A stretch of DNA of 62,526 nt, counting the filler, from Choristocarpus tenellus KU-1152 (taxonomy: Eukaryota; Protista; Phaeophyceae), in assembly GCA_964200185.2 (NCBI GenBank). It is 11 parts of 11 records of this genome, joined end to end, with 100 filler letters (N's around TTAATTAATTAA, not from the genome) between each part and the next. Parts side by side here need not be neighbours in the genome. Positions count along the whole stretch, not along the records: positions 15,822 to 20,186 come from CAXNAD020014895.1; 10 more parts are not named here. The stretch is one strand, 5' to 3'. This document shows positions 1 to 62,526 of this stretch, in pieces. Every line of letters starts with the position of its first letter. Within the stretch, counting starts at the first letter, position 1. Below the pieces are notes generated by a model. It saw only the letters and a list, made by a program, of their open reading frames with translations, had not been told where the DNA came from and searched no databases. A program made the translations under genes and the position numbers.

Positions 1-19
1 CCCCCAGGTACTTTGAGCC
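1..19. mobile_element. Terminal fragment of MITE family B (contig starts inside it)
   Basis: CCCCCAGGTACTTTGAGCC is the reverse complement of the GGCTCAAAGTATCTGGGGG terminus at 14022 (one mismatch). Confidence 0.6.
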
Positions 20-309
20 TGGTTCTTTGCTCTAACATAGATTTTTTTCTCATCAAATCCCCTTCCTTGCCAATCTCAGTGCAATGACCAGGTAGATATC
101 TACCCCATATATATATACAAATACTAAGAAGCATACATGTACCTATACACCACTATGCCTTGAGAAGAAGTGTACTCATGAACCCGCGAGTACTTCCAAA
201 CCATTGGTTCATCATATTCCCATCCACAGTTGCAGAAATCTTGTACTCCTCCATTTCAGGTCACACCACCCATCCAAAACCCTATCCTGAAGAACAAAAC
301 ACTTCTCAC

Positions 310-3300
310 CTCAAGCCCCGTGACAAGTAAATCCTCCGCCTTCCTCACACTGTGCAAAACTATTGTTTCCCATCCTTGCCAGGCACAAAGAGTATTCATA
401 GCTAAAGGTCGTCCATCTTTTGCTTTGCTTGTCCAGTCATCTTGTTCCATTACACCTTGCCCCTCCCCCTGGACAATTTCAATCCCAACTGCTCCGCTTG
501 AAATTCTCTCGAGGGATGAAGTCCGCCGATTTGATCCACCTCCCCGAACATTGAGATATGGGTCACCTATGGATTCCTCTGTGGCAAGCTCAATAACTTC
601 CAGGTGCAGTTTTCCCAGCACCAATACAAACTCGGTCTCTTCAGGGACTCCTTCTGGTGGTGAGACCTGGCCACTCAAGACTCCTTCCAGGTCACCGTTG
701 ACATCGCCACGACTGCACCCAGTCCCTGTGGAGTTGCTCCTAGCGGTCGACAGGGTGCAGTCGTGAGAAATATGACAGCTTTCTGCATCTTCCTTCTTGG
801 CCAGAGGACGTTTCCCCTCCGAACCTTCCCCCTTCACAAGTTCACCCATCTTTTTCGTGGTCTCATCCCTCTTCCACAGAACCCGTTCATCACCATCTCC
901 CCGGTCTTCGTCCTTCCAAAGTTTACTCTCTCGCCCTGCACAAGTCGAAAATCTTCCGCTCACGCCATCATTGCCCTGCGACTTCGTTGCCCCTGCCCAG
1001 GGTACACCCCAGTTTGACAGGGCCTGAAGTATCCTGCTGCTAACCTCATCCTCCGCAGGCCAACATCCAGAAGCCAGCTTGGAAAAAACAGTTGCCACCT
1101 CGATGCTGTCTTCCCAACCGTCTCTCTCCTGGTCTTTTCCCATTCCGCCCTTGGGGGCACAACATTGAAGGCGTGTGGCCACCTGCACCTCAAACGCCCC
1201 AAATCGACCGGAGAAGGAACTTACACTGAGGAGAAGGGGTGGTACGGAGCCGGACCTCTGTGTCTGCTCAAGCACTCCTGCAGCCTGGGCGGCTTGAGTG
1301 ATGCACGTTTTCACTGATGCCCGCGTGGATGATGCTTGTTCGCTTGTACAATGTGCATGGGTTTTGAGTCGAAGCAACAAGGACGGGGGATGTTAAAGCA
1401 GTTTTGGATGGAGTTATTTTTTTGTTGACTTTGCTTTGAAGATGAAGTTCGAAAAAGATGGTCAATGAAAGACAACTTGCTTCTGGACACTGTGAACACT
1501 TGAAACAGTCAAAACGTACTCCACATGTGTGGACTCTGCACTTGAAAAAAATATGTCACCATAAAGACAGAGAGACACTTGAAAATCTGGGGCATCTCCC
1601 TGTCAGTTAGTTACCTTGGCTCATATGTCTATCAACCCGTGGGGCACTGTTCAGGAGTAGAGACAATGGTTTCAGCATGTAAACGCCTGTTGCGTACTAG
1701 AGGGGGAGTCAGATGTCTATTTCATCCTTGGTGACCCTCTAGTGATTTTCCTTGTCATTTGACTGAACGTGTCGTCAGATGTAAAGGCAATTTCCTTCAC
1801 CTGGACTTACATTAATTTTCTATCCCACTGCCTGGACCAAATCTGAACAACAATCACCTGCAACAAAGGCATCAAACTGGGGTGTTTTAAAGCACTCCAT
1901 CAAGCCTCAAATGGACAACCTGAGGTAGACACCCCCCCCTCCTATAGGATACTTTGTCCTTACAAACCGTCAGCACAATAAGAAAAGACCACTTATTTTC
2001 TAGTTTTTACGATACTAGTTTGAATCGTTTCCAAGGATTACTATCACTTTCATAACCAAAATCAGGTAGTGTACTTTATCGACATAGAGACTCCCTTTTG
2101 TGGAGTCCAACGTCCCCGGATTTGTTGTTATCACCAACATCGTTATTTTTACTACACTTGTAAGTATTGATGCAAATATTTTGTATTGATGTCTCTCCTT
2201 TGGCTTCAACGTGCCTGTATTTGGTTTGGTTTCATCTCTCCTCTCCAAACCTTCTGAGTTGAATCATTGTGGTCTTTGGTGTACTGTACCAGGTGAGTTC
2301 CTGTTTACCACACCTCAGAACACCCATGTCAGCGGTCTACTGAGGAGAGTAAGGAGATGGCAGGGAAAAGACCTCACAGCCTACTTCCCTCCATCGATCA
2401 ATACTTCCACTTCTCTTCCGCATCACACATTCGGTCCTTGCCAAGTGTATCCAAGTACATGATTCATTGCACAGAATGAATAACCTAGTAGACTCCCCAG
2501 TGTACATCAATACTGTAAGTGCAGGAAAAAAGAAGATATCCATTTAGGGTCACCTGTTACTTACTGAGATCCCACCTGAACCGATGGAGATCCCATTGCA
2601 ACTAATTGTAAACGAGCATCAGGGTCTCTTTCTCCTTTCCCAATGGCTCTAGTGTAGTAAATCCTGCAACAGCTCAACGTCCTACAGTCCTCTACTTTAG
2701 ACCCATAGTGTCTTGGGGGCGGGGTTCAAGTGTCCGCTCGGGGCCTGTGCGACCCTGTGGATATTTTCATGTCACATGAGCTGAACATGTCAGATGTAAA
2801 GGTAACTCCCTTCATCTGAATGCATCTCCCATTCCTATACCCCTACCTGAACCAAAGAGTCGAAGTATCTTAGAGGGTAGAGCCACATCCATTTGGGGGC
2901 CACAACCCAATGTTACGATTTTTTTAAATGTAATTTTGGCTATGGTGTTTGTTAGGAAGTGTCAATATCCTTGTTCCGGACACACCTTTTCATAACGTAT
3001 ACTTTTTACCTACTCCGATATATTTTGGTGTAGGAAAAAAACATGGGGAGCCATGCTCCAAATGGACAAACAGGGGAAAACTCCTACCCTACAAGTTACT
3101 TTACTTACCCAAATTCGAAGGAAAATTGCCCTTACAATGGCCATTAAACCGGGGTATATTTTCCATCAACCCATCAAGCTCCAAATGGACAAACTGGGCA
3201 AATCACTCCCCCCTATAGGATACTATGGCCCTTATGTACTTACTATGTAGTTGTGGAGTTCCCCCCCCTGCCATGCTTACTGCCTTTTCTTTCCCAAACC

Positions 3301-6300
3301 AATCAAAACAATTCCGTGGCACATTCCTGGTTGGTTGTTGTGAGAGTTAAGAGCCCAGCCAGAGCCTGATACTGTAGACTGTAAAGAAACAGTAGTACCA
3401 TTTCGTTCATTCCGTCTACAAAAATCGTACCTCACCAGTCCCTAAGTTTCCATCGGCTTTTGGGGTCACAGTTGCCACCTAAGTTAGAAGGCTGCTCAAA
3501 ACATTTCACCACTATCACCGGATTGACTCTCTGTCAAAGAGCCCGCAGAAAAAAATCTTGGAGTCATACTGACCAAGAGGTATGCACGATTGGTGCTCCA
3601 TTGGGTTGTAAGGATTCCCAGAATTGATTTTAAATATTAATAGAGTGTTCTTGTTTGAGATGGAAAAGGCCTTCGCTCAATTGTGATGATATTTCTTGAT
3701 AACCCTCTCCTATGCTGTGACACCTTTGGTTTAGGATAAACCTAACCCGAGGCCTTCTATTTTGCACAGTCTGTGAAACATGAAAAATGGGATGGATGCA
3801 TTTAGCAGGACGTAAAAAAGGTGGAATATTTCAAAGACAGCAAAGATGTTCCGTAATATGTCTCTTGCTAGTACCATGGGTATAAAATTTCTGCTGCGAG
3901 TAAAACTAATTTAACAGTTACCACGGCATGGCAGCAACAGCAACAGTGTCTTCCTTCTGCTTGATCTCTTTACGCCATTGATAACCCTTGTCCCAAATCA
4001 CCCTCACTCACAGGTAGGCCTCCGGGTCACGGTAACTTCCTGGCATCCCATGCTGAGAGCTAACTGCGCAGTATTCCACACTGACTGCAATCCCTCCTGG
4101 GAGAAGAGCATTGTATTCCTCACGAAATATAGGCGGTGGTAAGGAGACTGGGGGTTGTGGCAGAGAGTCAGGATCTTGTACCTGCAGATAGAGCCAGTGT
4201 ACAAATAGGCAAGGGCTCAAAGTCTCTGGGGGGGGAGTAGTGGCTGTCCATTTGGGTTCAACTTTTTTAAGTCGCGATTTTTGGGTGTTTTGGTTGCATA
4301 TGAGGGATGGACGATGAATGTGCACTTTTCCTGGTCATGGGTCAAATGGACACCCTGTGTAGACCCCTTCCCCCCCCTAGATACTCTGGGTCAAGGTGAG
4401 GTGGAGATTAAAGGGATTGATTACAATTGGAGTGTCAAGACCTGGACATACCACCGTTCCTCCCAGGCAAGCAAGACTTGGGAAGGTCTAGCGCCTCAAT
4501 TGTGTAGGTGAATATCAATATCTTGACACTTGAGGGTGTGTAATGGGTACCAAGATTCAGGTTGGGGTATAGGCAAAATTCAGTGCAGCATAACAATTTA
4601 ATACCACCACTATCGTGTTCTTATTCTGTTTTAGTTTTTTCATACATGTCATGTCTTCTATACACCTGCATGAACTTGTGTGGAAGAGGTCAAAGAGGAG
4701 AGAGGTATGAACAATGATGGACTTCACCTCTAGAACTATGCCTGAGGAGGGTATCGTAGGGCTTGTTTTATACACTTCTCAGTCTTACCTGAAACTTGAT
4801 GTTGGGAATAGAGGTTGTGGGAATAAAGTCTCCCCCCTTGAGAAATTCACAAGAAACAGTTGATGCCGTCAATATGTAACATACATGAACTCATGTGTAG
4901 CCTTTCTACACACAACAAAACTATTGCTCCTGACATCTTCTTATCAACCACAGTGAAAACAGCATCTCACTACTTGGATCAAAATTCTACTGTCCTGATG
5001 ACCGCTGTGCACTATTCAACTGTGAATAGTAAGGGTTCCGAGGCCAAACATATTGAGCTACAATGCACGGATAACGTGTCATATATTGGGACGTATATAT
5101 CATACAGGGCACTCTCTATGATATATAACAAAATGTGAGAAATTGTCAACAAAATATTTCTCCATGTCAGGAAGGGTTCACACCAAATTAGGTGCAATAC
5201 TCTATGATTCAAGGAGAAATGCGCCCCAAGGTGACACATACCAATGCAAAGCCCTACCAGGAAATGCCTTCAGGTGAAACTGTTGTATTCCTTGAAGGAA
5301 ATATTTGGTGGTGTTTGGTGAGAGAACGTAAAACCAATCTGATTTGAACTGACATAGTCCAAAGCATACCAAATTATATATCCCTTCATCATGTTGTCTA
5401 TGCATGAGGTTCCCTACTCACCTTCTGATGCTGCCACCGACCTACACTAGGATCCTTCTCTCCAGACATTCCTTCCAAAGGGAACTTGCCTTCCTGGCCG
5501 ATAATACCTTGTTGACCTTTGGTGTGAAAGTATTGAACACCCCTCCTGACGGACAGGGTAGGGTATTCCATTGGAGCACTAGTCAAACCCTCTGGACTAC
5601 CTACCCCCTTGCCAAACACTTCAGTGGGATATTTACATCCCCATTCCAAGCCTCTGTAAGGGTCTCTTCTGCTCCAATTCGAGTTCCTCCACCTTTGCTT
5701 GTCCAAAGTCACAGCAGAAGCAGCTACCCGCCTACCAGTCATCAAGTCCCACACGAGAGGGTGTCGCAACTTGCTTCTGCCATTGCAAGAGGTGTCCTTG
5801 CAATTCACACGTTTATTGGTGGGGAGACGAGGACACGCAGATACAGGTCTTACAGCTGCCACCCTGGTTTCGTTGAGTTGTCCATCATTCATTTTGCGTA
5901 TACACTTGTCGCCAACGGAGGAGGACAACGTCGCTGCCGCACTTGATGGTCGTACCCTTTCTTCAACTGTCATTCCAGCGTTACCACTACCACTTACAAA
6001 ATTAAATTCATTTCCACTCATACCAACGATCTTTTCTCTTGCATGGGATTGACTGTGGGGGTGCCCTGTGTTATCAAAGTGGGCAGGCCTGCCACTTCCT
6101 CCCGTCGATCGGGCAGGTACGTATTCAATCCTGCCATCTGTATTGTCTTCTTCAACTTTGTCAGCACAGACATGTCCAATCTTCTTGTGATGGGACGACG
6201 ATTCGGTGCTAGGTATCGTGAACCCTAGGTACTCCTCTATTACTTTTCCGGGCTCGACCTTCCAGTCACGAGGCTCTCTATCACTGGCTCTTGGACCCAC

Positions 6301-6798
6301 AGGAGTCAAGAGTTGGGTATTTTTGTCCATATTTATTTTGGGGGTATCCACCCTTTTCTCACCATCTTTTATGCTTTCTGTGTGACACGATCGGGGTTTG
6401 CAACGGCAGGTCTGGTCGCGGGGATGCCGGCGGCGGCAGGCTGGGCGAGTCGAGGTGACGTTGCGCCGAAGTTGTTGCTGTCTAGGTCGAGGGGCGCCCA
6501 GAACGGGTGATAGTAGTCCAATTCTTCCGTGATATCGTGAATTGATGTAGTACTGCAGAGGTTCAGGGAAAGTATCACGCCCTAGAAGATCTGCGACTAC
6601 CCCGAGATGAGCTCGCCGCTTCACAATGTCTGTTCCATTCGGGAGCAGAACAGGAGAGGTCTTGAAGGTAGGAGCGGAGGAAGGTCGCCTCCGTGCCCTT
6701 TGTTGCAAATGATCCTGTTTTGTGTTGGCCTTGTCAAACATGTGAGAGCTACATGTCTGCCATATCTTGATCCCAGTGCAGGCGGATGGAGCTGCCAT
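310..6798 (-). CDS. Multi-exon gene of unknown function (3' end lies outside the window); last visible exon has a weakly C2-domain-like segment
   Basis: Exon 1 6798-5422 (459 codons, donor AAG|GTGAGT); exon 2 4836-4789 (GGDFIPTTSIPNIKFQ, donor CAG|GTAAG, phase 0-0); exon 3 4181-4012 (acceptor CTGCAG|, VQDPDSLP...EAYL, donor |GTGAGT); probable further small exons near 3530-3437 and 2515-2390; large exon about 1345-310 (donor GAG|GTGAGA) with LHLEVIE...DPYL...WETIVL. Exons 1-3 are phase-compatible; later joins are uncertain. Confidence 0.6.
1695..1960. mobile_element. MITE family C, degenerate copy (acts as the empty site for the insertion at 2857)
   Basis: Aligns with 2750-2856 plus 3111-3231 (GTCAGATGTAAAGG; CCATCAAGC..CAAATGGACAA; CCTATAGGATACT). 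Confidence 0.6.
2700..3231. mobile_element. MITE family C with TTA target duplication, carrying a nested family A copy
   Basis: Ends GACCCATAGTGTCTTGGGGG and CCCCCTATAGGATACTATGGCCC, flanked by TTA on both sides. Confidence 0.65.
2857..3110. mobile_element. MITE family A (about 250 bp) nested in family C, AAA target duplication
   Basis: TIRs GAGTCGAAGTATCTTAGAGGGTAG and CTACCCTACAAGTTACTT; AAA on both sides; the uninterrupted paralog reads ACCAAAT at about 1836. Confidence 0.75.
4214..4392. mobile_element. MITE family B (about 175 bp), AAG target duplication
   Basis: GGCTCAAAGTCTCTGGGGGG ... CCCCCCTAGATACTCTGGGTC flanked by AAG/AAG; body matches 9566-9742 and 14022-14198. Confidence 0.8.
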
Positions 6799-7549
6799 GG
6801 CTGCTACCTCGTTGCGGCGATGTAGAGGATATACGGCGGGGAGTAATAAGGATGAGAAGGAGTTCCTTGTGTCTGTGAGGGCTCTCCGGAGATCATTTTA
6901 AAGGGAAGGGTATAGTTGTACCTTTGAGATCAGGTGTGTACTGTTCATGGTGTCCTCAACCTGCAATAATAATCGTCCGTCAACACCCATCTGTGCCACC
7001 CTTCTTCCCTCATCCAAACTGACAGATGGATATCACTGGAATCATTCAAAAAGGTGTTCTCGTTCAGGAGTACAAAGGCGTAGATTCATCGGTAACGAAG
7101 GGAATCGTTTCGCTACTACAACAAGTGTTGTGACCAGCCCATCAATTCAAAAGCTATGAATATGAAGTGTTAATGAGATGAACTACTTTTATGGATTAAA
7201 ATTTACCATTACTGTACTTGATCTGATCAATTTCCAAATTTATCCTAATTTTAGTATAAACTCCTCAAGTCTAATGTCATGATCTACGATCTACGATTAG
7301 AAACAAGACAGAGATAATTAACATTCAGTATGCAACTCAAAACACCTCCAAACATTGTGTAGTAAAGAGAAAGGTACAACTCTCTGACTGTTGTATTTCA
7401 AGTATTTGTTTTACTGGATATGCTCTGGGTGTATCCATTTGTGACAATAAGACCTTCTGTCGGGTCGATCTGAGCCTCCTATAGTTGACCGCAACACAAG
7501 GAGGTGGGGATTGCCTGGGCCTCAACGGTTCCTCTTTGTTGACTTTTCC

Positions 7550-8280
7550 ATGATGAGGGTACCCATATGTCTCGTCAAGGCGAAAAATTGCTTCGTCAAC
7601 CTCCCCCCAAAAGCTGCTAGGACCTTTGGTGCAGCGTCTGAGGTATGCACGTTTCGTGGCAGATTGTGCCTTGATGACTGACTGGAACCTTGCATCTTTG
7701 CGAGCTTGCCCTTACAACCCCTGCTGCAAGACAAGGATAGGTCTTGCTCATTTTCACCTCTAGACAGTTCTAACTTTGTAGCTGTCAACCCGCGCTGGAT
7801 AATTGTTCCCTTTACTTCCTCATGATCAGAGCGAAACATCGTTTGCTGTCTTGCAGTCGGTCTCTACTGTGCCGTCATCTATTCGAGAGCTCAAGACGGG
7901 TCCTTACATTGAGATACTCGTATATAGAACAAGGAAGAGCGAACAGTTCAACCCCCTCCCCGTCAAGCATATCTACTATCGGTGTTGTGGGGTAGACACA
8001 AACACACAAACACACAAACACACAAACACACACACACACACACAAATAGACACACCATATTGTATCTATGTTGCACAGAACCTGATGCCATGTCTGTGGA
8101 CGCCATCGCAGAGTGCAAAATGAAAAGTTCGTTAATGTGGCCTCTTCCCCTCTTCCCCTCTTCGCTATTTCAGGGCTCAGTTGTGCTCAAACTATCGTGG
8201 GAAGCTCCAGAAGGGGTTGGGTACGGTCTAAGGTCTCATGCTTACGTCTCTTGGAACCAGGGACTGAGTGAACCAGGCAG
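7550..8280 (+). CDS. PEX1: Probable peroxisome biogenesis factor 1, first two exons (5' part only)
   Basis: Exon 7550-7642 MMRVPICLVKAKNCFVNLPPKAARTFGAASE (donor GAG|GTATGC); exon 8174-8280 after a pyrimidine tract and TTTCAG: GSVVLKLSWEAPEGVGYGLRSHAYVSWNQGLSEPG. The (K)NCFVNLP and AYVSW motifs resemble the PEX1 N-terminal domain (DCFLHLP and AFLSW in the animal protein, from memory). Confidence 0.62.
7996..8044. repeat. (CA)n/ACACACAA microsatellite in the first PEX1 intron
   Basis: acacaaacacacaaacacacaaacacacaaacacacacacacacacaca. Confidence 0.9.
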
Positions 8281-9565
8281 GTAGGAAAGGAATCGAAGCA
8301 GAGGCTACAGCTGTTGCTGTCGAGGGATTTCCTTTTCCGTTGGGAGTAGGCTATTTTTTGAAGTTCAAGTTCGGTTTCTTTTGTGATTGACCCTTGGCAA
8401 GACCACAAAAGTGAGCATGCGTAGGAAACGTGGGTTAGGGAGCAGAAGCGAAGATGCAACCTTGCGCTCGAATGACAATTTGTGTCTACGAGTTAGGACT
8501 GTTTTATGTGTTTTGCATCAGTTTACAGTCTCAGATCAAGTTTTAAAAAAAGCAGCTCTCAAACCGCATCCTCCTTTTTCTTACCAGGCGACATTGCAGG
8601 ACAATTGGTTGAACCCACTTTCCCTTTCCCTTTTTAATGCAAGTGATGAGAAAGAATGAAGTATTTCCTGGGGGGATTGACAACTGGTTGAACGAAACGT
8701 CTGATGCTGAAACACTTCCGCTTTTTTTTAGTCCCAGGGGCCTGCGGCAGGAATGGAGATCCAATGCTACTCCTAATGAAGAAAAAAACATATTTATAGC
8801 AGGAACAGAGATCCGATGCTACTTCCCTAACAATCAATATGCTGCCATTCCCCCAAGTTTTGTCTTAGCTTTGCCCCCTCCCCTTGTGGCTCCCAACTCC
8901 AAACTATTATTCCTGCACTATAAACTACACCTCCATGCCAGGCATGTACCTTTTGCTTAGCTGCCTTCGCTAATGAAACGATAGCATGCAACAGCTTTTT
9001 TTTTCTACAGCAGTGCAGTTGCGTTTCTATATTTACGGAGGAGAAAAAAAGAAAAATGGACCTCAATTTTTTTTTTCCAATTGTTCTTCACAATATCAAT
9101 CGCGTAATCGGCGTTTTTGTCTGCTTCTAAATTTCACCCTCAGAAGACTCTGTGAAGGTACTTGCTTGCATGTACTTCTAAATTCGTCATTGTTTTTCTG
9201 TCCTGATTGCTTTGCTTTCCTCGGGGAATCGGCATCTCCAAACCGGCCCCCCTTCTAGAATGGTAGGCAAGCGCTTGCCTCTCTACCAACGCGCCATTCG
9301 TTCAAAAACTTTATAGTTTAATCGAATGCCTTTGATTGGTGGATGGGATATGCCCATTTAGAGACGTTCGCACGCAACCTTTTTTTGTTTTGTTTTGTTT
9401 TGTTTATTCATTTTTTTTTCCACTTGTCTCCTTTTATTTTATTTTATTTTATTTTATTTGTCTTTTTGTGACTGAAATGGGCGAACACATAGCTCGAATA
9501 GTGTAAGAAGTTCTTTCATCACCACCAGGCGTTTCCGGAACATTCTTGCTCGGCATGAAATGGAA

Positions 9566-9742
9566 CGATCAAAGTATCGGGGGGGGGCTGTCCATTTGGG
9601 GCAAAATTTTTCATGTTGTAATTTTTGGGTGATTTGGTTGCATATGTCGGATGGATAATGTAAGTGCACTTTTCCTGGTTATTGCCCAAAATGGACACCC
9701 TGGTGTAGACCCCCCCCCCCCCTCCTCCAGATACTTTGGGTC
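9566..9742. mobile_element. MITE family B copy
   Basis: ATCAAAGTATCGGGGGGGGG ... CCAGATACTTTGGGTC; same internal sequence as 14022-14198. Confidence 0.8.
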
Positions 9743-9777
9743 AGAAAAAAATCGTAGGTAAAGAATTTAGATTACGC

Positions 9778-9877
9778 NNNNNNNNNNNNNNNNNNNNNNN
9801 NNNNNNNNNNNNNNNNNNNNNTTAATTAATTAANNNNNNNNNNNNNNNNNNNNNNNNNNNNNNNNNNNNNNNNNNNN
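9778..9877. other. Artificial contig linker N44-TTAATTAATTAA-N44 (also 12575-12674, 15722-15821, 20187-20286, 27687-27786, 35850-35949, 39982-40081, 42935-43034, 50648-50747, 59103-59202)
   Basis: The identical 100-bp spacer with a six-frame stop cassette occurs ten times. Confidence 0.98.
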
Positions 9878-10405
9878 ATCTAGAGCTTCAATGTCATAAT
9901 GGTGTTTATGAAACCGCCATCAAGACATATCGCCTGTGACAGTTGAGATGAACCAATTCCAACCAAACGAGGATGCTCTTGCGAAGTTGAACTTGCAGTT
10001 TGTTGAACTATACAGTGTTGCTGCAACCAAACCAATGAAGATGCTGCGTTGAACTAGAGATTCGAACTACAGGAAATGTGAACTTATCTAGCTACTCAAC
10101 AATCCGCTTTGGGTGGCAAACCACTTTCACACTTAGAACTTGCCTCTTGCGATCTTGTCTTGAGTCTCGTTGTACAGGTCCGTCGCTCTTACAATCTTGT
10201 GTTTAATCTTGTGTAGTATCGCAGCCTATTAGTTCACTCAATCCATCAGATTCAGGAAAAGAGGTAAGGCTCATAACCTGTTAGAAATGTCTAGTAGATA
10301 GTCTGGATCTTGGTGTTTTCGAGTCTTCAAGAGAAATCAAGAGCTGTTGGTTGGTGTTCTTAGTATCTCTGTTATTAAGCTTGTAATGGTTCTTCATTTC
10401 TAACA
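9878..10405 (-). mobile_element. 5' end of a Ty1/copia element: 127-bp LTR (10279-10405), PBS and leader
   Basis: LTR bounded by the 11-bp inverted repeat TGTTAGAAATG...CATTTCTAACA; adjacent GGCTCATAACC is the reverse complement of GGTTATGAGCC, the copia-type half-tRNAiMet PBS, identical at 50567-50577. Confidence 0.75.
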
Positions 10406-11399
10406 GTCATATCAAACGATAATGTCATACATTGTATGTATAATTATTGTTGTACTTCAACGTCCACTCAAACAGTCATATAAAACAATACAGTGACATA
10501 CAACAATATATTCAATATATTTATTATTATTATGCCCTCTGACATTTTGCAGATGTGTCAGGGGGAAACCAATGAAAACTATATACATATGTGTATATAA
10601 ATGTCCTAAACATAAGAATACTATAAGATATATTCAATATATTATATGTAAGTTATCATTTTTCTTCGACCTAACTGATCTAAGCGTTACGTATTGTGAT
10701 TGTTCCAATACCCTGTATAATGCTACAGAACTAGGTCCGTGGCTTCTCTGTTTTTGCCTTGCGCTCTGGACCTTGGACATGGACTTTCTTGATCTCTTGC
10801 ACCTTGATTTTTGACATACATGGCGTCCCCATGGTCAAAATGAAATCTGTAGTACAACTGGCACCAACCACACCTGTCTGGTTCTCTTTTTCCCGTTCAG
10901 ATTTTTAGTGAAAAGCAAAACCAAACGGCAAAAAAAATACTGATCATAGTAAGAGTTGACCTTACTATATATATGGAACACACATCATTCGATTCAGGTT
11001 TCAACAGATTGGTCCACTGTATTGGTCGTTACTATCACCAGCTCATCATCACAACACCACAATACATTCGAAGCACACCATTAGAACAGTTGGTACACAT
11101 CATACACACATTCAAAACATGTGTGTGTATTGAGTTACATCAAACATCGACTCAGGTTATGTTGTTTCTTTATTTTATTTTTTTCCTGTGCCTCTTTTTA
11201 ACAGCGGAAGACTCTAATTGTATGTCAATTGTTGATTGTTATTTTTCTTGATTGACATTGTCCCCTATATAACACACCAAGGTCACTCTGCACTAGGTGT
11301 ACCTGATACACGCCTGAATGCGATATATTTAGAGTTAAAACATCCACAGAAACCCTTGTCCTTCAAGGTTACAAGCCTCTTTTTAGAGCATGATTTCTT

Positions 11400-12523
11400 T
11401 CTTTGAGTGTATCGAGGAAGACCCCTGAATTCACATCATCCATCTTCAGATTGAGCAAGCAATGACTTCAGTTTGAACAGAACAAACTTACAGGTGCTTT
11501 GCGGCACTACGACACCTCTTCGCATCGCAAAGTATCCATTGCACACGAAAGCATGACTTATTCAATTGAGATCTTAACACCCCCTCCTGCATCTACGTCA
11601 AGGAGTACCTGGACAGGCATTCTCTAGTCTTTGCGTGGATGCCATAGCAGGCCAGATAGTCACACACTTGACCTATACGATGGACAGGTGACATGGCGAA
11701 TATTGTCGAGTTGGGAATGGGAGTCTTACTGTCTATAGTTGGAATGACAGAGGGCTGAAGCCTCAGAGTCCAGCTTCAAGATGACTCTGAAGCGTCCGAA
11801 TCGATTGGGCTTATCGCAAGTATTGGAAGGAGTTCCGAGTCTTGAATCGCTGCTAGGTATTGAAGATGTGTATCTGTTAAGGCTAGCATCGTACGCAGCT
11901 CATCAGTGGATTGAGCACCTGGAGATCCCTTGTGGGTTCTCGAAAGGTATGAGAAGTATCCCCTTTGGAACTACCGAGTCGTCATGTGTGTACCTGCACT
12001 TGCAGCTTATCAACCTGAAGCAGTCTCGACCATAGGCATGATTAAAGCAAACTTGGTGTGCCTTTAGCCATGTATCGACTTCATCCTAGGAGGCAGACGG
12101 TGGAGGTAAGTATTTGCCCGAGTGGTGTCGACTTGTATCACTCGCCCTGTCAGTGACTAAGGAAGGTGGGGATCAAAGCACAGGCTGGGGAACGGATGTA
12201 ACTGGTCAAACGGGTTTTGATGCATTGCTTTTTGGAACGAACGAGGTCCTGTGTTTCCCAGGAACGTGGTCGTCTAAGGCACACAGACAGCGGGCGAGGA
12301 GTTCTGCATTAAAACAGGTTGAAGCGTTGGTGCGAAGGCTATCAGTACACTGTTGATAACCTCTCTGTGGCAGTGAAATTTGACTTGTTACCTCTTCTTG
12401 AATAGACGTCCTGTTCTGGCGAGGTAGTCCCAGTTCCTGTCTGACGATTGTGGATTCGGCTGAGACAGCAGAAGGGCGTGACATGCTAGGAAACATAGCA
12501 CATGCATCTGTCATGCTACCCAA
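11400..12523 (-). pseudogene. Decayed ORF with a CCCH zinc finger and a possible CW-type zinc finger
   Basis: ORF 12523-12206 continues in the same frame through TGA, TGA and TAG stops into CFNHAYGRDCFRLISCKCRYTH (12049-11984); further down VQWILCDAKRCR (about 11545-11510). Confidence 0.5.
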
Positions 12524-12574
12524 GACGCAAAGTATCTGGAGGGGGGGGGGGTCTACACCGGAGTGTCCATTTGG
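12524..12574. mobile_element. MITE family B terminus cut by the contig end
   Basis: GACGCAAAGTATCTGGAGGGGGGGGGGGTCTACACCGGAGTGTCCATTTGG. Confidence 0.8.
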
Positions 12575-12687
12575 NNNNNNNNNNNNNNNNNNNNNNNNNN
12601 NNNNNNNNNNNNNNNNNNTTAATTAATTAANNNNNNNNNNNNNNNNNNNNNNNNNNNNNNNNNNNNNNNNNNNNCTGTATGGTAGCA

Positions 12688-12850
12688 TGACTCAGGAAGA
12701 AGGGCACTTTTCGCGACAATTTTTTTCGCGCGCGCCAATCTCGCGTGAATATCTCTGCGATTTTGTGCCAAATCGCCCGTATACGAGAATTCCGGTACAA
12801 AAGCCTATTTTGGGGGCATGTCGAAAAAACTCGGTACAAAATTGAATATT
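12688..12850. repeat. Dispersed repeat, probably a DNA-transposon end; second copy at 36000-36200
   Basis: CATGACTCAGGAAGAARGGCACTTTTCGCGA...GAATTCCGGTACAAAA is shared by two different contigs. Confidence 0.75.
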
Positions 12851-12899
12851 TTGAATTTGGTTCATAATATTTGGCCCAAAATAGGGTAACCTACTGTAA

Positions 12900-12996
12900 T
12901 ATATTCCAAGGAATTCAATGCAAATGTCTGTTTTGTAATCGGAGGTCATCCCGAAGAGCTACAACTTAACGACCCAGACTAATGGGACAAAGGGAG
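12900..12996. mobile_element. Orphan Stowaway/mariner-type TIR
   Basis: ...GAAGAGCTACAACTTAACG...GGGACAAAGGGAG|TA, homologous to 14545-14640. Confidence 0.7.
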
Positions 12997-14021
12997 TACG
13001 AAAAAACTGATGTGTGTGTGTGTTAATTGCTGTACATACTACTATACAACGAACATCAGGGTAGGAATCAAGAAGGCAAGGGTTAGGGTGAAGGGTTGAA
13101 TTACACATACACTAAGTATTACATTAGTAATGTAATCGTGACGATCCAGTTCACTCGATTTGCTTATTCAAAGATTCTTCGATATTGTAATCATGACTTT
13201 CATATTAGTCTAACACTTTCTTGCGCGTATGATATGTGTACTGAACGATTCACTCTAGAAACTTCCTCCCTTGCACTCAGCATTTCCTCCTGGTCCCCTT
13301 TTGATACCCAATGCTTTGATTCGCTCAAGTGGTTAGAAATCTGTAATGAGCAAATTTGTGAGATGTACTCCTAATTCGCTTGATTAACAACACCGAACAC
13401 ACATTAGGGCTAGGAATACAGAATAAATGTTAGGATAGGCTTAAGGATATGCAATACTTGAAAGAAGTATACAATGGGCTTGCAACTACTTCATCTGTCC
13501 CATAAGTCTGTGCCGTTAGGTTGTAGCTCTTTGAGATGATCTCTGACTACAAAACTTGTTTTTGCGTTGGATTTGTAAGAATTTTCTACATAAAATAATT
13601 ATGTCTCGCCTTTGCTTGAAATCATCAGTCCACCAATCCAGCGCCGTGTTGTAGGTGACTCGGTCTAGTTCGACACCTCTAGTCAACCTACCCTCCTGCT
13701 ACGTTTTTGTGGTCCCCAAGTGCTCTATCTGGAAATCGTTCTACCCAGTGCTCGTAGCACCTGGTTGTACCTCTTCAACAAAATTTGCCTCACCCCCTTG
13801 AGCGTGTCTGCGTCGTATGCATGGAACATGCTCTTAACCCCTCTACAAGGTAATCCATGGTGCCATAACGCTCCAACCAAACCCTGCTCTTCAGGGATGC
13901 GAAAAAACCCAATTGTTGATGTTGAGATCCTGCAACTGCACTGGATGCGTCACAACTCCAATTTCCCATCAATCCTCCCTCCTTGCGATGTTCAGCTTCT
14001 GCACCATGCCTTTGCCCTTAT

Positions 14022-14198
14022 GGCTCAAAGTATCTGGGGGGAAGTGGCGGCTGTCCATTCGGGGTCAATTTTTTTATGTCGCGATTTTTGGGTGATTGTG
14101 TTGCATACGTAGAATGGATAATGTAGGTGCACTTTTCCTGGTTTGTCCCAAATGGACACCCTGGTGTAGACCCCCCACCCCCACAGATACTTTGAGTC
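14022..14198. mobile_element. MITE family B nested in the mariner relic
   Basis: GGCTCAAAGTATCTGGGGG...CCCCACAGATACTTTGAGTC flanked by TTAT/TTAT; removing it restores the transposase frame (LHKGKG). Confidence 0.85.
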
Positions 14199-14230
14199 TT
14201 ATGCAGAATCAAACTGTCCTGCTGTATAAC

Positions 14231-14481
14231 GAGCTCTCGGGGTAGAGTCGCGTCCATTTGGGGGCCAAAATCTAATGTTGCAGGTTCGATGTAATTTTGG
14301 CTATCATGTTTGTTAGGAAGCGTCGATATCCTTGTTCAGGACACACCCATTCATAACATATACATTTGACCTACTCCGAAATATTTTGCAGTAGGAAAAT
14401 ATTCATAAAAACCCCAAGGGAAGCCAAGCCCCAAATGGACAAACAGGGAAAAAAATCGTACCCTCTAAGATACTTCCACTC
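14231..14481. mobile_element. MITE family A nested in the mariner relic
   Basis: Body matches 2857-3110; right TIR CGTACCCTCTAAGATACTTCCACTC; flanks AAC/AAT. Confidence 0.8.
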
Positions 14482-14841
14482 AATTCGGAACCACTTCAAA
14501 ACGGAATTATTTTAATAATTGTTCGACTTTTGTGTTAAATACGGGATATCCCAAGGAATCCAACACAAAATCCGTTTTGTAATCGGTGGTAATCTCGAAG
14601 AGCTACAACTTAACGGCACAGACATATGGGACAGAGGGAGTATGTATGTGTACCTGTTGTTCGAAACATGCATACATTTAAAAATACAGTATGTTGTAAT
14701 GGTATTGTTCTACTTAACATTGTACGGCACTGCGGTTGGCATATTTTCAGTGTTGATTCTACGCATACAACTTTGGATTGACCATTAAATGTAGCAGAAA
14801 TTTACAATTGCTGACTCTGGATGGTGCCATTGTGTGCTCCT

Positions 14842-15033
14842 CTTGGTGAGTGCCTTGCATACTCCACGAGCAGCAGTATGCATAAATCAGATGGATTAGA
14901 CCGCATGTTTTTCTCTAATACTAGCCCTTAACCCTAACCCCTTAGTCCCCCCTGCCCCCAATAGAAAAGTGTATCCAATCTGCGCCAGTTATCAGAAATG
15001 AAGTAGAGGGTATTCACAAGGCACTCACCCAAG
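14842..15033. mobile_element. Possible small MITE
   Basis: Inverted repeat CTTGGTGAGTGCCTTG / CAAGGCACTCACCCAAG about 190 bp apart; no clear TSD. Confidence 0.4.
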
Positions 15034-15669
15034 TGAGAATTTGAAGGCCTTGAACTGACCGTATAGAAATTTGTCAAATATTGATATTGAGAGACCACTG
15101 TACCACTAGGACAGTCTCACGCCCAACCCTCTATCAGAGTGTTGTGAGTTTTCACTATCTACTTGGACAAACCACTCACACTTACAAGCAAGTCCACCAT
15201 AGCCACATTGACTAAAGAGGCTTGTTACGTTGATGAGCCTATAGAGTCAAACCATCTCATGCTAACCTTTCCGGCACATTGTGTAAAATCATGACCGTCT
15301 GACAGAGTCTTTGTTGTGAGGCTCTCTGTGACTATTTTGCCTCTTCTTTTGTGTTATTATTTGCTTCGGTACTATAGTGCAGTACGGTGTTGTTAAGGTA
15401 ATAGCTGTGCCTATAGAAGGCTGTGTATATACTTCAAAATATATGCTTCATATGTTCTTGATGTGTGTGTATGGGAGTGAAGATTGAAAATTAAGGAGTA
15501 CATACCACCAAGAAGATAAAATATGGAGGGAATGCTTGCACTAACAGGTCAAATAGTTTGTCTCCGATTCAGTATGTGCTTGTTTGTGTGCGTGTGTGTC
15601 TCTGTGTGTGTGAGGGGCGTCCGCGGGTAAGTCTGACTGTTTAACACCTCTCCCACCGTGTTTAATTTT

Positions 15670-15721
15670 GAGTGAAAGTGTCTTAGAGGGTACGAATTTT
15701 GCCCTGTTTGTCCATTTGTGG
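15670..15721. mobile_element. MITE family A terminus cut by the contig end
   Basis: GAGTGAAAGTGTCTTAGAGGGTACGAATTTTGCCCTGTTTGTCCATTTG. Confidence 0.8.
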
Positions 15722-15821
15722 NNNNNNNNNNNNNNNNNNNNNNNNNNNNNNNNNNNNNNNNNNNNTTAATTAATTAANNNNNNNNNNNNNNNNNNNNNNN
15801 NNNNNNNNNNNNNNNNNNNNN

Positions 15822-18800
15822 CTTGCCTGAGTGAACCACGCCACCGCAGAATCACACGATTCACATTGGCGACACCGGTGTCCTCAGAAATAGGATGACG
15901 GGGCATTTCTGGTTGACCGCGGAGGAAAGATGCCGAACTCTAGATCTAGACGAAGACGGAGGGCCCAAGAGCGGAGAACCCCAGACCTGGCGCCATCAAG
16001 AACGCCAGAAGAGGTCCAAGATCACGGATCAATGGAAGACATGGAGTCTTCCTCCCACCTCGACTCTGACACGTCAAGTATGGACTCCATGTCATCCAGT
16101 GCCACCACACTTGGTGAACGGCGCTGTGGATCCCCCCCTTCCCTGCTTGCAGATCGGCAGGCGAATATCAGACCCGTGTTGTCGACCCTAGAGCATTGTG
16201 TTAGCTCGGGCGACCGTGACACCCGTCAGGTCCTCTTCCAGGGAGAGACAGCCCCACCCCCAAGTTCTTACTACTTGTGAGGTGACCATGTCACAAGAAC
16301 AGTTCGGGGATCCTGTGCCATCGTACATCGCGCACCACATTAACGAGTGCGCCAGAACGAACACGGTGCCTCCTGGATGGCTTCAAGACCTGATGGAGCT
16401 CCAAGCTCGGGGAATGGACTCCGATCAAGTAAGATCTGTTGAACAGAGTACCAGCGTCACACGCCTATCATCAATGTTAGAAGCGAATCGTTTCAGGTTT
16501 TCTGCTTCAGAAATTCCATCTGGTCTTGTCATGACAGGTTCGGGAGAGGAAAATTAGCCACTCTTGCTTTCCAAATGGCACGTGACAATTTTCTTGCACT
16601 CTAGGCAGTATGGTACCGCATCCTCTGAGACAATCAACGCTCGATGTGTAGAATTTTTGTCGAAAATTCTTCAAGGTCTAGCTGAAACCTTTTACTTTCA
16701 GGCGTTTGCAGGCACAGTAGAGTGACGTTCAACCAGTGATCTGGCTCGTTTACAATCGTCCCTTGACACTCCCGTCCCCATTACACCGCCGAAGACTTTG
16801 GAGGATGTCCAGAAAGCCCTGATCACTGCGTTCACTCCCGCCCATGCTGTAAGTGTATCAGCTCGTCGACTAACGTCTTTGAAACAGGGGGAGAATGAGT
16901 CTGTTGATCAATATTTTACGTTGCACCACTGCAATTAATCGGTTCTTGGATGATGTTCATCGCACAACGTCGTCCTCAGACAGTTGACATGAAAGCTTTG
17001 CTTGTCGAGCAACTTAAAGTAACGCTGATGGAAGATGGCTTACTCCCTGCGATTCGTCTTGAACAGATTCGGGACGAACCCGCCACCTCGTTTGCGCAAG
17101 CTCGTGACCTTGCCAAACAGATTGAAGCTAACCACTTGTCTGGCCATAACCCCAACCCCATGATGTACACGAGTGCTGTGACTCACAATTCTTGTCGCGG
17201 ACAGGTTCCTCGTAGCGAACTCGAGCAATCACAACGAGAGTGCCAACGGCCACGTAAGGAGGTGGAACGTCACCGAGCAGGGGAGGCAACCATCAACAGG
17301 GCCCCAGCTCGGTCATCGACGGGTCCACCTCCCTCAGCCGGGCACACTGACAGACCAACTCGACCAAAAGACACGTCGCCCTATTCAGCCTCAACGTCCA
17401 GCTCGACGTACACCATCGATCAGCAAAATAGTGTGTGCCAGTACCTGGGTTGTCAGGCAGCGACTCGTGAGGGTCATACAACCCAGTCGTGCCTGGACAA
17501 TCCGCGGGGCGCTCGTTTGCCATACTTACGTCATAGAGGCAGGGGTCATGGAAGTCGTGTTCGTGTTCGTGACGACAGCGAGTCAACACCTGGCCATTAT
17601 GGTCCGCGTCCCTAGGGGTGCCCAGGTGGATTTGACTCCTGTCCACTTGGGAACAGCCATGGTGTTGTTGTTGACACCATCGTAGGGAGTGGCAAGCGTC
17701 AGAGGTTGACACCAGTCATACCTCTTGCCCCGCAGGCATCGTTTATTTCCTGCACGCGTGTCACTAAGCATTTTTCTTTGCCATTAGTTCAACCAAACTC
17801 GTGTAATAATAATGAAACTTGGTTCAACAGTTCTTTGTGCAGATACCCATCCACGCCCAAACCTTTGTCGTTTTCATCACAAAGGTTGCGTGTATCGGGC
17901 ACCGTTGAAGAACAAGAGGAAAATTACTTGACAATTGACACAGCCAGTGATGTACCATGTATTTCTGAAATATTTGTTCGCAATCACCCTCAACTGAAAC
18001 GTTTTGATGTGCATCCTGTCCCACCTGGTGCAATAAATCTACATGCATCAAATGGTTCACCTGTGCATATTCGTGGATTTATTCGTTTTGCACATACACT
18101 TGGTGACACCACATTGCCAGTTGAAGCTTTAGTGATTCCCCAACTTGGTCCCGATAAAATTCTGCATGATAATAGTGCAGGCATTCGGTGCAATCCTTGA
18201 TTGGAAAGAACAACGTCTTTCATTTCACAAACGTTCATGTACCATTTCAGCAAGACATCACATGACAAGGAGCCCCACTCAAGTACCTGATACACGTACA
18301 ACTCCTTCGTGTTATGTGGTGAGTGCGCAACATGATTTTGACACTATACCTGTTCGTGTACATAAACAGTATAACGTACCAGCTGGTCAGGAAATCATCA
18401 TACGTCGCACCACTGATACTAGTCCGTCATTGGATACTGCCGTAGTAGTGGAGCCAGTCATACACTCCATGCCTGCTGTAGATCAAACCACTGAACCTAC
18501 ACATCCACGGAATCGTATCGTAGCTGCTCGCACTCTCAGTACTTGGTCCGCAAGTAATAGATCAGTATTGGTTCAAATGGCAAATCCAACAACACGGAAA
18601 GTACGTATCAGGAAGCATCTTGTGATAGGCCACTTAAGTCTTATTTCAGATCAGGTACCAATTACTGTTAGTACTCTAAATACTGATTCTGCTCCGTTTA
18701 GTGAAGCTAGAGAGGAGTTACATCAAGCCTTCACCAAGTCAAACGCACTCAAATATACCACGTTCAATCAGTCACAAGTGTCTCAACTTTTAGACCTCTG

Positions 18801-20186
18801 TGCTCGTTATAGATCGGTATTTTTGTTGAATGCAGCAGAACTAGGCAGATGTTCCCTAGCTGAAGCAGAATTTCCTATTGAGCCTGGTACCAAACCTGTT
18901 GACAGGAACCCTTACAGAGCAAACCCCCGTACTCAACAAGTAATTGACTCGTGTGTGTTAATACTATGGAAGAGCAAGGCATTATTGAAAAACGTGCCAG
19001 CCCTTGGGGTAGTCCTGTTACTATTGTGGCCAAATCTGATGGCTCCCCACGATTCAGTGTAGAATATAGGTCAACTGTTAACAAACACCTTGTTCGACAG
19101 TCTTAGCCTATACCTTATATAGAGTCTCATATTGATACTGTTGGGGGTGCCAAATTTATCACCGTTTGTGATATTCAGAGTGCATATTGGCAAATTCCTG
19201 TTGCTGAGGATGACATTGATAAAACCGCTTTTGTCACGTCCAGAGGCTAATACGTTTTTAAGAGGATGCCCTTTGGGATATCAAATGCCCCTTGGCAATT
19301 TCAAAGAATCATGTCCTTAGCCTTTGCCAACTTCGGTCCATTGAGTGAGTTGCTAGTTTACATGGATGATTTGATTTGCTTGTTCTCCCACATGGGAAGG
19401 ACATATACACTTACTAGAACAGCAGTTTAAAGCGTTACAAGCAGCAGGTTTAACTTTTAAACCGCCAAAGATCCAGTTTGGACCCAAAGAAGTACATTAC
19501 CTGGGTCACATTTTATCGTCTGAAGGGATTCGTATCGGTGAGGATCGTGTCCGTGCAATCAGTGAATTACCCAAACCCACCACCATCAAAGAACTTCGAT
19601 CTGTCCAAGGTATGATCAACTTTGTACGTAAATTCATACACAACTTCGCCACAGTAATCGAACCGTTAGTTCTTCTCACTAAGAAAGGTGTCAATAAGAG
19701 AGTGGATAAAGAATGGGGATTGGACCAGGATGTGGCATTTTTTAAAGTAAAACAATTACTCACTGCTGCCCCGGTTCTCGTGATTCCTGACCTTACCAAA
19801 GAATTCATCATCCATGTTGATGCCAGTGAGAGTGGTGCTGGAGGTTTTTTAGCACAACCTCGATCCGATAATCCTGCAGACCTAGGTATCATTGCATACT
19901 TCAGCAAGAAATTTAATGAAGCTCAACGTCATTATTCAGCTACATTAAGAGAGTGTTATGCAGTCGTTACAGCCATCACGCATTGGCGACCGTATCTTTG
20001 GGGTAGACACTTCACCTGCATCACAGATCATGCCGCATTGTGTTACTTGTATAGAATGCAGGATACCAGTAACATGCTTACTCGTTGGGCTATTGCTCTT
20101 CAAGCGTATGATTTCACAGTCAAGCACAAGCCCGGTAAGCTCAATGTTATACCTGATACTCTATCTCGTATTTTCAAGTTTGAGGA
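15822..20186 (+). mobile_element. Ty3/gypsy LTR retrotransposon, copy 1 (decayed): LTR end/PBS, gag, protease, RT, RNase H
   Basis: ...TTCACA-T-TGGCGACACC PBS-like site (about 15867); gag with CCHC knuckle ending at TAG 17613-17615; protease LTIDTASDV; RT SPWGSP, RMPFG, YMDD; RNase H IHVDASESGAGGFL...ECYAVV...WRPYLWGRHFTCITDHAAL; frameshifts and stops present. Confidence 0.93.
17613..17729 (+). promoter_or_regulatory. Candidate stop-codon readthrough signal (UAG-GGG plus three predicted hairpins)
   Basis: Stems 17621-30/17642-51, 17659-66/17673-80 and 17691-17729; conserved at 20936-21050. Confidence 0.6.
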
Positions 20187-20286
20187 NNNNNNNNNNNNNN
20201 NNNNNNNNNNNNNNNNNNNNNNNNNNNNNNTTAATTAATTAANNNNNNNNNNNNNNNNNNNNNNNNNNNNNNNNNNNNNNNNNNNN

Positions 20287-20405
20287 CCCTTTTTTTTACA
20301 CAGCTATCAAATCCGCCCCGTGCGAACAAATCACACCAAAAAGAAAAAAATCAACAAAAGGGTGAAAAACGGACGCCGACACCCCCCCCCAAGATACTTT
20401 GACCC
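20287..20405. mobile_element. End of a related MITE (family D) inserted in gypsy gag; same end at 50748-50768
   Basis: CCCCCCCCAAGATACTTTGACCC directly followed by gag sequence homologous to 16303 onward. Confidence 0.65.
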
Positions 20406-23244
20406 TTCAGTGATGCTGTACCAGCGTTCATTGCGCACCACGTCAACGAGTGCGCAAGAACAAACACTGTGCCTCCTGAATGGCTTCAGGACCTGCTAAA
20501 GCTTAAGTTTGGGGAACAGGCATCAATCAAGTTCCTTGGGCAGACTTTGTACAATTACAACGAGAATGTCAACGGCTCCGTACGGACGTGGAACGTCACC
20601 GAGCAGGGAAGGCAACCCTCAACAGGACCCCAGCTCGGTCGTTGACAAGTCCACCAACCACAGCCAGTTCAACTGACAGATCAACACGACCCATGGACAC
20701 ATCACATTACACAGAGACACCATCAACTCTCCAGTACATCATTGATCAACACTAAAGTAGTGTGTGTCAGTACCCGGATTGTCAGGCGGCAACTCGTGAG
20801 AGTCATACAACCCAGTCGTGCCTGGAAAATCCGAAGGGTACTCGTAGGTTGCACCTGCGTCATAGAGGAAGGGGTCGCGGCGGTCGTGTTCATGACGATA
20901 GATAGTCAACACCAGGCCATTATATCCCTCGTCCCTAGGGGTGCCCAGGTGGATTTGACTTCTGTCCACTTGGGAATAGTCATGGTGTTGTTGACACCAT
21001 CGTAAGGGATTGGCAAGTGTCGGAGGTTGACATCAGTCACACCTCTTGCTCCTCAGGCATCATTTATTGCATGCACACACGTGTCACTAAGCATTTTTCT
21101 TTGCCGTTAGTTCAACCAAACTTGTGTAATAATAAACTTGGTTTAACAGTTCGAGGCTTGTTACCTTGGGTGGCAAGAGTTTCCGCGTATGATTTAAACT
21201 CTGATTATATTACATCCATGTATGTGTTTGATACACAGTTTGCAGAGTGGCGCTGATGCAATTTGAGAGATCAATGACAGTCACGAAAGAAATAATAATC
21301 AACCATCAATGTACAGCTGTCATCTTCTCCTGATAAGGAGAAAGAGTGAAAGAAAAAACAAACAACAGAACAACAGAACAACATCGAAACAATATGTGAT
21401 GCAACTAATGTGACTTACACTATACTAACTATTTGTGTGGAACCAGAGTGACTGTTCTGTACTAAGGTGTTCTGATTGTAGTTGATGTGGTGATGACGAA
21501 CNNNNNNNNNNGTAACAGACCAATCAACAGTCATTGTTGACTGCTGGAACTTTATCGTATCAAGGAACAAACAGATGAGTAGCGTATGTTTTAACACTTT
21601 GTACATATACTCATCTATGCCCAAACCTTTATCGTTTTCTTCACAAAGGGTTCGTGTATCTGGCACCACTAAAGAACAAGAGGAAAACGACTTGACTATC
21701 GACACAGCTAGTGATGTGTTTTAGAAGCATTTGTTCACAATCACCCTCAACTGAAACGTTTTGATATGCATCCTGTTCCACCTGGTGCAATAAATCTATG
21801 TATGGCAAGTGGTTTACCATTGCATATCCGTGGATTTATTCGTTTTGCACTTACACTTGGTGACACCACATTGCCAGTTGAAGCTTTAGTGATTCCCCAA
21901 CTTGGTCCCGAAAATAATCTGCTTGAGAATAGTGTTATGCAGGCCTTCGGTGCAATCCTTGATTGGCAAGAACAACGTCTCTCGTTCCACAACAATTCGT
22001 GTACCATTTCAGCGAGACATCGCACGACAAGGAGCCCCACACAACAAGTACGTGATACAAGTACTACTCCTTCGTGCTCTGTGGTGAGTGTGCAACGTGT
22101 TTTTGACTATGTACCCGTTCGTCTACATAAACAGTATAACATACCACCTGGTAAAAAAAATTTATCGCACATTGCACAATTGGTGCTAGCCCGTCGCTTG
22201 ATACTGCTGTTGTAGTGGAGCCAGTCATACATTCTATGCCTGCTGTAGATCAAACAACTGAACCTACACACCCATGGAATCGTATCGTAGCTGCTCGCAC
22301 TCTCAGTACTTGGTCAGCAAGTAATAGATCAGTATTGGTTCGAATGGCAAATCCAACATCACGAAAGTTCCGTATCAAGAAGCATCTTGTGATCGGTCAC
22401 TTAACCCCTATTTCTGATCAGAAACCAATCACTGTTAGTGCTCTAAATAGTGATTCTGCACCATTCAGTAAAGCTAGAGAGGAGTTACATCAAGCCTTCA
22501 ATAAGACAAATGCGTTCAAAGATACCACGTTCAATCAGTCACAAGTGTCTCAACTCTTAGACCTTTGTGCTCGTTATAGGTTGGTATTTTCGTTGAATGC
22601 AGCAGACCTAGGCAGATATACTCTAGCTGAGGAAGAAATTCCTATAGATCCTGGTACCAAACTTGTTGACAGGGACCCTTACAGAGCAAGCCCCCGTACT
22701 CAAAAAGAAATTTACCCGTGTGTTAATACTATGGAAGAGCAAGGCATCATTGAAAAACGTGCCAGCCCTTGGGGTAGTCCTGTTACCATTGTGTGGCCAA
22801 ATCTGATCGCTCCCCACAATTCTGTGTCGACTATAGGTCAACGGTTAACAAACAAATTGTTCCACAGACTTGCCCTATGCCTGATATGGAATCTCATGTT
22901 GATACCGTTGGAGGCGCAAAATTCATCACCGTTTGTTATATTCAGAGTGCACATTGGCAAATCCCTGTTGCTGAAGACGACATTGATAAATCTGCTTTTG
23001 TAACGTCCAGAGGCAAGTATGTTTTCAAAAGGATGCCCTTTGGGATATCAAATCCTCCCTGGCAATTTCAAAGAGTCGTGTCCTTAGCCTTTGCAATTTT
23101 TGGTCCACTTAGTGGTTTATTAGTACACATGGATGATTGCTTGTTCTCGATTGCTTGTTCTCCCACATGGGAAGGACACCTACAATTACTAGAGCATTTG
23201 CTAGAGCAGCAATTCAAAGCTTTGCAAGCAGCAGGTTTAACCTT
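20406..23244 (+). mobile_element. Ty3/gypsy copy 2 (same family, decayed; partial gag, protease, RT), truncated by a MITE
   Basis: Collinear with about 16300-19455, with an internal gag deletion and an extra segment of about 440 bp (21153-21597); HMDD and KRMPFGISN motifs. Confidence 0.92.
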
Positions 23245-23470
23245 GAGTGAAAATATCTTAGAGAGTAGGAGTTTTTCCCGGTTTGTCCATTTATGGCTTG
23301 GCTTCCCACGGGTTTTTAATGACATTTGACCTACTCCAAAATGTTTCAGAGTAGGTCAAATGTATACGTTATGAAAAGGTATGTCCGGAACAAGGATATG
23401 GACATCTCCTAGCAAATATAATATTCAAAATTACATCAAAATCGCACCATTGGATTTTGGCCCCCAAATG
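23245..23470. mobile_element. MITE family A (reverse orientation) at the gypsy/copia junction
   Basis: GAGTGAAAATATCTTAGAGAGTAGGAG...GGATTTTGGCCCCCAAATG. Confidence 0.8.
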
Positions 23471-23519
23471 AACCCAAATTAAAAAGATCTATTTTACCAG
23501 CTACCAAAAGATCGCCAAC

Positions 23520-25860
23520 GTGGGAGCTATCACAGCACAAACAACGCCATCTCTTACATAGCGTAACACACAGAGATCAGCTCTGCATTCTCAAAACCAC
23601 ACTGTTCCAAAATGTGCACCAACAGATTATTAAACTCCCTGCTTGCCTGTTTGGTGCCATAAAGTGCCTTGACTAAACACACAATCTTTCCAGAACATAT
23701 ACCACATCCAACACATAAACGAATAAAGATCTCTTCACTAATGCCTGCTTGGATAAAAGCTTGTTTCACATCCCAATGCTTCAATTCCCAATCTTTTCCT
23801 GCAGCTAATGCTAGAACCATTTTCAATGATGCAGGGGACGGTGTTGGTGCAAAGGTATCTTGGAAATCTAGACCCTCAATCTTCCGAAAACCTTTTGCTA
23901 CCAAATGTGCTTTGTATCTCACTACCTCACCAAATTTGTTAGTCTTACGCTTGTGAATCCATTTAGTGTCTATTGCCCTGCGTCCAGGGGGTAATACGGC
24001 CTCCACCCAAACATTATTCAACAACAAATCAGACATCTCTTCTACTCTAGCTCTATCCCATAAATCACATTCAGGAGAGCTACGTGCTGCTCTTACAGTC
24101 TTGGGTTCTGGAGGGAGCTCACGCTTTATACTCTAATACAATCATCACTCGCACACATCACCAGGGTAGTGACTATGGAAACAGACAAGCAATATCAAAC
24201 AATGGAACTCTTACAAAATAAAACAGCAGAAAAACAAAAGAAGCTTGCACAATGGTGACCTCAGCATCCGGTCTCCACTTCCTGAACTCTCACCAATCTA
24301 GACCTTTATCCCATAACAATAAACGTCTCTCTCATATTCCCCTTGTCCTCTCGATCAGTCCAGGAGATACTATTCTCAACACCCCCCAGCTCTTGGACTT
24401 AGAGTAGATACAATGTGTCCTCTAGTCCTCGAGATATGTCAAGGAAAGTATGCAGATAGCAACAAATAAAACATCGGAACTATCTCGTCCTCACCCTTCA
24501 AGAAGAGCATTAGGATACAAGATTGCATGCTATATTCGGGACAAATGGGACAGACGCCAAAGTAATATGCAGCCACTTGTCGTGGTCAACATTGAATTTC
24601 CAATCAATCTTGCCATACCCCACAATGAGTAGTGGTGTGCCGTCAGCCACAGTCATTTTGCAGCCTTATGGACATGTGGTGAAGTCATAAATGTACTTTG
24701 GGTCTTTCGTCACATTATTGGAAGCCCCTGAATCAAAACATCATGTTTGAAAGCATTCGTTCTCACCTTGCCATTTTCAGTCACAGCGACTAACATGGTC
24801 CTTAAACTTACTTCCTGTCCTAGCCGGTTCCTTTGATCCAGCTAGTTCTTCCGCCGACTTTGACGGATTCACCCTCTGGCGATATGAACTTGCCATCGAC
24901 TTTGGTGGTCCTACCCTCCTCTGAGGGCAAACAGCTTGCTGGTGGCCTCAGCTCCCGCAGCTGTAGCACAGTCCTTTATATGTGCAAGGATCTGTATTTT
25001 ACCAATCCGCACCTTGAAAGTATTTATCTGGCCTTAGTCAGCCCCCTAGTACGGGATCCTGTCGTCCCAGAGGGTGTGTACAAGGACCAGTCGTACCTTG
25101 GTTGCCTCCTCGGCAAACCTTTAGCTCGGTCTGGGTGGACTGAGCGCTCCCTGGCTCGCGGCAATCAGCTGCTTGCCGTTGATGAGAGAAGTAGTGCGAA
25201 CGAGCAGCTTGCTGTATTGTGGCTCTCAAACGCTCACTTTTGTCATGATGTTGAAGATAGTGTTTGGTAATCTGATAATCATCATCCAAACAATCTAACA
25301 TGGCGATTTCTAGGACCTACTCGGACATCACATGCCCCATCATCGCCATCTGGCTAACCCAGTCCAACATCATTGTAAGAGTAATTTGGGGGTCTGACCC
25401 CCGAGGCATTTTGACAGTCATTACTTTCCTTCTTTGGAGTCTGGCTATTCCTCATCTGACTGAATTAGGAAGTGTTCACGTAGCTGTTTCCAGGCTCCTG
25501 AAGGTGAGGTTGCACTACGGACAATACACCTGTAGATCCTACTGGTGCCCCTTAGCAGGACGTAGTAATAAGCCTTCTTGGCCTTGGTGACCTCTTCTTC
25601 ACTTACATCTTCCCCCTTAGTGAATTCAATGTCACCCACTCTGATGGGTTCCCTTCTATGCTCCAATGCCTCATCAATATCCCCCTTCGCTCTCCAAAAT
25701 GCATGGGTTGTAGCGACCAGTCAGCATACTTGTCATCCGTAAGCTGAAGGAGTTTGGTGTGGATCCCATCTGAGGCCGTGAGTGATGTAATACCAACTCA
25801 AACCAAACCAATCCGGCTGCGCCTCTCCTAGCTAGAGTTTGGATTAGGCGCTTAAGCGTG
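23520..25860 (-). mobile_element. Ty1/copia relic (gag, protease remnant, RT N-terminus; integrase largely missing)
   Basis: RT: AIDTKWIHKRKTNKFGEVVRYKAHLVAKGF...HWDVKQAFIQ...KALYGTKQASREF; gag-like SPSGAWKQLREHF; protease-like FDSGASNNVT at about 24710-24740. Confidence 0.88.
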
Positions 25861-25989
25861 TTGAGAAGCTTGATACATGTAAAGCTCGTCGCCGAAAGCT
25901 AGTAGTTGAATTACATGGAAAACATACACTGAATTAGGGAGGGGGACAAGATCTGAAAGGATTTTCCCTTCCAAGAGGCGGTTGGAGGG

Positions 25990-26643
25990 TTGATGTGGGT
26001 CAGCAACATCACCAGGCCAGATGTGGCTAATGTAGTAAGAGCTGTTGCCCATCATTCGCATTCTCCGAGCCAAGCACATTGGAAAGCTGTGACCCAGATC
26101 CTCAAGTATCTCAAAGGGACGCGAGAGTTGGACCTAACCTACCAGAAAGGCACAAGATTGGACTTGATGACCTACGCTGATGCGGATTTTGCCAATGAAT
26201 CCTTTGATAGACGTTCTGTATATCAGGCGGGGTAGCGATGTGCAGGGGGGCAGCAGTTTCTTGGCTTTCCAGGATGCAACGTATCATAGCGCAGTCGACT
26301 GCAGAGGCAGAGTACATAGCCATGGGGGACTGTGTGAAGGAGTTGTTGTTGTTGCGAGTTGTTTTGGAGTTCTTGCAATCTGATAGGACCCGGTCATGTT
26401 ATGTAGTGTACGAGGACAACACAGGTGCCATCTATTTGGCTAACAACCCTTTGAGTTCTGGCAGGAACTAAGGATATAGATGTGCGACATCATTTACTAA
26501 GGGACTTGGTAGCCAATGGACAAATAAGGATTGTTCATCATGCTACCTCAGATGAGGAACATGCAGATGTCTTGACCAAACCTTTAGCAGAAGTATCTTT
26601 TTCGAGGCATGCAAGTACTTTGCTAAATTTAGAATATGTTTAG
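25990..26643 (+). mobile_element. Ty1/copia RT C-terminus and RNase H fragment
   Basis: TRPDVANVV...HWKAVTQILKYLKGT...YADADFA; AQSTAEAEYIA...YEDNTGAI...IDVRHH...ADVLTKPL. Confidence 0.9.
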
Positions 26644-26736
26644 TGGTTTGCTTCTTGCTGGATTTGAATGTGTTTGTTTGGATTTATTTCTTTTCAGTGA
26701 GTTCAATAGCTGTTTCTTGTCATACAGGATTGACCT

Positions 26737-26979
26737 GAGATTGAAAGCATCTTAGAGGGTACAAGTTTTTTCCTATTTGTCCATTTGGGGCTTGACTTCG
26801 CACGTGTTTTTTTTTACCGTTTTTCCCACTTTGAAACGTTTTGGAGTAGGTAAAATGTGTACGTTTTGAAAGATGTGCCCAGAAAAAGATATTGACAATT
26901 CGTAACAAACACAATGACCGAAATTACATCAAAATCGCAACATTGGATTTTGGAACCCAAACGGACACGGCTTTCACTC
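26737..26979. mobile_element. MITE family A (reverse orientation, diverged)
   Basis: TTGAAAGCATCTTAGAGGGTAC...AATTACATCAAAATCGCAACATTGGATTTTGG. Confidence 0.75.
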
Positions 26980-27686
26980 ATACTCCTGACCAAAACCCTG
27001 AGCACCTAACCTAGCCTTAAGCCCCATTAAACATTCCAAAAGGGTCACTCTTCCACTTGAACACACACTTGGAACCAAAATGGCCTTACGACCTAGAGGT
27101 ACATCTGCAACACTGAAGGTACCTGTGTCAACAAACCATGGAACTCCTTAGACATAGCCTCTTCCCATACCGGCCAGTATTCAGACTTTTGAGCCCCAGC
27201 ATAAGATTGAGGTGCTGGTTCCAACTCAGAAACAAGACGACTATGCAGGGGGGCACTCATCAACGCTGACTCAGGGGTGGGCTGTACAGCCAAAGCATAA
27301 GCAACATGTTGCCTCTCTTCACTAGCAATAAGAGACACATTACATTACAAACACCTGCACTACCTTCAGCTCTGGCACGAGTTTCCTTTGTAATCCTACC
27401 CAACTCTATGCAAGGTTCACGGTCTGGATTGGGAAGAACGTCTTCCAGCTGGCGAGCTGCAGTACGGGCAGCTGTTAGGTCAGCAACTCCCTGAGGCAAG
27501 TGCTGTGAACTCGAGGATGAGACATGACCTACACTCCCTTCACCATCTCGGGTAGTGTGTCTCTGGACAGACTCATGTCAACCTGACCTCCTTCCCCATC
27601 ACCAGGGGAAGGGTCAACAGCCAGATCCTTGACAATCTCACCTACACTCCCTTCACCAGGGGGAGGATCATTAGTCAAACTGTCTC
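26980..27686 (-). mobile_element. Ty1/copia fragment (integrase-RT linker), paralog of about 46435-47130
   Basis: Collinear with the 46435-47130 region (PQGVADLTAARTAARQLEDVLPNP vs PQAGADPTAARTAACPLEDFLPNP). Confidence 0.88.
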
Positions 27687-27786
27687 NNNNNNNNNNNNNN
27701 NNNNNNNNNNNNNNNNNNNNNNNNNNNNNNTTAATTAATTAANNNNNNNNNNNNNNNNNNNNNNNNNNNNNNNNNNNNNNNNNNNN

Positions 27787-27810
27787 CCCCACCCCAGATA
27801 ATTTTGGGTC
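27787..27810. mobile_element. MITE family B terminus at the contig start
   Basis: CCCCACCCCAGATAATTTTGGGTC. Confidence 0.55.
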
Positions 27811-28004
27811 TGATCGCTGGGGAGTTTTCAAAGGCATGCTTTCTGTGATACCCAGACCACTTTTCTGGTTGTTCGCTTAAGGAGATGCTTAGAAGCACTG
27901 TACACAATAAAGGTTGCTGTTGGAATACACGAAGTAGTAAATATGTACATAATGTGTGTAGAACAGTAGATTAGTGATAGGTCGGGACATTGGAATGTAG
28001 TGAT

Positions 28005-28140
28005 AACAGCCGATTTCAAGAATTGAGGATGGAGCTTTTCATTTAAAACAAAAAACATATCTACACTTTATCGCAGTCAATTTTGGGTCAAGCCCATCCT
28101 CAATGAAAAGCTCCATCCTCAATTTTTGAAATCGGCTGTT
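28005..28140. mobile_element. 136-bp MITE with 39-bp TIRs and 4-bp TGAT target duplication
   Basis: AACAGCCGATTTCAAGAATTGAGGATGGAGCTTTTCATT (28005-43) vs 28102-40, one mismatch; TGAT at 28001-04 and 28141-44. Confidence 0.8.
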
Positions 28141-28230
28141 TGATGTTGAAGTAACACTCTAGGAAATCTTTCAGTCGGTGATCTACCGAATTTCTTGAAA
28201 GCGTGATCATTGAGATTAGGAACTACCCAC

Positions 28231-28388
28231 CTCATGGATAGGACTCGCTCTTCACTGTAATTTGATAAAGCACATTCTACATCATCATCTTCTTGGTGAA
28301 GCAAAACACTCTTTAGTAGCATGCGAACACGTTTCAAAACGAGCCATCTTCCGTAAAATGCACGACGGACCAGGAAGTACGACGTGAA
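28231..28388 (-). CDS. Possible isolated internal exon of an unknown gene
   Basis: AAGCAG| FTSYFLVRRAFYGRWLVLKRVRMLLKSVLLHQEDDDVECALSNYSEERVLSM |GTGGGT, open between canonical splice sites; no partner exons found. Confidence 0.35.
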
Positions 28389-30039
28389 CTGCTTGATTTG
28401 AGGAAGCAGCAGAAGGATGAGTCAGGGACGCCATGGCTTCAGGGGGTGACAGAAACATGGTGGAAGAAATCGAGGATTTCGAAGGAAGACATACCGTTAT
28501 TGCCCTATATAATTGCTGCTATTCTTCTAGAGTGAGCTAGAATATTATAGTTTGAGATACAGTATTATTGTGGGGGTGTCTAACACATTCAACTCGGATC
28601 ATTATGATTATCCTGCATAGTAGGTAATTAACGTACTATGGAGCATATAGTACATACAAATGGTCTTGTGTTTAGTAACCAGGATAGATGAGATGGATGT
28701 GCTAACTAGAAGCTATTCATCTTGTGGGGTCTTGACTGAATATTTAAGTCGCCGCGACAGGGATAAGGAGTTGGATAGAGGGAACAATATCTCAATAGAT
28801 ACAATTATCGTTGCGACCTCTAACCTACAGTAGATAGGGTGTACAAGGTGGCGAAAATATATAATTATTGACTAACCCCCTTCTTCCCACCTACCTGTTA
28901 CCCAACCATTTTTTGTCATATAATAGCATATACTGAGGGATTGTTTGCCTAGAATTATTTTTTAAGCTACCTGGCAGGGCTGTGGCCAGTGATGGATTCA
29001 TTATTAATAGAGAATTCCCTAAATAGCCACTTTCAAGGCTAAAGTTACACACAGAACCCACACTAGTTGAACGTTCTGTTTTGGTCGGTTGTGGGATTCT
29101 GCGGAAGACAGGCACAGACAGCCCCCAGCATAACTCACCCCTTCTACCCACCAGGCACAGCTCATGCCTATTATCAAGCCACAGCCCCCTCTGTGCCGTT
29201 CCTCCGGTTCTTGCGAAGGCACTGTGGTTGTCTATTATTGGATGTTCTCCTCTTTTTACACCAATAAAGCCCTCATAGGCTTACCCAGAATTTCCATCCT
29301 CGCACAAGACACTCAGCCCTCCCCTACGTTCTCCTGCTGCTATAGCACCGTGAATCCTTCTCTTTTACCCCCAGCATAGCCCCTAAGGTCCTCCTTTCCT
29401 CCTGGGGTTCCTGGACACAGTGGTTACTATCTGGTGCACTTTCCCCTTATGTTAACCCAGCGTTGCCCCACACGGTTACCCACAAACCACATTGCACCCT
29501 AGAATACCCCATCCTGGCCATAATCCTGGGCACAGTAGGTCGGCAAATCATTGCCATACCACCTCCTTTTCCTACTGCATGTCATATTTTTCAAATCATA
29601 CCACTCCTTTCTATGAATAACGTCTAGCATCAAGAGGTTTGAACACACATAGCTCGTGCAGATTGAACTGTCCATTGCTTCTGCACCTCTGCTAATTGTG
29701 GTGGATATGCTAACTAGAAAATAAGAAATACTGCTGGTACAAAAGAAAAAATCTTGACCCTTGAAGTGAATGGCACTCCATGCCTACCAGGAACACAGAT
29801 AGCTAAGTAAGAGACAGTGGCATACTGGCAAGGGTGGGTGACCTACGTGCATTCATAGGAAGCAGGTCAGGTTATGGTAACCAGTTGGATGAGACACTGT
29901 TTTGACATCCTTCAAACCTTTTTTACAAAGTGTTTATATATCAGACTCTAACTTACGTTCAGAAATCCTACCTCAGGTCATCATCAATTATCCGTTGCGT
30001 TATTTCCTCACTATAGTGGCTTCATATTAAATGTGCAAC

Positions 30040-31780
30040 GCTTATTATGAGGGGAATTCCAATTTGTGGAAACTATTGTTCACGAAAAGCAATGAAGTTT
30101 GTTGCACGGGGTAAAAAGGGTGGCTTAGAATGCAAAAGGGTCCAAAACTGTCTGCTTCTCATTGGTTCGACTCATACACCTCTTACTATTCTGTTATCAG
30201 GGACAGACGATCAGGTGATGACCCTCGTAGGAGTGAGGAAGGGGCTCTAATAGTAGTGCAAATTTTGAGATGGTGGACTATCATGACTGTGGAGGATCAC
30301 CAGTACAAAGTTGACCAAGTGGCATTTGACAGGATTCAAAAACCTTGTGGAACTGTTAAAGCGGGAGTTTATTGGGATGCCTAGGATGAAGGTCCCCCGT
30401 AGTTCGAGGGGCTGACTCATCCCATCATCGCTCATCAATCCCAACTCTTTGGCTCAGAAGTCTGTCCAGGGTCCAGACTCAAGCACCCAGAAAAGAAGAG
30501 CGAGGTGAACCAATACCTGGAGGTGAGAGGGTGCGAGACTCGGATGCCTCAGGGGACAGGGGAGGCCTTTGTGGAGGACTTTGGAATTTCCAGAATCATT
30601 GCGTTCCATCATATGAAGGAGTATGACAGCCAGATCGCACGGGTTTAATACATGGACCTGGTACAACGTCGCAAAGGGTGATGTGGCCGCCATACAAGTA
30701 TCCTTGTCAAAAGACGTTTGGGATGTCCCATCAGTATACCGCACATCCTGCAAATGGGTATCCAAAGCTGGGATCTCCCTTGCCTCTTTGAGGGATCAGA
30801 ACTATTGTAAGAAGGTGAAGGTCAAGTGGTGTATTTAGACAGTCCTCTCAAATCAGCAGAAAGTCCACAGGGTACATTTCGCCATCAGCCACACTCACAG
30901 GAGGAGGGGAAGTGGGGCATACGTGGGTGATCTATATGACTGAGTGCATGTGAACAAGAAGTGGTTTTACATCCTCAAAGATGGGCAAGGTGTGTACCTC
31001 CACCCCACTGAGGACCCCCCCAATTCCCACCAGCACAGAATAAATGTTACTTTACATGCAGCTATGGCCCGCCCTATGAACCCCTCCAACAGGGTGTGGT
31101 TTAATGGGAAAATTGGGATATGACCAATCATGGGCACTATGGTCGCTCAGCGCTCTAGCAAACACCGTCCCAAGGGCACAAGGGTGCTTGTGGCAGCCAC
31201 GGTGGACAGTGAGAGGTAAAGAAGGTCATAATCGAGGATGTCATCCAGGCAATCAAGGCTCGCATACCTAGGCCGGAAGGACACACCATCTTGGTGCAGC
31301 AAGACAGGGAAAAATCAACACCAAGGGGGAATCAAAGAGGCAATCGAGGAGGCAGCGGGGGATGACATTGCCATAAAGGCCCAGCCAGCCAACTCACCTG
31401 ACCTTAACGTCAATGACGTAAGGTTCTTTCATTGCATCCAGCAACTGAAGGAAGACGTGGCGGTGACCAGTACAGAGGAGCTTGTGGAGGCCACAATAGA
31501 GGCGTTCGATGTGTACCCTGAGAGACACTAGAGCGTGTCTGGCAGATCCTCTTCGCAACTGACAGTGAAGCACTGGGGTTCAAGGGTGACAACATCTACA
31601 AAATTCCCAATCTTGGCAAGGAAATTAGAGGGCTTCGGGGGTGGAATCATAGTAGGTCTAGGCTGCCCCATTTTGTTTGAGATTTTGGTGAGCAAACTTT
31701 CAGAGTCTGCACAATACATCCATAAAAAACATACGTGTGAAGAAAAACTTGCTTCTTCATTGCTACTGCAAAAGTTATGT
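30040..31780 (+). mobile_element. Plant-type mariner transposase pseudogene (ATG about 30377) with flanks
   Basis: VHVNKKWFY, HAAMARP, VQQD, QPANSPDLNVND.RFF; paralog at 59720-61600; upstream flank 30040-30170 recurs inverted at about 40960-41090. Confidence 0.88.
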
Positions 31781-31849
31781 TGCATTTTTGTTGTTAACAG
31801 AGAAAGTATGCTGTATTGTTGTGCCTTGTTACCACCACACAATTCGTAA

Positions 31850-32340
31850 ATCACACCCGATATCAACAAATCTCATCATGTACATTACCTTCGCTCCCTT
31901 GCAAATCCGCACATCACATCAGAAATGCATAGCTCAATTAAGGAGGACTATCTTCGAAGGTCAGACAATGGCTACAACATCATAGCAGAAATAATACATA
32001 TTTCCCTTACTATTACACCATTTCCGCCAACACCAAAGTCGTACATCATACCACATATCAACAAATCTCGAAATGCAACTTACCTTCAAACCTAGCAAAA
32101 ATCGCACATCGCATCAGAAATGCACAACTCTCGTAAGGAGGCCTATCTGTGAAGGTCAAACAAGGGCTACATCGTACCAGAAATTATATATAGCACGTAT
32201 TGTCATGTATTATTGGCTGCAACACCATATACGTGCATCACCCAAGATATCGATAATCTCAAAATGTACCTTACCTTCGAACCTCCTTGCAAAATTTGCA
32301 CATTACATCAGAAATGCATATCTCTCGTAAAGAGGCCTAA
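31850..32340 (+). repeat. Tandem array of about 194-bp units (about 2.6 copies)
   Basis: CACATYRCATCAGAAATGCA recurs at about 31910, 32105 and 32299. Confidence 0.85.
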
Positions 32341-32636
32341 TTTATTGATAAGCAAAAAAGAATAGTAGAATTGGTCTTCCGCAACATTGTAAAACATTAT
32401 GTAACCCTAACTAATACCTCCTTCATGAGAGACCCAGGCGGGTTTGTACGAATTCTTGAGGAAATCTATATTGGCATTGATTGGTAGATGATGGAGCGAT
32501 GTACCAGAAGAAGTGCTTTTCTACCTAGCTAGGTGAGGTCAAAATTTTAGTCCTCCTAATCTAAGAACATTAACTTATAAAATAGTATAGTACCCACCCA
32601 CGATTGTACTACTACTGTAATTAATCATCTTTATTT

Positions 32637-32930
32637 CAGGGCTTGTCACCAGGCAGGCAGCTTCAAATGGTCCCATCCACTGGCCAGACCCGTCCCATAA
32701 TTATTTTAGATATCCCTGTCCAAGTCCACTACATGTTGAACTGGTCCATATCTGCCAGCAGGACTGGGTCAAACATTCAATAACATGTCTGGACAATATC
32801 CACTGGATATTGTACCGGTCCATATCCACCAGCCAGACTGGGTCTACCATTCTCAAACATGTTTGGATCATGTCCACTGGGGATTGTACCAGTCAGTGCC
32901 TGCCGGCCAGCCAGTCCAACTTTTTTCTGC
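32637..32930 (+). repeat. Probable DNA-transposon end (CAGGG terminus) with about 75-bp subterminal repeats; diverged inverted copy at 43035-43262
   Basis: GGTCCATATC..CCAGC..GACTGGGTC..CATTC repeated; the terminal region aligns with the reverse complement of 43180-43262. Confidence 0.5.
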
Positions 32931-33479
32931 TAAGGACATCGGTCACCACGGATACTGGGTGTAACCAAGTCAAACATTTCCAAGGAATGCTCATCTGCCC
33001 TCTGTGTGGCAGCGATTGCAAGCAAGGGCAAGTACCACCAACGATCCCTACATATAGCATGACGGGAAAACAAACTGATCATGCGGAACACTGTCATGCG
33101 ATTAAGGTTGCGACAATGGCCAAAAACTTGGTCTATTCTACCACATGTATCTACCTACCCACTTACCTAACTACCTGCATACATACCCACCACTCTCTTC
33201 TTTGGGAGTCCTCCACAATCACATGTAAAAGATATACTCCATACAATACAACCTAGAAAATGTCATGCTTCATCTAACCTCAAAAAGACAACATATACGA
33301 GATGAAGACAGTAGTTGGTACCGGTGGGCTTGAAACGGTGGGTATCTGCATCTATCGTCAGACACCTCCTTCCCTTCTACCTGTACTCCAATCCAATAAT
33401 GTTGAACATTCTTTATAGGATGGTTGGCCCAGGATGTGATTTCTCTTGATAATGTCTGACTGGGTTGTGGTCTAACCTT

Positions 33480-34560
33480 CAATGATGATGGGCCTCCCTA
33501 CGAGAGTTGTGCATTTATGATGCGATGTAAAAAATTGTAAGGTTCGAAGGTAAGGTCCATTATGAGAATTCTCTATATCTAGGGCGATGATGCACGTATT
33601 TGTCGCCGCGAAAGAGGAACGAGAATACAGTCTATATTTATTTGTTGTTTGGATGCAGCCATTGTCTGACGTTCAAAGATTGGCCTTCTTATGAGAGTTG
33701 TGCTTTTCTGATGTGATGTGCGAATTTTGTAAGGTTCGAACATAAGCTACAATATGGGAATTGTCGATATCTGGGGCAATGTACTAATTATTACTGAGAA
33801 AGAAGGTGCAACAGCACAATATATATATCATTTCTCCTATGATTTAGTCATCTGACCTTGACTGGTGGTTCTCCTTACTTTATTGCTCCTATTATTGGAG
33901 TAGTTGAGTATTTCTGATATGATGTTCGAATATCTTATGGTTCAAAGGAAAGGTACATCGCAACAATAATTGTCGATATCTGGGGTAAAAAAGTAATTAA
34001 GTCAATACGAAAAACGTATTACGATACAGCATACTTAATATTTCTGCTGTGATGTAGTCATTGCCTGACCCTTACAGACAGGCCTCTTTCCGAGAGTTGT
34101 GCACTTCTGATAAGGCGATTTGCGTTTTTTTTCCAAGGTTTGAAGGTAAAGTGGATTATGAGAATTGTCGATATCTGAGGTGATGTATGTATTTTGTCGC
34201 AGGGAACGAGGAACAAAAATACAGCCTATTACTTCTGCTATGAAGTAGCGCCATTGTCTGACCCGTACAGATAGGCCTCCTTCCGAGACTTGTGCAATTC
34301 TGTTCTGATGCGCGAATTTTGCGAGATTCGAAAGTAAGTTCACTGCGAGAATTGTCGACATCTGGTGCGATGTACGTATTTAGTCATGACCAGAAAGATG
34401 CAACAATACAGTAAATTTATCGTTTCTGCTATTATGATGGCCATTGTCTACGAGAGTTGTTAATTTCTGATGCGGTTTGAAGGTAAGGTACATTATGAGA
34501 ATTGTACATATCAGTGCGAGGTACGAATTTAGTCGCGGCGAAAACGGTGTAACAATACAG
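33480..34560 (-). repeat. Tandem array of the same about 190-bp unit in inverted orientation (about 6 copies)
   Basis: GAGAGTTGTGC.TTTCTGATG and GTTCGAAGGTAAGG..CATTATGAGAATTGTCGATATC recur at about 33500, 33690, 33900, 34090, 34285 and 34450. Confidence 0.85.
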
Positions 34561-34699
34561 CATCTACCACGTCCGTACCATAAGTCTGTGCTGTGTTGTC
34601 CATAACATTTGAAGATGTTGATGAAATTCATTTCTGAAAGAATATTTGGAATCCTTGACGAATTTCTGGCTAGGGTAAGCTATGTTTATCACTATTACT

Positions 34700-35830
34700 C
34701 CCCATCCAACACAATTTGATCAGCCCCAGAAAAGGCCTTCATGTCTACCTTCAACATATTTTTAAGGTCACCAGACAACTGCCTCTTCCTTACCCCTGTG
34801 TGCTCCATATTGAAGTCATTCCCCCTTTAATATCAAAGTACTTGATTGCCACAAAAAGGAGCTGCCAAGCCCTCTCAAGTGTGATTTCATCATACTCCTC
34901 ATACTGTTTCTTAATGACCCTCACCATATCCTCGACGGACCCAAACCGCTCCCCCATCAACTGGCATTTCAAAGACCTGAAGAAGTACAGGTCCATGATA
35001 TTGAGGTCGGGGGAGTTAGATGGCTGTGTCATAAGCCTAATTCACTACCCGTCAGTCTTCCCTGTCCCTGACATGTCCTGTCTGCCGTTTTTGGCACGCA
35101 CACGCCGAACACCAAGCTTTCCATCAAAGCTGTGAGCCGATCTGGGCGGGCGTTGGCTGCAATGATCATGGTTTTGGGGATATGACTCTTGTGCTGCACA
35201 GTAAGGGACCCTGGAAGGTCGCTATCATCCTCATGCGGAAATACCCTAATCCTTTCCCCATCAGCCATCACGTAAAACCAGGTTTAAGTCACATGGATCG
35301 TGTTCGCCATGGAGGCGTACTCACCACCTTTCCGGTCCTCTTGATAACAAAATCCATTCTCCACACCTTCTGCCACGATTATAAGCTTGGGTTTGATCCA
35401 GCAGCGATTCGGCATGGCCCCTATATCATCCAACAACCTGTTTATGGTGCTCGTGCTATAATTCAGCCCCTTGGCAACCATCTTCATTGTCACCTGACGC
35501 ACTGTGGATGACCGAATATCGGAGTTGATACTATGTATTGCGGTCATCTTGATCGGTGTGAGCTCCGAAGAAGGCCGCCCACTATGTGCCGGCACCCCTA
35601 GGTCAAGCGTGTGGCCACAGGCAAGCTGATCGTCGACATCCTCCCAGAGCCTTCACATGTAATGCTTGGACACTCCAGACTGTACTGTGAGGGCCGGCCC
35701 AACATGTTGTGGCAGTTTATGCTCAGTAAGGACTATTGTGAGGGCGTGCCGCATTGCAAGCGCAACCCTGGTATTCAGGGGCACTTGGGCACCCTTCCTT
35801 CGCGGGGGGGGGCAACAGGGGGGTCGCCAT
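34700..35830 (-). mobile_element. Plant-type mariner transposase pseudogene, second subfamily, internally deleted
   Basis: ATG at 35830; IHVT.TWFYVMADG, VQHKSHIPKTMIIAANARP, QPSNSPDLNIMDLYFFRSLK, ITLERAWQLLF. Confidence 0.88.
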
Positions 35831-35999
35831 GTCGACGTTCTGATCCTTGNNNNNNNNNNNNNNNNNNNNNNNNNNNNNNNNNNNNNNNNNNNNTTAATTA
35901 ATTAANNNNNNNNNNNNNNNNNNNNNNNNNNNNNNNNNNNNNNNNNNNNCTGCTTCCACTTTATTCCCCTACCAGCAACGTACTGTACTGCTATGTGGT

Positions 36000-36200
36000 C
36001 ATGACTCAGGAAGAAAGGCACTTTTCGCGAGAAATTTTTACACGCGCGCCAAACTCGCGTGAATATCACCCCGATTTTGTACCAAGTCGCCCAAATAGGA
36101 GAATTCCGGTACAAAACCTATTTTTTGAGTATGTCGAAAAAACGGTACAAAATGAGTTTGGTACATAATATATGGTATAAAATCGGGGTAGGTACTGTAT
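36000..36200. repeat. Dispersed repeat (copy of 12688-12850)
   Basis: Direct sequence similarity. Confidence 0.75.
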
Positions 36201-36417
36201 AACTCATTATCAGTAGGAAAATATTAATCTTATTATGAAGGAGAATATGATCAAACGTTCTAATCAAACCCCAACGTTGGGCGTTATGTTGCACGAGGTG
36301 AAAAGTTGTGTGAGGTTAGAGGTAAATATCGACCATATTTGGTGTTTAAATACATCTTAGTGGTGTAGACCTCTACTCTACCAATGTTCAAGGCCGTAGG
36401 CCGGTCAGGGAGAGAAC

Positions 36418-39400
36418 ATGGGGGATGAAATTTTCGGGGTGGGCACTGAGCCCGAAGTGTGTGGGTATGATTCATCCGCTGGGGAGGGCTTTTCTTACCA
36501 GCTCATACAGATTTGGGATGGGTTAGTTTGGCGTTGGCGAGACATCAGGGCAATCGAGATACCCACTCTCGAGGTGGGTCGAGTTCCACTTGTTGAACCC
36601 CTCATGCTGATTTCTCAATGATATTTCGTCCGTTATGCCCAAAGATTGCTCAGCTGAAGGTTAGGCAGATTGGACGTGCAAAGAGGAATACAGTGAAAGT
36701 GTTTCATTTCGAACGGGCATTGCTTAGCGCTCCAGCAACGCGTAGTCCGGCAGCATTGTGGCCTGGACTATGCAGATTCTGGGATATCATCCCTCGATAC
36801 AGATGAATCTATCTTTAGTTGTCGTTGATCTCTGCGTCCTCTTCGTCCTTGACACCCTCGTATCTGTTGGATTATTTCCTTCTTGTGTTGATGTAGGCTT
36901 ATTACCAGGCCCTGGAAGACGTTTACCGAAGCACTGTGGCCTCATTGTCTTCCTGGCTGACGTTGGTTGCGTTGATCTTCAGTCCATTCGTGCAACTGCT
37001 GGGGATTCTAGCGCGGGCGATCTGGCCTCCTGTCCGCACAATTGGTGTGACCGCCTGGCGTACCCAATGCGCACTTCCCAGGCACGTGATTGTGGGGGAG
37101 ATAGCCGCCATAGCTACTGTTCTTGTGCTAATTGCTTTACATCGTCTAATCGCCCGCCGGCGCTACATCCCAAGAACCTTGACCTATGTGCGCCTTCGAA
37201 GAGAGGCGGCTGGTCGAAGGTATCGTTCTTTCTCGGCTGGGGTCGAGAGAAAGTATCGTCTTTCCGCCAAGATCTTCCCCCATTTGGCCTATTGGGCAGT
37301 GACAATCTTGCTAATGTGGCTTCTACCAGTTGTCGCGATGTCTCTTTGTGAATGGTGCTGGGAAGTCGTGATGTTTTTCTGGCCAATCATGTATGCCTCC
37401 TACATGGTGCTTTGGGTGAGAGCAGAAGTGAGGAAGTCACAGTGCAGTGAGAAACACGCTCCTGGTCACACTAAGGAATGTAATGGGGATACTTTGTTAC
37501 TCAAAGGAAGCAGGAGTAGCGTCACCAACGACACCACCTACAATAACAACAGTCATGGTCGAGGGGGACGGGTAAAGAAACAGTTGGCAAATGTCGTAAA
37601 TGTACAAGTGCAGAGGGAGGTTGGCCCTGAGGACGTAGACAAGGTGCTAATGTATTGGGTGGTATTTGCGTCTTGCCAGTGCTCTCTCTATTTGGCAGTC
37701 TCTTTGCCTTTTGTTGGCACTGCGCTGCTTCGACGCCCCCCAGCGTGGTCTACTATCGCCTTCTTCTTTTTTGTCTGGATGCATCTGCCTGGACAAGGTA
37801 GCGGATTGGGGGTGGTGTATGCCATAATTGAGCCGCTGGTTCACAAGTACGTGAAAAATGTGCGCCCTCCTGGTGGACGCAGGGCCCAAGAACAGTCCAA
37901 GAGTGTTCTACACCTCTTTGTGATGATGCGCATTCTGAGGGAAACCCAAGCTCAGGCAAGTTGCTAGAATACATTGGTCCCTACTCCACAGAGTATCCCA
38001 ATCAAACCTGAAGGCCAGTAATTTCCTTTGTTGATTGAATGATCCCCCAAATGTTCTGTAAGCCTTGCATATCTAACTGATAGCTTGAGGTAGTCATCTT
38101 TCTTCCATACCAGGTGCTTGTACACCTGCATGTAGACATGTAATTTGCCCAACAATTTTAGTGCTCCTCTTGACAGTCCCCCATTATTTTGACATGGACT
38201 TATGTGTATTGACCGACTCATCTCATCGTAGACTTCCTTGATCCTTCTTTTATGCCAGAACCACTTGCATGTGGATTCTGAAGATACCACTTGACAAATA
38301 TATAGGTTGCTCAGGGGCAGTTCCTGAGTTGACACGACCCTGTCTGCAACACTTCTAGGCTTCAGTGCCACACCCTACTTTTGTCTCAACGATAGAAGCA
38401 CTGTGGTCTTTGGAGTACGGTGACTTATGATTACGATGGTGATTGATTGATTCAACCTCACTTGAGACCAAATTGTTGGCTCTCCATCACTTTTGTCTAT
38501 GGGCCAAGGACATTTTTTTTGCTGAAAAAAACTTCCGAGGCAATCAATGTTGTATGGTTCACCATGTGTTCTTGACAGATGTTCAAGAGGCACCTGCTAA
38601 TCATCCCCTCCCTTCCCACCTGATTGCAATGTTCCCTGCCTGCTTGGTGTTTCCCAGTCAATTATTGATAATGTAACCGACAGCTGGATGCTCGTGCCCA
38701 CTCTGTTCTTCATCTTCTCTCCAAAGTTTATTGCCTATGCTGGTTGCATCTACGCTGGTCTTGCTGTGCCTACTCTAAATTCAATCAAGGTGGAAAGTCA
38801 CTCTCCTTAGCTATCCTTTTGTGTGTGATAGTTGTATTCTTAGGATAAGTAACAATGTGTCCAACGGAATCCTTAACTTCTTGAACAAGGATATTGCTCT
38901 GCAGATGTTGCTGTGTATGCTGGCACTTTATTTTCTATGAGTATTATACTTGATCACATTTGAGAGTGTGACAGGAAGTTCAGTCCCTCTATCCACTGCT
39001 TATGACACATCCTAGAATGCCTTCCCCTAAAATTTATCACTGGTGAAATGCACCCGTTGCCAGTTTGTGCTTTGTGCAACGAATGTACAGCTCTACCCTC
39101 TATTGCAACATTCACCTTTTTGTTGTGTGAAATCATAGAATGTCCTTCTCTCCTCCCCCTCCCACCTTCTTCCCCACCCTCTTCCCCACCCTTTTGATTG
39201 TAACATCCCTCCCTGGCTCTGGTTTTGTTTGTGTGGTTTTGATTACAGGCTCTCACAAAAGGGGTAGATGCCAAGCTTTCTGGATCAGAAGCATTGTCTA
39301 CCCCAGCAGGTTTGGCCAAGGTTCGATGGCTGACCTATTGGCCAGCCTTTGGCATCTACTGGTATCTACATAGCACTACTGTTGGGCGTACAGTCCGAGC

Positions 39401-39629
39401 ATTGCTCCCACTGACTGCCCATGTCCAGCTTGTATTCCTATTGTGGATGCAAGTTCCCAGTTTCCGGGGTGCTTCCCGTTTGGTGGATGCAGTTGAGAAA
39501 TGGCTAGATCAACTCGTTGTGCCTCAACCACTGCCCCCCCCTGCTGATGTTGTTCTTGAGGATGTGGATGGGAGTGGACTAGGGAATAGGGAACAAGGCA
39601 CATGTGAGGTTGGATGTGATGATGGCTAG
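36418..39629 (+). CDS. Membrane protein with two TB2/DP1/HVA22 (REEP/Yop1-like) domains, about 575 aa, four exons
   Basis: Exons 36418-36573, 36897-37955, 38658-38789 and 39249-39629, all phase 0; domain motifs DKVLMYWVVFA...FFVWMHLP..GLGVVYAIIEPL and YAGLAVPTLNSIKAL...RWLTYW...FLLWMQVPSFRGA. Intron 2 uses a GC donor. The choice of exon 1 is the least certain part. Confidence 0.8.
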
Positions 39630-39981
39630 AGGTGGCAATGCTTTTGTTCTTGAGGATGAGGCTGGGAGTGGACTAGGGAATAGGGAACAAGGTACACATG
39701 GGTTTGGATGTGATAATGGCTAGAGGTGGCAATGCTGTTGTTCTTGAGGATGAGGCTGGCAGTGGACTAGGGTATAGGGAACAAGGCACACATGGGTTTG
39801 GATGTGATGATGGCTAGAGGTGACAATGCTATTGTTCTTGAGGATGAGGCTTGGAGTGGACTAGGGAATAGGGAACAAGGTACGCATGGGTTTGGATGTG
39901 ATGATGGCTAGAGGTGACAATGCTATTGTTCTTGAGGATGAGGCTTGGAGTGGACTAGGGAATAGGGAACAAGGTACACAT
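39545..39981 (+). repeat. 94-bp minisatellite (at least 4.6 units) overlapping the stop codon of the HVA22-like gene
   Basis: ATGGCTAG ends at 39629, 39723, 39817 and 39911; the array runs into the contig end. Confidence 0.95.
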
Positions 39982-40081
39982 NNNNNNNNNNNNNNNNNNN
40001 NNNNNNNNNNNNNNNNNNNNNNNNNTTAATTAATTAANNNNNNNNNNNNNNNNNNNNNNNNNNNNNNNNNNNNNNNNNNNN

Positions 40082-40135
40082 TTGGGTTTTTGTCCCCAAA
40101 AGGACGCGGCTCTACCCTCTAAGATACTTTGACTC
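40082..40135. mobile_element. MITE family A terminus at the contig start
   Basis: GGACGCGGCTCTACCCTCTAAGATACTTTGACTC. Confidence 0.8.
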
Positions 40136-42394
40136 AACAATCTCTGCAAGTGCTGCAGAGTACAGCTGAGTGCCTGCTACTTCTCCAAGCAACAAATTTT
40201 AAATAGCTAGGTATGTCCTGATGACAAACACTTACTCATTGTAGTACCACTAGATCAAGTATACAAAAACTGTAGTTGTGGGGGGAAAAGAGATACCGCA
40301 CACACAATATACCGTGGCATGTTTGGCAACAGAGCATTGTTATTTGGATATAATATGGTCCATGCTTGTCAGCAACATGTGCTTTATTATGCCCTCTGAT
40401 ATTTTGCAGATGTGTCCGGGTGTATCATTGCATGTACATACTCTTTAAGGTGCTGTGTTGTATCTTGTGTGTGTGTGCATTTAGTTAGACACTTGAAAGT
40501 TTTACAGACTGGTTGAAAAGTTCTCACTTCGGTGTGTGCATCAAATACTACACTTGTCCCCCAACTTTCTATATTCCATCTCTAAGTTAAAGCCATTCTT
40601 TCTTTTTTATTTTGTTCCTCCTCCCTTTTGTTTTATGTTCCCTCTCGCTTTTTCTCAGTCAGTATGCACTGTCTTCTTTACACTATCCCTTCGACCAATG
40701 GCCTAGGCTCCTTCACTCTATTACTATAATAATACTGCTGTGTTTTGTCTGACAAAAAAGAAATAATCGCATAACCGTCTTTTTTGTCGGAAAATCACAC
40801 AGTACCCCCTGGTCTATATATGTTACATACACATTCATACAACATACTACATATTATATTATCACTACCAACTTCGTTCATTCAGAACAAGATATCAATG
40901 GGTAGGTGTAAGGTTTAAGAACCTGTTGGAGACCATATTAAATTTTCTATGTGGAGTTAAAACCAATTGAGAGGTAGGCAGGTTTGGACCCTTTTGCATT
41001 CTAAGCATCCTTCTTATTAATCATCTGTACAATACACTCAATTTCATTGCTTCATGTGCAAAATAGTGTGTGCAGAATCGATATTCCCCCTTTCCGCACA
41101 CAAAAGTGATACCACAAATCAGTAAAGGCTCTCTCTGCAATTATACAAAACGGCATATTTTTTGCCCTTTCTCAAGATCCTTAAAATGCCACCCTGCCTA
41201 CCCCTCGGTTGGTTTGACTTTGTACTCTAAAAAGTCATTTTAGTGTGGGAGGTAAGAATGATCCTTAAAAAATAATAAAATAATGTTTTTGAAGGCGTAG
41301 TTAGCAACGAACGGTGATAGGTGGGCACACTTTTTTTCCAAGTTGTGAACATTTCGAGGGATGGATAAAATCGTTTATTTCATTGGCCGGGTGTGCCCAT
41401 CCTCACGTTTGGTAGTGTGTTTTTGTTGGGAGTGTCACCTGTCGTCACTGTTGTTCTTCTGAATTGTGTTAATATGTTGCACTATGCTACTACTACTGAT
41501 GTGGCCGTCTTTCATATTTTGCCGAGAGGGGGAGGAGTTTATGGCAAACATGTAACAGAAACTCCCTTTCCTTTTTGGAGTGCCCAGCAACACTGTTATT
41601 CAGAGTTACCGACTTCCCCCTCCCACTGAGCAGATCGCAATTGTATCTTTTTCAAGCATGTTGTGCAGTATCCGTTATTTGCTTGTTGGGTTGCCTAGGT
41701 TGGACTTGAACTGAATCGCAGCATCTGCATGACGTTGAAATTAGGTGTTTCAATAGCTGTTGCTTTTGACCCTGAAAAAATTCTCCCATAGATATACTAA
41801 CAAGAAGAGTCCCTAAATGTGGTAATATGGTGCTGGACTCTACTGTGCTACCTAAATGATCAATACATTAATATATTCCAAGTATATGATCACTCAACAG
41901 CCAAGTACACCATCCCTCGACTTAAGGAATGCACACTCTGACTGGAAATCATTGTTCTAGAGACCTTGTGATTATGCATCACTAGTAGATCAAGAGATCC
42001 CACTCAATAATGCATAGCAATCAAAGCTTTGTTCAAGCAAGGCTACCCTGAGACACTCATACTAGGAGGCTTAAAACCATTGGGGTTATAAAAAGAAAGT
42101 GGTGAAGCTCACCTCATTGCATCTACAACATTTCATGTATGGGGTAAATAAATATATAATATGTCTGCAAAACTGTTTGTTGACTTCAACATCCAAATAT
42201 CAAATACAAATATGTTGGCCAGCAAATAGTTAATGAGAAATCTTCTTTGCACCAAATGCAAGCACTTTCCCCCCCTCCCCATTGGAGGATACAAATAAGG
42301 TAGTCAAAGCAACGCCAACTCTGTGCGGTCCCTACTCAATTCAATTGGATATCATTGGCACCACGGCTCTAGAGTCTCACACAACATTGCCATA

Positions 42395-42762
42395 CTACAT
42401 CCAAGGTATCTTCAGGAAGGCGTACCTGTCCTGCAAGCTAAAAATAAACAAATGGGAGCACGCTTCCGGAATGACAATCCACAACTTGCCCACATTTTCG
42501 AGCCTCAACGTTTAAAGCAGAAAGCCAAGGTCACCTAAGCGCAGAATTGCACACAAAATAGCCCAACCATTGCAACAATAAGCTAAGCCCCAACCAAATC
42601 AACTCCAGTACGCCAAAAAAATATACTATTACCTATGCTGTATCATCCCTAACGGTGTTAAGACCCTCGCTCTGAAGACAGAGCATTATTCCAACCACTA
42701 TGTGCACCAAAACTTGCCTGCCCTATCCCCCATGAGTGCCGCTCAGCGCTCTTCTCTCTCCA
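42395..42762 (-). CDS. Last two exons of an unidentified gene (WREKSAERHSWGIGQ + DRYAFLKIPWM*)
   Basis: Exon 42762-42718 (acceptor TCTATAG|, donor CAG|GCAAGT) and exon 42430-42395 (TTTTTAGCTTGCAG| ... TAG), phase 0. Confidence 0.55.
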
Positions 42763-42846
42763 CTATAGACACCAAACACCACGTGCAACAAAAGACACCA
42801 CACACAACAAAAAATATTCAGGACATGAGGTAATGATCCTCCCTTC

Positions 42847-42898
<52 letters not shown>

Positions 42899-45174
42899 AA
42901 AATAACCAAAACTTTACTCCCCCACACCTATCATNNNNNNNNNNNNNNNNNNNNNNNNNNNNNNNNNNNNNNNNNNNNTTAATTAATTAANNNNNNNNNN
43001 NNNNNNNNNNNNNNNNNNNNNNNNNNNNNNNNNNCGGATATGTCAGAGATTGTTAGACCCTGTCTGACGTGGACAGGGACTGGCAGAATACCAACTGTAT
43101 ATGGTACAAACAAGTTAGAGAATGTTAAATGCGGTCTGGTAGTCGGACATGTGACCTGTCCAGTACCTAGTGGACAGGTCGGAACATGTCAGATAATTGT
43201 GCGACTGGTCTGACCAGCAGATGGGACATTTTTTTTATTTGCTAGCCCCATGAAACAACCTGTTGCTAACGTTTTGAGGTTCTACTTTTTGTTACATGTT
43301 GTAAGATGATGTGGTGGGTTTAAGGTAACTGTATTTTTTGTGATGGTGGGGTTTTTTTTTTCTGTTCCCAACGGCAGGAGAAACCATGACTCTCCTGTAG
43401 GCGATGAGTTCTCCTGTGCCCGTACCACTACCTCAAATATGTTCCTTTTCTGCTTTTTCACCATCTCGGATAGTGGTGTCACTTTCATTCAGTATACTGT
43501 ACAGAGGACACGGTGCCGCATTTGGCACATTATTTTAGGTATCTCGTTTGTAGCGTGTGTGTGTGTGTGTGTTGTGCAGAGCGTATGAATTTCCCCCCTT
43601 GGCCACAAAATGAACTTGTGTTTGTTCTATGCTTTTTGGTCCAAGAAAGAAGTGATTTTGTCCTGTGTCAGTGGTGATATATGTCCTACAGCTACATTAC
43701 TAACCTCACAATAACAATTTTTTTTGAGGACATGTCATGATCTATAGTGCGTTCCATCGTTTAATTAATACTAAATCCCATCTAGCCGTGTGCATGTTTT
43801 TAGGCTTGTGCACATGTGTCGTGGTGAGTAGTAAAAGAGTAAGTGCACTTACAGTGCTTCGCATCAAGTACAGAGCAGACACCACATTCTTTTTTTTTTG
43901 TTACTAATAACTATGAAGTAGGACGTAGCGTTCTTTTCGTATATGCCTGCCTATGACCTCTCACATGCCTTGTCCAACCGTCCCTTTGCGTGTCGATCGA
44001 TTTTTGTTTGGCGTTCGCCCCACAGCCTATTCCTGTACATCCTGAGGATCCTAGCGTCAGGTGATGAGTAGTGACCGTGGATAGTTTACAATATTTCGCA
44101 GTTGCAGACGCAGCTTGCGCGTGTTTCAACGAAGACCTCGAGCATGTCTTCAGATTTTTTTTACAGAGATGTTGGCGGTGTGAAGGGAACACTACCGAAT
44201 GAGAATTGAATACTTGCAGGTACATTTTATGTGGTGCAGTGAATATACAAGTACATACATATAGTGAGCGTGAGTTGCCTTTGGTTGACATGGGTGATAA
44301 CAAGGGCCAGAACACAAGTGGCTGCACGTGTGAGGTGGACATAATTTCTTAGGTAAGATCGATTTCTTTCCCATTTTGGTTAGATGGCGCAACTACCTGT
44401 TACCTATGCTGGAGTACTATGATACACCCTTCTAACACTAGTTCTTCTTGTGACTTTACTTTGGTGAGAGGTTGGTCCTCTTTGGGGGAGGGGGGGGAAT
44501 TGGATTTCGGATACTGTCTTGTACGTGAATGCTGTGAATGAGGTGGGAGAGGATTCCGTGCAGTATAAAAGGGCAGAATGTACAACACAGACTGAATCCC
44601 TTGTTGGTTACAATTTGCCCTCACCAATAGGATCAGTTGTCGCGAAATATCTCCTGACTGCGAATTCATTTTGTTTGCTTTCCTATGCCATAGGTTTTTA
44701 GAGCTCCATTTGTGATGTCCGATTGCCTCTGTTACACAATCTAATGTGTGTTTGTTTAACATTACCACATAATGTGACTTGTCGAAGGCATGGTAGCAAG
44801 TCTTGGTGGTGTGAACCGGCCAATGTATATATATTGGCATGTACGTATGTGTGCCCACGTTTGGTTTTGTCCACTGTGTCCAAGGTTTTTGAACCAGCTG
44901 TAAAGATAATAAATATTTTCGATATATTTTGTTTTGTTGTGGTCATCAGTGGGGAAATAATTTTTATTTTATCTTGTTTTTCTTCTGTTATGTGTTGGTG
45001 TGTATTGCGCTTATTATCATTGTGTTGTGTTTCCAATTAATGTATGGCGCGTGCACCATCAAGGTTTACAACCTTACTCATAGTCTTGTACAAATCGTGG
45101 AATTGTGGTCATTCAGACATCCTCCCGGATGACGAATTGTTGCATTGTTTGTTGAAGTATCCCCCGGCTCATAG

Positions 45175-45770
45175 AGCAGTAGCCTGACTTTCTAAGATCC
45201 AGCAGCATATCATTGCACAATCCACTGCAGAGGCTGAGTACATAGCCATGGGGGAGTGTGTGAAGGAGTTGTTTTTGAGGGGTGTGTTGGAATTTGTTCG
45301 ACCTGATGTTTCTGGATCTTGTTATGTGGTGTTTGAGGACAACACAGGGGCCATCCATTTGACAAATAACCCTTTGGGTTCCAACGAAAAACAAACCACT
45401 AGACATGACCAGGCCCGATGTGCCTAATGCAGTGAGAGCTGTAGCCCGTTACTCACATGCTCTAAGTCGTGTCCACGGGAGAGCTGTGACCCAGATCCTC
45501 AAGTACCTCAAAGGAACGCGGGAGTTGGGCTTAACCTACGAGAAAGGAGCAGGACTGACACCAGTGGCCTATGCTGATGCACACTTCGTCAATGAGACTT
45601 TTGACAGGCGTTCTGTATCAGGGGGAGCAGTAGACTGGCTTTCTAAGACCCAGCGTATCATTGCACAGTCCCTTTGTAGCACATGGCAAATACAGATCAT
45701 AATGTTAACTCAGACGAGCAGCATGCAGATGTGCTGACCAAGCCTCTAGCAGAGGAATCTTTGTTACTGA
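45175..45770 (+). mobile_element. Two rearranged Ty1/copia RT-end/RNase H fragments
   Basis: IIAQSTAEAEYIA...FEDNTGAI followed by TRPDVPNAV...ILKYLKGT...ADVLTKPL; paralog of 25990-26643. Confidence 0.85.
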
Positions 45771-48700
45771 CCCACATCAACGCCCCAACTGCCTCACGAA
45801 AAGGGCAATCCTCTGATGGGGTATCTCCCTCCCTAATGCCCAGCTTTCTAGAAGGAACAGCAGGGATGAGACTTGTTGCTTGGGTGTAAAAACATTCACA
45901 CGAACTGTCATGTAGTTAGTCTGGGTAATGGAGAGGGTACCACGATTCCAATCTCTTATGTAAGTGTAACCAGAAAACTGAGATACTAAGCCAAGGTTTT
46001 TGGTGGAGAACTGTTCATTCAGGGAGGCACAATGTTCATTGCAATCATCACCAGACGCCAAAACCATCATGTCATCCACATGAACTGCAAGGTTTATCCT
46101 GACAACACCATCCTTCCTGAGTCTAAATATGCACGGGTCAATCAGACACTACGCAAAACCATTACACTTTAGGGTGGAAACCAGCTTATTGTTCCAAGTC
46201 CTTGAAGCTTGCTTTAAACTATACAGAGACCTGTATATGGTTGTATAGGAGAGATCTCCACATCCCCTTCGGAGGCGCATGTACACCTCCTCATTCAAGT
46301 GAGATTGAACAAAGACTGACTCTACATCTAGATGCCGCATCCTCAGGTCCATCTCACAAGTCATACTGGCATTAGCCTAACCAATGAGGCGGAAGGTGTG
46401 ATAGGGGTAGAGGTTTCAAAGTAATCAACGCCATACTCCTGGACAAAACCCTGAGCAAATAGCCTAGCCTTAGCCCCATTGAACATCCCAAAACAGTCAC
46501 CCTTCCATTTAAACACCCACTTGGAACCAATAGCCTTGCGCTCCGAGGGTACATCAGCAACACTGAAGGTACCCGTGTCCTAACAAACGATCCAACTCCT
46601 TGGACATAGCTTCTTACCATACTGACCAGTATTCAGACTTTCGATCCTCAGCATAAGACTGCGGGGCTGGACCTAACTCAGAAACAAGACAACCATGAAG
46701 GGGGGTACACATCAACACAGACTTGGGCGTCGGCTGTACAGTCAGGGCATAAGCAACATGTTTCCTCTCTACACTAGCAATAAGAGACGTCACATTACCA
46801 AGACCTGCACTCCCTTCAACTCTGGCACACGTTTCCTGTCAGTCCTACCCAACTCAACGCAAGGTTCACAGACTGGATTGGGAAGAAAGTCTTCCAGCGG
46901 GCAAGCTGCAGTACGAGCAGCTGTTGGGTCAGCACCTGCCTGAGGCAAGTGCTGTGAACTCAAGGATGAGACATATCCTACACTCCTTTCACCATCTCGG
47001 GTAGTGTCTCTGGACAAATTCATGTCAACCTGACCGTCCTCCCCATCATCAGGGGAAGGGTCAACAGCCAGATCCTTGACAATCTGACCCACACTCCCTT
47101 CACTAAGGGGAGGATCATTAGTCAAAGCGTCTCCTTTGTTGCCATAGGATGGCCTCTCATCTAGAACAAACCTGTCCTCACTTCCGTTGCTACAGGAAGA
47201 GTCGTCAGAGAGGGATGAAGTGGAGGAGCGAGATTAACAAATGGACTGCAAATCTAATGGTTGGCCACGTGCTTCAGGATGGGAAAACTTGTCCTCAGAA
47301 TGAGGGTCTGCATCAAGTTTCCCCCCCCCCCCTTTCGCAAAGCAGGGGCAACCTCTCCTACTAGGGCAAGACTGGGGTCATTAGTGGACAGCCAGGTCAG
47401 GTTATGTGCAGTAACAATGGCACCGGCCAGAGTAAGAACAAGGTACGCATCATGGGAGTGATTGATCCGTGGCCCCACGAATAAAACACCGTTGACCCTT
47501 TTAGAAAGTCTTACGGGTCTTACTGATACGGCAAAAACCAGGTTGGAGAAATTGGTAGGTCAACAGGGATGCAGGGGTACCATACCACATTTCATACGGT
47601 AATTTACAACCAAGATTAGCCGTGGTCGATGTACAATTGAGCGAGTCACGGACATAGTGTTGAGCTTCAGCCTATGGAGAGTCTGTCTTGGGGATATTGA
47701 CATGAGGAAAAGTAGTGGAGCTTAAAGGTGGGCAGCTAATGAAGCTTCATCAATGATACCATGCATGCATTCAGCAACTCCATTAAATTTAGGGCTATCT
47801 GCAGGTGTGAACTCCTGCTTAATCCCACATTCACGGCAAAGAGCACCGAAAGCACCCCTATAAAACTCTCCCCCTTTATCAGACCATACACACATGACCC
47901 AAGAGGGAGTACTGTCAGCCTGGATATGGACCAGGTACTTCTTGAAGGCTTAAGCAGCATCCGACTTAAGACGAAGGAAATACAACCAAACAAAACGAGA
48001 AAGGTCATCCCAGATTAGCATGTTTTAGTGCTTACCACCACGTGAAAGGGTAGCCCTCTTGCTGCTTAGATCGACAAAAACCCGCCCCAGTTTCCTTACC
48101 GCACGTGAAGACGAGCTGGATGGAATCCCTTTCCGTATGCCTTTACTCATGGAGCAGCCAGCACATGCCTCCAACTCCCCCACTAATGTAAAGTGGACTT
48201 GAGCAAAGCCTCGTGAACTTGGCCATAAGAGTGATGGAAATTGTTTATATCCACCTCAGTGTGGGGGCCAGAGTTGTTTGGGTGTGTGCACAATGGGGCG
48301 ATGGTAGCTTTAAGACCTGTGTCAGCAATTTTAGGCGATCACAGCGAATACATTGACCTTGCAGGGTGTAGTGATAACCAGGAATTCTCTTGAAAACGAG
48401 TTTGCCATCTAAAAGTGAGAACGTACTAGCTGTGCCATTACATTTTGCACCCATCTCCTGCAGCTTGGTAAGAAAAGAGGTTAAATCTAAGATTTGGGAC
48501 ATGAGACATTCTGAAGTAGTATCTCCAAATCCTTATTGTCACGCGAGGGAAACAACATAGTTCGATCCCCATGACCTGCAATATGGAAGGAATTCTGACT
48601 AGCAGTAATTATCCTTTGATCGACTACACAAGGCTTGTAGTTGGTCATGCAAGTTTTCATGTTTGTCATGTGGCATGAGGCCGTGTTATCTCAAACCCAC

Positions 48701-50647
48701 TCTTCTCTTCGTGTTCCAACCCGAACACTTGACACCAGACACTCATTTACCCCACACTTGCCTTGAGCATTGCTGCTCGAAGAGTCTTCAGTGGCGGCCA
48801 GTAGTGCGTACCGCTCATTGTCGCCACTGCTGATCACACTTCCCAGAGTAATGTGGGAAGATTCCGCCTCGGTCCCGTCCTTTTCCTCCCCAGCTACCAC
48901 CGTGGTCCTAAACACTGAAGTATATGTAGTATCATGAGCTCGTCCACCGCACTTGGTGCAAATGGGGCTTGGGCAAGCTACCTCCTCATGTCCATTCTTC
49001 CCACACCTCTCACAAGGAATCTTCTCTTAACTTTGAGGGATCAGACTTAGAATCATTCTTCTTCTTTCCTCCACGAAATTTACAACCCCCTCAACAACCT
49101 TGGCCATTATGATGAGGCTGCCTCTGTTCATGTCTTAAATTTCCACCTGTTGAACTTTCACAAACGAGAGCATGACTCTTTTTCGTTTTTGATGGAACGC
49201 TGCTGCTTGTCCTTGATGATATTAATGCGTATCTCTCACAGATCTTCTTCCTGACATCCGCTGGAGATAACGAGCTCCAAGAAGCCACCATGTGTACCTC
49301 AGTGTCATAATCAGATCCCAGCGCACTCAGAAACTTAAGTAGTATTTTGTCACAGATGATGAGGCCCATGGTCATCATCCGGCTCCGTAAGAACTCAAGT
49401 TCCATTAGAGTGAGGAGTGGGTTAGCCCCCTTCTCCACCTTTGAAGAGAAGAATAGCTGAAATAAATCTTGGCTGTTACCCACCGTGTTCGGCATAAACC
49501 AGTCGTCCACGGCTGCAAAAAGCTCGCGAGGGCTCAAGTGCATGCAGCATGGACCCTCCGTGGCAGGGGCAACGAGAGCAATGGTAAGCGCATAATATGC
49601 TTCCTCAGCCATTAAATCTCATTCATACTAAACCCATCAGCGAGTAGTTCCTCCTGTGGTTGCTCCTGATTTATTGGTCTTGGAACAGTTAGGGCGTAAA
49701 CAGCCAGTGTACTTACGGTAGATCATGAACCGCCTTCTCCAATGACGATAGTTGGAGTTGTCCACCAACTTGGGCGGTTGGGCCTTTGATTGCTGCCTTC
49801 TCCTATAGGGAGCAAGATCAATTCCAGACCCTGATATTGCCGAAGAACCTGATCTCCGGCTGATATCACTCCGAACACTGAGTCCGTCCGGGCCGTTGCC
49901 ATTTCAGAAGCCTTCACCCACAACGAGTTCAACAGGTCCGACTTCGACCAGTACAAAGCCAGCCAGTGGCCGTGTGCTGGGCACAGCGGCCTGGACAGCG
50001 GGATGATCCCCACCACCGACTCTATTAACATTCATCTCTAACAGATGGTCCTGGTCAATCTTCAGCTCTTGTATCGCCTTAGGTAGGTCCTCCATAGTAG
50101 AGGAGAGTTGCTGGTAGCGATCTTCAGCAAGGGTAGTCTCATTTCGGCACTTACCATGGACTGGTGCCTCTTCTGCTAGTGAAGACATGATAGCCACGAG
50201 TAGAAACCTAGGGTTCCAATATATTGTGTTAAAGTATCCCCCGGTTCATGCATGGACAAAAGAGATAAATATAGGAGTATTACCAAATATTGAGTAATTA
50301 TTACCAAGCAGAGGGGGCGACCATACCCAAAACACCATGCTTAAAGGAATTAATTCCTATCCGTTTGTATGCAAGAACATACATGGATTAACAAACTAAT
50401 GATTGTTGTATTCTGACTTTATGTATACTACTAGTGATATCCGTTATAGTCGGAGGAGTCTATTCGAACAGCATTTGCTCTGCTTAATAACACAGCACTC
50501 CACCAGTATGAGTAGATAAATGCTGGTTGGCCACCACGTGTTGAAAAGCGAAGGGGAATCATGTGAGGCTCATAACCTGTTGAAACCTGAATCGAATGCA
50601 TCGTACATGTAGGTAAAATGTGTAGACTACTAGCGATGAGGAATCAT
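45771..50647 (-). mobile_element. Ty1/copia retrotransposon (decayed): 5' LTR part, PBS, gag, CCHC knuckle, protease, integrase, RT
   Basis: LTR edge TGTTG at 50578 with PBS GGTTATGAGCC (50577-50567); CERCGKMGHEEVAC; EEWV.DNTASCHMT; integrase region 48230-47600; RT HLDVESVFVQ, SLYSLKQASRTW, VHVDDM; integrase lies before RT, the copia order. Confidence 0.92.
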
Positions 50648-51799
50648 NNNNNNNNNNNNNNNNNNNNNNNNNNNNNNNNNNNNNNNNNNNNTTAATTAAT
50701 TAANNNNNNNNNNNNNNNNNNNNNNNNNNNNNNNNNNNNNNNNNNNNCCCCCCAAGATACTTTGACCCGCATACGGGTTCAGAGCCGAAGTAGCCAAAAA
50801 AGGGTTTTGTCATTGTGATTATAGGGCCCCTCTCTTTGACTCTTAATCTCCTGGCAATAGATACGTTTTTTTGGGCGCGCTTGGTCCGCAGTTGTGGATG
50901 ATGATTGTATTTTGTTCACTTAGTGAGTGTACGATCGGGTTGGGGAAGCAAGTCCTCCTTGTCCGCGGCCCCCTTTTTCGAATGTCTCAATTCTTGTTTG
51001 AACTCAAAGTGGCCAATAAACAGGCCCCTCCCGCAACAGTTTCTCTTACCTGTTTGAGACTTGGGTCAAACACCTACAGGTTGAATTCAAATTGAGGAAG
51101 TAAGAACCAGAATTGGAGTTGCTCCAAAGTTGTTGAGGCTGTATGTATCCCTCCTTCTGTGATAGTATTAAGTACCTTTGCCCCCCCCCCTCCCTCCCTC
51201 CCTCCCTCCCTTCCTCCCTCTCTCACGCAGCCTTAGGTCTTGTCTTGTTGTTGCTTTACCTTTTCATGTGCCCTTGTACCTTTTTGTTGAACTGTCCTGG
51301 TTATAGTACGATTTGTAGTGTGGTGAGAATTGAAATGATTTGATAAGGCGTCGTCAGTGGACTCAAAACATTCCGGTTTGTGCTCGATTCAGTTGAAGCA
51401 CTGAGTCTCCTTCAGCGCCCCCAAGTTTGTTTTTTACGGGCCTTTTTTTTTATAAAGCTATTTTGTATTCATATTGCAGTCTCATTTTTTTTTTTTTTTT
51501 TGGACGCTCGACCAATCAGCTGCGGTTGTATCATATTAGTGAATGGCAACACATTTTTTTTAAGAGCTCACGATACGACTGCATTTACATTCATTTTTTT
51601 TTTTAACGTAAGTAGGTTATGCGAAAAAAAAAAATGTTGTGTTTTGTCTATTTTTATTTTTTGTGTGTGTGTGTGCATGTGATTTTTTAACGTATTTATT
51701 GGGGAAGTTTATTTCACAGTATTATTGAGCCGTTGTTTATATGAGTGAAGGATAATTATATTGGAGGTTTTTTGGTTTTGACCTACAGTACGTGTGAAT

Positions 51800-52014
51800 T
51801 GGGGTCAAAATCCAATGTTGCGATTTTGATGTAATTTGGGCTATCATATTTGTTAGGAAGTGTCAATATCTATCATGTTCCGGACACGCCTTTTCACAAC
51901 GTATACATTTTACCTACTCCGAATTATTTTGGATCAGGTAAAATGTCACTAAAAATAAACCATAGGAAGCCAAGCCCCACACAGATAGGGAAAAACTCGT
52001 ACGCCTCTTGACCC
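51800..52014. mobile_element. MITE family A (ends eroded) upstream of the first visible ceramide-synthase exon
   Basis: CAAAATCCAATGTTGCGATTTTGATGTAATTT...TGTTAGGAAGTGTCAATATC...GGAAAAACTCGTAC. Confidence 0.8.
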
Positions 52015-52178
52015 TACGGTTGCTCCCCTGTCATTGTGCACTCCACCCTGCCCCTCTAGTAGTAGTTTTTGCAACGCTTGCCATGCTTTTTTAATTTTTT
52101 GGCTATTGATGACGTGGAGGCCCATGACTGATACGAACAAATTTTGGTGTTGTGTGTTGTGTGTGTGTATTTTTACAG

Positions 52179-55100
52179 ATTGTGGACACCAAGAGATCGG
52201 ATTTCTGGCAAATGTTTGTTCACCACGTGGCTACACTGTTTCTGCTGTCCTTCTCGTGGCTGCTCAAGTGAGAAGCGCTGCGGCATCTATTATATTAAGC
52301 ACCTGTGTGTGTGTGTATGATTTGTTGTGTGTCTGTAGTGGGTACTCTACTTGCAAAGCGGTTGTGTAAAAAGAAGGAAAAAAAAGAGAATAAAATAAAA
52401 TAAATCAGAGGTTTATTGTGTTCTGTGTTTTTTGCTCGTTTGTGTGTTGTGTGTTGATTGAGCTTGGAGGGGGGAGGGGGAAGGAGAAGCGGTCGAAGGA
52501 AAGCTAAGAAAACAGAGTGTAGATTTTACTGTTCTGAAATGCGATGCGTGTTGTGTTCTTGGATACTGAGTCTCCTGTGTTTCAGAAGTTGACTTTTATG
52601 CCAGCAGCACATGTGGTCATATACGCTTACACTATTGTGTGAAAGTAGTGCTCTCTTTGTAGGTGTAGCAAGCACAGCTGTTCTGTGTGTTATATGAAAA
52701 CCGTGTCCCTTCACTGCTGTCATTTTTAATATATTTATATTAATTTATTTAATTATTTTTGTGCCTTTTTTTCTTTTCTGATTTTTTTTTGCTCTATGTA
52801 AAGCCTGGACCGCATCGGGAGTTTGATCATGCTTTGCCACGATATCAGTGACCCCTTCTTGGAAGCAGCGAAGCTCTTCAACTACCTTCAGAAGAAGCAT
52901 CACTGGTGCCATGTGAGACGATTGATATGTTTGAGTCGCTTCTTTTTTTTTCAGTCTTGCTCTGAATTGTTCTGCCTGCTGTATTGTTCACGATGGATGA
53001 GGACATGTTGCTTGTCGAAAATCGAGCACGTTTGTTATTTCGTTGTTGTTTTTTAAGGCTCCTATGAAAGTACAAACTCTGTTGTTGTGTCTGCATGTTG
53101 TGCTTCAGGGCGTTGCTTGTTCTCACTCCTGAGGACGTGTGCAGTGAGAGTCAGTCGTCATGAAAAATTCGTAAAGATAAATGACTTCAATTTTAGTGTA
53201 TTTTACTCCCCATAGTGGACAGTGAATATGTAAGAGTTTTGCTGCATCTGTTTTGCAGACGTTCTGCTTCCATGCCTTGTGTCAGTGTTTACCATCAGTA
53301 GATAAGTGTCATTTAGTCAAAGTTTGCGTCCAGTACACAAAGCTAAGGTGTATCTCTTTTTGTCAAGGGATGTGTTGGAACACTTTTGTTGACGGAGACC
53401 GTGTGAGGAGAAAGGTGTTGTGTTAATGAAGATTACAGAAGTGTTACGGCGTTTTTCAGGACAGGAGATAAGCATGGGTGTAACGAACTGGATCTAGGAA
53501 AGGTTGTGTTAGTTTTACGAGCACTTGGATAGGAAACATTGAAGGAAGTGATTAGTGATCAGTGATCTATTGGATTTAAGGAAGAATGTAGACTGTGACA
53601 CGGATTTTTTCTGTTGATGTGTGGCTCAAGTGCAACTCGAGTGTGTAGCTAATGTAATTGATATATACCCAAACTAGAATTTGCTACCCCTTGTCACGAT
53701 TCATTACTTTAGAGCATTTTAAAGCCTTTTCTTTTTACTCTCTCTTCCCTCCCCCCCGGCCCCCATTCCCTGCCATGCCTTTCACGTTTGATCCTCTCTA
53801 CTGGTGAGAGTTGTTTATGTTTTCATCGACAATATTCTATAGACTTTTTCTTTAACGTGTAATTGATGTCCTTGGCGATGTTGTACAGGTCTTCGCGGAT
53901 GGACTCTTCTTTATCTTTGCAGGGGTGTTCATCTATTCCCGACTCTACTTATACCCTCGTTACATGGTACTGAACGTGGCATACGCAGCCTTGCCCAGCG
54001 AGTTTTGCAGGATGTTCTTCACGTCCCTGCTTGTGACCTTGCTGGTGTTGCATGTGTTTTGGTGAGGCATACATTTTTACATACATGCATTGTCATTATT
54101 TGTGTTTTTATATGATGATGTAGTACAGTATGATGTGTCACAGTGACTGAGTGGTTAAGGTGTAGGGCGGAAAAGGCTCTGTGTTCTGCATGTCTGAGTT
54201 CGAATCTTACCGGTGGTGTGTGTGAATTTTTATGTTTCGAAAATTTTGTAAACCAACATCAATTTTCATCAAGCATCCACATCATATTGTGCGATGTTCA
54301 CATACATATATATATATATATATATATTTATTGGGTTCGTAGTATAGGATGTGTAGTTGTCATTCGAGTGGGTACAGTTTGACAATAGTTGATGTTGCAT
54401 ATTGTCTGGTGAGGCATGCCCATGTTTTTACTTTTTTTTACATATTTATTGTAAATACCTGTGTAGATAGCATGTGTCTTAAGTAGGTACAGTTGATGTT
54501 GTTCATCTTCTGGAGAGGTGTTTGTTTGTTGGTATTGTTGTTACATACATCCGTATTTGTTGAGATTTTTTGTCTTCCGAGGATCATTTACTGTTTGAAG
54601 GGCCAACTGCCAAGTTTGAGAGTTGGACTGTAAAGAGGCATGGAGCGTTGTTTGATTTAAGTGATACCCTGAGTGTGTTATTTATATTTTGCTGTTTGTA
54701 ACCTTTCTTTTTTACAGTGATAGCGATGAGAATTCGTACTCGTGGGGTATTTGGACTAGGGAGTGGAACTGAAGAATGTGATCATGTTTCCGTTGTAACA
54801 GGATACAGTAGATTCGATTTTGTACAGAACGCCAAACCCTAACATTACCTCTGTTTTCTATTTTAGTCAAGCTTTCCCCTTAACATGAACCCGGGTTACG
54901 TTCCCTGCCTTCTGGGGGGTGGTTGGGGGTTGGGGGGAGCAGGGCATATCTCATTCTGCGCATGATATACATGTTTGTGGTGTATGGAACAGAGGAAGAC
55001 ATCCGCAGTGATGATGAGGAGCAACTGGAGGGGGAAGGGAACACAGGAGAGCTTAGTGGGGCAGGGGGGGGAGATAAGGGTGTGAAGAAGGAAAATGGGG

Positions 55101-55225
55101 GAGCTTGCAAGATAGCAGGAGGTGTGGTTAATGGTAATGGTGGTGGCGGTGGGGACAGCAACCACAAGGAGGCGAATGGGTGTGTTTCTACTTCCAGTGT
55201 GGTCACAGACAAGAAGAATGTGTGA
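52179..55225 (+). CDS. Ceramide synthase (LAG1/TLC domain), last four exons (5' part missing)
   Basis: Exons 52179-52267, 52804-52912, 53889-54061 and 54943-55225, phase-compatible GT-AG; Lag1 motif KRSDFWQMFVHHVAT...RIGSLIMLCHDISDPFLEAAKLFNY; SRLYLYP; LHVFW; C-terminal DIRSDDEE. Confidence 0.93.
54137..54218 (+). pseudogene. Degenerate type II (Ser/Leu-like) tRNA pseudogene or tRNA-derived SINE head, intronic
   Basis: A box TGACTGAGTGGTTAAGG, B box GAGTTCGAATCT, long variable region; acceptor and anticodon stems are mismatched. Confidence 0.6.
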
Positions 55226-56544
55226 TGTTTAACATGTGCTGCCTTCTATGGAGACTTAGGGTTAGGTCTTCCTCAACGGGGAGTATTCACGTTTGTGGTG
55301 ACTGCCTGCGTGCCCAATGCTGGCAAATAGAAGCCTTTGTGTGAGTTTTTGTTGTTGTTGTAGTTCTTGATCGAAGGGATCAACATTTGAGATGGGGAAG
55401 TGGGGTGAGAACTTTTAAACGTTATCTCTGGAGCCAGCCAGCAAAGAAGAGAACTCTCGTACCCTTTCTCAGGTATTAATATATAGAATTAGCGGAGGTG
55501 GAGGTGGTATGGTGGGGCAGGATGCCGAAACCTTTGTTGTACATGGTGATGTTGACTGTGAGGTTGGACCTCTTTATTACCGTGCTTCCTGCCAACCACA
55601 CCATAAACCATGTTTCCAACACTGAGGATGTTTTTTTTATGTCCTACGCCCACAAATGTTGTACAAATGTTCTATTTATGCTTTCACTCGCAACTCCTTT
55701 GTCGAGTCTTGTTTGTTTGGTTGAGTGTATTGTAGTCTGAAGTCCAAAGTTGTACTTAGAAGTACTAGGCAGGTCAGGTGAGGTTATAGCCTCCTTGGCT
55801 TGTTAGTACTCTTATGGCTGTAGCCCCTTCACTACCTCTGCAGCGTGTGAGTTGACCTCAGTACCAGACAGGTGAAGGCTGAGCAGCACCGATGGCAGTA
55901 GCAGAGTGAAAACCACATTTGGGTAGAGCAAGTGAAATAGTGAGATCTTTTCAAAGTTACTTGATCTTGGCAGGTACCTGGTCCTAAGGTACCTGTGACT
56001 CGTGATCCAAACCTGGACCTAAGACGGACTGTGGTTTGACCTGAGATTTGAAACTTTCCCTAGTATGAACTACTGCGTGAGATGCATGCCAATCATACCC
56101 AGTCCTGTGCTGTGCCCCCAACCTAAACCTGGACCCAGCATTTACTTGGATGACTGGTGGCGTGCAAAAATGGGCTGCCTGATTGTCTGCATATTGCAAG
56201 TTCCACACATACCCTGTGATGAGTTGGTGACAGTGTAAGGAGGTAGACTCTCAAATTGTACTGGTATGTCCTGTATATCGACCTGCAGTTGGACCCAAGA
56301 TCTGGACCTGGTATGTTGACGAAGTTAATTTCACGTGTACAAAAAGCTCTGGAAATAGCAGTTGAAGTATGATTGCAGTCACAACTTGTATACAGTGGAT
56401 ATATGAAACGTTTTGAATAGCTTGTTGTCTGACTAGTGGTTTGGAAGAGTTTCAATGATGCAATTTCAATTGTCCACAACACTTGCTCAATTTGCGTATT
56501 CCTGCACAGTGAATTGGTATCTTGAGCGTTTTTTTGCTGAGCGT

Positions 56545-56722
56545 TCACATCGTCACGGTTGCTGGTGTGTTTTTAGTAAGTGCACACATTGTTACTGTTG
56601 GTAGTGTATTTTTGCTGAGTGTACACATTGTCACAATTGGTAGTGTAATTTTACTGGGTGTACCCATTGTTACTATTAAGTATATTTTTTTGTGAGTGTA
56701 CATGTCGTCACTGTTGTTCTGA
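56545..56722. repeat. 39-bp tandem repeat (about 4.5 units); related sequence at 41390-41465
   Basis: GTGYACMCATTGTYACT.TTGGTAGTGT.TTTT..TGA units. Confidence 0.85.
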
Positions 56723-58421
56723 ATGCTATTGAGGGAAATGTGGATGTCCACGTATTAAAATGCTTTGAAAGGGTTCTTATTATAGTAGTGCCTTCCAGTC
56801 ATAAATGCAAAGGAGAGATTTGAGGTCCTCCTGGTTGTTGATCTATGTATGACAAGGATATTGAAGAATTTATCAATGAGAATTCACCATGATCCCATCA
56901 AATATCGCACTTGAGAGGAAGAGTAGTGATGTATGCTGTATGAAATCTTCTCGCATGATAGGATTGACATTTTAAAAAAATAGTCCTGGTTTTCTGTACT
57001 CACCCATGGACTATTATCCCATTTAGTTTCAGCGCCAGACTCCTCACAGGGTTAGGGATTTTCTGGTCAGCGATGACTGGCATTGGCAGGTGACCAAGCG
57101 GTAGGTGGGTGGATGGGAAGGCTCTTTACAGAATAGGATAGCTTTTTTAATTGGAGGTAAGGTAAAGCTTCTGGTCTGAGGTGCATAGAGACCATGTTGT
57201 TGGTGCTTTTTGAAGCAAGATGCATGGCATGTGATGCATTCACAAGGTGTTGCACACCAATTCTGTTACCACTACAGACAAGCATATGTGCATACAACAC
57301 ACCCAAGGAAAAACACCCACAGGCAAAGATAAGATTAGTATGGCATCACACATCCTCCAACAATCATTTTAGCGTCAGTCCAGATGTTGGAAAACCCAGG
57401 GGAAGGTCAGAGTTCCAATTTGCGTTGATTGTTCCTTTTAGAAACATGGGTTTAACTGTTACTACTAAAGAGGAGTGGGCATGGCCTGAAGCATCAAAAC
57501 AACTCGAGGTGGCTTCGTATGTCTTCTAGGCAAACAGGTGGTGATGTGCCATCTTCACTTCATGGCGCTTTGTGTTGACATACACACACAGTGACAAGCA
57601 TCAACACCAAGGACCAAATGGGGACCTGCAACAGCTATCCTTGTGGTGCTCCATGCCTTTGCTGCAAATACATACTAGTCATGTTCCCATGTAGACCTTC
57701 ATGTGACTACGTGCAATGCAACCCTCAATGGTGCTACAAATGCACACGCACACACAAGTAGTACGCGATCCTGGGTACACAATTGGCAGTCAATCAAATG
57801 CCGTCACTGCTATTAACTTTGTTACTATTATCCTCATTTTGTTGTATTAGATATTGAATTAAGTACTAGATACAAATCCTACTGTGGTTGTCACTGAGAT
57901 TGATACGAACCATTGCCGAATAAGTCCAAAAAGAAATGCATAGTTCTATCATAAACACCATGCTCTATGCATGATAAGCATTGTTCTCATTTAGAAGCTA
58001 TGGTGTTGCGTGTGGACATTCCTTCAATGGCACCTTCCCCCTCTTTGCCGAGGTATCCTAAAGATGGACCAAGGGTCTACTGTTCGCTGAAAGTGCTGAA
58101 AATAGTCATAATGTGCCAGGGAAGGGCGTATTGCTATCAACAACACTGCACGATTTTTCTGTATTAAATGTAAGAAGATACAAATACAGGATGGATTTAA
58201 AATACAAAATCAAACAAAAAAAATTCAAGCCCAAAAACGTGCCTCACATTTGCAAAATAAAACAAAATAAGAAGAAACACCCACAGTGTGTCACATTGAT
58301 CGATTTCAAATGCTGGAGAAAAAAAAATGAAATGTATGAGCTCTACTGCAAAGTAGAAGTACGTACCAATTATACCAATACTTCATTACACCTACACCAA
58401 AAATTATAGTCCACTATGCCA

Positions 58422-58900
58422 CTACTTTTCCTTCCATGAAGACTGCTTGCGCAATATGTTTGTGACCTGTAAGAAGGGAAGACAAATAATCTGTCCACAC
58501 ACTTGCCTCCGCCATCTGTTCTCCTGACAGATCCCCTTCCCTCCCCCCACTCAAAGTCATCTGATGAAAAACACCCCTGGCAATAATGATATCCAGAAAT
58601 ATTCCAGTATACACCATAAAGTGCATAGCCATGGATGGGAGATCTCAGCAAGATTCATGTCCAACAGCAAGATCAAAATATAAGTAGCTTCATATCCCAC
58701 TGAATTGCTACTGTGGAGATGGCCAAATTCCCAGTCCTGACCCTACCTATGTCTGTCTCTAATCAGATAAGCATACACACAAGAGGAAGGAAATGCAGAC
58801 AGCAGGCGGTGAAAACAGGACAACTCATGTATGATAGCAAGGCTAGGTTTGCATCCACCTTGCTTCCCTTCTCCTCACCAGCTTGAAGTGTCTTAAAATG
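58422..58900 (-). CDS. Possible last two exons of an unidentified gene (HFKTLQAGEEKGSK + VTNILRKQSSWKEK*)
   Basis: 58900-58859 and 58466-58422 with canonical AG/GT sites and phase 0; short, no recognisable homology. Confidence 0.3.
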
Positions 58901-59719
58901 CTGTGTTACTGGCACCATTCTTGCCTTGGGGGGTAGGCAGAGAGGAAGGAGACAATGCTCCATTCATTACATGTACGCCAGCAGCACATCCATATATTAT
59001 GTACGAAGGAGAAAGCACCATGAGGGTGTATTATTATTGCTCTTCTGATGCAAAATTAAGCCAGGGGGGGGGGGGGGCAAAAGGACATCTACCTAATAAC
59101 CCNNNNNNNNNNNNNNNNNNNNNNNNNNNNNNNNNNNNNNNNNNNNTTAATTAATTAANNNNNNNNNNNNNNNNNNNNNNNNNNNNNNNNNNNNNNNNNN
59201 NNACACACAAATGTGTGTTCTGATGGCATGTATGGTTAGAAGCAGAGGTAGCTATCAAGTAGAAAAGAAAGCAATGAATGCTGAGGAGAAAATTCTACCA
59301 CAGAAAGAAATACCCCCCAAGCGGAAAACTCGAATACAGTGACAAGAAGAGAAGGTCCAGCCACATGTACAGGGAGGCACCACCAAGACCAAATACCTTG
59401 AAAGCTCCAAAGATCAGCACCCTTCCATTCACTACGATACTATTATGAGTAAAAACGCACCAAGAACAAAGAAATCACCAACACATGGAACACAGAGTAG
59501 TAAGGAGATTGACTATACATAAAAAATATTTTATTATTACAGAAGAGCGAAAAGATGGCGAAGGAAATGAAGAAGGAAAGAGGAACTAGAGGTTGCTGCC
59601 ATACTTCCTCCGTTCGGAATTAAGTGTAACATAACGTTTGCGAGCTTTGTTCTTGCCCGGGAACAACCCACATGATAAACCCTCTTGTCGAGGCTTATTT
59701 TTGGTATCGGTTGGGCGGT

Positions 59720-61600
59720 ATGCAAAGTTTGAGGTGGTGGGCTGTCATGACGGTGAAGGATCACCAGTGCAAAGTTGACCAAGTTGCACTTGACGGGGTT
59801 AAAAAACCTTTTGCAGCTGTCAAAGCAGGTGTATATTGGGATGCCTAGGACGAAGGTCCCTCATCGTTCGAGCAGCTGGCTCATTCCATTGTCGCCCGTC
59901 GGTCCCAATTCTTGGGTCCAGAAACCTGTCCGCTTTCAGGAAATAAACACCTCGACGAAGAACAGCATATTGGTGCGATGCCTGGAGGCGAGAGGTTGTG
60001 AGACTCAGGTTCCTCAGGGGACTGCTGTGGCCATCGTGGAGGACTTTAGAATTTCTCGAATCACCATGTTCCACCATCTGAAGGAGTATGACAGCCAGAT
60101 CGCACAGAATGAATGCATGGACCTTCCACGACGTTGCAAGGGGCAATGTGACCACTGTACAAATATAATCTTTTGGGATGTCCCACCATCAGTAGACTGT
60201 TCATTCTTCTGTATATTTTGTCACTCCTCTCACTCCAGCCGGCAATGAACAGGGTAGGTTTTGTCACCAGTCACACCCACAGAAGGATGGGAAGTAAGAT
60301 ATTAGTGGAGTATATATATGACTGGGTGCATGTGAACGAGGAAGTGTTTTTCTTTCCACAACGATGGGCAAGGTGTGTACCTGCACCCCACTGATGATCC
60401 CTGACCCAACCCCTCACAAGCACAGAATACGTATTACATTATGAAGGGGTGATGTTCCTTGCAGCTGTGACCCGCCCTAGGAAGCTTTCCATCGGGCTGT
60501 GGTTCGATGAGCAAATCGGTATCTCCCCAATTGTGGACACAAAAGGTCACTCAAAGCTCCAGCAAACACAACTCAAAGGGTACCAAGGTGCTTGTGCCAG
60601 TCAAAATGGATGGGGAAAGGTGTAAGAAGCTCACGATCAAGGATGCCTGTGCAGATACGATATGAATTACATTAATATGTATAACCGAAAGTATTTGGGT
60701 TCATGGTTCCTATCTTAGCGGGATATAGAGAGAGAATCAACTCTGGGTTTTGATGTCCAAATGTTGGAGACAATAATCTATATGTCGATGTAATATTCTA
60801 GGAGACTTTTCAGTTTAGTGATTGCTTCTAGAAAGAACAGGTGCTACACCATATACGATAGTAACACTCTTCTCCTTTCAACCTTCTCATCATGTTCAGC
60901 AAAGCAAAATCGTGTGAGTCTCCCACGTAATTATTTTTGATTCGTCCATATACTGCCACAAAGAGCAGCCCAAATCTGCACAATGTCATCCCTCCATTCA
61001 AGGCAGGCATGCCTAGGCCGGAAGGACACACCACCGTCTTCGTGCAGTAGGACAGGACAAAGTCACACACCAAGGGGGGAATCATGGAGGCAATCTGAGT
61101 AGGCGACGGGGAACGATATTATCATAGAGGCCCAGGAAATCAACTCACCAGACCTCGACACCAACGAAATCGGGTTCATTCATTCCACCATACAATTGAT
61201 GGAAGTCGTGGGGGTGACCAACACAGAGGTGCTGGTGGAGGGTCAGTTGGAGGCGTCCTCTGAGTACAGATAAGAGGCACTAGATCGAGTCTGGCAGAGC
61301 TTCTTCGGAGTCTACAGTGAAGTGCTGGGGTCCAAGGGTGACAACGTCTTTAGCTTCCCCGTCTTGATGAGGAAAAGGCTTTGAAGGCGGGCAAGCTCCC
61401 CTCAAATGCCTTGGTGTATGCGGTGAAATGCCGTGATGGAATGGAGGTTTGAAGGGCTTCGGGGCCTATATATATCTATAGGCTGCTCTATTTTGCTTGA
61501 GACTTGGTGGAAAACCTTTTAGTGTCCGAACAATACACCCATAAAATATGAACATGTAAGAAAAATCTTGTTTCTTCATTGGAGCTGCAAAACTATGTCA
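59720..61600 (+). mobile_element. Plant-type mariner transposase pseudogene (paralog of 30260-31780) interrupted by a solo LTR
   Basis: MPRTKVP start at 59841; WVHVNEE, VMFLAAVTRP, VQ.DRTKSH, QEINSPDLDTNEIGF. Confidence 0.88.
60648..60982. mobile_element. 335-bp solo LTR with 5-bp target duplication
   Basis: TGTGCAGAT...ATCTGCACA flanked by ATGCC/ATGTC; the uninterrupted paralog reads GAGGATGTCATCC at about 31234-31246. Confidence 0.85.
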
Positions 61601-62526
61601 CATTCAGTCCTGATCAGAGGAAAGACATAATAAGTACAACACATCATCCATCCAAAAAAAGAGGACGAGTACTATTGTCGGAGACGGACAACAAAACAGT
61701 CACTAGCACCGTCAGTACCTTCTCCACGGTGCACGTACTTGTGGTTACGTTATAGGCTCCGTGCGTCATCCAACAGATCATCCATAGTCCTTTACATGCA
61801 TCTCCATTAAAAAGCCTTGGACCTTAGATTCAGTTCGTTTCAGATTCAATCAAGCAGTAGACCTCCAGACTGGCTGGATGCGGAGGCGAGCCATCCTCCT
61901 CCTGTGGATTTCTCTTGACACTTCGACTTGAAAGTCGGTGTTCTTGTCGTTGTTGTTGTGGTTGTGGGATGCTGCCTTGCAGAAGATCACCCTGTCGATC
62001 ATCCTACTCGCTGGTCAGCGCATCCACAAGGGGTGGTCATGTACACCCTCGCCCACTCTATTTATAAACAGACCAACAACGAAGTACGGTGTGAGAATAG
62101 AGTACCAACAATATTGAGGGAATATCAACTACACTTGTTAAAATGCAAACAAGTGGGGATTGTGATGAGAAGTCGATACGTCGATATGTCGATACGATAC
62201 CGATAATATGGTACCAAAATATCGTATGGTTGTTCTAGCCTATACTCCAAACGTTCTGATATATGTCGATCATCAATCCAAGGTAGTTCAAAGATCTAAT
62301 GACATCATGGATGACGTCGAAACAGATGTATGTATACATGGAAGTGTAGTAGTAAACTGGAAGGAATTGAAGAGATACAATAGATCGCATGAGATCCTTC
62401 TGCAAGTTGGAAGTTGCAATGATGATTGGAAATCGGAGGACCAAACAGGAGGAGGTCACCATCGACCCACCCTGTCTTGAAGATCACACAACACATCTTC
62501 CATACACCAGAGCAATTTTATCTACT

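Follow-up and report, generated by a model that had tools for sequence, protein, structure and literature searches.

Is a TAG codon at the end of a retrotransposon gag frame a scar of decay, or a stop that ribosomes would read through on their way to pol? The question is raised by an element at positions 15822-20186 of the window, the whole stretch of 62,526 nucleotides that was analysed. Read-through at the gag-pol boundary is textbook knowledge for gammaretroviruses; in Ty3/gypsy elements it is, to our knowledge, poorly documented. Our comparisons point to programmed read-through of the gag stop at the gag-pro boundary, helped by a 3′ hairpin, as the probable explanation for this element and a wider clade, in which gag and pro-pol share a single frame and the stop is of an apparently leaky type, UAG-G or UGA-C/G.

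The piece holds one decayed copy of a Ty3/gypsy LTR retrotransposon that is present in high copy number in its host, Choristocarpus tenellus or a close relative. Gag, protease, RT and RNase H follow one another in order, and the gag fragment upstream of the gag tail matches PF03732. The piece stops inside RNase H; in the relatives L024, L025 and L026 an integrase lies 3′ of RNase H, and window and relatives together present the Ty3/gypsy order gag - protease - RT - RNase H - integrase. The element has close protein relatives among the NCBI products of the brown alga Choristocarpus tenellus, and assembly GCA_964200185.2 includes a contig with a second copy (L001). In L001 we also noticed a 46-nt repeat and, directly after the TAG, a 4-nt duplication private to this copy. 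In four public runs, the 801-nt junction stretch is covered by 45 to 828 contigs per run, which indicates a highly repeated family. No Rfam family matched up to E = 1 over 15822-20186. The window copy is dead, since pol 3′ of 18197 is broken by frameshifts and stops. Every copy examined is decayed somewhere, a fact to be counted against the read-through reading.

The end of gag reads CGT CCC TAG GGG TG, as the initial annotation had it. Upstream of it, gag carries an unusual zinc-knuckle-like motif, C-X4-C-X8-H-X4-C (17436-17492). Past the TAG, the gag frame is open for 194 codons, to 18197, and breaks thereafter through decay. It was proposed earlier that this frame runs into the open reading frame at 17706-18200 and the protease motif LTIDTASDV; it does, and the catalytic motif (17928-17954) lies in the gag frame. 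Coordinates are collected in Table 1.

Table 1. Features of the element and family variants in the stop-and-hairpin cassette, in window positions
Feature	Position	Strand	Details
gag C-terminal part	16908-17612	+	open frame; listed ORF 16950-17615, ATG at 16950
In-frame TAG, candidate read-through codon, gag / pro-pol boundary	17613-17615	+	context CCC UAG G
Spacer GGGTG	17616-17620	+	5 nt, G-rich; A at 17618 in family majority
Pre-protease linker and aspartic protease, gag frame	17616-18197	+	LAPQA motif conserved
Hairpin 1	17621-17651	+	stem 17621-17630 / 17642-17651, 10 bp, perfect; loop 11 nt
Hairpin 2	17659-17680	+	17659-17667 / 17672-17680, 8-9 bp; 4-nt loop
GGGAGT box, proposed partner of loop 1	17685-17690	+	pairing no better than chance
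Hairpin 3	17691-17729	+	bulged stem
RT fragment	19266-19427	+	PF00078, E 3e-5; decayed
RNase H	19612-20184	+	PF17917, E 4e-34; decayed; truncated where the piece ends
Variant G>A	17618		spacer
Variant T>C	17666		hairpin 2, U-G pair to C-G; family-majority letter
Variant A>G	17711		hairpin 3 loop
Variant A>G	17718		hairpin 3, U-A to U-G
Variant T>C	17719		hairpin 3 bulge

One account of the TAG would be a decay mutation in a dead copy, with the hairpins behind it due to chance. The window copy does have several other frameshifts and stops, and stems of at least 10 bp occur at two further places in the piece. Copies of the element were compared one by one. L001, 84-90% identical to the window copy, carries the same TAG. 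The Choristocarpus tenellus gag protein P0153 from NCBI, with 82% identity, ends at exactly the same residue. In the comparison with family contigs, 696-828 of them per run aligned with the junction stretch. Among the best-supported 40 of 178 differences in these contigs, none falls at 17613-17615, although a minority TAG variant may exist beyond these 40, and none is a common frame-shifting indel at the stop; many of the 40 are family-majority letters. Since L001, P0153 and most of the several hundred family contigs share this stop position, where a sense codon might have been found, the TAG is, judged by sequence, not a product of decay. Origin by decay is made extremely improbable by this sharing of the stop with the family majority and by the homologous stops in seven lineages and the hairpin covariation described below.

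Variation within the family is also compatible with the proposed fold, as holds for all cassette variants among the best 40 of 178 differences (Table 1). Three runs also contain contigs of about 2.7 kb from a divergent subfamily. These align with the window only at 17603-17722 and in the protease core, 17910-18040, their sequence being unlike that of the window before, between and after the two blocks. The block of stop plus hairpins thus forms a conserved island. The pair of window copy and L001 provides no argument for conservation of the cassette, since their identity is 93.5% there versus 95.7% in the next 115 nt and the cassette is not the more conserved part.

When the protein encoded after the stop was used for an exhaustive profile search, 141 relatives were found, all of them short fragments. 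In seven lineages, with proteases about 45-63% identical, one in-frame UAG or UGA separates the zinc knuckle of gag from the protease: W/L001 (W being the window copy), L024, L006, L023/25/26, L002/L022, L003 and L004. A stop occupies the homologous position in these seven lineages and in three copies of the window family. The initial annotation had placed gag, TAG and pol in one frame, and the frame from gag through the stop to the protease is indeed unbroken in six copies, the window and five relatives (L002, L003, L006, L023 and L024), each with a single in-frame stop before the protease; L004, L025 and L026 have later indels.

The junction reads UAG GGG UGC in W/L001 and L024, UAG GGU UGC in L003, UGA GGG GGC in L002/L022, UGA CGG in L006 and L004, UGA CGA in L023 and L025, and UGA CCA in L026. 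Thus UAG-G or UGA-C/G is found in 11 out of 11 copies and UAA in 0, UGA-CGG being present in two lineages. UGA-CGG is a classical leaky context and UAG-G the context of murine leukemia virus (MuLV) (PMC3159437, PMC13517186); by analogy, both the stop type and its 3′ context would be of the leaky kind. As a point against read-through, sense codons span the site in one lineage, P0081 (protein only, with 57% identity to L002); alphavirus read-through sites show a similar flux between stop and sense (PMC3159437). The backbone of the protease tree is unresolved.

Several other loci were considered as readable junctions and set aside: in L027 the protease is in another frame than gag, with many stops and without the hairpin; L005 is without gag upstream; L017-L021 have upstream repeats and stops. 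The contigs of L007-L016 begin 3′ of the stop, and only that of L010 includes most of the hairpin. A metagenome scan added only L005 and L006, a protein scan of viral contigs gave no further loci, and searches for the pattern in prokaryote genomes and viral contigs were negative. P0006 was considered as a fused copy and rejected. In this spliced gene model the wrong gag frame is joined to pol and the stop site is not sense; it looks like an annotation artefact.

The structure closest to the stop is hairpin 1. Its 10-bp stem and 11-nt loop, five nucleotides after the stop, are present as first reported, and it is a 3′ RNA structure that covaries. The 5-nt spacing from stop to stem is shared by L024, L006, L023, L025, L026, L002 and L022, a stem of 9-12 bp following this spacer in five lineages (W/L001, L024, L006, L023/25/26 and L002/L022); the truncated L010 shows most of the hairpin, which is further supported by a covariance model (R1). 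In an alignment of 9 sequences from 5 lineages (A4), standard pairs occupy 92.2% of the pair cells versus 77.9 ± 2.7% after shuffling (0/500 as high), both sides have changed in 6 out of 10 pairs, and the covariation score is 0.55 versus 0.27 for shuffled alignments (0/500 as high). Pairing was only 29-59% when the partners were slid by 1-3 columns. RNAalifold, suggested earlier as a check, predicted the identical hairpin 1 on A4 unaided; the hairpin has been kept by compensatory changes across the five lineages.

The outer C-G pairs of hairpin 1 are invariant, perhaps under constraint from Pro and Gly codons. Informative changes are located at the inner pairs, at which the lineages encode completely different peptides. 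Since the encoded peptide is not conserved across hairpin 1, the constraint appears to act on the RNA.

A convincing hairpin was sought in L003, which has an intact gag of 675 codons, and in L004; what was found is at best degenerate, and both have kept the stop. Such lineages, whose hairpin-less stops are still UAG-G or UGA-CGG, are what would be expected if read-through depended on stop context alone and hairpin 1 were conserved for a non-translational reason, and read-through by context alone is known elsewhere (PMC3159437). The distance of 5 nt, however, stays constant in five lineages while hairpin sequence and peptide change, and we judge a purely contextual mechanism to be quite improbable.

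The same two lineages bear on a broader alternative, in which the stop is real and conserved, Pol is made by splicing over the stop, by use of an internal promoter or a subgenomic RNA, or by internal initiation, and the hairpin serves packaging, dimerisation, pausing or RNA stability. L003 and L004, which retain the stop without the hairpin, would fit such a route, as would the junction of the Candida albicans retrotransposon Tca2, which was without read-through activity and held a minor promoter (PMC2194720), and plant Ty1/copia elements, where Gag:Pol is tuned by splicing (PMC5580714). In our lineages, by contrast, the in-frame layout is strict in all seven, the stop types and contexts are all of leaky kinds, the hairpin keeps its fixed spacing of 5 nt from the stop, a conserved start codon is absent after the stop, and the sole spliced model over the junction, P0006, joins the wrong gag frame. 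We consider another route to Pol unlikely.

Hairpins 2 and 3 are present as described in the initial annotation. Hairpin 2 overlies a run of GTT triplets, and a variant with a 3-nt deletion at 17663 still folds. Neither hairpin is shared with the other lineages compared, so far as these go, and both are specific to the window family. They are weakly supported by fold energy, by compatible variants within the family and by the conserved island, and any role of theirs in read-through is putative.

A pseudoknot between ACTCCT in loop 1 and GGGAGT downstream had also been proposed. The letters are present, but their pairing is no better than in shuffles. A similar GGGAGU(A)G adjoins the 3′ side of hairpin 1 in L006 and L002, the box overlapping the stem in L006. 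In 7 of 7 lineages, the best duplex of loop 1 with the next 70 nt was no better than in shuffles (share as good, 0.08-0.99). A pseudoknot signal of the MuLV type was rejected, with loop pairing at chance and a spacer of 5 nt, not a purine-rich one of 8 nt.

The minimum-free-energy fold of 17610-17735 contains all three hairpins at -56.2 kcal/mol, versus -42.1 ± 3.7 kcal/mol for shuffles (z -3.8, 0/200 as good). Perfect stems of at least 10 bp start at three places in the 4365-nt piece, with ~2.7 starts per shuffle; starts being this rare, a start only a few bases from the gag stop would be a ~0.4% event. Across the lineages, folding z-scores over 125 nt range from -3.4 to +0.1 after the stop and from -2.7 to +1.1 before it. 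These ranges do not discriminate, and the z-scores were discarded as proof; thermodynamics alone is not decisive.

The loop of hairpin 1 carries CUCC at 17637-17640, and (C)CUCC is common to W, L006, L023, L025 and L010. This motif might be sequence-specific, pairing with rRNA or binding a host factor. The junction could then be an old, self-contained read-through module of new design, consisting of stop, 5-nt spacer and compact hairpin and acting without a pseudoknot, and the first phylogenetically supported recoding signal in a stramenopile/brown-alga retroelement. We regard this extended proposal as doubtful.

The read-through of the gag stop that we favour would work as follows. Most ribosomes would stop at the gag stop and release Gag, while on a minority a near-cognate tRNA would decode it and translation would continue to Gag-Pro-Pol, as may be expected from the known biology of UAG/UGA suppression. 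The Gag:Pol ratio would be set by read-through, as in gammaretroviruses. With the stop in the A site, the hairpin 5 nt downstream would stand at the ribosomal mRNA entrance and favour read-through; this placement of the stem is drawn by analogy with the 8-nt spacer of MuLV and the 5-9 nt spacers of frameshift signals. We infer both the read-through and its stimulation by the hairpin from the conservation of stop, context and hairpin 1. The initial proposal that this family uses structured-RNA read-through came through each computational test named for it beforehand and appears well founded to that extent.

MuLV and other read-through sites consist of a stop, a short spacer and a 3′ structure (PMC3159437, PMC13517186). 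As in MuLV, the junction has UAG followed by G, in frame, at the boundary between nucleocapsid zinc knuckle and protease, with a G-rich spacer and then 3′ RNA structure, and the spacer of the family majority begins with GGA like that of MuLV (PMC13517186). The presumed purpose, setting the Gag:Pol ratio, is also the same. MuLV differs in its 8-nt spacer and H-type pseudoknot, where the present signal has a 5-nt spacer and a plain hairpin; the element is, moreover, of Ty3/gypsy type, its host is a brown alga, and some lineages use UGA.

The UGA-CGG and UGA-CGA of L006, L004, L023 and L025 resemble the sites of alphaviruses and of tobra-, furo-, pomo- and pecluviruses (Firth et al. 2011, PMC3159437). 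The viral UGA-C sites likewise have a stem of 10-12 bp near the stop, with compensatory changes (PMC3159437). Their stems enclose ~100-150 nt and lie 7-12 nt from the stop, whereas the structure found here is compact, with a loop of 6-16 nt and a 5-nt spacer (PMC3159437). A spacer of 7-12 nt is usual for known read-through structures in general, and longer than the 5 nt observed here (PMC3159437), which counts against the read-through reading. A compact hairpin close after UGA is also found in human SEPN1, where it lies at 6 nt and stimulates read-through (summarised in PMC3159437). SEPN1 is, unlike the present case, a cellular selenoprotein gene, its hairpin has a 16-bp stem and a 5-nt loop, and its sequence is unrelated to hairpin 1 (PMC3159437).

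Among LTR retrotransposons, in-frame gag stops are described in Tca2 and SIRE1 (PMC2194720). Tca2 has, like our element, an in-frame stop between gag and pol (gag-UGA-pol) and a predicted 3′ structure (PMC2194720). It is of copia type and covariation support is unreported for it, whereas such support is present here (PMC2194720). The Tca2 junction with its predicted pseudoknot drove no read-through in yeast reporters, and the bypass of its stop is still without an explanation (PMC2194720). This precedent is the chief warning against the read-through reading.

Closer in type, though from another host group, are other Ty3/gypsy elements. In Skipper of Dictyostelium, one stop reportedly precedes the protease, with a structure predicted downstream of it (Leng et al. 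1998), and further Ty3/gypsy elements with an in-frame gag stop are reported in a survey by Gao et al. 2003.

Our literature search returned no publication that describes read-through for retroelements of brown algae. The signal proposed here is of a known kind, and the comparative support for it seems unusually good for a retrotransposon: it comes from a stop in seven lineages and a compensated hairpin in five, not from a single predicted fold. For annotators, this speaks against calling the stop a defect, and against invented introns that skip it, as in P0006. For recoding research, the clade offers a compact natural set of hairpin variants, including lineages without the hairpin or without the stop, and the signal might become a tool for tunable expression in brown algae.

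In the alignment of family contigs (public-run contigs matching 801 nt around the junction), a divergent subfamily has only two parts in common with W, the decayed Ty3/gypsy copy of the window: the block made up of the gag stop and its hairpins, and the protease core. In place of W's gag tail and pre-protease linker it carries unlike sequence of similar length (190 versus 187 nt).

Within this block, (C)CUCC occupies a constant place in the loop of hairpin 1, both in W and in the related-lineage contigs L006, L010, L023 and L025. It is read as xxC UCC in every case, while the remaining loop letters vary. The motif could reflect conservation of a Ser codon or, alternatively, an RNA contact that is sequence-specific. 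Hairpin 2 includes a GTT GTT GTT run, in which a 3-nt deletion was found in L001, the second genomic copy of W's family, and in some family contigs; the shortened hairpin also folds.

The NCBI gene model P0006, on L001, places an intron across the gag stop, fusing a wrong gag frame to the pol frame. The model is probably an artefact of annotation, to which the candidate read-through stop gave rise. In P0081, the protein from a related lineage, the site at which the others stop is occupied by sense codons, with one additional codon, which leaves the gag-pro frame unbroken.

Upstream, the gag zinc knuckle in the clade of W is spaced C-X4-C-X(3-8)-H-X4-C (W and the gag ends of L002, L003, L004, L006, L023 and L024), whereas the usual retroelement spacing is C-X2-C-X4-H-X4-C. 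In the P0148 family (L017, L018 and L019), tandem repeats of ∼14 codons (…VVDT.HPV.GSPTP…) precede the protease, at the expected place of the gag end.

The first 46 nt of W's piece are present twice in L001, ∼4 kb apart, and may be an LTR edge or a leader of the element. Immediately 5′ of the Ty3/gypsy copy in L024 is a non-LTR retrotransposon with an endonuclease (PF03372) and RVT_1.

Between stop and protease, alignment A2 (W and relatives) revealed a short motif, (L/V)(A/V)PQA, conserved although the linkers around it cannot otherwise be aligned. This motif may be a protease cleavage site.

Coordinates of the features described
Feature	Sequence	Position
46-nt stretch	window	15822-15867
46-nt stretch, both occurrences	L001	78-123; 4052-4097
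Zinc knuckle	window	17436-17492
Stop-plus-hairpins block	window	17603-17722
Hairpin 1 loop	window	17631-17641
GTT run	window	17662-17671
Place of 3-nt deletion	window	17663
Linker motif region	window	17730-17760
Gene model P0006	L001	862-1421
Tandem repeats	L017	1300-1560
Non-LTR retrotransposon	L024	1-2700
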